NCBI RefSeq assembly: GCF_041146345.1
Contig: NW_027191414.1
Coordinates: 806,001-870,000 of the forward strand
Direction of reading: 5' to 3'
Origin: Neodothiora populina
Taxonomy: Eukaryota
DNA length: 64,000 nucleotides
Shown: positions 1 through 64,000 of the stretch, in pieces
Layout of the letters: each line of letters begins with the position of its first letter
Position numbering within the stretch: position 1 is the first letter of the stretch
Position numbers and translations under genes: made by a program
The notes under the pieces: generated by a model
Databases searched by the model: none
Seen by the model: only the letters and a program-made list of their open reading frames with translations
Told to the model about the DNA's origin: nothing

Positions 1-1204
1 CATCGAGAATGAGGTAGCGGTTCTTGTGGTTGGTCTCTTCGCTACCGAGGATGTCATTGACGTAGAGAATATAGTCGCTGTCTTCATTGTCGTAGCCATC
101 GTTCTTGACGCCTTTGGACGGCTTTGTCAAGACTCGCCGCGGATTGCGCGAGCTCTCGTATTGGAAGCCCGGGTTGCAGATGCGGTAGGTCTGAGGCAGC
201 TGTGTCGTCAGGGCGTGCAACGGCGATATGAAACCACCCTCTGGGTTGGCACGTCTGAAGGCAGGCTGTGCATTGACTCGCGGACGGATGGAATTGAGGC
301 TTGTGATCTTTGAGAACTGAGGGAAAGGAGCTTCGGCGGGCGGTTGCTGCTGCTGCTGCGGAGTGTGAGATGAGCGCGACGAAACATCTCTGCCGAATGC
401 TGCGTTGAGCTGAGCAGTGGCCGACTGAGGATAGTAGGACTCGGGACTCATTGAACTCGACTGTAAAGGCGGCAGTTGGTTGGGATGATGTGCGCGCGTG
501 GGTGAAGTGTAGTTGTACGAGGGCTGCGACGGGGGCGCATTGTAGGAAGGTGGCCGAGTGGGCGAGGACTGAAGCGATGGCCGGTGATGGTGCTGTGGTT
601 GTTGCGACTGCGGTGCCTGTTGTGACTGCTGCTGTTGCGTCGGGTATGAGGAGGGGAGATAAGGAGTGGTCGGGCTGGTGTTCATTGGGCTGTATCGTCG
701 CGCAGCATGCGACGAGCCTCTCGACACAGACGCCATCGAAGACGCCTGTTGCGCGTATTTGTGTTTGTTGTACAAGTCGCCCTCGAAGTCGTCCATGACT
801 CGATCTCCATCGCCGTCTCCCTCGCCATTCGCTTGGGCTTGAGCATGTGTGGCATCCATTGCGAATGATGGCAGACGCAAGTGGTTGGCGCGCGTATCGC
901 TACTGCTGTGGCTGCTGGTGTCGTCGTTGTTGTTGTGACTGCTGTTGTTGTGGTTGCTATTCCTGCTACTACCACGGCTGCCACCCTTACTATTGCTACC
1001 ACTAGTATCACTGTTGCCGTAAGTATTGATACTAAGACTCTGGGCCAAAGGCAGCACAAGCCCCTGTGTCTCTCGTTGTTGTTGACGTTGTTGTTGTTGA
1101 TGTTGTTGTCGTTGTGGAGACAGGTAGTGGTGGTGGTGGTGGTGGTGGTGATGGTCGTTTGGTGACGATGATGTTGCGGCGCTACCGATTATGCTATCCG
1201 CCAT
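1..1204 (-). CDS. YAK1: DYRK-family Ser/Thr kinase Yak1, N-terminal part (runs off window start)
   Basis: Not in the ORF track because it has no stop inside the window. Manual translation from ATG 1204 is stop-free: MADSIIGSAATSSSPNDHHHHHHHHHY...FRRANPEGGFISPLHALTTQLPQTYRICNPGFQYESSRNPRRVLTKPSKGVKNDGYDNEDSDYILYVNDILGSEETNHKNRYLILD. This is the pre-kinase segment typical of fungal Yak1. Confidence 0.9.
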   Translation of the reverse strand, partial: MADSIIGSAATSSSPNDHHHHHHHHHYLSPQRQQHQQQQRQQQRETQGLVLPLAQSLSINTYGNSDTSGSNSKGGSRGSSRNSNHNNSSHNNNDDTSSHSSSDTRANHLRLPSFAMDATHAQAQANGEGDGDGDRVMDDFEGDLYNKHKYAQQASSMASVSRGSSHAARRYSPMNTSPTTPYLPSSYPTQQQQSQQAPQSQQPQHHHRPSLQSSPTRPPSYNAPPSQPSYNYTSPTRAHHPNQLPPLQSSSMSPESYYPQSATAQLNAAFGRDVSSRSSHTPQQQQQPPAEAPFPQFSKITSLNSIRPRVNAQPAFRRANPEGGFISPLHALTTQLPQTYRICNPGFQYESSRNPRRVLTKPSKGVKNDGYDNEDSDYILYVNDILGSEETNHKNRYLILD

Positions 1205-1419
1205 CAAAACATGCACTGTACTAGCAGTAGATGCACGCGGTGATGCTCAGGACGAATATACCTTGGCGACTTCTGAGAGCTTCGAAGCGCGGGTCGTGTA
1301 GAGCAGAGTAATTAGTGCAGACCAGGGCAGGGCAGAGCACAGCAGGCCGGGCGGCAACAGCAACAGTATTGGCAGCAGCTATAGTAGTGGCAGCAATACC
1401 TTAGTAACAGTTGCAGCAC

Positions 1420-1461
1420 AAGCAGAAGCAGAAGCAGAAGCAGAAGCAGAAGCAGAAGCAG
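1420..1461. repeat. (AAGCAG)7 microsatellite upstream of YAK1
   Basis: Seven perfect hexamer units read directly. Confidence 0.95.
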
Positions 1462-3072
1462 CCAAGGATAGCGAGGGAGCCGAGGGGTAGACCAAATGCC
1501 CCCCAAGCCACGCGTACCCTATCGTACTGACTACTACCTACTACCTTGTGAGATAATCACTGTATATGAACTATGAGACTCAAGGTTTTGAACACAGTGC
1601 TGAATGACGACCAAGTGCAAAGGGAACAATTGAAGATGGTGCAGGGCCTTGTCAGAGCTGCTGGTGGAAGATCACGAAACCCAGGAAAGAGGGATTGTGC
1701 GCTGTAATTCATGATATGACACCATTTGGCCTTGTCAAGGCTTGCCTAGTCCAGTCCAGTCCAATCCCTAGGCTGGTGGAGTGAGGGTACAGTAACAGTA
1801 AGGCGTGCGCTTTAGAAGTACTGGACCTTTACTGACTTGATACACTAATTCTAAATTCATCAAAGCATGCCATTGCTTGCGTCACCCACAAGCGCGCGCG
1901 CTGCGCACAGAGGGAGAGGAGAGCTTGCTGCTGTCACTTGATTACCTTACCTTATCGACTCTTGAGATATGCTGCGGTACATGCAGTATTCTCTATCGGT
2001 AGCATCGTTATCTACAGCTGCTCGGGCGAGTCGCTCGTAATCAATCATCTGCTCGAGATGGACTATAGACCTTAACGAGGTATACCTACAATGACAAGAA
2101 CACCTTGATATTTGCCGAATCATTTCCCTCCACTATACTAAGCATGATGATGATGATGACCACGGTGATCCGATGCGGCCCTACTTTACCCTGCCTGCCT
2201 TGCCCAACCCCCACTCTGTTCTATTCGCGACCTTGCACACCTCGCATTATTGGGCTGCCATGCACCTTTTTTTTATTAATATTACAGATGGCTGGTTAGC
2301 TGGCGGGTTTGTATCCACCCACACCCAACTAGCATAAAGGCGCAAAAAAACTCGCGGATGACTTGTGTGGGTAATGCTTGATTGTACCCATTCCTCGGTG
2401 GCTGTGGCTAGAATCAGTCAGTCCATCGAAGCAGATCCACGATATACCTGTACCATAGGTAATAGAGCATCATTGTCACATCATCGGGACGTTGTTTTCT
2501 TCCATAAATCTTCATACCATCCATCTATGCATATGTATATGAGTTGTCAAGTATCGAAGTGTATCTACATAGTTCTACACCAGAGTGTGTCTCCCTGTCA
2601 TCTTCAAAAACAAGAAGAGAGACAGGCAAAACTCGGTGATGGGACTCCGTAGTCTTTTATTTCCATTTTGCTGCCATTCGTGCGCCTGCCCTCCGTCTCT
2701 TTACCTGTATGAAGAAAATGGAGAAAGAGAAAGAAATGAAAGGTCCCTTTCCTGCCCAGAAGAAAAAACGCCAGAAGCAATGCAGATCAGAAATTGAAGG
2801 AGAAAAGGGAACGACCTCGAGAACTCTAGAGTATTGCGAGTGACAATCAGATAAAAGCAAGAAAAAATTGCGCGTATTAAAAAGGTCATAATAGTCGACG
2901 AGAGAACCCTTTCCGAGATTTGTTTGTTCACACGAGTGTTCCCCCTTCACCCCATCGTCTAATGATCCTGTACAGGAAAAATCGTCGTAGCCCAAGTTTG
3001 GTTCTGTTATCTCGGGCATCCTTTGTTTTTGCTTCTCCCTTCCAATAAGATATTGCTTGAAATTTGTGTTGA

Positions 3073-6000
3073 TCAACTAGCTCTCTTGCTGAATACCTCA
3101 ACTCCAAGTGTCGGGGTCTCGACATATTTATCGTCGGGCACACCCTCGTTCTTCCTGCGGTCAAAGAAGCTTTGACACTCCATGATGAGTACAGTCCACT
3201 CTGCCAGCGCTCTTCCTGCGTACTTAGAGTGTATCTTTGATTCACCCAATGGCTGCACAGCACCATGGACAAAGGAGTTGTCGTTTGCATCCTCAATGTT
3301 CAGACGCATGTATGCGTGTGCTGCAGCTGGTAGTCGAGGCGGCAGCAAGCGCATTGCCCCGGGTCCGTGATGCTTGTTGTAAAACTCAAGCGAGAATTTG
3401 AAGGACAGATTGTGGAACCTTGGCTGTGGGGCATGATGCGCATGTGTATGATGCGAGTGTGAACTCACGCCGGTGATCGTTGCTGCTGACGTACTCACTG
3501 TCTGGGCCGGTCCTCCATGGTGGCCGTCAGCCTTCACTTGCGCCGCTCCAGTGGGTAGCGGTGGTGTAGTGGTCATGGTGGGTGCGGATGCGACAGACAG
3601 TCTGTTCGCAGCGCGGGCTGGACCCCGCGACTTAGACCTGCTCTTGGATCCGCCCATGACACTTCGAAGGAAGCCGCGAAGGCCGCGCTCGCGCTCGCCT
3701 TCGTTGTCTATATCCGATGACGCTGCAGAGTTAGGTCGGGAATCTAGCTCGACAACAGGTGACAGCGTGGTGTGCCTCTTGAAGGCCACATTTGGACCAA
3801 TCAAGGACGGAGACGCATGTGGCAGCACAAGCCCGTCGAACGCCAGGAACGACCCACTTGGGGGGACCTGTGTGTCCGTTCGTACGATGAGCAGACGCCG
3901 TCCTGGGGCAGGATTGCAAGGAACAGTTGAGTGTCTCGGGCCTCGCCCCTGCTCGGCTTCTTCTCTTAGCCACAGATAGTGAGACCACACACTGCGCAAG
4001 CGAATGAAAAGTGTTTTAAGAATGAGTCTGTTCTTGTATTAGCTTTGTGGCAATGACAACCAGAGAAGCAACCTTACCTTGTCCTAGGAGAAGCCTCGCT
4101 ATCCCCATCATACCGTCCGACACGCCAGCAGAGAAGCCTCATATAGTATGCTCGGACCATTGGGCACCAATGGTTGAATGTCCTCTCGAAGATGGCTTCG
4201 TCGAGGAGCAAACCCAGACAGAGATCGGCTTTCCTTTCCGGATCCCCCGTAATGGTCTGCCAGCATGTGTACAAGAAAGCGTACAGCCGTACTTCGGTCA
4301 TGGTATTTTGACTACTGATCATCTTCTTACAGACGTCGAGCCAGAATTTGGAGTTGATCAGACCCGCATGCGAAGGTGCCATATGCTCGTATCGAACGAG
4401 GATCAAGAAGGACTCTTCAAGGAAATCGCAAAGTGTATAACAAGCCGAATGGTCATAAATAGATGACCTGCGGGCACAAGCCTGCATTAGATCGTTAAAG
4501 GAGACGGCGAATAGATGTCGAGCACGGGGATGCTCTGTCGCTCTGTCTGATAGGAAATCTCGAATTAACATTATTAGGCGGTTTTCCGCCATCACTCGGA
4601 TGGCATTAGTAGGTGGTAAAGGCAATGTCGACGCAACGGCATCCGGATCCGCCAATATATCATCGAAGTTGGCTGGAAGTCCAGCTAAGCCATCTCCAGA
4701 TGAGTGTCCAGCATCGCGGTGCACCGTTGAATCGAGGTTTGCTAGTATTTGTGCGTGCACAAGCAGCATTCCAGGGACACACATGTGTTCCTTTTTGGTT
4801 GTGTCAGGCGGAAGGTAGTCAGTGACTAGGATGTGGAAGTTCTTGACAAAGGCATAGAATAGATCACTTTCTCTTCCCAGCCATCTCTCTAGCCAGTATC
4901 CATACCATTGAATGTTGGCTGTGCCAAGTGGGAGAGTGATCTGAGTTCGAAGGTGTTTCAGCATCTTGCCGAGAGACACGAAACCCAGTTGCTGAATTGC
5001 TGGCGGAAACGCAGAAACTATATTCGCGGATAGCTCGTTGAGGTTCTCGAATTTGCCTACGTTATTCTCGTTGAGCACTCGCCGCATCGTGTCGACGGGT
5101 GTGTCCCACAAGCGGACAAGAACTTCGGCAATGCCAGGGCAGAAGAAGAAAGCATAAGCTGTTGCCTTGCCGCAGAATGTGACCAGACTCGCAGAAGCAT
5201 TTCTGAGAGACATTCTATCCACCACGAACCCCATTTGAGACTGAAGGTTCTGGACGAACATGTTTCGAACGTTGTGGTGGACGGACTCGGTCAAGAAGTC
5301 GACGCCGCTCGAGGCTAGCGAGGCTGATGATTTGTTCCTCGAGGTAGCAACTCCCATGCTCCTCCGGGTCAACGGGCATAATGGAGAAGGAGAGAGGCGC
5401 CACTCAGGCCGGTCCATGATGCCGGAAAGAGCATCCAGGATAGCAGGACGATCGGTTCCTGAGATGGACTGGTTATTCTTCCCGTGCAACATCTCTAACA
5501 AGGCTGTCCACCACTTGTTCAGGATGTTGGCCCGGCGGTCGAGATCCTCTGGACGAAGTGCGAAGCTCGATGGGTGTTCTGCATAGTTGCGGAGGAACGG
5601 CAATACCGAGCCTCTCACAACGTTGGCTTTGAGCGCACTCGACTTGGACTGGAACTTCGCAAAGTCACCATCCAAAGATCTGAATACACTCCAGAGTTCG
5701 TCTCGTTTTCTCGGAAGCGAAAGCGCTCCCAGACTGGCCATCTTCTCGCCCTGGACGATACGTGGTACAGGCGTCGAATGGTCGTGATGTACGGAGGGCA
5801 GCCTATCTGTCGAGAACGACTTTGGCAGGGACGGAACAGCTGGTACACTCTTGACGGCTTCCAGGGATGCTCTGACCGGAGATTCAGAGGGCATCGGCTC
5901 AGAAGGTGGCGGAGCCTTGGTGGACTTCCTCCTCAGAAGCGTGCTTCGCCTGAAGAGATTGCCGCCGCTGGGCTTGTTCTCGCTCGATTCATGATAGCTC

Positions 6001-6794
6001 TCGCGCTTCTTCAACACAGTCCTCCTACGAGCGGCAGAACCGACGGGCGGAGGGATTGGGGCGCCGTCATGCGCCGCCTCCACCTTCGTCGGTCCATCAG
6101 CATGGCTATCGACTTTGATGAATGAATTCGTTTTCGAACTCTTCGACGGAGAGGGCTCGCGGGAGCTGGGTGCGGAAGGAGAATATGAGAGCCTCCGACT
6201 GAGGCGTTTGGCGAACGAGGGTTGCAGGCGATCACTATTGGAGGCAGCGGGCGCAGCTGGCACTGTGGGAGGTACGGTAGATGGCTCGACCACTGCCGAT
6301 TGTGTAGGGGCATGCTGTGGAGCATCTGTCGAGTCGACAATCGACTTCAGACCGGCTGTGGCTTCTCTTGCGGAAGCATCGCTTCGTTCTTCGTGCGCGT
6401 TAGAAGAGTCTAGCCGTGACACAGAGATCTTTGGACTCTTGTGCAACTCTGCAACAAGGTCATGCGCCGAGTCGGTGTGGGTTCGTGCATTGTCACTGGG
6501 CGTGGTCCATCCTGATGACTGTGAGGGTGATGCATCAGCGCTGTCGTCGGCGGAAGCGATCAGGTCCTCCTCTGAGAAACTGCCTTTGATCGTGATGGGC
6601 ACTGAGGGTTTGCGGGCATAATCCTGATTTGCTGGGATGCTGGGCATGAAGGTGTAAGAAGCACTGCGAGGAAAGTCTGCGTTCCTCTGTTGTTGCTGGA
6701 CAATATTTTTCTCATGTCCTCTCGCAACCTCCCTGGCGGGATCCCATCCGGAACGTAGATCGTGACTGTTGTATACAGCAGTCATGGTTGACAT
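3073..6794 (-). CDS. Fungal DUF1765-family protein (Ahk1-like), ~1223 aa, 2 exons (6794-4078, 4027-3073)
   Basis: The 906-aa and 308-aa ORFs are joined in frame by a 50-nt intron 4028-4077 (GTAAGG...GCTAAT...CAG). Motifs ILNKWWTALL, FNHWCPMVRAYYMRLLCWRV and KYAGRALAEW...ECQSFFDRRKNEGVP fit this family. Confidence 0.8.
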
Positions 6795-8684
6795 GACCGG
6801 AACTACACTGCAGCAACAAGCAGCCTTGGCGAATTAAGGTCCGGAACGAGACAAGAGTCGAGAGATCTTCACGGCCGTGGTTCGTATCGGTAAAGGATAG
6901 TCGCACCTAGCATAGCGCCATGACTAAATACAAAAAAGAAACCACAGACGAGACAAAGGTTTGTTGGAGCGAGAGTGGTTGTTTGAACGAACGTGAGGGC
7001 AAAGCAGACTCCGGCAACGAGGGATAAGATGGGAAGGAAGCGTTATAGCAGAAAGCGGCGGCTAACGACCGAAATTAGGGAAATACGGTTGGAGTAAGTT
7101 CGCCCATCGGCAGGAGGGCGGAGTGAGTTTATGCCAACTCGAACACCCCTGCCCTCTACTTGCACGTACGCGGTCTGATCCACAGCCAGACGAGAGCCAC
7201 GACCAACATTCACGACAGGCAGCGGTAGGGAAAGCATGGACCAGTAGGTCTGGTCATGAGCATGGGTAGTCCTGCTAGCACAACTACAGTAGTTACTGTA
7301 CGATACACCGAGGGCAGGCCACGATCAAGCTGGAGAAAATTGGGACTAGATATGCAATCACCGTGAATCCTCTTTCTATGCAAGTCCTATAAAAGCAGAT
7401 CGCTTGACCACTAAGAATATCAATCATTGAATCTACTATTTGGTTCGTGCCGTCCGTCCGTCCGTCCGGGCAAGTCTGTTGTACGGGCACATACAGTACC
7501 TTACTGCACATAACTCGTCTATCAGTCTCTCTCCCGCAGAGAAGGTACAGTACTTGTATCTTATGCCATGTGCCCTGCATCTTCCCTCGCGCGGCAACGG
7601 GAACGGCGTTGGCAGAAAGTGTGAAGTCATTCATGGTTTTGATGTTATTTTCGGGAACTTCGTTACTAAGAGGCATAGCGCACTGGTTGGGTCGGGCGCA
7701 GTTCTGGCGTCTTTGCCTGCTCACTAAAGGCGTAGCCTTCCACTATCACAATATAGAAAGTCCCATCGGATAACCTTGGTTTTCCCACGACCTTCTCCGA
7801 CTACTGTCCTCAACTGTTTTTTAGATCCTGTCTGTGTGGACGTGTGGGTGTGCGCTGTCCTGGTGATCAGGCGCGTCGTTCGTTGCGCTGCTGCGTGATG
7901 ATACAATCCCCGTTACGAGAGACGCTGAACCCGTCGTTCACAACCTGATACAGCATTATATATAGAGGGGCGAGCGATCATGTGCGAAATACAGTACTAT
8001 CCAGACCCGCTTTCAATCTCTCTCGCCTGCACCTCCTATCATCTAAGAGTACATGTAGCTGTGTACATGGCACTGTACACCACAGTACACTATACTTTCC
8101 CCCTCTCCCGATCATGTATCACGTATCTTGGATGTTTTATATCCGCCTTCTGCCAATGGGCGAGTCGAGTGCAGGACCTGAAACACGGAGATGACGGGCT
8201 TCGGCTATTCTTTGGTTCAGCCTCTTTTTCTCTATTGCTATCAAATCTGGTTTGTTCAACGAAATCTGCTGATTCGGTGATTTCATTGCTCATTTCTGAT
8301 CTCCTCATCGCTTTTTTTTATCTGGTTCTCTTCGAAAAAATGTCTCAGCGGATCTGAACTTGCCGCTTAACGCCGCCCCCGCTAGCTGCAAAGCACAGCG
8401 ATATTTGATCATCGCGTACCTATAATACGGTGTGAAACCCCATTTTTATTTAGCAGATAGCGAGGCAGATTTCGGTACAGTTGACGTGAATGTCGATGCG
8501 CCTTGGCCGCCGCCGTGAAATCTTGATCTTTGGTTGTACGGAGTACGAGTATGCGCTACGGAAGGGATATCGGTTCATCACTACGGTACAAAGACTCGAA
8601 TGCACCCCGTTCTCGGATACAAAGAAACTCTACCGGTGGCGCTTCCTTTCTTTCTCTCCGTGTCGGTAGCTACCTAGTCTTGCC

Positions 8685-8690
<6 letters not shown>

Positions 8691-8714
<24 letters not shown>
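8691..8714. repeat. (CT)12 microsatellite
   Basis: Read directly. Confidence 0.9.
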
Positions 8715-8715
<1 letters not shown>

Positions 8716-9670
8716 CACACACATGGGTGATGCATACATACCTTACTGTTTATACATAGATGCCTGCATCCACCCATTACCCCCCACCCCATGCAGATGC
8801 ATGCATGCATGTACTGTATGCAGCATCGTGCATGCACATGTAGATATCTTACGCAAGCCCAAGCAAGTCTCCATCTGCTAATCCCTCAGCCGAAAAGCCC
8901 GAAACGACAAAAATGCCGTAGCGTCCTTTTCTGGGACTATTCCCTTTCGATTCTTCCTTCCCAATGCATCCAATCCAATTCAACCCCACACACCACAAGT
9001 ACCGAGCACGCATCCTGGTGACAAAAGGTGTCGCAGCCGTGTTCGGTAGTCGTCTTCGTCGTCGTCAGCACGAGTCTTGGCTATCAGGGAATGGACTGGG
9101 ATGGCTGATATGCTGCTGGTGGTAGTCGTGTTAATGCATTTCTTTTCTTTGTGTTTCCCTTTCTTGGTCGCGAGCCTGGGCCTGGTCCTCTTTCTGGCGG
9201 ACTTTGTCGAAGCGATGATGATCCTTGGCGGTCTGAAGCCCTATCTTAAGGTACCTTAGCTACAAGTATCTGTCTGGGAGATGATGGTCCTTTGATGCCA
9301 ACTTCGCGACCTGTCAGCCCGCGATGGGAATCGGGCCGATTCCTCTGGATCTCATCTTCTGACCGAGGCATATGCTGTATCTGATGGTCAATCTCGCTCT
9401 CCTCTCCGAACAGGAGGGGGTTTTCATGATTTAATAGGCAATCGATATAAGAGATGAAGGGGAGGGGAAAGGGCAGACGCCATTTTGTTATAACACGTGA
9501 ATTGTGCAATCAAGTTTACCATTGAATCCGTGCATCGTTGCTTTTTTTGTTGCAGTCTACCTGGAAATGCTAATAAAAACTTTCGGACAAACTTTCTTTC
9601 TTGCTCTACAACAGTGCAAGTAATATTGGAAAAAAAACGCCAGCCACCAGTCTGCGCTGTGACTCTACTC

Positions 9671-12353
9671 TCAAGACCTGATAGCATTACCCAAGACGCC
9701 TCCCTGGAATCCTTGACCACCTCGGCCACCACGGAGACCGCCACGGCCGCCTCTGCCTCCTCTGGCACCTCCGCGGCCGCCTCTTTGGCCGCCTTGCCTC
9801 TCGAAGGCGTTGGCTGTGCCCTGTGTCCTCTGCTCCAGCGTCCTCTCGTTGCTCTCGATGAGGCCGGATGCCTTGTCTGAGAGGGTGAGAGCCAAGCTCT
9901 GCAGTCTGCTGAGCTCGACACCCTTTCTGAAGATGATGGCGCTGTTGACCTGGTCGAGAGCAGCGGCGAGCTCCTCGTGGCTGATCATCTTGCTGACAAT
10001 GGCGGCGACCTTGCGCTCGGAAAGGTCGAACATGGAAGCCAGCTTGCCAACGGAGAGTGTGTCGTAGAATGGTGCGTAGGTGAAAAGGTAGGTGCGGAGA
10101 CCCTCCTCTTGGATCTGCTCCTCCAACATGGTCTTGATTTTGGGTGCTTGCGGCAAGAGTTCCCAGATCTTGATCGAAGTGATGAAGTCGGCGGCCTTTC
10201 GCCACTCGCCCTGGGCCAGAGCCTTTGATGCCTGCATGACGTGGTCACGGGTGTTCTCAGGGGGACCGGTGAAGATCTGGCGCTCGTGGTACTCCAACAT
10301 ACGTCTGTATGACTTGCTGATCACCCTCTTTCTGACGTCAGGCGAGGAGCCGACCTGAGCAAGAAGAGGAATCTCGAGAAGCATAGAGCAGGTAAGGTAT
10401 ACACACTCGAGCAACTCGAGGTTGATGTGCATGTGGAATGGAAGTTGACGCTGGCGCTCGAGACGCTCCTGCTCGGGGGTGATTTGAGAGTAACGCTGCA
10501 TCTGCAGACCTTGAGCCAAGAGCTCCTTTTGTCTCTGACTACCGCAGATCTCTTGTAGGGAGTTCTGGGCCTCGTAGACAAGACCAGCGCGGAAGGCACA
10601 GAGACCGACCTGGGTCAGCGTGCGGTTGAACAGGATCTGGGTGTTGACGTCGAAGCTGCCAATGGTCTCCTGGAGATGGGACATGAGCATCATATCGCGG
10701 GCCTTGTAGTATTGGTCGTGAAGAGCGAGGTGGTAGACCTGGCAAAGCATGGCGCGGGCGCGAAGGATGCCCTCACTGTGGGTGAAGAGGTAGGTGCAGA
10801 GGGTCGAGACGAGAGCAGTGGCGTCGACAGTGGTGGTGCGAGGAGTGATGGTGGAGTTAAGAGTGCTTGGTAGCTCGTTCCACGTCTTCTCCTCGAGGAT
10901 GTCGATGACCTGAGAAGGCTTGAAGTAGATGTGCTCCAGTCTACGCATGACAATGCGACTGGCGGTCTCGGGGACGGCCTCAAGCTTGGCGTCAGCAGTG
11001 AGACGCTCGGCGTAGAGCTGAGCGCGGACGATGTTGGCATATAGAGAAGCTTCGTCGCTGAGTCTCTCGACGTATTCGGCAGTGTGGGGGTCAATGGCCT
11101 GGAGGACACGGGTGAGCTCGTCGTCGAGTCTCTCAACGAAAGAGATGACGCTCCCGGGAATCTTGAAGGTCTCCTTCTCGTCGATGGTGGGTTGCTTGTC
11201 GTCATCCTCCCACTCCTCGGCGTTTTCGATGACGATCAGGTTGGGGCTGGCCTCGAGGATGCTGAGAAGACGAGCAATCTCCTGTTGAGCGGCCTTCCAC
11301 TGCTCCTGGCTCATCTGGTTGCCAGATCCGGCGTTCAGGTCAAAGCGGGTGGAGATGACGGTAAGGAGGACGCGGATTCTCTGGTAGTCGGAGACGGCAA
11401 CCTCGAGAAGCTTCTCCATGGTGCGGATCTGCTCGAGGCGGTCGGTGTTCTTGCGACCACGGGACTCGACAATGGTGCGGAGGTGCTTCAGGATGCTCTC
11501 GGGGGTGAAAGTCATGGCCTTGCCGCCGGCGCCGACCATTGTGAAGCCGTCGTCTTCGTCTCCAGCAGGAGCGTCGAATGCGGCGGCAGAAGACTTCTTG
11601 GCCTTCTTGGGTGCTGCAGCGGTGGGCTCCTCGACAATCTCATCCTTCATGAAGTCATCGGCGTTGTCACGGAAAGCCTTGATGTCGGACTCGTACTCCT
11701 TGTTGTTCTTGCGGATCTTTTGGCGCATAGCATTCAGACCCTTTGCGGCGGGCGGGCTGAGCTTCTTGGGAGTGACCTTTTGCTTCTCCACCGCCTCGAG
11801 CATGAGAGACTCGAGCTCGGAGATGGTCTTGATGTACATCTTTGGGGGCTTGCCGTTGTTGTCGCGGACGAGAGTTGGTAGTAATCGATTCATCTTGTCA
11901 AAGTCTAGTCGCAGAATGTCAGTGGTGCTCAGCGTCATGAATCAGAGGTCAAAGGCTAGACGCAGCATTGCGCGCCCGCGCAGTCGGCCGAAACGTGGTA
12001 TACGCACTGTCAGAGATGACACCCCAGTCGCTGATCTTGATGGCATTGTCGATGAGTTTGATGATAGACTCGAGCTCGTCGAAACGCTTGTCCTTTGCAC
12101 TCTTGACGATGGTGACTTTGTCCTCCTCTTCGCTGTCCGAGTCGTCTGAAGCCTCCTTCAAGAAGCGGTTGGCTCCCGTCTTTCCTCCTTCTTCATCGCT
12201 GGAATCACTGTCCTCGTCGTCGTCGTCCTCGTCCTCGGACTCTTCCGAAGAAGACTCCTGCTCGGACTTTTCTGCCTCCTCCTCGCTGTAAAGCTCTTCC
12301 TCGTCGGAGGAACCCTCGCTGGAGCTGTCGCTGCCGTAGAAAAAGCGAGACAT
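9671..12353 (-). CDS. NIP1: Translation initiation factor eIF3 subunit c, ~859 aa, 2 exons (12353-12008, 11904-9671)
   Basis: MSRFF start, acidic N-terminus, [33 protein letters not shown] domain and RGG tail; intron 11905-12007 (GTGCGT...ACTGAC...TAG) keeps frame. Confidence 0.95.
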
Positions 12354-12988
12354 GTTGGGCGACCGCTTGCTTTTGCCGGTGATTCGAGAGACCTCGTTGA
12401 TCTTGACCAGTAAATGCCTTGAATGAAGGGATGGCGGTGTGAGGTGAAAACAACAAGACGGCTGTAACAATTCCCAGGTTGCGGCGACGAACTTTCGCTG
12501 CCACTCACGGCCAGCCCACACTCAGATTTCGCGCCTGCCTGCTTTCTGCACGGCACTTGCCGCTCCTGCCCTTTCTCATCTTTCTCGTCTTTCTCACCCA
12601 CACCGCGTGCCAAGAGTTCGTCTGCGGGGCAGATGCCCTTTACCTTGAATCACTCTCCATTAAATCTGACCGATCATCAAATGGATTCAAGCATACTGTA
12701 TGTGCATTGTCGAATGAATTGTAGCGCTATCGATATCTATGAATACAAGTAAAACCCCTTTGCAGAGTCATCATAGCATCTTATTCACAGCTGTAAGAGG
12801 GACAATAATCGTAGGTCCAACTTGGTCTTGACCATTACTGTAGATACGGTAAGGAAGGTGCGAAAGCCCGGCAACACTTACATACCAACACTCGAGTGGC
12901 AACCATCAACCAAGCAAGATATCCCTCCTCTATCCACGTCCTGCATAACACAGCCACTACTGTAACAACACCTCATTCCACCGCCCCA

Positions 12989-13786
12989 ATGCGCCGCGCC
13001 GCCTTAAAAGTAGCTCCCAGCAGAGCATCCCGTCGCGCCCGCCTGGCCGCCACACCCCCACGTCCCTCCCACGCACCAACAGACCAAGAGCTCGCGGACA
13101 AGCTCTTCACAGTGCGGCAGGAAGAGCTGCTCGCTCTGTACAAGCTGCGTCTGACCTGCAATGTCTTCATCCGGCAAGTCGAGGTCATGGGCGCTCCGTT
13201 TCGCGCCCTGCCGGATCCTCAGGCTGTCTTGAGCGCAACGTCGTCATCGTCGTCGCTGGCCGGCCAGTACATCTGCACGCACAGACATGCCGTGGCCGCA
13301 AAGACGCTCGAGAGTATCAAGAATCTGGTCAAACAAGCACGGGATATCCAAGAGCACTGCAAGGATCTCGAGGGCGAGGAGCCTCCGGCGCTAGAACACG
13401 AAAGTGATCATGCCGGGCCCCACGACTTTGTTACTCTGCAGCTCGAGGAACGCGTGCGCAGGCAGGAGATCAAGAATAAGATGAAGATCATGCAGGAGCG
13501 GGTCAATCACATCAACAAGGCCGCGGATATTGCTAGAGATGAAAGTGTGGGAAGGGCTTATCAATACCTAGCTCGGTTCGACCTGGGTTTCGTTCCGGAT
13601 ACCGAGTCTTCTTCTGCACGAGAAGTTGCAGTGTCGTCGTCGTCGCCTGCTCCACCTGGCCGAGACACTCATGCCGAACCTGCGTCCTCGTCGAAATTCA
13701 AGGTCACTAGCGGCTGGGACGAACTACAGAAAGAGGCAGGCAGACAGCTTAAGGCTGATGCTGCTCCTCGAAAGACGACACGATGA
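12989..13786 (+). CDS. Hypothetical protein, ~265 aa, likely coiled-coil
   Basis: Long ORF with C/G-ending codon bias, first ATG at 12989, between two minus-strand genes; no family recognised. Confidence 0.55.
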   Translation: MRRAALKVAPSRASRRARLAATPPRPSHAPTDQELADKLFTVRQEELLALYKLRLTCNVFIRQVEVMGAPFRALPDPQAVLSATSSSSSLAGQYICTHRHAVAAKTLESIKNLVKQARDIQEHCKDLEGEEPPALEHESDHAGPHDFVTLQLEERVRRQEIKNKMKIMQERVNHINKAADIARDESVGRAYQYLARFDLGFVPDTESSSAREVAVSSSSPAPPGRDTHAEPASSSKFKVTSGWDELQKEAGRQLKADAAPRKTTR

Positions 13787-14325
13787 GCAAGGACAATGTG
13801 CACACAAAGGCCGTGTCTGGCAAATGGCAATGTAGTGTAACTAAGCATTACTGGTCGACTCGACATCTCTGCGGTAAAGCTACCTCTGGTAAATTACAGA
13901 CTGGCACTTGTCGACCGATGGTCTCAGACCAACTTCTCAAATGAATCATGACCCCCAACAAAAACATCCTCTGTAAATTTGTTTTCTGCTTTTCCATGTA
14001 CCACTAAGGTAGTTTTCTCAATCTCAGTCAATGCGCAAAGTGCGCGGCGGCAAACTACGTCGAGCTTGTGGATCCCATCAACGACCCCCAGACGGTCTGT
14101 CAGATAATCAATGACACCCGAAACAAAATCTTCGCAATCTCTCTTTTTGTCTTTTCCGTGTATCGTCGTCATTTGCCGAAGCAATCTTTGTCAATTTTGG
14201 GAGGCCGAGGAAGCTTGACTCGTGAAGCTTGTGTACCCTTCGACTCGATAGTATGTTGATGCAGTCCTGAAGCAGAGCAATGTGGCCAGCTCATGAGACA
14301 TCTTTGCAAAAGTATGCCTGAGACC

Positions 14326-15467
14326 TCATGATGGCTTTGGCAAGTTCTCTTTGTCGCCTCCTCTCTCGAGCCACTCTGGTAGGATAAGCTTGTCCTTCTC
14401 CGCGTAGAGACTCTTGTACGCATTGCGAATCGTGCTGTCGCTGACCTTAGCGGCTTCGCTGATCTGCTTCGGTGTTCGTCCCTGTCCCATCAGGTAACTA
14501 GCCATGTAGATGCAAGCAGCTGCACCAGACAGAGGTGAACGGCCAGCAAGTGCGCCGACATTAGCCATCTGTCCGGCAAGGTCAATGGCCACGTTGGTGC
14601 AACGCTGATCCAGGCCGAGGGCACTACAGAAACGAGCGCAGAGCTCTCCAGGATTGGTGGTCGAAGTGGCCTGGTAAGTCTCGTTCATGGCAACCACGCC
14701 TTGAGCACGCAGATTAACATCACTATCATATGTATACACGCATCGTAAGACTTACCATTTGCGATGACCTTTGTGCTGCCCGCCTTGTGCTTGTCTTGCG
14801 TCATGAGGAATTTCTCCAGAAGCTTGAACACCCTCCCAATCTCCTTCTTGGACACGTGCGTCATGTCGAAGATTTCGCGAAAGGTACGAGGCACGTTGTT
14901 GCGACGGCAGGATATGAAGATGCATCCAGCGATGACTGCCTCTTGCGACTTGCCTTTGAAAAGCTTGGACTCCTCTGCGTCCTTGTAGATGTGCTTTGCG
15001 CCATCTGAGACGATCTGCGGGAGGTGGTAGGAGTCACAGTATGCACCAATCTGCTTGAATGCCTGCAGCAGATTCTTGTTGCCCTTGTCAGCAGTTGCCT
15101 TGTTCTGAGCGCGATGCAAATCCTTGCTGCGCATCGAACCGTCACCAAAGGCGATGTTGGTCTGCAGCTGGTTGCCGTTCAGGAGCAGATTAGGCGCATC
15201 ACCGACACGGGATGGATCATCGTTGCCCTGATCGTCGTTGGCAAAGGTGCGCCATTCGGCACGCAGGTCGATACCGCGCTGCGAGAGGACAATGCCACAA
15301 GATTCGCAGATGACATCTCCGGCACGAGTGTCTTCAACGAGGTTTGGGGGGTCTTCTCTGCATTCGGGACACATCATGCGCACATTAAGATTCTGCTCCC
15401 AGTCGGGAGCAACCTCAGGTTGAGGCTCGGGCTCGGGAATCGCCCCAGGGGAAAGGAACGGTACCAT
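14326..15467 (-). CDS. SUA7: General transcription factor TFIIB, ~361 aa, 2 exons (15467-14756, 14699-14326)
   Basis: Zn ribbon CPEC...CESCG, B-reader EWRTFANDD...DPSRVG and two cyclin-fold repeats (GRSPLSGAAACIY); intron 14700-14755 GTAAGT...AAG. Confidence 0.95.
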
Positions 15468-16271
15468 TTTTGGTTTGTTCGAATTGTTAATGGAAATCTT
15501 TCTCTTCTCTTGCAGGAAGCGAGAGCTGGATCTTTTCTTGATCGATTTAGCAGTGACTCTGAGGTCGTGTTTCTTAGCGCAGCAACGGATGAAGAGCGGC
15601 GAATACAGTTTGCCGGTGTTCTTCGGTCGCGACAGAAATCAGACTGAATAAGTCAAGTCTGGTGGGTAACCAGCGACTGATGAGGCACGAGTGATTAGTA
15701 AGGTACGATTTCAGTCAACGCAAAGGAGGGTCAAATTATGAGGTAAGTGGTATGGCGAGCGCTATGTACGAGGGTAGAGAGAAATGATTAAGGCGAGAGG
15801 GCGACAAATCAAGTCGGACAGATTGCGACACTCACCCAAACGTCAAGTGGCGCGAAGAAATTGTCACAGGAGTCTGGGGAGAAAAGAGCGGCGTCGATGA
15901 GATGGTTGCACGTCTGCGTATAATCTGCGTATGCGAAGATAGGCAGAATGAAGCGATGAAGAGCTCGAATTGTCGAAATCACACGCTGAACCGTCAAGCC
16001 AGTGAAGGCGTCCGTGGAAGAAGAGCAGACGGATGCCTTGCTCGTCACAGAAAGGTTTGGGCGTAGAAGATGCTAACTCGAGGATGGGCAACAACTGCTG
16101 ATGGTGGCCTCTGCGTCGTCTTCTGCTTGTTATACAGATGTCGTCTGCTGAGGGTACCAGGATGAGCAGTTGGCGGCGAGTGGGTTGCAGAAGTGAATGT
16201 GGCTGGTCCAGGTAAGCACAATGATATGTGGTTGAAGTCTTCGATCACATTCCCTTGCGGGCGTCCCTGCT

Positions 16272-16280
16272 TCACGTGAC
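16272..16280. promoter_or_regulatory. TCACGTGAC E-box (Cbf1/bHLH-type) in the divergent SUA7/ATP14 promoter
   Basis: Perfect CACGTG core with TCACGTGAC flanks between head-to-head genes; function is inferred. Confidence 0.35.
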
Positions 16281-16446
16281 CGGACCTTCCTTTCCAAGAC
16301 TTCCAAGATTGTTGCACGGGACATACCGCGTGGAAGTCGGTGGTCCGAGCGTCAACTCTTCCGGTGCAGCAACTTCAACACCAGCAGCGGGCGCGCAGCA
16401 TAGCAGAGAGCAGCTTTGATATCCATTGCCAAATCACGCCGCAAAC

Positions 16447-16946
16447 ATGCTCGCTCAATCAATCAGGGCCTCGGTATGCTTCTCGAGAGCTTGCAGTTTT
16501 TATTGCGACCCAGTTGACTAACACTCCACAGCGCCAGTCTCTTGCCCGTGTGGCCCGGCTCCAGAACGGCATGACCTTCCGCCGCACTTTCATCACTCCC
16601 TCCGCTGTCCGTCAAGGTATACAAAGAGCCTCAGCCGTCTGTCATGATCGCATGGACTATTTCTAACACATCTCTGCTAGCCGACTTGGTTCAAGACCTC
16701 TACCTGAAGGAGCTCAAGGCCTATAAGACCCCCGCCGTCAAGCCCTCTGACGCCGAGGCCCACGTCCAGACCTTCTCCATTCCTAAGGCTCCTGCATCCC
16801 CCGAGGAGGCCGACATTGCCAGCGAGCTCTCCGCCTACGAGAGCCAGGTTCCTGAGGTTGAGGGTCAGGCCGAGGGCGGCGCTGCTGCCCCTGCTGAGGA
16901 CTGGTTCGACGAGTCCATCTTCGAGGAGGGTGATGCTCACCACTAG
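16447..16946 (+). CDS. ATP14: Mitochondrial ATP synthase subunit h, 125 aa, 3 exons (16447-16473, 16532-16616, 16681-16946)
   Basis: Presequence MLAQSIRASRQSLARVAR..., then ADLVQDLYLKELKAYK and an acidic C-terminus with EDWF; canonical introns with ACTAAC/CTAAC branch sites. Confidence 0.92.
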
Positions 16947-18391
16947 AGAAAATGTATACCGCATCTATGTACAACAACCTCTCGAAAGTCGCCTAGAATC
17001 AAGATCCGAAAACGGCTAGATTGATTGGTTTTCATTCAACAGTGTTCTGTCCGAGTCCCCGTTCCGCATCTCTCCCGAACAGTTACCTCTCATGTAACCG
17101 AGGAATGCCTCCAGCGCGGTGTACATAACCTGTGTCTTGCTATACATCTTGAAAACTTATCTGACTGCACGAGCGGAACCTCCCTCATATGATCTGCGGT
17201 CAGCAGATTTCTATCATCTGTTGGAGGCTAGATGCCTGCTATCCTGTGTCGACATATTGCACCAAATTCGGCCAGCTCGGGATTACTGTAAGCCTCGAAA
17301 GAACGTGAGTTGTATGCATAATTGCCATACCTGGGGTGTTACCCATTCCTTGTTCACTCGCCTGGCCGGGCCTGACCAATCAACCGTAGACTTCGTGTGT
17401 GAATTGAGCAACAATGCTCATAGGCCCCGGCTTCGGCAGGCCATTCGCTTCGAATGGATCCTCCGCAAAGTTCAAGGTAGGTGAGCTCGCGAAGTGACAC
17501 TTGGATACTACTCGGCTACTCTCGCGTAGGACATTCCGGCGGTTCTGTGATGAGTGTACTGCTTCCCAACAGCCGCATTTCTCTTGGTCCGTTGGTGACT
17601 GTGGCGTCGCTGCAGTCCGGTCCCCGAGCGCTCGTGCATGGATTGAGTGAGGCCGAGGAGTCGGGTCGCCTGTGGTCACGCAGAGCTCTATAATGGAGTC
17701 CAACCACTGACAGCGCTCCCGTCTTAAGTGACTCTGATTGACTCATGATCATACCGGGAGGCTTCTCAGAAGTTCTCGTGTATAGGGGAGGACTCAAATA
17801 CTCTCTTTACTCGACTTAGTCAGTAACCCATACTGAAGCGTCCGCTACAAGATCGTCTACGATCTAAGCCCGAAGGCTGCCTTTGACCTTGCCGCTTGAT
17901 CTGATCTCAGCTCCATAGTCAATGGCAAAGGAATACAGAGCAGCTTGAAACACGGATGGTTGATTCACTAAAGAGTCTTAATGCGCAGGCCAAGGAGTCG
18001 TGCCCGTCTGACTTCCTCGTGTAACGTTAGCTGATTCACGCTCATCCGAGGCGATATAGAAGTCGCCGGGCAGATATGAACAAATGTCCAAAATCAGAGA
18101 TTCGATAATCATATAGCTCAAGATATGTGATATCTGTGGTCCCGTAACTCCACAATCCAGCAGCACTGGTAAGGCCTGACACAAGTAAAGTCTGCGACCC
18201 TGAGACGCCGACTCGGGCTCAATACTTGTAGCATATTCGCGCTAGCATCAATGCCAAGAGTTCTAGCGCGCACGGAGCGGCGCCGACAATTCACAAATGC
18301 AATCTTGGATTTTCGCTGAGGATTTCTCTTCCTTCTTCCAGCAGCACGACGACCACCGACCAATCGACAACCCAGCTCGACAACTTTCGCA

Positions 18392-19770
18392 ATGGCTCCT
18401 ACCAACGTCAAGACGTATGTGTCTTGTCCTGCATCTATAATCTCTTCATCGTAGAGGATTGTAGACACAGTCGGTTCGCTCGCTGGAGACGCTGTCCGTC
18501 AGCGCCAGCTCGATACACTTTCGGTCGCAGTCCTCTTGTTGTCAAGCGTAAAGCCTGCCACATTAGAATGTGCCTCCGGGGAGTCCAAACCGAGAGGACT
18601 TGATTGTCTCTTTACTCGTTTGATGACGCCGCAAAACAAGAGAGAAGTCTTGAGTGAAAACTCGTGCAGACTTTTTCTTTTGCTTGCGAGTGTATTTTTG
18701 GACTTTGATCCTGACATGGCTGAAATGCCACGTCAGACATCTAGTTCATCTCCAACCGAGAATGCCGCTGTGCTGCAATTCTCCGCCTGGAGGAATCAAT
18801 CCGTCAACCTGACTGTGCTAATCCTCTCCTTACAGTTCGGTCCCTTTGGCCTCTGAGGTCGTCCCTGAGTCACTCCTCAAGAAGAGAAAGTCCCAGGAGA
18901 AGGCTCGTGAGGCTCGTGCCGCCGACCTCCAGAAGAAGCGCACTGTAGGTCTACCTTCCACGCTGGCTCTGTGATGCAGTTAGTTGGTTCGATGATGATA
19001 TTACCCACACAATGGACTAGACCCTCGGGTCGATGATGTCTCTTGTTAACCATCTTTCGGGACTGAAAACCAGCCAACTGTATCACATCGTCATGCCATC
19101 ACATTGATCTTCTATATGGAGCATTGCTGACATCTGTCCACAGGCCAACAAGGAGAAGCGCCAGGTCATCTTCAAGCGCGCCGAGTCCTACGTGAAGGAG
19201 TACCGTGACGCAGAGCGCGAGAAGATCCGCCTTGCCCGTGTCGCCAAGCAGGAGGGTTCTTACTACGTCCCTGCTGAGCCTAAGCTCGCCTTCGTTGTCC
19301 GTATCAAGGGTATCAACAAGATCGACCCCAAGAAGCGCAAGACCCTCCAACTCCTCCGTCTTCTTCAGATCAACAACGGTGTTTTCGTCCGTCTGACCAA
19401 GGCCACCATTGAGATGCTCAAGATCGTCGAGCCTTTCATCGCTTACGGTTACCCCAACCTTAAGTCCGTCCGCGAGCTTGTCTACAAGCGCGGTTACGGA
19501 AAGGTCAACAAGCAGCGCATTCCTCTCACTGACAACGCCATCATTGAGGAGAACCTCGGCCAGTACGGCATTGTCTGCATGGAGGACCTTATTCACGAGC
19601 TCTACACCGTCGGCCCCAACTTCAAGCAGGCCTCCAACTTCTGCTGGCCCTTCAAGCTCTCCAACCCCACTGGTGGTTTCCGCACTCGCAAGTTCAAGCA
19701 CTTCGTCGAGGGTGGTGACCTCGGTAACCGCGAGGACAAGATCAACGCTCTCATCAGACAGATGAACTAA
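18392..19770 (+). CDS. RPL7: 60S ribosomal protein L7 (uL30), 252 aa, 3 exons (18392-18414, 18836-18944, 19144-19770)
   Basis: [45 protein letters not shown] and [18 protein letters not shown]; strong codon bias; introns of 421 and 199 nt. Confidence 0.97.
18555..18740 (+). ncRNA. Putative structured RNA element in RPL7 intron 1
   Basis: Nested stems found by eye (see findings), a GAAA tetraloop hairpin, and TGATGA and CTGA motifs. Confidence 0.5.
18987..19070 (+). ncRNA. Box C/D snoRNA in RPL7 intron 2, snR39B-type guide for LSU rRNA 2'-O-methylation
   Basis: C box ATGATGA 18992-18998, D box CTGA 19063-19066, guide ACCATCTTTCGGG (19049-19061) complementary to conserved LSU rRNA CCCGAAAGAUGGU; flanking inverted repeat GTGATGCAGTTAGTTGGTT / AACCAGCCAACTGTATCAC. 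Confidence 0.9.
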
Positions 19771-20463
19771 GCGTCGGGTCAGCTCAAATGTGGTCATCGG
19801 TTTGTGGTTGGGATAGCACGGCGTAAGGGAAAGGCATTGCATTCGGATTTTTATGACACCCCAAATTCATGTAGCTGTCGCAGATGTATAATCGCGGCTC
19901 ATGTCAAAAGCTCTCAAAATCTTTTCAATGTCCTCCATTCTTATTAACGTCGTCTCCATCGTCACGTGCCACTTTGATCACAGTGCAATGAGATAGTTGT
20001 GACCATGTGCTTTCTGCATCGAATAACGCTGAACCAGAGTAGAAAGTGTCGACTTGACTGCCCCGTTCTTGTTGCTGCCTGAAATACTTGTTCATTCTGC
20101 AGCGTGCAACCATGTACCTTGCGACATATTACTATACTTGCGACCTAGAACAACGGAACTCGCCTCTTAAGGTTAGATGCTCTCGTTCCTGCCTCACTTG
20201 CGGTACAACCAACACCACTTCTAACGTCAAGAAGTCGCGACAACTTGGCGTGGCTTATGGTGCTACCGCTGCCCACATCAAATCTTTCCACTTCACAAGC
20301 TGTTGTGGAGGATGGTCTCACGTCCTAATGTACTGACCCTTCTGTGACAGCTCATACTTCACGTAGGAGAGGACGTAATTCGAGAGAGAAAATAATTGAT
20401 TTGCGTGTCCAGTGTACCAACCTTGCCGGGCTCTATGGTAAACGCCTAGAAGTCCCAACACGA

Positions 20464-22404
20464 TCACCAGCCGTACTTCTCGACCGATACATTGACGTCT
20501 AGACCCTGCCACGCAAGACGTGCACACGCGTTTCTAGCAGTGCGGTTCATTGAGTCCGGTCCCGAGACGACAACGCCAACTTTCGAGGCAGATGTCTGAC
20601 AGTCTGTTGTCGTCAATAGTGCCTGCAGCAGAGCTTCAACGTCGGGTTGTCCTGCTTTGCGTGTAGGTGGAGGGATCACGACGGCGAGACCTTGGTGCTT
20701 CAGCTCGTCGAGTCTCTCCTGTCCGATCCAGTCGACATGTGTTGCGTCGTGAACGATCCAGATCAGCGTGACACGTCGAGGGCTGTTGCTTGACTTGGTA
20801 TGGTGGTTGAAGAGTAAGTCCCATAGTAATGGGTATGCTACGGCTATACCTGTTCCTCCTGCCACTACGGCGGCATGCTCGCTTGCTCTTAGCATTTCCA
20901 GAGCGTGCAGGGAGCCATACGGGCCATCTACGCGCACATCGGCTGATCGATGTGATTGTGCGTAACGGAGAAACTCGCGGGAGAAGCCGTCGTGAGCACG
21001 TATCACGAAGTTCAACCATGCGTGGGTCGATTGCTCACCGCTGCTTGTTTCTGGCGCAGCGGAGGCGATGGTAAAAGGGTGGGCTTGGATGATGTGTTTT
21101 CGTGAAAGTGCTGGGACTGTGAGGAATACGTGTTCGCTTGGTTGCCAGCCGTTCCTGATATCGAACCTTCGACGCCACCAAGATATCTGCTTGGTGATGG
21201 ACCAATCCGATGAGAGTAGCACAGTCTCGCCGTCTTCCATGATGCTGAGATCAGCTACCATAGTGCGAGTCTTGAGACCGAGGCGGCAAACGACTCGATC
21301 GATTGCGAAAATCCCCAGCGCTATCCCTACGTACAGGCGAGTTGCTGGATGGTGGAAGAACAAGAACCCGAGCGCAGCCACTTGAAGGAAAACGTGCAGA
21401 GCAAGGAACAGTTCGTAGAATCGTTGCCTGAGACTTCCCAGCGACGTGAGATATAGTGCCTCGTACGCGATAAAAGCCCCAATGCCCAGCCATACTAGGG
21501 GAATCGCCAGGAACCTCCAGAAGCTGACATGCTCCGAGAGGAGAGTGTACCATGTGGTTACCATGCCGGCTGCATGTACCAATGCGACGAAACACATCCA
21601 CTCTCCCAGTCTACGATGTATTATATTCAGTCGCTCATAGGAATGACCGGTCAGCCACTTTATCGGTTGGTTCTTTGCGGCGCATAGATATAGTAACGGG
21701 AGGTTTGCAACGAAGAGTAAGCCGGCCCGGTCTGCCAGGACGAATGCGAAGGAGATGACCAGAGGTACTCGGAACAGAAGGTAGAAGATGTTAAGCCCAA
21801 TGAAGAGCAGCACGGCCACGCTGGTCGCGTTAGAAGGTAGAGTCTTGTTGATGACCGGGATATTTGGAGGCTGGTACATCATCCATGATCTTAGCATGAG
21901 AGCAAGAGATCGAGATCTCTGCCGAGGAGCAGTATTGATGAGAGGAGAAGTTTCATCTTCATCCTTTCGCCTTTCTGCTTGCGTGGGCGAGGTCAAAGTA
22001 CTGCTACTGCTGCTGCTGCCACTCGAGGTCGGGGCTGATATTGCAACAGCATTCGTATCCCCGACATCCGATATCTTGCTTCCATTCTGTTCCGTTGCCA
22101 GATTGCGGGTGTGGGAGACTCTTCGGCCCCAGTGCACAGCGGTCAGACACAGTAGTATCAAACACAAAACTACGTTATATGTAACGATGAACCGGCGGGA
22201 GAACAAGACTCCCTGGACGACCTTCGCCCTCCGTTCAGACTCTGCAGCGTCCTGGGTTCCGAAGCCGGATGTGTCGACAGAGGCTATTGTCACGACGTCC
22301 ATCGCGACGTTTGCACTTGCTTGTCGAACAGAACGTATCGAAGCACTTGCAGACGATGGTATTGACATATATTTCAGTGATACATTGTCATCTTGTCTTA
22401 TCAT
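20464..22404 (-). CDS. Ferric reductase-like transmembrane oxidoreductase (FRE/NOX superfamily)
   Basis: Heme-ligand histidines (IIHRRLG...LVH; ALH...FFHH), FAD-binding HPFT, NADPH-binding DGPYG, VAGGTGI, VVSGP and terminal EKYGW; start codon uncertain (22404 or a later ATG). Confidence 0.88.
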   Translation of the reverse strand: MIRQDDNVSLKYMSIPSSASASIRSVRQASANVAMDVVTIASVDTSGFGTQDAAESERRAKVVQGVLFSRRFIVTYNVVLCLILLCLTAVHWGRRVSHTRNLATEQNGSKISDVGDTNAVAISAPTSSGSSSSSSTLTSPTQAERRKDEDETSPLINTAPRQRSRSLALMLRSWMMYQPPNIPVINKTLPSNATSVAVLLFIGLNIFYLLFRVPLVISFAFVLADRAGLLFVANLPLLYLCAAKNQPIKWLTGHSYERLNIIHRRLGEWMCFVALVHAAGMVTTWYTLLSEHVSFWRFLAIPLVWLGIGAFIAYEALYLTSLGSLRQRFYELFLALHVFLQVAALGFLFFHHPATRLYVGIALGIFAIDRVVCRLGLKTRTMVADLSIMEDGETVLLSSDWSITKQISWWRRRFDIRNGWQPSEHVFLTVPALSRKHIIQAHPFTIASAAPETSSGEQSTHAWLNFVIRAHDGFSREFLRYAQSHRSADVRVDGPYGSLHALEMLRASEHAAVVAGGTGIAVAYPLLWDLLFNHHTKSSNSPRRVTLIWIVHDATHVDWIGQERLDELKHQGLAVVIPPPTRKAGQPDVEALLQALLTTTDCQTSASKVGVVVSGPDSMNRTARNACARLAWQGLDVNVSVEKYGW

Positions 22405-23034
22405 CGATCTAGTGATCTGCGGGGACCCGGTTGGAAGGACGTGGGGGCGTTTAGTAAGTTGGTGACATACCACACTCGGTTTTGAGGTCGTACCCCCACG
22501 ACTCCCCTTATTTCAGGCAGCAGAGTAAACACAAGTACGATGCAGCTATATTTGATAAGAGATCCTGAACATCTGCGATTCGACAAAGGCAGGCAAGGCA
22601 TGCAAGAGATAAAGCATATCAGGCGGTTCTATCCTTGCAAAACATGTGATGGCTGTGTCGTCTACCAGACACGTTCTATCTGCGTATGCATCACTCACTG
22701 AAATCAGGAGCTTACGGTATCTAGTCGTCTCCGATATCCTCATTTGAGCCTACCAAGACAGGAGATACCATGAGCAGTGATATCTCAAGTGGGGCTATGT
22801 AAACAACCCAGAGTATATGTGTACTCTGGTAGTTTGATCGAGCTTAACAGAGCAACCCTGACCACTCTTATCATTAAATAATAATACACCGTCTGTACGA
22901 CATAGGAACAGAGTCCAAGGGCTTGTGTATTACAGGTTCTTCCTTCATAGGTATGCCGTGGCCGTTTGCTTGATTCCTGTTCGCCATGGGCTCATCAATT
23001 ACCCTTGGTCTGATCAGCTGTTCCTCTGATCTGA

Positions 23035-24418
23035 TCATTCCACTGGAGATTTCTGCAGCGACTCATACCACTGTAAAATGCTGGAGAGCAAGAATGCACA
23101 AGAGGCCCATACCGTGGTACAAGCAGCCTGAGATTGCGCCCATCGCTTAGGATTGAACCCTAAGCAAGCAGAAAGAAGAAAGCCAATACCTTGAGTACCT
23201 GTGAGCTATGGACGCGTTCCACTTTGATTCAACATAGGAGGTCATACTTCCCACCAGATCCCAGAACCCTTCGAAGCGACTTCGTCAGTCTGAGCTCAAG
23301 TGATGATCAACGTGACAAAAACATACCGATATGCCAGCCCAGAAGACGTGGAGCAGGAAGCCACCAACGCGTTTGATTTTCAATCATGTAAAGCCATCCA
23401 GCTAAGACGAACAGGACAGAGCCAAGAAGAAAAGGCAACCATATGAGCATATCGACCGCTCGCATGGACAGCGTATTGGCAATTCCCGGGAGAGAGGCGA
23501 ACCCACCGATCCAGAAAATGGTACAACCTACCAATTGACCTGAAGAAGCAACGAAGCCGACATCTACATATGCACTGATTCAGCGCCTAGTGCCATAACC
23601 ACGGCATGGCAAAACCTACCTCGCAGGTAGTGAGTCTTCATATCATGCTATGACGGGAACCACGACCACCCGATTCTGGTTGCATACGCTTGATCCCCCA
23701 TTTGAGAGGTCTTGGTACCACGTGTAGCCCGTAGGAGGCTTTTCGGAATCCTTTTATGGTGGTGCGAACATAAGTCAAGGTCGGATCTAATCTTCGACCG
23801 GACATGGCCGTTGTGATAGACTTGTTCGACAGCCCAGCCAAAACATGCAGTCCGGTTCGCGTTGATGGCTTCGAAGAAAAGAAGGATGCTGCCTACTTCA
23901 AAGACACAGATACCTACAAACGCAGTTACACCTCCACCTACCAGAACCCCGTTGGAAAAAGTCCATTCAGGACGAATGTTTGGCAGGAAAGTGAAGAGGC
24001 CGTTCAAGATCCAGATAGCGCTTCCCCAAGCATAGATATAAGCCGCTAGCCATGAAATATCCCATATAGGATAGGACGTCAGCATGAGCCAGATCTTTCC
24101 AAGGACTGGCCGCCAACGAGCTGTGGGCTCTGGTACGATAGTAGACTCTCCTGAGCGCTGCTCTGCGGATGCCGAGACGTATAGCTTATGGCGCCCTTTG
24201 CGGTTGTCACGTGAAGACCATCTGAAGTCGATGCCACTCCCAAGAAGACTCACGGGTCTAAATGTCGCTTGAGTCGGATTTAGAAAGTGCAGCGGTCTGG
24301 TGACGTTCTCAGGTACAAGAATAGGATGAGAATCAATAGGTTTAGGTGTGTATGGCAGCCCTCGGTTGCCAGACATATCCATGGCTGAGTCGGCAGCCTT
24401 GTCCGAGGCATGGTTCAT
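23035..24418 (-). pseudogene. Fungal integral membrane protein gene (4 exons: 24418-23620, 23563-23327, 23268-23248, 23189-23035) with one in-frame TAG at 23648-23650
   Basis: WSSRDNRKGRH, YPIWDISW, several TM segments and a QWYESL C-terminus; all three introns keep frame; the only lesion is TAG in WSWFPS*HDMKTHYLRDVGF. It is either a pseudogene or a recoded gene. Confidence 0.7.
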
Positions 24419-26838
24419 TACTAAAACGTCCGCGTAGAGACATATTGACTACCTAGTCAAATATCGAGGTTTCTCGCAACGGCCTCATGGTCAAACAAGC
24501 CTATTGGGTCGCTCCTTCTTATTGCTCTCCCAGCGACACAACATCCAAGACATTGGATTCACCACGTTATATACTTGTGTACGAACCTGTCGAACGTGGG
24601 CTCTGAACCATAAGCCGGCCAGTATTGGACAGGAACAATAGAGCCACTCAAATGATTGGCTATGACTGGAATAGCAGAACATCGCTACGTGAATTGTCGC
24701 TTCATCGATCGAGCAACCGTCCAATATTTCGAACCCGAGCCCGAATTGCAAACGGTCATCCACATTTCAGGCTGCACCTCATCTTCCCCGAGCCTCGCAA
24801 GATGAGCAACGAGGAAATCAAGATCAATACTCGACATCACCAACGGGCTCGACAGAACGAGCGTGGAACAAATGATAACCTTACCTCGGCTTCTACCAAT
24901 GCGCCAGAAACACAACGAGGTCATAGTCGAGCCGGAGATGAGACTCGAAATGACCGTGCGCTTGTAAGGTAGCAGTCTATATGCTCGTCCCGCGCCGCCG
25001 TTGGCTGAGACATGGCCGTCACCGAACAATCACAATAACGGCGACTCCACCATGGACTCATGTCATGATGCTAACCGGTCTTACGCCTCAAAGCTTGCCC
25101 TTCGATGTGCGTGAATGGTAGGGCCAGTCGGAACCCGGGACGCCCAAGCGCCAGCCGGCTTGATGGGCAATTTGTGCATTGCTACACAGTATTACCGCTC
25201 ACCGCTCTCCCCTGACCATCCTACACAGAGTCCGAGTCATGAATTAACTAATGCTGCACACTGCTCGCAATCCCACGGACCGTCGCATCACGAGGGACTT
25301 AGTCAAGAGGAAAAAAGCAAAAGACGAGAAGTAGATGCTTTTACCCAGGCCAGCCAAGCGAAGCAATCAAGCAACACCGTCCACCACACCCCCAGCCCGA
25401 TCAGCCTGGCATAATATGGGAGGAAAGTGATCGACAAGGCACATTATAGATCCAACACTGACTCTTTCTTGTCCCAGAAGGCTAGCTAGCGGACACACCG
25501 CCTCTTCCTATGAGCGAAACACACAATGAACAACGACCGCGATCCCCACTATTCTCCTCTATTAAACTCAAGTGTAACCAAGTGCCTAAGAGACAAACTA
25601 CCACACGGCGGGAACGAGGGATGGAATGCGAAAGAGAGTTTTGGCAACATGGGAGTTAGAAGCGCAAGATAAGCTGCAAGTGATCCTTATTTTGCTAATG
25701 CGTCCAAGCACGCTCGGGCATTTGCGGTCGAAAAGCACGTTTTCTTCAGTTGTAAACCCAACGGTCGGACAAAGGAACGAATGGGCAGGGACCCACAGTA
25801 AGGAAGCGCAGGCATAACACAACGGTTCTAATATTCTATGTTTCTAATCTGATTTGCGTCGTGTTGCACTCGCAAAGGTTGTGTAGAGTAGTCTGTCTAG
25901 ATTACTGCGTCCCGAAGCAACCACAAGGCAATGACACAATAATACTTGCTTGCTGCTACAGTAGAGTCCCTCGAAGGGTGCGTGCGAGCGATGCGCCTGC
26001 TCACTAAAAGAGCAAAGACCGTTAATCTCCCTTTCCTTGAGTGATCGCTATGGGGTACATATGAGCACGAGCATGTGTATCTCATAGCACAGACCCGTAG
26101 CGAACCGAATCCCTTGCTTCATGGCCCTAGTGTTAGATCGGCGGATTCAGAAGAACAAGGGCACAGGGGGGTTGCCTAAGCGTTCTACTAAAAGTGGAGT
26201 TTGGACTCTCCCAGGCGAAGTGTTTCTGAATGGGTTGTTTCAATATGGCAAAACGGATTTACTGGCAAAATTTCCATAATTTGTATGGGAATTTTTGTCT
26301 TCACTCTCGTAAAACGAATCAGTTGGTTGTGCTTTTGGAGACATGGTGGTTCACATTCTGAGTCGCGTGACATAGAAATATTGTGTAGGGATATTGTTGT
26401 CTTGTAACCAGTAAGGAAATCAATATAGTCATTTAGAGAAAAAGTGTGGAAAATGTTTTTTTTGGATCGGATAGATGTTAGTTGTTTTTGTTCTGTCTCT
26501 ATCGTGTGAATCTATGTATGTACATTTTTGGTAAAAAGTCGCTGTGAAGTTTTCATATCGTCTTCTCAAAGGGTATATTGCGATTTGAAACAAACAAAAA
26601 ACTCCCCCCACTGTCGAATGCTTGGTTGTTTCTGGGAGAGATGAATGTCCAAGGATTCAAGTAAAGCGGTCTGAACTGTGAAAGGAAGACGTGACCGGCA
26701 TTAATTCGTAAAAAAAAATCTCCCCCGCCCCCAACTTCCCTTGACTTCCTCTTCTTCGAGGAATCCTTTTGTGACTAGTGTCGTTGGTAAAATATGTATA
26801 GATGAAGCGAATTATTGCCAATATGGCGAGGCACCCTT

Positions 26839-28067
26839 TTAAGCGGGACAGACCAACGTGGGTCTGTGGCAGCCAAAGGGAGCCATCAGTTGCTCGTAGC
26901 AAGTTGAGAAAGCAGAGCTGTATGATGCAGGTCCGTTGTAACACGAAGCCTGAGCGGACAGGAAGCTCTGTGACATTGTGTGAGGGCTTGGAGGAGGAGT
27001 GTGAAGCCTCGCGTGCACTGCAGGAGGCAATTGAGTGAACGGAATGTCAACATCCTGTACATGGTCCTGTGCAGCATACACGGGGCTGTAAGGTGGAGTC
27101 ATAGTTCCCACCGAGTTGATCATGGTAGGCTGAGAGGAAGGAGATGCATACTGCGAGCTGGTACCCTCAGAAGTGGAAGTGAACCCGGGGCAGAACATGA
27201 TTGCACGCTTCAACTCGGGAAGCGTCATGCGCTGGGAGGGGTTGCAGTCAAAGACACGTCTGAGAATACAGTCCAGTTCATCGGACAAGGGTAGGATTGT
27301 CTTCAAGAAGTTCCTGTCCTTCATGTAGGCGCGGAAGGTAGAATCCTCCATGGAAGCCCGCTTCCAAGGGTTGCGGCCGAAAGTAAGATTGACAAGAATC
27401 ACACCCAGGGACCAGACGTCATTGGGAGCAGATGCATAACATGAGCCGGCCCTTGGGTTGACCTGTTGGCACTCCGGGGACATGTAGAAGGTAGATCCAC
27501 AACCGAAGTCTGGTGAAAGGTGATCCTGGGTGGCAAGTCCAAAGTCGGCCAACTTCAAGGTCAAACCATCGTCGGCAACGAGGATGTTTTCCGGCTTCAA
27601 GTCTCGGTGGTAGACACCAATCGAATGACAATAAGCTACTGCATCAAGCATTTGTAGGAAAGCATTCTTGATAAGTGACTCGCGACCCACGTAAAAAGCC
27701 TGATCAGTAATCCTGGAAAAAAGATCACCTCCGGGGCAGTACTCCAGAACTACAAATGTGCAGTCGGGAGTTTCAATGATCTCGTACATGGAAACCACGT
27801 TAGGGTGTTCGCTGACTTGATGGTGCAGTTGAATCTCGCGCTGCTGGAAAGCTCGTTGCCTGGGTTCAAGGCCAACTTTGTTCAGTGCCTTGACGGCGAA
27901 TTGGAGACGAGGGTCATGCACATGGACAGCGCGATAGACGACACCATATGCTCCAATGCCTAGGACTTCCACTAGTTGCACAAGTCCTTGGAGAACTTGA
28001 CCGATGCGAGCATCAGGTGGCGATGATGTGGCTGAACATAGGGGAGATCCAGGGGGGTAGGGTACAT
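26839..28067 (-). CDS. Ran1/Pat1 (Sks1/Vhs1-like) Ser/Thr kinase; apparent 1-nt frameshift just after the ATG
   Basis: LGIGAYGVV, AVK, YHRDLKPEN, DFGLA, GCGSTFYMSPEC, NDVWSLGVILVNLTFGRNPW; ATG 28067 is out of frame with the kinase ORF. Confidence 0.85.
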
Positions 28068-31000
28068 ATCGCAGACTAATCAAAGCTTTCAGATGTGACC
28101 GACCCAATGCTCCCTGAAAAGAAATAACAGAAAGCAATTGGAATTGTTCTCGTGTTACAGGATTCCTTTGAAGTGCAATGTATTACTCAAAAAACAATCG
28201 AGTAGTTGAGACCTTGCACAGGTTGTAGTGGCAACTTTGGAGTATTAAAAAGATAGATCGATTAAAGAAGTTTGGTAGTGAGCTTGCTGATCGAGATCCT
28301 ATGGGAGTGGGCGTAAAAGAAAGGATATAGTCTCTTGGATAAACGAGGTGGTTAGCAGGGGTGACCGGATAAGGATATGCAATGTAGATATGGTTCTAAT
28401 CAGAGACGTGTTGCATATAGTGCTGTGGCCCACAGGCTTTTGGGGCAAGACAACACATGGCAAAATCCAGTCATGTCCCTGGCGCCGCGCTGCCTCTGGG
28501 CCACTAGTGCCATCCGATGCTTGTCGCCACGCCTACGCTTGCACCTAGCGCACCGCGAATCGTTTCGTGGCGTAACGTGTCCCTATTTTCTCAGCCGTTT
28601 AAGTTGCAGGAGTGGGACGGTCAGAAGCAGGCATAAGCGCACCGTCGCCTCTGGCGTATCGGGTGCTCTGAAAGTGGTGTGGCGGCTTTTATCACATTCC
28701 CGCATCCATCTATTGGCTATGGATCGAGGCGATGGTCCAAGTGAGATCGACAAAGCCGCCGAAGTCACCCACTCGGCGTCAGCATCCCTTCGCATGCGAC
28801 GACGAACGGTATGGCGTCGTGCCGTGCAGCTGTGGAGTCAAGTAACGAAATGGCAGGAAGTTTCCATGTGGAAATGTGCTTCAGCGTATTAGTGACGGCC
28901 ATGCACCCTCTACAATGCAGGCGGTGTTTCGAATCTGCTGAGCCATGCCACGCCTCGTCTGTCTTCGAACGCTTGCATACGTATGACTTGCATAATAAAA
29001 ACATTGCAGGCTGCACAAAAGTGTACAAAGAGAAGGATTGCATTCGTATGTATGTTGTTGCATTCACGAAGGCATCCTTTGGTACATCACACTACCTCGA
29101 ATGGCTACTTTAGTGACTCCCGATGTTTGGATGCTCGAGTACGGCATACTGTATGTTCATATCAGGGTTGAAGGCGTCTGACCACTGTACTCGTGTCCCA
29201 GAAAGCTTTTTTCCAGAGTATCCGTTGTGCGTTGGCGGGTACGATGCCCTGCAAGAGCGTCGATTTCGGTGTTGCACCATGACCGGTTGCAGAGGCTGAG
29301 CAAATGCGATGGTACGATACGTGTGAACTTTACGCGTAGGCGCCCGTCTCGACATGCAAGTGGCCCGAAAAGTGATAGTGCAGACTTCGACCATGCCGAC
29401 CGTACCTCACGATGGGCGGGACTGACTATGACACATGGCCATGCAGATCTGCTGCAGTACAAGCACTGTAGGCCTGGGATGGCGATCTGGCTTCTGTGCA
29501 AGGCTTACACAAAGCAGTGGTGGCGCGCACTGACATTCGCCCAGCGGCTGGCTGTGTGCCATGGGAGCACGACCGGCTTCTCTCACGGATCTCTGAGTTT
29601 GCTGGAACCTTGCTTATTATGGGAGACTGGGAGATTGCTACCTACCGACTGAAAAATTGTGAGTAGTCAGGTGCCGCAAGATTCCAGTCTAGTCTTCCGC
29701 ACCGCCAATATGTGGAAATGCTGCGCACGTCGCATCACCATAGGGCGAGTAATTGGTCCTTCGCCACTATGCGAAAAGCTGCTCGCCACACACAGCGAGC
29801 AAATTATGACTCCGCTATCTTGGACAGGGATAGGTGTGTGTGTGACTTCAAGACAGTTGGTGAATCACGCGTCTGCATCGTTCGCGACGTACCTCTCCGC
29901 TCCCACCGCTGCCGTGCAAGGCGTGGAAGTCTAATAATTTACTGCTTTACTTTTTCTTCCTAGGTGCGTGATCGTCCACCCCACGAGTGCCGAATTAGAG
30001 TATTGCATCAGAGTTGCAGGGGAGCGGATAGGGGGCGCTTCCAGACCATGAAGGCTGACTCGATGGGTCAAGCATGTTGGTGGTAGCATGGCCTGCCGCC
30101 TTTTCTGCGAACGTTTTCTGCTGCCTTCGTTCACTCCCCACTATCACGATGGAGCTCTACCAAGAATGGTAAGCTCCTGACAATTTAAACACGCGTTACT
30201 GTGAACCTAATTGGCTCCGCGTCATCCGCTGCGAGTGACAGGTGGTTTCTTCTGTGAGAAAAAGGCTTCCAACCATGCGTAATGTATTATGCATGTAGTG
30301 GTACGGCAGCGGGAACGCTAAAGCACATTACCTGAAGGTACACAAGCCTTCTGGTCGATAAGCATGACTGCGAGATGCACTCCTCTGCAGATGGCTGAGT
30401 TGGCCTGTGGTCGTGGCTTGATTGTGATGATCTGAACGGCCCTTTTGACACTCGACTAGTCCTCTAAATCGTACTCATTTGTTGGTGATCCACTCGGGTC
30501 ATGGCGGTAGAATTTTAGAAGGGCCCCTCCAACGGGGATCCTCACGAACCTCCTCGGATCGCTTGAGAGCCGATGTGGTCAGACCAGAGAGTCCATCGAA
30601 GGAACGAAGAAAACTGTGGAATTGACGTTGAAAAAGTGTTCCGCACTAGTGAGGAAGCATGAATAGTGGGCGGTAGAGCCGTTCCTAATTATGCTCTTGG
30701 ACCGGTATTGCATCCTTTTTTAGTGATCAACATACGAACCCCCCTGTTTGTATCGTATTTCGTACCGAATTGGAGTATTGCTTGCACTCGCAACCACACC
30801 GTCCCCCCTGCTTCGCTTGTTAGTATATCAAAGATCGTACACAGTGACACGGCCCCAGTATGCATCTGCTAGGAAGCTGGCGGCCATTGCACCTTGGACC
30901 CTCAGCTGGACATGACCTAGCACGCACGCTTGCATAGGTGCATGCAGATTATCATGAGAAGGATCGCTCCGTGGGAACGGCTTTCTTGCCTGGCAGCCAA

Positions 31001-32270
31001 GGCTTTATGGGGATCTGCTCGGCGCCCTCGCCGTAGCTGACTTTGACCAGTATCTGTTGCCAGTTACAATATTTTATATCGAAAATAGCAATAGTGGTTC
31101 ATCACCTGTTCTCTCAGCGTGTAGGCAATATCACAGCCAATAGAATGATTCAATGAGAAAAATTGTTTCACGCGTAAAGCTACCTTGCCTTATCAATCCT
31201 CTGAAATATGCTCATCTCCAAGGAGTAAAGATCAACCTCTGAAGCACCACTGTACTCGCGTATCCAACATCGCTTCGCTAAAGGTTGTCCCACGAATATC
31301 AGACCGTTGATCACGGTGTTGTCAAGAGGGATGACAAGCAGATGTGAAACGACCTCCCGATGATGAGCAAGGACCTCCGACAAAGTGGTTCCAGGCATAG
31401 CCCGCGCTATCGATTGCAAGCGCCTCGGTCGTTGCACAGTAAGTACGGTACTTGAAGTCAGGCATGGGGCGTTCGTTTCGACAACATCTGGTGGCCATGG
31501 AGGTAAATCCGTAGATGTACATCTCCTGCCAGTGTTGGCTGTGTACATGATTTCCGCATTTGCTCTTGCACACAAGTGCAAGAAGCAGACGCTCGTGGCA
31601 AATCCCGTTGGTGAGGCCGTGTCATCATATGCGCGTCACATATCCAGACTCACAAGTAACCTGAATTCAAGGCAAGCACATAAGAAACCGTCTGCGTGCA
31701 TGCAGACCTGCCTCCCTGCATGTGTAGTCAAGCACCCTGGTTGCCTGCCTGCATGGAGGTTTGTAGATAGTTACGTTTCTTGAGGCTTAGAGGTGCACGT
31801 ACATCTACCGAGCGTTGGAACACGAAAACATCTACATACCTTACCTCCCTAGAGAGACAAAGCAAAGCGCTTGATGACACGATAGCTAGACATAGATATT
31901 GACGATCCTCCCACTGCACATCCCTGCTGCATTGGAAAACTTGTTCAAGGAGCCTGTTGCACAGAAACCGTCTGAACCATGATAACGTCGCCGTTTCATT
32001 TGGTCCAAGGAGCATCAACATACGGTGAGCGTTGGCAGCACATTAATCAGGAGCAGGTGCCACCTGTCCTGAAATCGTATAAGCATTATTCTCAATCGCC
32101 CTTCAACGAACCATTCACTTCATTTGTATGTCGTTGGAAGTACTTAAACTTTGATCACATTATATCTATTCGATCCACTTTCATTTGTAAGTCTTCTACG
32201 AACATATCGCGAGCCACAATAATGGCTAGCTTGAACACACCGAGACAAAGTTGTCATTAAATATCGGCTT

Positions 32271-34791
32271 TCATCTCCCCTGCGGACCCTGCGGGACTGG
32301 GCGCATTATGAAGCCATGCTTTAGAGCATCGTTGGGCGTAATTCTTTTAGCAGGATCGATAGCAAGGCATTTGTCCAACAGGTCAGCGAAAAGGTCCAAT
32401 TCTTTGGCGTCGGCCGGACTGAGACCCTTGGCGTTGCTAAACAGCCGTGATTTCAATTCCTTAGATGGCGTGGGTCGTATAATGCTCTGGGGACGTACCA
32501 CCTCCTTGCGTGTAACGGTATCGATTTCGTGGCTCATGAAGGTGCCATCACGAGTGAAGTGCTGGGCCCAGAACTCTGCCTTTTTCAGCATGCGGTTCGG
32601 GATCCTACCTCTGCACTCCATCATAGCCCTGAGCATCTGATTATTTGTCGGACCTGTAAAGCAGATTTTACCTGTATACAGTTCAAATAGCGTACAGCCG
32701 ATGCTCCACATGTCGATGGCATAGTCATGTCTGATTCCAAGTATGATTTCAGGAGCGCGGTAGAATCGTGAGACCAACACATCGGTCACTTCGTTGTCGC
32801 TGGCCGACACTGCTGAGCCTAGATCAGCAATCTTCAGTCGACTTCTGTTCTCGTTGACAAGAACATTGTCAGGCTTCAGATCGGCATGTAAGATCTCGCA
32901 TCTCCTGAGTAGACTCAAGCCCAAAAACATCTGCTGAGCATATGATCGGACCGCTTTGATGTTGATGCCGACATCGCGGCCAAACTTCTTGAGGACTTCT
33001 CTCAAATTGATGCTGAGATTCTCAAACACCATGCAGAGATGACCCTTGTGCTCAAAATGCCGTTCCAGCCTTATAAGGTGTCGTTTATCCTCTGGGTCTG
33101 CTTCGGCAAGGGTTTGCAAGGTCTCGATTTCCTTCATACCGGCTTTGTACCTGTCGTTACATAGTCAGTCCTGAACGATCGTTGCACACAGGGCATTAAA
33201 GAGGGGGGAGGGGGGGCTTACATGGATTCTTGCTTTCTGATAACCTTGATAGCAACCAGGCGGTCCGTCTTGGTATCGTGGGCACGCACGACTGCAGAGA
33301 AGACACCCTTTCCCAGGTTGGTCTGTACATGATAGCGTCCATCAAGCAGTTCACCCAGTATGATTCGATAGTAACCTTCGGGGTCATCCCAGTCGTCCAG
33401 GAGGCTTCTATCAAGCTGCTTGGCTTCGGGAATGCGAACAGCCTGCGTGCCATCCTCCTTCTTGTGTCCTGCTTCTGGTCCGGGGCCAAACATGTCGTCG
33501 TCTTCGTCGTCATCGGCGAACATGTCAAACTCTTTAAGCGCTCTGGTCGCAGACCGAGGCTCCGGCGCAGCTGGCTGGTCAGCGGCGTGTTGAGTATTGT
33601 CGAGTCCATTGGAGTCAGCAGTGCCAGCCTCTCTGGTCGCACGCTGCTCACGAGCGCGTACATCCTGCATATCCATGTTTGGGTCGTAATCAGCAGCAAA
33701 CGACTCGTCCGCAGCACTCTGCGTAGTAGGAGAAGGCTGCCCAGGACGCATGAGGTCCTCATCCTTCGAAAGAGAAATAGTCGCAGAAGGAGAGGCAATT
33801 GAAATAGGCGAACCTGGCAGTGATGTAGATGTCGACGTGTTCATAGATGCCGCATCTATAGCGTATCAGCAGACAAAGTGGAGGGAATGTGATTGTCATC
33901 GCTAGTGAGGAGGGAAACTGCCTGGCAGACGGCAAGGGGTGAATGTGACATAAACGAAGAAGAGTAAAGATCATCCTTACCAGAAGTTTCAGAATCTCTT
34001 GCTGTAGCAGCTTGGGGAGTGCCAGATTGAGAAGCAGCGCTCGATTCAAGGGCCTGTTGTAATAGAGGAGTGCCCTGTGCGCGGTGTTTCGCACGCAGAG
34101 CTTCACGACGCTTCCTGCGTTCCTCAATAAGCTGTGCCTCGTCCACAATTGTAGGCTCGACCTCAATATCCTCAGCCTGTTTGGAGGGAGTAGCATTCTG
34201 CTCAGCCGCACCATGTCCATGAGAAGCGATCGCGGAGGCACGAGCGCTTGAGTGGCGGCTTTCTGAGGCGTAGTCAGATGCTCGCTCACGATGTGGGTAT
34301 TCTCCTTGTACTCTGTGGCGGTGAGGGGACCTGCTTCGAGTCCTGTGTCTCTCGGACTGATGTCTCTTGCCAGGTGGCCCTCTATCATCATGCCTACCTG
34401 ATCGAGCAGAGCGGCCATGGGCATCCCAGCCTGAGCGATCATTGCGGCGGCGATCCCTCGATTCATCGTCTGGCTCATATCGTACTTGGGGGCGCCTGTG
34501 GTCGTCGTCGTGTCTAGAATGGTGTGAATCGGCTTCATAGCGACGTTTCTGGCCGTGGGATGGCTGAGGTCGATGGCTTCGGTTTCGCGGTTGATCGTGA
34601 TCTGGACCGTAGTCTAGGGCGTCGGAGGTACCATCAAGCTGCAGATTCACAGATCTGGGAGAACTCGACAGCGGCGATCGAGGTCTGCTTTTGCGGTCAA
34701 CGGCGGTATCTCTGGCGAATGGTCGCGTCTTAGTTGCCTTCTCGCTTCCATAGTCCATTACCTCCCCCTCATCTGCTGAACTGTGGCTCAT
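32271..34791 (-). CDS. PRP4: Pre-mRNA splicing kinase Prp4, ~774 aa, 3 exons (34791-33981, 33855-33222, 33150-32271)
   Basis: RS-rich N-terminus, IEERRKRREA, DDWDDPEGYY, LGKGVFSAVVRA, HADLKPDN, DLGSA, LVSRFYRAPE; introns keep frame. Confidence 0.92.
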
Positions 34792-35451
34792 CTTGGACAC
34801 CGGCTGTCTTCTTATTTCCCTCTCTCACACTCCAAAGCGGCAGTCAGGTAGTCGGCAACCTTGCAGTCAAGACGACCTAGAGCTCGCTCGTAATGTTGAA
34901 GTGTCAGCACAACTCGTTCTCCAAGGCGACGACAAGACAATCCGTCAAGAATGTTCGGACCGACAGGAAGAGGGTTGGCAGATCTCCTCTCACACACACT
35001 TGACAGAAGGGACCGGATTTAGAGGATTATAGTGATGCACAGCGTATGTGAAGATGTCGTCGAGGCGAGAAGGAGACTTTATTTTCCCTCTGTAGCGAAA
35101 GAAAGAGTGGGAGCCTGCGCAGTTGCGATCGCAATCAACTGCACCTTCCTCTTGGTCGCACTATTGCGTAGGTGCCTCGCCTTGGGAAGGGAAGGAAGTG
35201 ACATGCCAAGACCTTCCAGCAGCCGGGTGCGGGCCGAGCCGCTTCTCTAAATGGCAAGAGCAGCGTGCAGTACGAAGTGTGAAGCAAGAGCGAAGACAAG
35301 CGCTCGGTCTAAGGAAATTGTATCATGTACAGTATGGTAGGCAAGAGGTATGATATCCGTCGATTTATACACCCAAACTTGCATTCCTTACCACGCTTAT
35401 CTCCACCCTTAAGACCTGGCACAATTCATCCCAGAAGACAAGTGAAGCATC

Positions 35452-35856
35452 ATGTTCGGCGCCATGCGGCGCAACGCCCCGACCTTCTCCTCGCCTTCAT
35501 CACACATGGCTCGCCTCCTCGAGCGATCGTCCGACTCTTCGCTGTCACGTTTCGGAGCCCGTCGTTTCTACGCACAAGGCGCTCCGAACACTGGTCCTCC
35601 GGTCGGTCCGGCAACAGAGAGAGCTGTGGCAAGTTCCCAGACACAGTCCATCCCGGTCCCAAACAGAGTCAAACAGCGCACACCTGGTCCGCGAGGAGGA
35701 CGAAGTGCCGGTTTCTATGTCATGATCATGGCTACTGCACTATTCACCGTACCACCCATCTCTTACTTCTACTGGGAACACCGTAAAGCCCACATGAAAG
35801 CCAAGAAAGAGGCCATGCTCGCAGACATCCAGGCCCGAGTGAGAGCTCAGTCGTGA
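35452..35856 (+). CDS. Small single-pass membrane protein, possibly mitochondrial (134 aa)
   Basis: ATC-ATG start, Arg/Ser-rich presequence-like N-terminus, one hydrophobic segment FYVMIMATALFTVPPISYFYW, basic tail; divergent from PRP4. Confidence 0.65.
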   Translation: MFGAMRRNAPTFSSPSSHMARLLERSSDSSLSRFGARRFYAQGAPNTGPPVGPATERAVASSQTQSIPVPNRVKQRTPGPRGGRSAGFYVMIMATALFTVPPISYFYWEHRKAHMKAKKEAMLADIQARVRAQS

Positions 35857-36418
35857 TCTGCCTTTGCTTTTGGCCGGCAATCTTTATTGGAGGAGACATA
35901 AAGTGTGCGATATCGTACTCTGCTAGCCACAAGTCCATCGTAATCCGATCTTGTCAACTAGCGATCTGGACGGTATTGCATCGCCTTGAGCACTCGATCC
36001 TTGTCGAGCTAGCTTTATGTTTACGATCTCGACGGCCGTGGACCAACTACAAAAGGTCGTAGTCCCCGCCGATCGTATTCATGTATCATAATCGTGTATC
36101 AACATCATCGACTATTACTGATCTCCACTTCTGTATGAGACCTTCTTCCATCTGCTACTTACCGGGTGCGACTGTGGGTACAGCGTGGATGTCAGCTGTT
36201 TGTTCTTTGCCTCGTGAAGGTTCCTTGAACATGAACATGTGCAGCATGGAGAAGCGTTCGCCACTCCTATTGCGATTGCTATTCACTCTTCTGATCAATG
36301 GGCCGATTTACTCTACGCAATCCTTCTGGACACAAATTACCACAATTTGACGGTACCTTACAGACATGTGATCTCCACGTAATTGAATGGCTTATTTCGA
36401 TGGTCCGGTCACAATCGC

Positions 36419-37273
36419 CTACGACTTGTTCCTGCTTGAACGTCTGGGCTCACCACTCTCGGTGGCAGCAGGCTTCGGCTCCTTCTTGGGCTTCGAGGCT
36501 GTCGATGATGAGCCATTGGCCTTGCTTGGACGACCTCGTTTCTTCTTTTCGCCTCCCTCCTCGGCTTCTCCTTCGTCCTTCTCATCCGTCTTTTGTTTTT
36601 TGAAAGAGGGCTCTTCCTCGGCGTCGGCGCCCTCGGCTTCGCGCTTGTCTCCCGTCTTGGCTTCGTCCTCGTTCTCGTCCTCATCCTCGTCCTCGTCTTT
36701 GTCCTCTGCCTTGTCCTCTTCCTTTTCGTCACCATTCTTTTCCTCCTTGGAGTCGCCGTTCTTGGTTGCTGCCTTGTCATCTTTCTCGTCGACCTTCTTG
36801 TCTTCCTTCTTGTCCTCTTTATCGCCCTTGTCGGCTTTCTCACCATCAACCTTCTTCTCCTCTGCTGCAGCTTCCTTGTGCTTGTCGCCGTCGCCCTCCT
36901 TGTCGATCTAGATCGTAGTGGTCAGCATGCGATTGTCCTCTCGAATGTGCTGCTTGCCATGGAGGAAATGGCGAGGTAGGAAACAACAAGACTCACCTCG
37001 TGCATACGCTTGACAACATCGTTTCCGGATCGTGAGATCTTAACAGCAGGGTCCTCTGGATCCGCGTTCTTCTTGACCGTGTTTCCCTTCTTGGTCTCGA
37101 TTTCGAGGTCGCCCTCCTTGGCTATCTCGGCGACTTTACCGCCTGGACGGCTGCCAGACCATTGCCAGGAGACTATCACGATATCAGAATCTATATCTAG
37201 ACTATCTGGCACAACATGCGATGATTGGAGTCAACTAACCGTCGTCGCCCTTTTGAATGTCCTTGTCAGCCAT
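36419..37273 (-). CDS. Hva1-TUDOR/DUF2945-like protein with acidic tail and AT-hook-like motif, 232 aa, 3 exons (37273-37240, 37172-36997, 36907-36419)
   Basis: Spliced product MADKDIQKGDDVSWQWSGSRPGGKVAEIAKEGDLEIETKKGNTVKKNADPEDPAVKISRSGNDVVKRMHEI...; D/E/K-rich region; KKRGRPSK; canonical introns. Confidence 0.8.
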
Positions 37274-37447
37274 TGTCGCGAAAAGGAGCTATATATATCT
37301 CTCTCTCTCTATCTCTCTGGCGCGTTTCTTGGTTGCGTAGGGTGGGATGATCGGAATAAGCGTCAAAAGGGTCTAGTATGATCGCAGAGCCGAGGCGATT
37401 GATGGGAGAAGTTCTGAGCAGGTACGCGACGCGTTCAATGGGGAAGA

Positions 37448-37486
<39 letters not shown>
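37448..37486. repeat. (ATG)13 / (CAT)13 microsatellite upstream of the Hva1-like gene
   Basis: Read directly. Confidence 0.95.
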
Positions 37487-37488
<2 letters not shown>

Positions 37489-40096
37489 AGAGTGTGAGTT
37501 AAGAGGAGAGGGAAGAACAAGCTACAGCGGTTTCGCCAGCTGAGGTGATGCGCGCGCGCGACTCGACTCCTCCACTCCTCTTTGGCCCTGGCTAAAGCAA
37601 GCAAGCCGGGCTGATTTCCCAATGTTCGTCATAGTCTGAGCGCTAGTGAGCCCCATGAACCGGATAGACTGCTTCGATAGTGTGGGGAACCCGCCGATCC
37701 CGTGAAGTCTATTGTTCTGCGATCTTTCGTCGTGCTTTCATTCATTCATTGCATACCTTGCATTTGCCTTGGTTTTGCCTCATAGCAGCAGTTGGTATCT
37801 GTTAATGAAAGATGACTGCAGACATCATGTCTGTATACCCGACAGCTGTAGTTTTGAAACACCTGTTATAGCACCAAACAGTATACTTCGGTTAAGGCTA
37901 AGGCTATGGCAGTTCTAGCGTACACTTCAAGAAAGGCGTCGATGCAGCATCGGCCTAATAAGATCTTGCGATCGAGTCGAGTTCAGCCTCGCCACCTCAC
38001 TTCCCCTTGCTTTACTTTACAAACCGCAGCTTTTCGATGAGCATGCGTCCCTGCTTCCATCTTCGGAATGTATGAAGTTGACCAGATTGAGAAACAATCC
38101 TCAATCACCCAATATGTTGCTCACATTGGACAAAGTACAATGATGATAAGGATTTTTGTGGTTTCGCATCGATACCCATGAGAGCCCATGACTTCTGCCC
38201 ATTCACTGCTGTTCGAACACACCCACCAAGATTTATTGCCCTAAGGCCTCCTCAGCTTTATAGTTGGCATAAGTGTACCTACCTTGCCTACTGTATACAG
38301 CTTGCCGGAGAGTCCATGAATTGACCCCGTCTGAAGCCTCCCAATGTCTCTCTCCCATCCTCTCCTAACTGCTTCTGTCTTCCACTCCATTTCGATGTCA
38401 TGGCACACACTTCCACCCGATCAAATCCTCAGACCCCCATATATACTCGACTTACTGACCTAGATAGCTACGAGCGAGCGAGTGGAATGGGGGGCAAGAG
38501 AAGGCTGCGAAAACCTCAAGGAATAATAGAGAACGTTCCGCCTCCGCTGCTGCCGCTTTTGCGTGGTCGCCTCGCCGTTCAGTCTTCTATGACTTTATTC
38601 GTCGACTTCATGCAGTCTAGTCCGTCTGTCTCTCTACTTCTCTGGACGGAGAAGAATGGCTGATCGCCAGGCATGAGTCGATCGCGCTGCACATGGGTTT
38701 TCGATTCGAGTATCTGCATGGCTTTCGTTCTTGTTGCGTGCGTGACTTTGTGTGTCGTCGGGATAGGCATTTTGCGTCATGTTTTGTGTATATGGTCAGG
38801 GATGTGTATTCGTGAATATGTCTGTCTTTTGGCGCGTATAACCTCATGCCTTAGTATGGCGGCTATGTGTAGTTACATAGCATGACTGGCTGGCTGGCTG
38901 TGGACTTCTAGGGATTCAGCCAGTCAGTCAGCGAAATAATCACTCCCTTCGATCCATACAGCGTCGGACGAGACAAGATATACGTGACATCACATGTGCA
39001 TTATCCACCGACCTGCACTTCTTTGCCTGTGACCTAAAAATACGCCCAAGGGTATACCCGCAGTTGAGCACATTGCCCTCTTCTCTCCAGCAATGCCTAT
39101 CTGCCTACCTACCTCACGTAACCATGCACCAATTATTCAAACAGTATCTGAAAACACACTGTATGTAATACCATAAACGACACAATCAAGTCCCACATTC
39201 CATCACTTCTCACAGAGCCCCGAACACATAGCATTTCTTCATGAAATCTCGACCATCATTGTGTTCAGCCTATAACGGACAGGGTCTCCGTCGGCGCGCC
39301 TGACTTTTTTTCTCTTCTACGGCAAAGTCAAAGTCATTGTACGAGAACGTACACAGCCGACAAGAAATCCAGGTGAAGGTCCGCTAGGTTGTGCACTTCA
39401 TCGTCGAAAGGCGCCGTACCTTGTCCTCGTCGTGATCTCGACTCGACGTAGCCTGCAGGGCGAGAGTTGACTTTGGCCGTTCTGTGTCTGGTGGGAGAAC
39501 ACCGTGGAAAATGGGTTGGTGAATCTGTATGTGATGAGGCGGAAGAGAGAGAGAGAGAGAGCACTGCACAGAGAAGTAAGAGAAATAGAAGAAATAAATG
39601 GACATTGCAACGAGAACTTCTGATATCGACAATGCTCTGTGTAGAGACATAAATGTATATATTGTCTGCATACACATAAACACTTGCGTTTGTACTATTT
39701 GCTCGCTCTCATCAGTCAGTCAGTCTCTGCCGACCAAAAACCACCGTTTCATATGCGACAGCAATTATGTGTAGATATTCTTTTTCTTATTCTGGACCTA
39801 GCAGAATTTCGGACTTTGTTGGCTAAAGACATTTATGTCATCGTTGGGGCTCCTTTCCCCCTTGGAAGTGTAGCACCGAATCGAAACCAAGCAATACATT
39901 TGGCTCTCGAATTATCACAACCCTGTGCGTGTCGAATTCGCGGACATTACCAACACCGCCACCTATTTCCCCGATCCAGTAGGCAGCCCAGGAACTATTC
40001 AATGCAGATTCGAAATCATTCAATGCCGGCTTTCTTTCTTCTTATGTTCTCATGAAAAACCTCTTCTCAATCAACACGTGTAGCTGCTTGATTGAC

Positions 40097-42852
40097 TCAT
40101 ATATCCTCGAGCATACCATCATTGAAGATGCCGTGTTGCTCCTGTCCCTGTGATTCACCAGTGCTGGCTTTGCTGTTGGTACGCTCCTTCTTAAGCTCAT
40201 CACCTCCCTCGTCTTGTCGGCCTCCTCCCAAGTGGTCCATGTCATTGCCGAATTGGCGGTCTAGTGTGCTTTCGTCGACGAATGTGAATCCCTTGAACGC
40301 GGTCTGTAGCGTGGGGCTAAGCGGGGTGCTTGCAGGGTTTACACCGCTGGCCAGCGCCGCTGCTCTCGCGTTGAGCGAAGAAGCAGATCCGTTATTTAGA
40401 GCATTGGTGAATTCGGGATCGAAGTTGCTCGTGTCTAGCTCACCCTTGAGCTTGGGCTTGAACGGAGGCTTGATGTCCTTTCGGCCAAGAGCATCCCAAT
40501 CGACATCGTCAAAGAACGGATGAGCCATGAGCTCGTCGGCATCACCCTTTGCACCCAGACGATGGTTCGGATTACGATTCAGTAGGCCCTTGACGAAGTT
40601 TCGGCCCTCTGTTGATAAAGCGTCCCGAGGGAATCGTACTTTGCCGAAGGCGATGTTCTTATACATCTGCTGGGTGTCCTCGGCGTAGAAAGGTGACCAA
40701 CCACAGCACATCTCGAACACCAACACGCCGAGAGACCAGAAGTCGACCATCTTGGTGTAACCTTGCTCGTCCAACAGCACTTCGGGTGCCAGATACTCTG
40801 TTGTGCCACAGAACGTGTTCGTTGTGTCGCCTTGTGAGAGGTTCGCCTTGGATAGACCAAAGTCACACAGTGCAATGTGTCCATTAGCGTCGAGAAGGAT
40901 GTTTTCGGGCTTCAGGTCACGGTAGACAATGTCGTGCTGGTGCAAATGACGAAGAGCCAAGATGAGTTCGGCAATGTAGAACTTGGCGCGTTCCTCCTGG
41001 AAACGGCCTTCACGCTGCAAGTGCCAGAAAAGCTCACCGCCGGACATGTAGTCTGTGACGAGGTATAGATCTGCTGGTGTTTGGAATGAGAACTTGAGGC
41101 CCACGATGAACAGAGACTCGGCGGTGGCAGTCCGCACTAGGATGTTGCGTTCGCCGATTGTGTGTTGCACCTCCTTCTTCTGTATAATGACCTTCTTGGA
41201 GAGCACCTTCATTGCGTAGATGCGAAGAGTGTCCTTCTTTCGGACTTGGAAGACCTGACCGAAAGTGCCTTTGCCAATCAGTTTGAGGATCTCGAAATCT
41301 TCAGGACCAAAGGTCTTCTTGTCCGTCTTCTGGAAGCTGATTCTAAGCTTAATATCTCCGGTGACCAGCTCCTTCCCGCCCTCTGTCGACTTCAGCTTGA
41401 ACCAGGCCTCGTGAGGAGTCTCGTAGTTCTCTAACACGGGGTTGAAGCGAATGTGACCGAGGAAAGCCTCGTTGTTCTTCTTGTCGTAGACTGAGATGTC
41501 AAGATCAGAGTTGTCACCAACGACGTCACTGGGAAAACATTGTTAGTATAGGCCAATGCCGAGCAATCAGAAATTCAGACGTACAAAACAGCCTCATGGT
41601 TCCACACCGGCTCGGTGACCTGGTGCTCTGCTGTGCCACGAAGTTTTGCAATGTCTGTTTGACTGCTCTGTCTGCTTCGAAGGCCTGGGATATTCATTGG
41701 TTTGCCCGAATCGCTGCCCATTCTCCGCATTGCAACTCCCTTGGCCAGATCTTCCTCTTGCTCCGGAGCCTGGTCTTGACGGGTGTCCATTGCATCGCTC
41801 TCGGGACCGTCGGAAATGTCTTCATTCAATTGGTAGATGCAGACAACGTAAGGGGCCGTACTCGGCCTTAGTCCTCGACCCTGGACGATGTTCACCGAGA
41901 GCGTGCCCTTGGTCGCACTGACAGGTGGGTTGTTTGATCCGGAGCTGGACCGGCTGGTTTTCTCTACTTTCTCAACCGGGGCTGCGCCGGGTGCTGCGGT
42001 TTCCTCCTTGGCAGCAACAGGCTCCTCCTTTTTCGGTTCGTGTTGCGAGAGTGCACGAGGCGTATGAGGTGGTGTGTTCTGTACAGCGGTCAGGTCTAGG
42101 TCAGCTTCATTGTGTTTTTTCTCTTGGTCAAGGTTGTGCACGACGACGGTGTGGGGCAGCGGATAGAGGGGCATGTGCAGTGAATGAGTGGTCCGTCGTG
42201 GCGGACTGGGCCAGCCTGTGAGTGCCAGAACCAGTATGTGCTGCTGTACAACGTATAACGGAATAATGGCCGGGTGCAAATTCAGATAAAAAGCCGTGGA
42301 AGCAGCGTACAAGCGCCATATCCATGATGCTCGACGTCATGTGAATCAACGGAATCAATAGAAACGGCGGGGTAAGATCCGGGGCGTAGACAGAGCGCGG
42401 ACAAGCTGTTATAGTATCTCCTGGATTGCCCAAATTCGACCGGAGGGGAGTTCACGGCGTCCAGCGAGAGTATGATTGGAGGCGTGAGGACGCTCTCTTA
42501 GATTTCTTGAATTCAGAGAAAAAAAAAGTGTCGAGTTCGACTCGGTGTCCTTGGTAGCCTGGGACGGAGCTCTCGGCGATGTTCGTGGAGATTATGTTTG
42601 AATGGGAGAAGGCTGGGGGGGGGGGGAGTACAGGAAGGGGGTTTTGCACAATCAAAATAATTGGGCGGAGGTGTGACAAACCTGGGCAAAGTAGGTGTTG
42701 TTTGTGATGCCAGGCAAACGCTTGTCGGTCAGATCTGGGTTGGGCGTACTGATCCCTGGAGGGGGAGTAGAAGCGCCGGAGCCAACATGATCAGACTCTT
42801 CTCCGTCGTGTGCTCGAGTGCTAGGGACGGTGGCAGGATTAGCTTGCGTCAT
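40097..42852 (-). CDS. SCH9: AGC kinase Sch9, ~698 aa, 3 exons (42852-42682, 42078-41585, 41528-40097)
   Basis: N-terminal TPNPDLTDKRLPGI, C2-like domain, LIGKGTFGQV, YRDLKPEN, TNTFCGTTEYLAPE, hydrophobic motif FKGFTFVDES; the acceptor of the 603-nt first intron is inferred. Confidence 0.92.
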
Positions 42853-45122
42853 TTTGACTTTTGTATCTAGAATAATGCCGCAGCGGCGGGCATTGAAGAA
42901 AAGTATAGGCAAGACAACAATATCGCAATGGGGTGAGATAAACAAGAAATGGGTCAACAGCGATCTGGTGCTATCTGTAAGGTTGCCCCATAAAAGCGTG
43001 GTGGTAAGTGGATGCAGTCCCACATCATCAGCATCATTTCAGGTGAACGATTCGCCCGCGGGTGCCCTGTTCGGCCCGATGAGGATCCGTCAGTGCCATC
43101 TGCATAGTGATGGCATGCTTGCGGCTTGGCGATGAATTTCCAACCTCAATTTCTGACCAGGCCAAGACGTAGGTGATAGATAAATTGGCCTGCGCCATTG
43201 GAGTTGGAGTCCATTGACTACCCGGCCAGTGTGTTTTCTGTGCTGATGTCTTTGGAGTAGAAAATGCAAGATGCCGCCACGCTCTCGCAACAGTCGCGCG
43301 GAGAAAGGCAACGCCCGGGGCAGGCGGGCTTGTGGCGTCACAGAGAAGAAGACCACCAGGCATGACAGATGCAGCGACAGCGAAAAAGACAAGCAGACAA
43401 AGCAATAGGAGAAACGGAGACAACTCACTTGTGAATCATGGTCTGGCGCAAGAGGTCAGCAGCAGGAGAGGCATTGTGAGCCGAAGACATGATGGAGGAT
43501 GGCGTCGTGAGCCGCGAGCTAGACCTCACAAATTTGGCGGGAGTCCAACCTACAGCGAAACCACTTAGTGTTGGAAGGGCGCTCGAGGACTTGGTGGTCC
43601 TGTCCAGATGCAAAGGTCGAGGTCGTCTTATGGAATCCTGTCTGCTGCGTAGCGACAACCTTCGTTTAGTGGAGAGACGGGGCGGTGGGTGTTCTTGATG
43701 ATCAAGAGTGCCCGTCGGAGATGATTTTTGCTCAGCCAGGATAACGGTAACAGCAAATGGATTTTGCGGGTGATGGATCGATGCTGGGCTGTCGGAAGTG
43801 AAGGGTTGAGGCCGACGACGTCGTTGTTTGCAAAAGGCTCATGAGGCTTGCCGCTTCCAGCAAGCTTCTGCCCTGATGTAATTTCTGACCCGGGCTAGCA
43901 GTACTGATTCTCGCGCGTTATTTCCGAGTTGAGTAATGACACTGTCAAAGTCCACATTATTTGCTGACGATTGTCACCCCTCTGAGCGTCACCGCAACAG
44001 GGGACGTTGGACGACTTCATCATGGACATGGGCATGGTTTTGCAGGACAGTACGGTAGGTAATTGTGACGCGAGGCGAGGCAGCCGGTGATAGTGATTAG
44101 GCAGGGTGTGAGCGCAAGTGATATCGCGTCAGATGAATTGTAATTGTCCGCAGATTTGAACTTGGCACATGCGACATTCTGTACACCACAATAACGAAGG
44201 CTAGCAAGAGACAGTGGCTCACGTGGCTGCATGTGCAAAGGATTTGTACTGTACATGCGTGGTCAAGATGATCAAGAGTCCAGAATCCAAAGGGATTGCG
44301 GCAGGTCGAATAATGCTCTTTGGCAACTGACTACAGCTGTGGTATGCGGCACACTACCTTATACGAAGCATCATCGCGCCTGGAGCTATGCATTCCTTAG
44401 GATTACCATCTGTGCTTTTTCTACGAGAGAGCTCATGTTTTGTCCATTGTTTGAAACACATGTCTACCGCGAGAGCAGGATGAACCCATTGCATCTCGTA
44501 TTCAGTATTCGGTATTCAGCACATTCCGAGCCTACCTCAAGGTAAGGTACTTGGTCTGGTGTACAGAGGTACATAGCAGACGGAGGTAAGAGATTGCACA
44601 CCAGAGTATGCTGTATGATGTCAGATGCTCACATGTGCTGCGCTGTACCTGAAGTACAGTCCTCGTACCGCACTTAACGATAGACGGTGAGAGTGGAGGA
44701 TGGAGCAGGTGGTTGTGTCAATTCGCGCATGCTACTACCGAGTAATACAAGGTACTGTATCAGGGGCGTGTTTGATGAGGAATGCGACGCAAGGAAGATA
44801 CTGTCATGTTTCACACCTTAGGTTCGGTTGTTTGAACCACCTCATTAGTCCAGGTTTTGATCAGGGTAAGGTAAAGTAGGCACCGTACCTAGCAGTGGCA
44901 GCAGCGGGAGGCTGTTAGGGCACAGGCCCCGATCATGTGCCGACATCCGAATGCAAGCTTAGCCCTTGTCCGCGTCAAGATTCCAGCTACTGGACATTAT
45001 TATATCGTCCATGCGACGCCATAAAGTACTATTGCATATCGTATATTCATCGTAGTACAGTGCAAATTGAGCAAAAGCAAAGGATCTCGACCAAGGAGAA
45101 TCACAGTACTATAGTGGCAATT

Positions 45123-46833
45123 ATGCCCCGCAGTCGAGGAGGTCGTGTGCGATCTTTGCGCCTGTCGACTAGTGAGTTCTGTTTACCTCTACTATAGTAG
45201 CAGTGCACGCGCGACTAACGCGAAGATGCTAGGGACCTCTAGTCCTGCGGTGAAACATGTCCAACATGTCGCGTCTGACGAGGAGATGCTGGATGGGGAG
45301 GCAGACACCACGCGCGCAACGTCGGCGCAGGATGAAGAACAAGACGATCCCACTCACACCCCCGTGGCAGACGACGACGGCGACGACGACGCGGATGCGG
45401 ATCCGCCAGAAGAAGCTCCCAGCAGTCCACCAGTAATCCAGAGCATCCCGCGCAAAAGAGGACGAGGTCGTCCACCGCGAAACCCCAGACCCGACTTTAC
45501 CCCGGAACCTGGCACCGAGGACGCCTCGGAATCAGGCACACCGCGAAGGCGACGAGGGCGACCATCTGGAGCTGGCGGATGGCGAGGCGGCTTCAGGGGA
45601 AGACTTAAGGGCGGTCCATCACACGCAACACGTGTACCGATCGACAAGGAAGGTAACATGATGGATGTCATCAACGACGAGGTAGCTCTGCCTGAAGACC
45701 CCGAAGGCGAGACCAAGGTCGACAAGAACGGTCATCTGCAAGGAGGTCGTGATTACCGCGTGCGCGTCTTCACTCTTCTCGGTCGCGGCGATCGTCTGTA
45801 CATGCTTTCCACCGAGCCTGCTCGTTGCACTGGCTTTCGCGACAGCTATCTCTTCTTCACCAAGCATCTTCAGCTGCACAAGATCATCATCGATGAGAAC
45901 GAGAAGAAGGACCTCATCGCGCGTGACCTGATCCCTCATTCATACAAGGGTCGCGCCATAGGAGTCGTGACTGCCCGTTCCGTCTTCCGTGAGTTTGGCG
46001 CCCGCATAGTGATTGGTGGCAAGAAGATCACCGATGACTACTACGTGCAAGCCGCGAAAGACCGAGGCGACATCGAGGGTCAGCTTGCCGATCCCACTGA
46101 CAGGATTCCGCCGCCTGGGGAGCCATATAACAAGAACCAATACGTTGCATGGCATGGCGCCAGCTCAGTCTACCACAACAACGCTCCTAGCGTGCCCCTG
46201 ACGACAGGAAAGCCCGCGCCAGGAAAGAGAAAGGCGAACATTACTACTGTGAACTGGCAGATCGAGCATGCGCGAGAAGCAAGGTAAGCATTGAAAAGAA
46301 CATCGACAGCTTGCTACCAACATACTGATCTATTTGATACTTGTAGTCGGTTCAACTCCACTCTGACCAGCTACCGCCGCACCACCCTCGGCGGCGTCTA
46401 CGACTCGCACACAAATCTGATGTTCTACCCTCGAATAATGCAGCCGAGCCACGTCAAATGGGAACAAATCACCGACGAGCCCGAGTCAGACGAATCAACA
46501 ACAAACGGACAAGCATCATCAACAGACCCATCCCTCTTCGAGCCGGTGCCCGACGTCGTCGCGCGTAACCGTCTCGTGACAGACATCTACTTCGCCTCGC
46601 CACCTATCAGCAACCTCGGCATCCCAGGCCCGGACGGCGACGTCAACGACCTGGGTCCGAACGGACTATCGACAATCTCACAGGACGTCCTCGATGAGTT
46701 ACCCGAAGAGTGCCGCGTCGCGTTCAAGCAAGCCCGCGAGGCAGAGTCGACGTGGAAAACCAGGTGGACCGACGAGCAGACTGATGGCTCGCGCGGCAAG
46801 TTGCGTATCGGCTTCAATGGATTTCCCGTATGA
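45123..46833 (+). CDS. NPL6: Chromatin remodelling subunit Npl6/Rsc7-like, ~528 aa, 3 exons (45123-45171, 45233-46283, 46347-46833)
   Basis: AT-hooks RGRGRPP and RRGRP; GETKVDKNGHLQGGRDYRVRVF, LYMLSTEPAR, GFRDSYLFF, VTARSVFREFGA; introns GTGAGT...ACTAAC...TAG and GTAAGC...ACTGAT...TAG keep frame. Confidence 0.85.
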
Positions 46834-49174
46834 GTGGTTTTAACGATTTGATTACGTCGATGTAATGAATGAAACGATTCACCCCGTCCCCGCCATAGAG
46901 GACTTTGGGGTCAAGAATACCTGGAAGCAAAGATGGAAAAGGCCACGTGAGGTGCTATGCTCGCTGGCTAGCCTAGGGCGCCGACCGAGTCCAGTGAACG
47001 AGATGAATGGGAGCCAAGCAGCGTTTTACTATCACCGTTATTCAATCCCATTGCACTGTTCCCTAACAATTCCGCAAACACAAGTGGCGCAACAACAGCG
47101 CCCACAGTGCTCCCTAGAAGTAAGGAGATGGAGAAATAGAAGAATCGGACGCTCATTCCTTCACTTTCCAAATCTGCACAGGAAGAGCAGCAAAAGAAGA
47201 GAATAAACGGCGTCTTGCCACGCGCTCCTAGCTTTCAGCCCAGAAACAGCGGCATCATACCAAGGAACTGGAAGAAAGGGACCCAACGGTGCATCTCTAC
47301 CACCCTTAGACCTTTCCACAGATAGATCAAATAATCAGAGCAAGGAGAAAACAAAATCAAGAAAAAGCGAGAGGAACTCTTCATAGGCTTACTCGTTTCG
47401 AGAGAGAGAGGAAGTAGAAAAGACCACCGAACAGGGTCTATATATCCTCGTCTATCTCTACCATAAGCAAAGTAAGGTAGTGCTGATCGGCGTATCTTTC
47501 ACAAAGTAAAGTAAAGTGAAGTAGTGTCCTATCGACACCCGCAACAAAGAGAGGAGAGAACAGAGAGTGCGCCAAGGTAAGATAGGGTGGATACACCAGT
47601 CAAAGTAAAAGCAGATTAAATCATCAAGAACCGAAGAACGAACAGACAGCAGAAAAGAGCCACCAGACCAATCAAACCCCTTTTCCCCCATCCCTATCTC
47701 ACATCCTATATCCTGCCTTTATACCTTGCCTACCTCTTATTTTCAAAACCACCGGGGTTCAGACCGGAACGATTCTTCGTCGAGTCTTTTACTCGAACCG
47801 GGTACTACTTGGCAATCGCCAAAGGAGGAATAGGAGACACACAACGACAGACAGCGGCCAAGACATGGCAACTTGCAGGTCCAGGGCCGAAAGCTCTCCT
47901 GTCGCTCGACTGCTTGTGTTGCTTTCTTCGTTCCGCGCAGCAAGAGGAAGAACTACATATCTCGTCGATTTCGCGTTCAGTATCTGTGTAAAGTATGTTA
48001 CAAGAGTCTTAAGGACTTGATACTTTTTTTTATATGTACAGGATTTAAGCTATACACACGATTCCAACGATACAGATCATGAAAACCAAGGTTGGACGAC
48101 AAAGTCACAAGAGGCGGAAGAAGACAGAGAAAGAGAGAGAGAGGGCAACAAGAGAGGTATATAGACAAGCGTTTGATCGATGCAACGCGAGAAACATGGG
48201 CTTTTTTTTGGTTGGTGTTGTCTGTCTGTAGAGTGATTGTGTAAAAGCTAAAAAAGAGACCTCTTTCCTTTGATTGATCTCTTCTCCAGTCCTTGTTCCG
48301 CTTCTCTTGATGGAAAGACAGTGAACAGACTGGAGAAGAAAGCAAGCAAGCAAGCAGGATAGGGGGCTCGACGATCAAAATATCAGGCGTTGGGAAATGC
48401 CGACAAGAAGCTGAGTGATGAAAAAAAAACGATGGCTTCGAGGCTCAAACCACACGACCGCCCGCCCATCCACCCATAGGTGAAAGCAAGTAGTTCGTCC
48501 GCTGCTCCTCCCCATAGGCGACTCCGCTACACCGCGCTATCCTCGATCGACAATGCGTCGCAACCGGATAGTACGCCCTTGTACCGAACCTCCACAAGTA
48601 GAAAAGAAAGGACAAGAAAGGTCTAAAAACATAAAAGAGAAAAACGCTCGCCTTCGCAATAAATCAAAGCAAAAGTGCAATTTTGCAGCAAGAATAGACT
48701 CTTTTCTGTGAAAATGACTCAAAAGGCGAGACTTTCGTAAATCCATAACTCCATTGCAAAACCCATCGCGCTGAGCCTCCATACCCTCCCGACCAATCCT
48801 GGCCTTTTATGAAAGATTTTTGAAAAAAAGGAAAACAGACTTGATGGACATCAGTCTGTCTGCTCCAAGGAATCGAACAATGACAGATTAGGACGCTGTG
48901 GTGAACGCCGTGGATTGCTGTCCTCTCCGACTTGGGCTTGCAACAGGCAAAAAACAATGAAAGTATTGACAATGGTGAAAAGGAAAAAACAAACAAATGC
49001 TGCGTAGATTTTTTTTGGTGCGGGTCGAGTGGGGGAATCATGTCGGTAACTTTTTTTGTAATCGTGAAATCGCTCGAAGATGTTGTAAGCAACGCAAAAA
49101 TGCAATCTGCTGAGCGATGTGCGGCTTAATGACTCCTGCCCGCGGCAGTGACAGTTGATCAGCATGAAGGTCAA

Positions 49175-50602
49175 TCAACCGACCACAGTCTGAGCTTGGT
49201 AGCCCATGGTGGGCATGTATGACATGTACTGTCGAGCACAGCTCATGCAATTGCAACCGTGGGGGTGAGGTGCTGACCAGGAAGGTTGATTCCAAGGTGA
49301 CACAAAAGACGCCAGGGGTGGGAGAGGCACGGCGCAGCCTCCATAGCCAAGGCGTCGCGCGTGCTCTTGTGATGCGCGGCCATTAGCGTGCTCGAGCTCA
49401 TCCAGAGTTGGGTAGCGTTGACGAGAGTTGTAGAAGGCTTCCATGGAGTTTGCGGGTTCCGAGCGGTTCCAGGGGTCAGCAGACAGGTAAGGGGTACCGC
49501 CGTAAGTGGACGAGGCCCTAGACGACTGAGGGGTGAAATCAGCGTAGAAGCCCTTGGCATATTGCTGCTGATAAGGCGAGTGTGAGCTGCGGATAGGAGT
49601 CTGGCGCTGGACGTTGGTATTGAGAGGCGAGAGACGAGCAGAGCGAGACTGCTGAGGACGCGATTCGTACTCCTTCCAAGCTTGGTGCCATGTGGAAAAG
49701 CCTTGGGGGTCCTCAGGGTCGCAGTGCAAGTTGTAGTCGATGGCGGACAACCACTCCATTTCGAGCTCGTTGAGCTCGGATACTCTGATGCCGCTGACGT
49801 CGGACCAGGAGCGATTGATGAAGGTGTTGTCGTCCAAGAACTTGCTTCCCAGGATCAGGGCGACGCATAGTAACCTGTAGATCTGATTTTCCGACGAAGA
49901 CGAGGGGCGTGGGGGGTGATCTCTCAGACGGACAGTGAGATAGTGGAGACTGAGCAGAATGGTGGCGGAAGGAAGGCGGGTTGCGGACAAAACCTGTAAT
50001 ACCCATTTGCGGAAGGGAGGTGAAACGGAAACTGTGTTGCGAATGCTTCGGCAAATGTCAATATCTGCAAGGCAGATGGGGGACATGTGGAGTGCATACA
50101 TTCCCAGAGCTGTCTCTGCCACGAAATCCGTCATTCTTTCCATATCATAGTCGAGCTTGGCTGACACGCCTCCTGTCGCCTTCTCCTCCTTGACCGGGGG
50201 TTGTTGTGCCACGGCGGCCTGCTGGGCGGCTTGACTGCGCTGGTTCTGGTCCATACGGAGACGCATCTCTTCCTCGAGTGATGCTCCCTGGGTTCTCAGA
50301 GGTGGCAATATCGGCGCGCCTAGAGGTTCGTAGTAGCTGCTGATGGGTGGAAGCTGCGGTGCTTGTTGATACATGCCTTGGTGAGGGTGATACATCGGCT
50401 GGCTGTTTATGTGAGCAGTTGGCTGATTGTAACCTCTCGTGTACTCATACGGCAGATCCTGTCGTGAGTCTGCACAGTGCTGTGCCATGTACGAGTCCTG
50501 ATGGTGAGGCACTCTGGCGCAAGCCGAAGTATCATAGGGTACAAACTCTGGAGGGGTGAGAGGCAAGTGGCCAGGATTGGCGCGAGGGTAGAAAGACGGC
50601 AT
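49175..50602 (-). CDS. Pho85-type cyclin-like protein (Clg1/Mug80 family), ~475 aa
   Basis: LPLTPP, GGVSAKLDYDMERMTDFV, FRKWVLQVLSATRLPSATILLSL, LGSKFLDDNTFINRSWSDVS. Confidence 0.85.
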   Translation of the reverse strand: MPSFYPRANPGHLPLTPPEFVPYDTSACARVPHHQDSYMAQHCADSRQDLPYEYTRGYNQPTAHINSQPMYHPHQGMYQQAPQLPPISSYYEPLGAPILPPLRTQGASLEEEMRLRMDQNQRSQAAQQAAVAQQPPVKEEKATGGVSAKLDYDMERMTDFVAETALGMYALHMSPICLADIDICRSIRNTVSVSPPFRKWVLQVLSATRLPSATILLSLHYLTVRLRDHPPRPSSSSENQIYRLLCVALILGSKFLDDNTFINRSWSDVSGIRVSELNELEMEWLSAIDYNLHCDPEDPQGFSTWHQAWKEYESRPQQSRSARLSPLNTNVQRQTPIRSSHSPYQQQYAKGFYADFTPQSSRASSTYGGTPYLSADPWNRSEPANSMEAFYNSRQRYPTLDELEHANGRASQEHARRLGYGGCAVPLPPLASFVSPWNQPSWSAPHPHGCNCMSCARQYMSYMPTMGYQAQTVVG

Positions 50603-51524
50603 GCTAGGTGGAGGAACGGGGAATGGAAGGAAAGAAACGGTGTACTGGTCGACACTCTGATGATAGTCGTCAGCGCGTGTTGTAACACCAAGTGATGTGA
50701 AGTAGCGAACCGTCTCTTTCGCTTCACGCGCACGAAGCGACAAGAGCTTTGCTCTGTGTCCCTCTAGTTGCAACAGTGCATGCGCAGTGAGATGATGCGT
50801 GGGAGAACAACGGGAGAGTGCGGGACTGGTGATACAGCAAGCAGTCGACTATTCGGTTGGGAAGACGGGCGACTGTCAAGATCCGGTCGATGTTTCGAGA
50901 CTGGTTGCTGGCGACAGATAGATCAAACACCGGTATTGATGATGATAACTAACAAAAGTGATGAATAACAGGATGGACGAAGCTAAGTGAATAGGTCGTC
51001 TATCCGAAGATGCGATGCTGGTATGTGCTGATGGGGATGCGTCTCTCTTGCTTTGAATCCGCAGCCTAGTCGTGTCGAATGCGTCGAATGACGTGGCTAT
51101 GCGAAGAAAAAGAAAGAAGAAAAGAAGACGGAGGAGTTGGCGTCGATGAGCGCGGACAACAATCCGTGAGTCTTGTTTTCTTCCTCTTCAGATGACTGCA
51201 GAGGGAGGTGTCCGTTGGACGTAGGCTTCAGCGAGACCGTGGTCTGACGTGGCGATGCGAGCGCGCAGAGCCGAGAGTTGGTTCTACAGTACAAGCAAGA
51301 CTTGTCCTAGTCGCTGCCTAAACCAGTTGATTTCCGATCCAGCGGTGGCAAATCAAAAGAGTAAAGGTCACGTCGCAGCCGCGAAAGCGCCCGGCCGTAG
51401 GGTTGAGAAGCGGCGGGGAATGGGCGAGAGAGTGCAGTATAGAGTTGGGGGAAGGAGGTGGAGGGGAGGAAATTGAGTAGGGAATATGGAGTCAACAGGG
51501 AGAAGGGCAGAAGGAGATTTGAGG

Positions 51525-51640
51525 AGCAACGCAGCAGCAGCAACGGCAGCAACAGGACTGGACAGCGGCAGCAAGCGATGAACAGCGACGGCACTAGCAC
51601 AAGCAACACCAGCAGCACCAGTTGCAGCCAGCAATAGCAA
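51525..51640. repeat. Imperfect (CAG/CAA/GCA) trinucleotide-rich tract upstream of the cyclin gene
   Basis: Read directly; it produces spurious poly-L/A/C ORFs. Confidence 0.7.
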
Positions 51641-53470
51641 CGACCGACAGGGCAATGAAAGAACGATTACTGTACGGTAAAGCTCCGGCCACTTTCCGAA
51701 AGCCCGGGCTTCCCAACTCTTCTTTCAGTGTCACTTTGACTAGAAACTGCTTGCGTTTGCGTGGTGTGTATGGAGCCGGTGGCAGAGACAAGGGAAAAAA
51801 CTCTTTCATCCGCCAGTGCGCGCTACGACCACCTGCAAACCAAGATCATGAACCACCACTACGTGGACATTACCTCATGTAGAGTGTACATGCAAGTGCT
51901 GCGTGAAGTCTTACTGGACGAAAGTCTTTTGCCTTGCCCTTCTTTAGGTACTCGCATGCCACTGTCTTAGTCCTGCTGTACTACTGTACTGTACTGTACT
52001 ACAGAGGGTGCCATTTTTACCTTGGGCTGTGTAGGCTAACTTGGCTATTCTGAGTAAAGTACAATGACGCCCCCCCACCCCCCATTATTGCCCTGTATTC
52101 TGGCCAACTTTGGCTGCAGCGCCGGCTACAGCAGCTGGCTGACACGCCTGTCTTTCTGTGACATATTACGCGTGTTGGGAAAATACCCTTTGGCCCTGCA
52201 ATCCTGCGTCTGGCTTTTGACCATCTAGTCACACACATAGTATACGACTCGCGTTGCGATGGCATGTCATATCGTATATTTACCTTTGGGACTATAGTAG
52301 AAAAACCTTCGTGGGTTTTCAGTGCTGATCCTACTCTATTGCACGTGTGCTCTCGGTGTGCCGCTACCTGTAGGTGGATCTGATCGATCCAGCCGGCTTG
52401 ATATAACCGTCATGATTCGAGTTGTTCCACTCGACCCCGAAGCTCGCCGCCGCCTACGGCCGCCTATGCCGCCCATCCAATTCCACAAAAAACAAAAGAA
52501 CCAATACGAAAAGGCAGTACGTCAACCGAACCTTGTTCTGTACAAATGACTTCATCGCATTTTGTGCCGGAAAGACTCTGCACAAAGAACAGACACGGCG
52601 GAGGGTAAGGTAGGGTAGCGACGATGATGACACGGAGTGGTGCGCGGGTCGCGCGTGTTCTTTCAAGCCATTAATCATACCTCCAGCAATAATAGTGCCG
52701 AAGTTGGTGACTTTGTCGCATTACGACCAGCGAATCCAAAAAAATCCAGCCTCCTCGGCACCCCCTCTCGTAGGCTCCCGTTGAAATGCTCCCGATTCCG
52801 AGCAGTCATGATCACACGTGCACTATGACCTATTTTCACATGTGCTGTGAGGTCCTTTGCATGACTCTCGCGCATCTTGTACTTGAGACTTCCAGGCAGG
52901 ATCAAGATGAGTAATTCGGATCAATCAAAAACAGCGACCAAGGACCTCGGCATCCCACGAGATATATTATCTTCTAATGACCATGATCACGCGTCTTTCA
53001 AATTGGAAAGGAAGCCCGTATTCGAGAAGTGAGCACAGGATCTTTTGTTACAAATGTATTGCTTCGTCCAATCTCAGGTACCAAATCACCCGTTTCCCTT
53101 CCTGCCGAGACATGCCGTAGATGCCGTGTCGTGTAGACAAGAAGTTTTTTTTCTTTCACGACCAGTCGGAGTTTCGCACCACACCAAGTCATGAGTACAG
53201 CAGGTAGTGCTGGTCATTTTGCCCTAAGAGAGTCAAAAGTAAAAATAGCACGAGTGGATATCTCCATCGTCCTATATCGTCGACACTGCCACTTGCATAT
53301 TCGATTTAGGACATGTCCTTGGCGGACAGCGTGTAAACGGCAAGTATAGACTCGTTGAGGTAGAAATCCTGCGCGACATACGTTGTGACGAAGGTTTGCA
53401 TCTGGTGACGCTCAAGCGAGGGTCTGCTCACATTGATATTCGACACAGCCGTTTGATAAACTTAAATCTA

Positions 53471-53542
53471 GGCGCACTGGCGCAATGGTAGCGCATTGGT
53501 TTCCGGTACCAAAGGTTGCGTGTTCGAGTCGCGCGTGCGTCG
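53471..53542 (+). tRNA. tRNA-Arg(CCG), intronless
   Basis: Acceptor stem GGCGCAC/GTGCGTC, D arm TGGCGCAATGGTAGCGC, anticodon arm TTGGT-TTCCGGT-ACCAA, T loop GTTCGAGTC, followed by TTTT at 53546-53549. Confidence 0.95.
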
Positions 53543-53944
53543 ACCTTTTGTCACTTCGTTTTTGCTCATGGAATTGTTTCTGCCCATAGAGGTGTGGGTG
53601 GGCGTTTCCGATCTTGCTTCAAGTGTGATTGTTTTCGTGTCACGATTGCAATTGCCGCAAACCGAGACCAAGATGTGAAAGGTCTGAGACTGTGCGACCA
53701 CAGTCTTGTAGTTCTATTGCCCAGATGTTGCATCTCTCGGAAGTCCTGAAAGAGGCCAAGTATAGTGATTAGCCGAGGCGCGAGACTTGGGGGTATTGTG
53801 GATCGTAAGTCTTATACTATACGTCCTCAGTCACAGTGTTTACCTATGCGTCCATCGTTTCTTCGCTATAACGTATTACAGATCAATGGATACTTAAATG
53901 CCCAGTCCGGACCTTGCAATCCTCGTTTCGCCTTTGTTTTAACA

Positions 53945-56039
53945 ATGTTCAAACATATTATCGGAATACTGAAAGGAGTGAGAGTAGCATCCATGAGACG
54001 AATAAAGCCACCCACCCCGACATCGCTGTTTAGAGTGAATACATGCAGCAAGTCAACTAGATCTTTCGGATCGACAAACGCCACGCTGTTCAATACATCT
54101 GCGAGAAGAAACGAGGGCGGGATATTCTTACAGTCCAGAGTCAAGATCGTAAGTCGTGCCCTGATATGTCTTATGCTATGAACGAAGTGGGAAAGACACT
54201 GATATTGTGAATGTTCTAGTCTCCGTTCGTCAAGTCTGCTGAACCTAGGGAAGATGGGACCAAAGCGCCTCTCACACCTATTTTCGACGGGACAAATCTG
54301 TATTTTGAAGCCTCGGAGGGCAGACCTTGCGAGATTGTGTATGTATCAATAAAGTACCTGTTATATACTTCATGTCTGAATCAAAGTTCTAATTTTTTCG
54401 ATGACCAGATCTAAGCGGTGGCTAAGGTGACTTCTTGCATCTCAGACTTCTACCGAGAACAAAGTCAGACTGATGGTGGGGTAGAGATCAATGTCCTTGC
54501 GGGGAGTGTGTCCATCCGGAGACGAAACAGCGGCAGATGGATACATTCAAGGTATGCACGCATGTTTATGTACATCAAACGCGTTCGGGATAAGACTGCT
54601 GACTCTTTATTCGTTGCGTGAAGATCCAGCCGGACATATCAATTGAAAGCTTCGAGCATGATCCCGGTGATGCAACTGCGAAGATTAGATGTGAGCAGGT
54701 TGTCGAATTTGAATTGTCGATGAGGTGGTATACTGACATCCATGACTATAATAGGGCAAGGTGGACACGAGAGCGTCTATCCAGTTGCAACAATACGTAA
54801 AAGCAAGCCGAAAGCTACAGACCTTGCGAGACGAGGCACTCTACAGTAAGCAGTTTTTCTTGCTATTGTCCTCGAGAATTGCTACTAAACATGATCTAGG
54901 CGAGAGTTCTTCGATGCAACGATCTCTGCCAGTCCGCCAACAGTTGAGTACGACAGTATCATGAGTGGTAACGGGGTCGCCGAGTGGACAAGGCAGATTG
55001 GCACGTATGGTATATCGTTTGTCAAAGGCTGCCCGATAGATGCAGAGGCAACGAAAGTATTACTCGAAAAGATCGGGCCCATCCGAGAGACCCACTATGG
55101 TATGAGCATGGACAAGCGATGGCGGGTTTGACGCAGCAAGTTGCTAACATGATCACGAAGGTGGCTTCTACGACTTTACTGCCAATTTGGCGTCCAAAGG
55201 TGACTATGGAGTACAGATTTGTGGAATTGGCAATAATTGACCAGAGCGACAACAGATACTGCATACACGAATCTGTCTCTCGGGGCTCATACCGACACTA
55301 CTTATTTCTCAGAACCCGCAGGTCTACAAATGTTCCACATGCTCTCGCACACGAATGGCTCTGGAGGAGAGTCGCTCCTTGTGGACGGTTTCGCAGCGGC
55401 AGCACAGCTTTACGAAGAGGACATGGAAGCATATCGAATCTTGAGCACGGTGAGGATATGGAGCCACGCCAGCGGTAACGAGGACGTCAGCATCCAGCCG
55501 TATACGTGCTTCCCGGTGTTGTCGCACGATCCGGTGATGGGCCATCTTGTCATGGTGCGGTGGAACGATGATGATAGGGCAGGCATTGAAGCTGAAGGAG
55601 AGGAGGTGGATAAGTGGTATGAAGCGGCAAGGTAAAGACCGTTCGTTCGATCTTGGCTACACAGCAGAGCTAATATCCAACGCAGCAGATTCAATCGCAT
55701 ATTGAACGACAGCAAGAACCAGTATTGGTCGCAATTAGAGCCAGGGGTGCCATTGAGTAAGTCGCTTTTGCTTGACCTGATGTAACAGAAGCATGCGATT
55801 GACGAGCTTGGCAGTTTTTGACAATTGGCGCGTGCTGCATGGCAGAGGGCAATTCACGGGGAAAAGAAGAATGAGCGGAGGCTACAGTGAGTCTATTACA
55901 TTATCGTGTGATACTGCCTTGTTGGAGCAACAACTCGACTGACAAATTGAATTCAGTAAATCGTGACGACTTTATCTCCAAGTTGAAACTCAGCAACATG
56001 ACGCGCGATCAGGTGCTGGAATCAACCGTGACGGGCTGA
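53945..56039 (+). CDS. Trimethyllysine dioxygenase (TMLH/BBOX-TauD family, carnitine biosynthesis), 12 exons
   Basis: Spliced product contains WLRDQCPCGECVHPETKQRQ, IRETHYGGFYDFT, DTAYTNLSLGAHTDTTYF (HxD) and FDNWRVLHGR...RRMSGGY; presequence-like N-terminus; start uncertain. Confidence 0.88.
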
Positions 56040-56423
56040 GAGTCATTCGTAGACTTGAGCATTGAACGAAGAGTGTTGCGGTAGCATTGCGAACTATCTT
56101 CCAGCAATATTATGTGAAAGTTTGCAAGGTGTAGATAATAGTAACATCAGTACCTGTAGTTATGATGGTACAGTCAGTACCTTAGTGGAAGTAGTCGAAG
56201 TAGTCGAAGCTTACCTAAGCGGACAAAGTCCGGGGTTCGAGCAGCTTGAAGCTGCACCTGCCTGTGCTGGCTGCATCATCATCGTCCATCGAATCGCTTC
56301 ACCAAAACATCACTGCATCACAACACTTTCTCCATCTATCAACCTCGCCTTCCCATTACTCACCTGACTCATCTGTCGGGCATACATCCAGACGACAAAT
56401 CACACATTCCCTGACAACGCATC

Positions 56424-57959
56424 ATGTCGACGCTCGAAGACCTCGATGCCCTGGAGCATGATGGCAAGGACGAGGGAGATGACAAGAAGGAAGAGGACAA
56501 GGATCCCAAGAAGACTGGAGACGCCGACATGCAAGACGCAGATGGAGACAAGAGCAAGGAAGAGGAGAAGAAACAACAGGAGCAAGAAGACCTAATAGAC
56601 ATGGACGTCCTCAACTCCAGCACAAGAGACGTCGTCACCCGGCGGCGACTGCTCGAAAACGACACACGCATCATGAGAAGCGAGTACCAACGCCTGAACC
56701 ACGAAAAGGCCGCCATGATGGAGAAGATCAAGGACAACGTCGACAAAATCGACAACAACAGGCAGTTACCCTACCTTGTCGGAAACGTCGTCGAGATCCT
56801 TGATCTGGATGTCGACGAGGAGGCCGCCGAGGAGGGCGCGAACATCGATCTGGACGCCACCCGCGTCGGCAAATCCGCCGTCATCAAGACCTCGACCAGA
56901 CAGACCATCTTCCTGCCTCTGATCGGTCTGGTCGACCACGAGAAGCTCAAGCCTGGCGATCTCATCGGTGTCAACAAAGACTCATATCTCATTCTAGACA
57001 CTCTCCCTGCCGAGTATGACAGCAGAGTCAAGGCTATGGAGGTTGACGAGAAGCCCACCGAGAAGTACACCGACGTCGGAGGTCTGGACAAGCAGATCGA
57101 AGAGCTTGTCGAGGCCATCGTGTGGCCTATGAAGGAGGCCGAGAGATTCAAGAAGATTGGCATCAAGGCTCCCAAGGGTGAGTTTTCTTTTTTCGTTCTT
57201 TATATATATGCGCATATCGCTGACTTTGCCATTCTACGACAGGTGCACTTATGTACGGACCCCCTGGAACGGGCAAGACACTGCTCGCCCGTGCTTGCGC
57301 CGCCCAGACCGAAGCCACCTTTCTCAAGCTCGCAGGTCCCCAGTTGGTGCAGATGTTCATCGGTGACGGCGCGAAGCTCGTTCGCGACGCTTTCGCACTG
57401 GCCAAGGAGAAGGCCCCTACCATTATCTTCATCGACGAGTTGGACGCCATCGGTACCAAGCGTTTCGACAGCGACAAGAGTGGTGACAGAGAAGTCCAGC
57501 GAACCATGTTGGAGCTCCTGAACCAGCTCGACGGTTTCGCCAGCGACGACAGAATCAAGGTGCTCGCGGCCACGAACAGAGTCGACGTCCTCGACCCTGC
57601 CTTGCTCAGATCAGGTCGTCTGGATCGCAAGATCGAGTTCCCCCTACCGAACGAGGAGTCACGTGCCCAGATCCTGCGCATCCACAGCCGAAAAATGACC
57701 GTCGACGACGCCGTCAACTGGGCAGAGCTGGCAAGGAGTACCGACGAGTTCGGAGGTGCCATGCTCAAGGCTGTCTGTGTCGAGGCGGGCATGATTGCGC
57801 TCCGAAACGGACATTCCAAGATCTCCCACGAGCACTACGTCGACGCCATCTCCGAGGTGCAATCCAAGAAGAAGGAATCGTGAGTCTTCCCTTTCTCCTT
57901 GTCTCTTACCGTTCGAATTTATCGCTAATTCTTATCACAGCATCTCCATCTACGCTTAA
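56424..57959 (+). CDS. RPT5: 26S proteasome AAA-ATPase Rpt5, 3 exons (56424-57177, 57243-57879, 57941-57959)
   Basis: [35 protein letters not shown], Walker A GPPGTGKT, Walker B IFIDELD, C-terminal HbYX motif IYA. Confidence 0.96.
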
Positions 57960-58538
57960 GAAAGGCGTCTGATTATGGTCATTTTCTGGCATTCTTGCAT
58001 TGCATTATGGAGTGGAATCACGCGGGTCTGTAATTATAGCTATACCACACGATCCAATCCGAAAATATAGAGAGCCTTGCCTGTCGGCGTTCGAGCATCC
58101 ATGAGGGGATACCATTATCCCCTCAAGTATCGCTTGAGTTCATACTATGACAAACGAAGAAACAAGTACAGATTTTCAATTTGTACACCGAAATTTGGGT
58201 TTTCCTTTTCCTTGTCGCCATCGAGGGCCATGAAGGCGACTTTCATGAGTCATTGCCTCCGCATCGTGAAGCTATATGGTGTGTTCGTAGATTCCAGGAG
58301 AGTGATAGGGCCAGCCAGCCGCGATCCCATCGTTCGTGCTCACAATACCACTGCTGCTTTATTGCCTCTCTTCTTCAACTGACAGTCGGGGCCTCTTTTG
58401 ATAAGCTAGCTGTTTCTCTTCTCTTCATCAAAGGTCTACAGCCCTCACTCATTGGACCTTCGTCAGCTTTCGTTTTCGTTCCTTCTGTACCATGCCGTGC
58501 TATACCACAGATGAAACAGCGGAAAGTGCCATTCTACT

Positions 58539-61112
58539 TTACTCCTTGTGCTTATCGTCTTCATCATCGCCCTCCTTTCCCGCCGTCGTAGCCGGCGTAT
58601 CCTCCGCCTCCTTCGACAACTGCCTCGACCACAAATTAACATATCTCCCACCCAGCTTGAACAACTCAGCATGCGTGCCGCGCTCCACAATCTCCCCATT
58701 AGACACAACCAAAATCAAATCAGCATGCTGGATCGTCGACAAGCGATGCGCTACAACGAATGTCGTGCGGCCCGCAGCGAGTTTCTTGAACGCTTTCTGG
58801 ATGAGATGCTCAGTCTCGGCGTCGACCATGCTCGTGGCCTCGTCGAGAAGCACGATCGCCGGGTCGCGAAGGATGGCGCGCGCGATGGCGACGCGCTGCA
58901 GCTCGCCGCCGCTGAGCTTCACGCCGCGCTCGCCGACGGTCGATTCGTAGGCGTCTGGGAAGGCCAGGATCTTGTCGTGGATGGCGGCTGCGCGGCAGGC
59001 CTCGTGGACTTGGGCGTCGGTGGCGTCGAGGCGGGCGTAGCGCACGTTTTCCATGATGCTGAGGTTGAAGAGCGCCGGGTCTTGCGGCACCATGCCGAAC
59101 GAGTCGCGCAGGCTGTCCAGCGTTACCGTCTTGATGTCTTGGTCATCGATGAGGATTTGTCCGTTTTCTTGCACGTCGTAGTAGCGGTAGAGCAGTTTGA
59201 GGAGAGTGCTCTTGCCCCCGCCGGTTTCGCCTACCAGCGCCACTGTCATGCCTGCTTCCGCGACGAAGGAGATGTCTTTGAGTGTGGTTTTGCGCGTGTC
59301 GTAGCAGAAGTTGACGTTGCGGAATTCGACCTTGGCTCGGATTATCTTTAGTGGAGGCGCGCAGGGCGCTTCGCTGACGCTGGGTTTTGTGCTGAGGAGC
59401 TCGAGAAGGCGTTCGGAGTCGATGAGCATTTGCGAGAGCTGTCGTACGGAATATGCAATGGTTGCCAGTGGACTCTGCAATGTACTCCAGTATGCCATCA
59501 GGGTCACAAAGTTGCCCACAGGCGCCACGCCTTGGGATACTCGATATACGGCTAGGAGAGCCGTGGACATACGTCCGAAGAGCATAGTCAAGCTCTGAGC
59601 TGCGCTGCCAAAGTATTGCAGGTAAATGTAACCCCATTCGGCCGCGATGACTTCGTCCACAGCCTTGGAGTATCTTTGCACCTCGTATCCTGCTCTGTTG
59701 AAGTGTGAAACCGTCGGCCAGTTGTGCAGTGCTTCGTTCTCCGTCTTTGATTCATTTCGCCATGCTTTGTTGTAGCGTCGTCGTTTCTTGACGGTCCAGC
59801 TGGCCAACTTGACTCCGAGCCAGCTGTAAGTGATGCCGACAAAGAGCACTATCAGCGCCATGTTAGCATCGAACAAATTCGCGACATAGATGAAAGCGAT
59901 GATCAGATCGAGGATCATGGGTGCAACGGTCAGAACCATAAGTTGGACGAGCCCGAAGAGATGTCGACCTTGCCCGATGGCTGCCAGAAGTTCTCCAGAG
60001 TTCTTCTCGTTGTGAAAGTCCATGGAAAGCGTCATGATGTGCCTGAACGCAGTGGTACCGATTTTGCGATATGCATACTGCTCGAGCGGTATCTCTGCAA
60101 ACGTGTTGATACCGTCGATTCCTGCTCGAGAGTGCAGCCAACTGTAAAGGGCCCACAGTAGGAACTCCTTGTATGGCACGTAACCTGTCCCGGCGCTTTC
60201 TGCCAGGCGATCGACGAGTATACCCATCTGTCTGGGTACCAAGACATTGAGGGCTCGGTCGGCTAGCAGGACAAGAATCATCACTCCCGCGCATCCCATG
60301 ACATAAAGATCATCCCCGGGCCAGACGAGTGGAAGAAGTACACGGAAATCCTTGATATATGCCAACCAGTTGCCCCGTCGCTTCAAGCGTGCTTGTTGCT
60401 GTTTTCGCAGCTCCTTGACGCGCTTGGGCTCGTCGTCATCCTCGGAATCAGCATCGGTCGACTCATCATCAGAGACTGAGCTGGTGCCGTAGCTAGAATT
60501 TGATCCTTCACCTGAAGCAGTGCGATGCGCAGAATCCGCAGAGAGTAATGGTTCGCTTTCCTTGTCATCACCACTGGTGCATGCTGCGCTTACGACGAAC
60601 GCCAGCGCCGAACCAACAAGGGCCAATAAGACAATCAACCTGGAGCAATGCAGGCTGAATTGTATACTGTCATGCGCTGGCGCAGAATCGATAGCCAGCT
60701 CAAGAGGCAGCAAGGCACCATCTACGAGGAGAGTCAAGGTCCACGCTCCGATATGTGGATACCAGAGCTTCGATCCTGTGGGAAACAGACCAGTGAGCAA
60801 AGCCGCCCACAGGAGACTCGAGGACATCAGGTAGACCGGTAGTCGACTACGAGCAGAGACATAGTCGGGACCTTGTGCCTTGATAGACTCGACGAGCCAG
60901 AGCACCAGCTGAGAGACGTAGAGCAGAAATATAACCGTGGAGAGCGAGACGGCGATTGATTCCCGTAGGTTTATGCCTCGCTTGCTTTTCCGTGGCTTGT
61001 GTAGCAAGCAAAAGGCGACAGTCTTCGCTCCCAGATAGTAGACTGCTCCTATGGCAGGTCCCACCCAGTAAAGCAGTGCCACTACAGCAGCTGCCGCGCG
61101 CGAGGAGACCAT
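58539..61112 (-). CDS. HMT1/ABCB6-like half-size ABC transporter, ~857 aa, intronless
   Basis: N-terminal extra TM domain, TMD, Walker A GETGGGKST, signature LSGGELQRVAIARA, Walker B VLLDEATS, H-loop AHRLSTI. Confidence 0.9.
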   Translation of the reverse strand: MVSSRAAAAVVALLYWVGPAIGAVYYLGAKTVAFCLLHKPRKSKRGINLRESIAVSLSTVIFLLYVSQLVLWLVESIKAQGPDYVSARSRLPVYLMSSSLLWAALLTGLFPTGSKLWYPHIGAWTLTLLVDGALLPLELAIDSAPAHDSIQFSLHCSRLIVLLALVGSALAFVVSAACTSGDDKESEPLLSADSAHRTASGEGSNSSYGTSSVSDDESTDADSEDDDEPKRVKELRKQQQARLKRRGNWLAYIKDFRVLLPLVWPGDDLYVMGCAGVMILVLLADRALNVLVPRQMGILVDRLAESAGTGYVPYKEFLLWALYSWLHSRAGIDGINTFAEIPLEQYAYRKIGTTAFRHIMTLSMDFHNEKNSGELLAAIGQGRHLFGLVQLMVLTVAPMILDLIIAFIYVANLFDANMALIVLFVGITYSWLGVKLASWTVKKRRRYNKAWRNESKTENEALHNWPTVSHFNRAGYEVQRYSKAVDEVIAAEWGYIYLQYFGSAAQSLTMLFGRMSTALLAVYRVSQGVAPVGNFVTLMAYWSTLQSPLATIAYSVRQLSQMLIDSERLLELLSTKPSVSEAPCAPPLKIIRAKVEFRNVNFCYDTRKTTLKDISFVAEAGMTVALVGETGGGKSTLLKLLYRYYDVQENGQILIDDQDIKTVTLDSLRDSFGMVPQDPALFNLSIMENVRYARLDATDAQVHEACRAAAIHDKILAFPDAYESTVGERGVKLSGGELQRVAIARAILRDPAIVLLDEATSMVDAETEHLIQKAFKKLAAGRTTFVVAHRLSTIQHADLILVVSNGEIVERGTHAELFKLGGRYVNLWSRQLSKEAEDTPATTAGKEGDDEDDKHKE

Positions 61113-62766
61113 CTGATATACAGGGACCACTGCAGATGGTGCGCTGCCAGCACTGTGATTGATGTGCACGAACGTCGATGTGAGATCTTGTAATGCAGAT
61201 CAATATCAAGAGCGATCAATCAAGATCTGAGCCGGGAGATCTCGATTGGTATTATGAAGTCCAACGCAAGCTGACATCGATATCCAGATACGATGACTTA
61301 TCTTTCTAGCGTAGATTGGTATCTTCTTCGACCACCGTCCGTCTGGTAGGATGGTGTGTAAGTTTCGTATTTCCTGCCCTAGGTGCCCCAACCTGCTGCT
61401 GCCTAGAGAATGATTCACCGTGAAGTACACACGTATAGACGGATAAACGCAGACTAGCTACTACTATTTTCAAGCGAGCTGGTCATGTGCAAGTATTTGA
61501 CATTTTCATAGACAGGCAGGCAGGCCGCACTTGAAGTGAGACGTTCCGGATATACCGCCACTTGCGATTCGAAGCTCGCTTACCTGCTAGTACGAGTAGA
61601 TCGCTCAGCTCCGTAATACTTTGACCGGAGTCACAATGAAGTACCTTCATTTGGCTTAGTCAACTGTAACTTGTACAGAGGAATATTGGCTATACTGTAG
61701 CTGCAAGGGTGATGGAATCTGCTCGCCACACTATTTAGGTCTTATCGTGGTGTACGACGATTGGGGACGATGCATGATCCCAGCTACACGGTAAACGGGA
61801 GGCTGGCCGGTCTTGCATGCAGGGTGGCAAGGTGACAGCGGGCCTCGTGCAAGGCAATGGAGAACCACCTTGGTGTTCACAAAGCGCCGCTATCAAAGCA
61901 ACTAGATATAGTAGTGGCAAACCGGTCAGTCGCCTTCAAGACCATGACCTGAACGTGTGGGCCTGAATGATGCTAAGAGGCCCGGTATGGGTCAGGAGAA
62001 CTGGGCTATCGACACTGCTGCAACAGACACTGCATATGATTTCCGAACTCCGCACCGGTATCCTCTTAAGGTCTTCTCATGCGTGGATTGCCACTATGTG
62101 TATCTTTCAAGCTAGAAGAACTCATACGGCCGAGGTGAGCTTCCATTGTAGAACCTGCATCTACAGCCTGATTCCATTAGTGAAGTGGGGGAGTAGCTTG
62201 TGAGCTAATTACCATATTCAGCATGTTGGCATTGACTTGAACTTGGTGCTTTTCATGAGAATGGAGACTTGTTGCACTTTCACTGGGGAACGATCTTAGT
62301 CATTAGATTTGGAGCTTTCAGTTATCGATGTGTTTTAATGATAGTCATGTGTGTCTAAGTGTGAGGTCAATGGTGGGATATATACTTACTAGATAATGTT
62401 TATGTTCTTTTGATTGCTCATGGGTTTAGGTAGGACGTGGTGTCTGTCCAATATGTTACCTTTCTCATAAGTCTAAAATATACCGAGAGCACTCGCGATA
62501 TGTGCTCAACAAGCAACAATCCAACTCCGATTGCAAAGAAAGTCAAGAACTTTTTCATCTATATGCTCCTCGTGCTCTTTCTAGCCCCTATCGCTACTTT
62601 GTGGCGGGTCCAGACGAGGAAGACATATCACAATAAGGCTGTTGAAGTAGTCTTTGTTGGAAAGACTTCAGACATACAATACGCAATCTTGTTGAAGGAT
62701 TACGCCTGATGTCCAATGGCGACGCTTAACAAGCAAATACCTGCCTGAAGAGCTAGAGAACCCAAC

Positions 62767-64000
62767 CTACTGCATGCCTTTGGACATCTGAGCAGCACTA
62801 GCACCTGTAACGCCCCATGCTGTGTTGTTAGTAGTAGCCAAAGCCCAGAGATTTATGAAACCATGAAGATAACTGAACGCAATCATGAGAGGCATCCATA
62901 GCAGGTCACCAGGGTGGCGACAAAAGTGAGGAATGATCTTGTGGACTTTGGTAAACAGGACAAATGCAGTCCAAGGCAGATAGACGTACTGAGAGAACAT
63001 TCCGTCGTCGATGAGTGCGAGCAAAGCCTTATGAAGAAGGAAAGTAAGCATAACGTCAACCAAGAGAGCGGGAGTCTGGAATTGCCCAACGTATATAGCG
63101 TACAATGACCAAGTGTGGGTCTTCCACCAGTAGTCAGTTGACGACATGACGCGAAAGTTTCCTCGCCAGTGACCTCGGGCCCAGCGTAAGCATTGGTTCA
63201 TATAACCACTGAAGTCGGTCTCGAGGGTGGTCTCGATCAGCGCATCGGGGTGGAATTGAAGCTTGATCTTCCAGCCTTGAACGAAAGTCCAGCGGGTCAA
63301 ATTCTTGTCGTCGTCGTGATTCCTTGCATTGGAGAAGTAATCGAAAAACAGATCACTTTTGAGGATCTCGGCACGATACATGCTGGTTCTACCACTGAGG
63401 GTAGACAAGGCTCCATCCATATATTGGGTTGCGGCGGTGTTATAATTGCGGCGAAGAATGTAGCAAATGCCGAGGAAGTGATACAACCCAGAAGCTATAC
63501 CGACCGAGGAGGCCTCACGGGTGACACGCTGCTTAGGTCCAGCAGCACCGACGGTAGGGTCTTCGAAACATGCCAGCATAGTCGGCAGGAACTTTGGGTT
63601 GAGCCATTGCACGTCATCATCGGCAAAGCAAACAATTCGACCAGTAACGTGATTCTTGAGGGCTTCGATCATCTGATTCTTCTTGTTGAGTATCTCGACA
63701 CCACCAAGCTGAATGTATGGAGCAATGCCAGCCACAGCCAAGTGGTTGCTGACTTCAGCTAATTTCTGGACACTTGTGATGACGATCACTTCTTTGGGTG
63801 AGCAGGCAAGTATGTTGTTCAGACAGCGGATGTGCTCTGGAGGATTGCTGAACTTGGTAGGTACAACGACAGATACATCACTCGAAGCGAAGTGAGGACG
63901 ATGCGGGAGCTGGTCAGCAGAGAAGTGATAGTAAGCATAGATGCTAACGAAAGTGCGGACATGACGAAACAAAAATGCGACGATAAAGACAGCCTGCCAA
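62767..64000 (-). CDS. Processive glycosyltransferase family 2 (Cps1-like polysaccharide synthase), 5' end outside window
   Basis: VSVVVPT, FADDD, LSGRT, DDDKNLT, QCLRW (QxxRW), C-terminal TM helices and NTAWG; the frame stays open to the window edge. Confidence 0.85.
   Translation of the reverse strand, partial: WQAVFIVAFLFRHVRTFVSIYAYYHFSADQLPHRPHFASSDVSVVVPTKFSNPPEHIRCLNNILACSPKEVIVITSVQKLAEVSNHLAVAGIAPYIQLGGVEILNKKNQMIEALKNHVTGRIVCFADDDVQWLNPKFLPTMLACFEDPTVGAAGPKQRVTREASSVGIASGLYHFLGICYILRRNYNTAATQYMDGALSTLSGRTSMYRAEILKSDLFFDYFSNARNHDDDKNLTRWTFVQGWKIKLQFHPDALIETTLETDFSGYMNQCLRWARGHWRGNFRVMSSTDYWWKTHTWSLYAIYVGQFQTPALLVDVMLTFLLHKALLALIDDGMFSQYVYLPWTAFVLFTKVHKIIPHFCRHPGDLLWMPLMIAFSYLHGFINLWALATTNNTAWGVTGASAAQMSKGMQ

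Follow-up and report, generated by a model that had tools for sequence, protein, structure and literature searches.

We report here a candidate for a restoratively recoded stop codon in a class of fungi with no known prior case. The window, by which we mean the whole stretch of 64,000 nucleotides of DNA that was analysed, carries on its minus strand a gene (23035..24418) of 403 codons, counting one internal TAG, for a fungal integral membrane protein that is predicted to have six helices and falls into no Pfam family. The TAG is codon 257 (23648..23650), and the proteins of relatives suggest that this Dothideales fungus has long retained it in a gene that still functions. The best single explanation is restorative A-to-I editing of UAG to UGG, a reading that we put forward tentatively and at something short of an even chance.

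Results

Gene structure and the in-frame stop

The host is Neodothiora populina or a very close relative, as judged from an eIF3c ORF of 756 codons (9671-11941, minus strand), whose product is 99% identical to a protein of that species, the next matches being at 86-89%. [quoted passage not shown] In a run from another study (X3, organism B, 970 million letters) a contig of 297 nt is identical to 23192-23488, with introns 2 and 3 unspliced, and the species of the window seems to have been present in that sample.

The membrane-protein ORF starts with an ATG at 24418 and ends with a TGA at 23037-23035, and all of its parts lie on the minus strand. Exon 1 (799 nt, 23620..24418) encodes the N-terminal domain, TM1-TM2, a loop and the WSWFPS motif, followed by the TAG and 9 further codons. 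Intron 1 (56 nt, phase 1, GTAGGT..TGTAG, 23564..23619) begins 28 nt past the TAG and is followed by exon 2 (237 nt, 23327..23563), which encodes TM3-TM4. Intron 2 (58 nt, GTATGT..GAAG, 23269..23326) contains a CTGAC branch-like motif and leads to exon 3, a micro-exon of 21 nt (23248..23268) that encodes GFWDLVG(S) and fits the HIGFWNLIG stretch of the membrane-protein family. After intron 3 (58 nt, GTATGA..TCAAG, 23190..23247), exon 4 (23035..23189) supplies the end of TM5, TM6 and the conserved C-terminus QWYESLQKSPVE before the TGA. An alternative acceptor for intron 3, 9 nt upstream, would keep the frame but agrees less closely with the alignment of the family. That alignment starts only at Met15 (ATG 24376, MSGNR...), which may be the true start codon. 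Exon 3 sits between two 58-nt introns in a region where the wider family is intron-less (HIGFWNLIGGIGF). The neighbouring genes, for a ferric-reductase-type oxidoreductase (20464-22512, minus strand) and a protein kinase (26839-28182, minus strand), have no obvious functional link to the membrane protein.

An earlier note on this DNA had described a minus-strand gene of 403 codons with three frame-preserving introns and a single TAG in an otherwise intact frame, and on both points the sequence agrees with it. The TAG, in the context WSWFPS-TAG-HDMKTHYLR, is the sole defect of the frame; an ORF of 256 codons precedes it, and 146 codons and three introns come after it. The A that would be edited lies at 23649, where the plus strand has T, and its neighbours are as the note gave them, with A at -2, U at -1, G at +1 and A at +3 (A-U-[A]-G-C-A). 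Removal of the stop by splicing was considered and rejected: the only plausible upstream donor, GTATGC at 23687, joined to the acceptor of intron 1 would define an intron of 124 nt, shift the frame and delete the conserved W.W.PS motif.

The TAG is present in the DNA itself. Logan contigs of two runs, X1 (depth 36.5) and X2 (depth 12.3), contain no differing letter over 22700-24700, and since they were built apart from the assembly of the window and carry the same letters, an assembler slip is ruled out. The check at 23649 that the earlier note had proposed thus returns TAG in contigs built from reads, and we give next to no credence to a sequencing or assembly error behind which the real codon is TGG. 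X1 and X2 are two runs of one sample, possibly the source of the window, and the result applies to that isolate; a strain-specific allele is still compatible with it.

In run X2 a contig of 57 nt (depth 4.8) connects 24342 directly with 24435. If the cut is shifted by 3, the skipped 92 nt are 24346-24437. Read on the plus strand, they begin with GT and end with AG, with a TACTAAA-like branch motif lying 11-17 nt ahead of the AG, and they overlap the ATG of the membrane-protein gene. The unjoined form has a depth of 8.3 in X2, the joint was not found in X1 (depth 36.5), and one X2 contig runs unbroken through all three minus-strand introns. If X2 contains RNA, the joint may reflect a spliced antisense transcript over the start of the gene, spliced sense mRNA being absent; a DNA variant is equally likely. 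An antisense transcript would suit a gene that is silent in that sample.

When the window was scanned for single stops flanked by long ORFs in the same frame, 32 places were found. The only TAG case among them that is not antisense to a known gene, at 36977, was set aside as it had no Pfam support on either side of the stop. A small ORF at 36925-37230 (minus strand) carries a Hva1_TUDOR domain (E 9.8e-15).

The protein family and its predicted fold

A search with exon 1 gave 84 fungal protein matches (best E 3.8e-65), the named ones being called 'integral membrane protein' or 'hypothetical'. The protein of the interrupted gene was absent from these matches, among which the window's own proteins would be listed. 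Homology to the family extends over the full length and includes the motifs NRKGRH, CFGWA, HHH, W.W.PS, LGWHIG and YESL. The Pfam search assigned no family, its only match being to YrhK (E 0.083) and under the cut-off for that family; the similarity to the small bacterial two-helix YrhK-like proteins was likewise weak in a second search (score 0.87), and we treat it as a lead only. An Atlas search matched only a cluster of Ascomycota 'hypothetical protein' entries, and a scan of prokaryote genome contigs for the family found nothing.

An AlphaFold model of the homologue P0012, built from 36 aligned sequences (mean pLDDT 80.7, pTM 0.84), places in order a beta-rich N-terminal part, two TM helices, a beta hairpin, a disordered loop (224-253, pLDDT under 50) and four TM helices. 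The predicted fold is that of three two-helix hairpins forming a six-helix bundle, and in it the stop column lies just past the disordered loop and before the third helix, between hairpins 1 and 2. Foldseek found no match to this model in the PDB at E <= 0.001. By VIA-align the best natural matches were TMEM45A (Z 10.3), SatP (Z 10.0) and UreI (Z 9.0); according to the tool's own note, Z values of this order are common for helical bundles. The likeness to the succinate-acetate permease SatP (5ys3, rmsd 3.9 over 171 aligned residues) and to the urea channel UreI (3ux4, rmsd 4.1 over 168) lies in the six-helix bundle of the model, whereas sequence identity is ~10% and the fungal family has an additional beta-rich N-terminal domain. 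We take this as a lead towards a channel-like six-helix bundle, and the likeness as one of architecture and not of membership.

The residue at the stop column in relatives

The residue that directly follows the W.W.P[ST] motif was tabulated for the 75 of 86 proteins (P0004-P0089) that contain the motif. Trp was found in 49, the chain ended in five, and the others had M (5), S (4), R (3), L (3), K (2), T (2), A (1) or I (1). Among 27 metagenome loci of the family, 20 held the motif and had W (6), R (5), L (2) or one each of Y, H, N, P, S, M and I at the column. A stop occurred in 0 of these 20, and none of them therefore belongs to the stop-bearing clade. In the sister clade of that clade, which contains Aureobasidium proteins, Trp was present in 9 of 9. 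Trp is the commonest residue at the column, yet the position is not strictly constrained, so that the description of the stop as lying at a Trp-like position holds for the sister clade and for most of the 75 proteins but has to be qualified by the many other residues that are tolerated and by the minority share of Trp among the metagenome loci.

Two metagenome loci that are similar to each other, L004 and L006, have Tyr (TAC) and His (CAC) at the column, and their downstream part resembles that of the sister clade. The TAC of this pair is, like TGG, one step from TAG.

Apparent conservation of the stop in the closest relatives

The five most similar database proteins end exactly at the column. 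They finish ...WSWCPS or ...WSWLPS, that is, at the residue that precedes the TAG in the window gene, and they represent three lineages (P0004, P0005/P0088 and P0006/P0089, the paired entries being cluster mates) that are 49-54% identical to the window gene and 49-59% identical among themselves. No other of the 75 motif-bearing proteins ends there, the remaining 70 continuing past the column. All five are ORF-style calls, as their N-terminal extensions show; since their source contigs are 2-13 kb in length, the chain ends are not caused by contig ends.

A tree was calculated by a quick method from the part upstream of the column, with 73 rows comprising the window gene, the five ending chains and 67 further proteins from P0007-P0087 in which the motif is present and preceded by no fewer than 180 residues. 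In this tree the window gene and the five ending chains form one group (SH-aLRT 88), which is sister (96) to the clade with Trp in every member. Branches within the stop group are long (0.35-0.88, about 0.87 for the window gene) compared with about 0.1-0.3 in the Trp-bearing sister clade. On these branch lengths the protein appears to have evolved faster since the stop arose, which could also be compatible with relaxed constraint.

We infer from the protein ends that the three related lineages share the same stop, although the codon could be TGA or TAA in them, and a phase-2 intron of the form TC/GTAAGT or TC/GTGAGT in the relatives would equally end an ORF call at ...PS. The earlier note had suggested looking for relatives that keep the stop, and the predicted proteins of the nearest relatives do all end at the column. 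The ancestral codon was most probably TGG, which is one G-to-A transition from TAG. The simplest reading of the tree is that a single TGG-to-TAG change took place in the ancestor of the clade and has been kept ever since, while about 1.5 changes per site accumulated.

Constraint downstream of the stop

The earlier note had asked whether the exons after the TAG evolve under purifying selection, and by several measures they are as conserved as those before it. In a comparison with 36 full-length relatives, the window gene retains, past the TAG, 13 of 13 columns that are invariant in the family and 18 of 24 whose conservation is 90% or higher; ahead of the TAG the counts are 8 of 8 and 39 of 45. 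Averaged over 39 full-length relatives, identity is 49% downstream as against 42% for the upstream core, a ratio of 1.17 that lies within the family's own range of 1.07-1.40. The downstream exons contain neither a frameshift nor a further stop, and the three introns preserve their GT..AG ends and the reading frame.

A word-index search with exon 2 among proteins of 42-137 aa found nothing. An exhaustive profile-free search with the same exon found two sets of short proteins (P0210/P0358 and P0211/P0359/P0360/P0361) that are intact, are 54-59% identical to the window gene and break where its introns 1 and 2 lie; the break at the position of intron 2 is seen in P0358, P0360, P0359 and P0214. In most of the family the exon-2 region is a single intron-less stretch. 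These short proteins look like the intact exon 2 of further members of the sub-lineage; no link between them and the contigs of P0004-P0006 was found.

The pattern of retained columns indicates that the 146 codons after the TAG are under purifying selection. With conservation on both sides of the stop, the cell must under some condition still produce the whole protein or, at a minimum, the C-terminal part of it, and either recoding of the TAG or separate expression of the part downstream of it is implied.

RNA structure around the stop

The proposal in the earlier note that the A of the stop sits at the apex of a hairpin was not confirmed by folding. Folds of 39 and 76 nt around the TAG did not exceed dinucleotide shuffles in stability (z +0.45 and +0.56), and the register proposed there, with a 3-nt loop, scored -1.4 kcal/mol against -3.0 kcal/mol for a competing register in which the target A is base-paired. 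The probability that the target A is unpaired was 0.29 in the spliced context and 1.0 (as a bulge) in the pre-mRNA context. In fungal editing a hairpin-loop location of the edited A is a preference and not a requirement.

Discussion

Proposed restoration of the stop by A-to-I editing

The stop separates the first two-helix hairpin from the remaining two in what is predicted to be a six-helix membrane protein. Read literally, the mRNA would give only the 256-residue fragment, with three introns left after the stop. We propose that A-to-I editing in a particular stage would convert UAG to UIG, which would be read as UGG (Trp) to yield the full-length protein, so that the gene would be off when unedited and on when edited, as for the genes with corrected premature stops in Fusarium and Neurospora. 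The Trp of an edited codon would match the residue of the stop-less relatives, both in the sister clade and in most of the family. In fungi, A-to-I editing prefers U at -1 and A or G at +1 and +3 (PMC11156358), and the context of the TAG agrees with this; since every UAG necessarily has U at -1 and G at +1, these two bases carry no weight, and only the A at +3 is informative.

The gene shares much with PUK1 and AMD1, which likewise have a single in-frame TAG in an intact gene, at a Trp column and one G-to-A change from TGG (PMC10776026, PMC5496914, PMC4817773). Their stop is kept across diverged species, as it apparently is here, and the sequence downstream of it is constrained (PMC10776026); AMD1 is moreover also a membrane protein (PMC4817773, PMC5496914). 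In F. graminearum the corrected premature stops are TAG and for the most part descend from TGG; they show conservation from one species to another and have recurred at identical positions, and their correction restores function in one stage (PMC10776026). PUK1 and AMD1 differ from the window gene in that they are Sordariomycete genes backed by RNA-seq and allele swaps, whereas the window gene belongs to the Dothideales, is known from DNA and has no supporting hairpin. The family described here is not known to be among those named in this literature (PMC10776026). A further conserved premature stop that is corrected by editing is that of CHE1 of F. graminearum, another gene in another organism, which is edited in vegetative hyphae under oxidative stress (PMC11169179); correction by editing thus need not be tied to the sexual stage (PMC11169179).

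Several considerations speak against editing. The folds around the TAG are no better than shuffles, and in the spliced context the target A is mostly paired. The stop clade has long branches, which could point to relaxed constraint. The tolerance of the column suggests that restoring Trp would not be required and that the products of readthrough would also work. Moreover, the host is a Dothideales fungus and hence, a case for which the earlier note had allowed, outside the lineages with demonstrated editing: A-to-I mRNA editing is documented only in Sordariomycetes and Pyronema, and searches for it in Aspergillus nidulans and Botrytis cinerea were negative (PMC11156358). In PMC10041177 the Dothideomycetes are named only in the context of residue evolution. 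The editing machinery of Fusarium consists of Tad2-Tad3 and of Ame1, which binds Tad3 (PMC11087585), and the Ame1-Tad3 interaction that editing needs there is reported to have arisen within the Sordariomycetes (PMC11087585). Since this interaction is regarded as a Sordariomycete innovation, editing in the Dothideales, if real, was probably of independent origin. That the Dothideales have a stage-specific A-to-I editing of their own, by which a TAG kept across at least four deeply diverged lineages would be restored, is in our judgement possible, and we hold it with somewhat more reserve than the explanation of this one TAG.

Alternative explanations

The comparative data, with a conserved stop, constraint downstream of it and a column that tolerates W, R, Y, H, M, L and S among other residues, would be accounted for equally well by leaky or programmed readthrough, in which a near-cognate tRNA at the UAG would allow a little full-length protein to be made, always or conditionally, with no change to the RNA. 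We consider this rather unlikely. The stop is directly followed by C (UAG C), the leakiest +4 base in eukaryotes. Among the motifs that favour readthrough are UGA CUA and, for UAG, the sequence CARYYA; the UAG CAU GAU of the window gene, however, agrees with UAG CARYYA only at +4 C and +5 A and does not reproduce the known leaky context. Readthrough at a few percent would also be a wasteful route to a six-helix protein, and an mRNA with three introns past its stop would be a likely target of decay. Functional readthrough does exist in fungi, and the peroxisomal isoforms described in PMC4207609 are longer functional proteins that arise when a stop is translated as a sense codon, just as would be needed here. 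The cases set out in that source, however, use UGA CUA at natural stops and add short targeting tails, whereas the UAG considered here interrupts a membrane protein midway, and 146 codons and three introns still follow it. A split or truncated product is less probable again. The 256-residue N-terminal fragment, comprising the soluble domain and one hairpin, would then be functional and the four C-terminal helices would be made separately, from Met260, three codons past the stop, or from an internal transcript, and the pieces might assemble. The position of the stop at a natural domain boundary, after the disordered loop and between hairpins 1 and 2 in the predicted fold of P0012, would speak for such an arrangement, as would the in-frame ATG three codons past the TAG, which has G at -3, the conservation of both halves and perhaps the weak resemblance to the bacterial two-helix YrhK-like proteins. 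Re-initiation is, however, inefficient in eukaryotes after a long ORF such as one of 256 codons. A Met at that position is also found in the uninterrupted relative P0074 and is thus not special, and the 70 motif-bearing family proteins that run past the column do so with no break, 39 of them as full-length single chains.

We regard it as improbable that the TAG is a nonsense allele in a dying or dead gene, whether a recent TGG-to-TAG change in this strain or a pseudogene across the whole clade. A single G-to-A change from the Trp codon of the sister clade would suffice, the two DNA runs from one sample say nothing on fixation in the species, the stop clade has long branches, and the absence of the gene's protein among the exon-1 matches points, weakly, in the same direction. 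Against this, three other lineages that are about 50% diverged end at the same column and keep ORFs of 250 aa, in which all 33 columns that are invariant across 26 aligned proteins are retained. The downstream exons of the window gene are likewise free of frameshifts and further stops, with intact splice sites and every one of the 13 invariant residues in place, and, given a shared stop, about 1.5 changes per site of neutral decay would have been enough to destroy them. Since the stop is apparently shared and the part downstream of it is constrained, a recent private nonsense allele or a decaying pseudogene is unlikely. What remains of our confidence after editing, readthrough, a split product, a pseudogene and error have been considered is left to something we have not thought of.

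Significance

The editing reading is plausible, and the apparent persistence of the stop makes it more interesting than a lone nonsense codon would be. Genes interrupted in this way are dropped or cut short by annotation pipelines, and the protein of the window gene is itself absent among the exon-1 matches. Should readthrough or a split protein prove to be the explanation instead, the gene would encode an unusual membrane protein interrupted between its structural repeats. For editing, a stop kept at one site in diverged Dothideales lineages together with constraint downstream of it offers a concrete test in the Dothideomycetes, a large class with many plant pathogens and black yeasts. If restorative editing is indeed responsible, this would be the third fungal lineage in which it occurs, after the Sordariomycetes and the Pezizomycetes.
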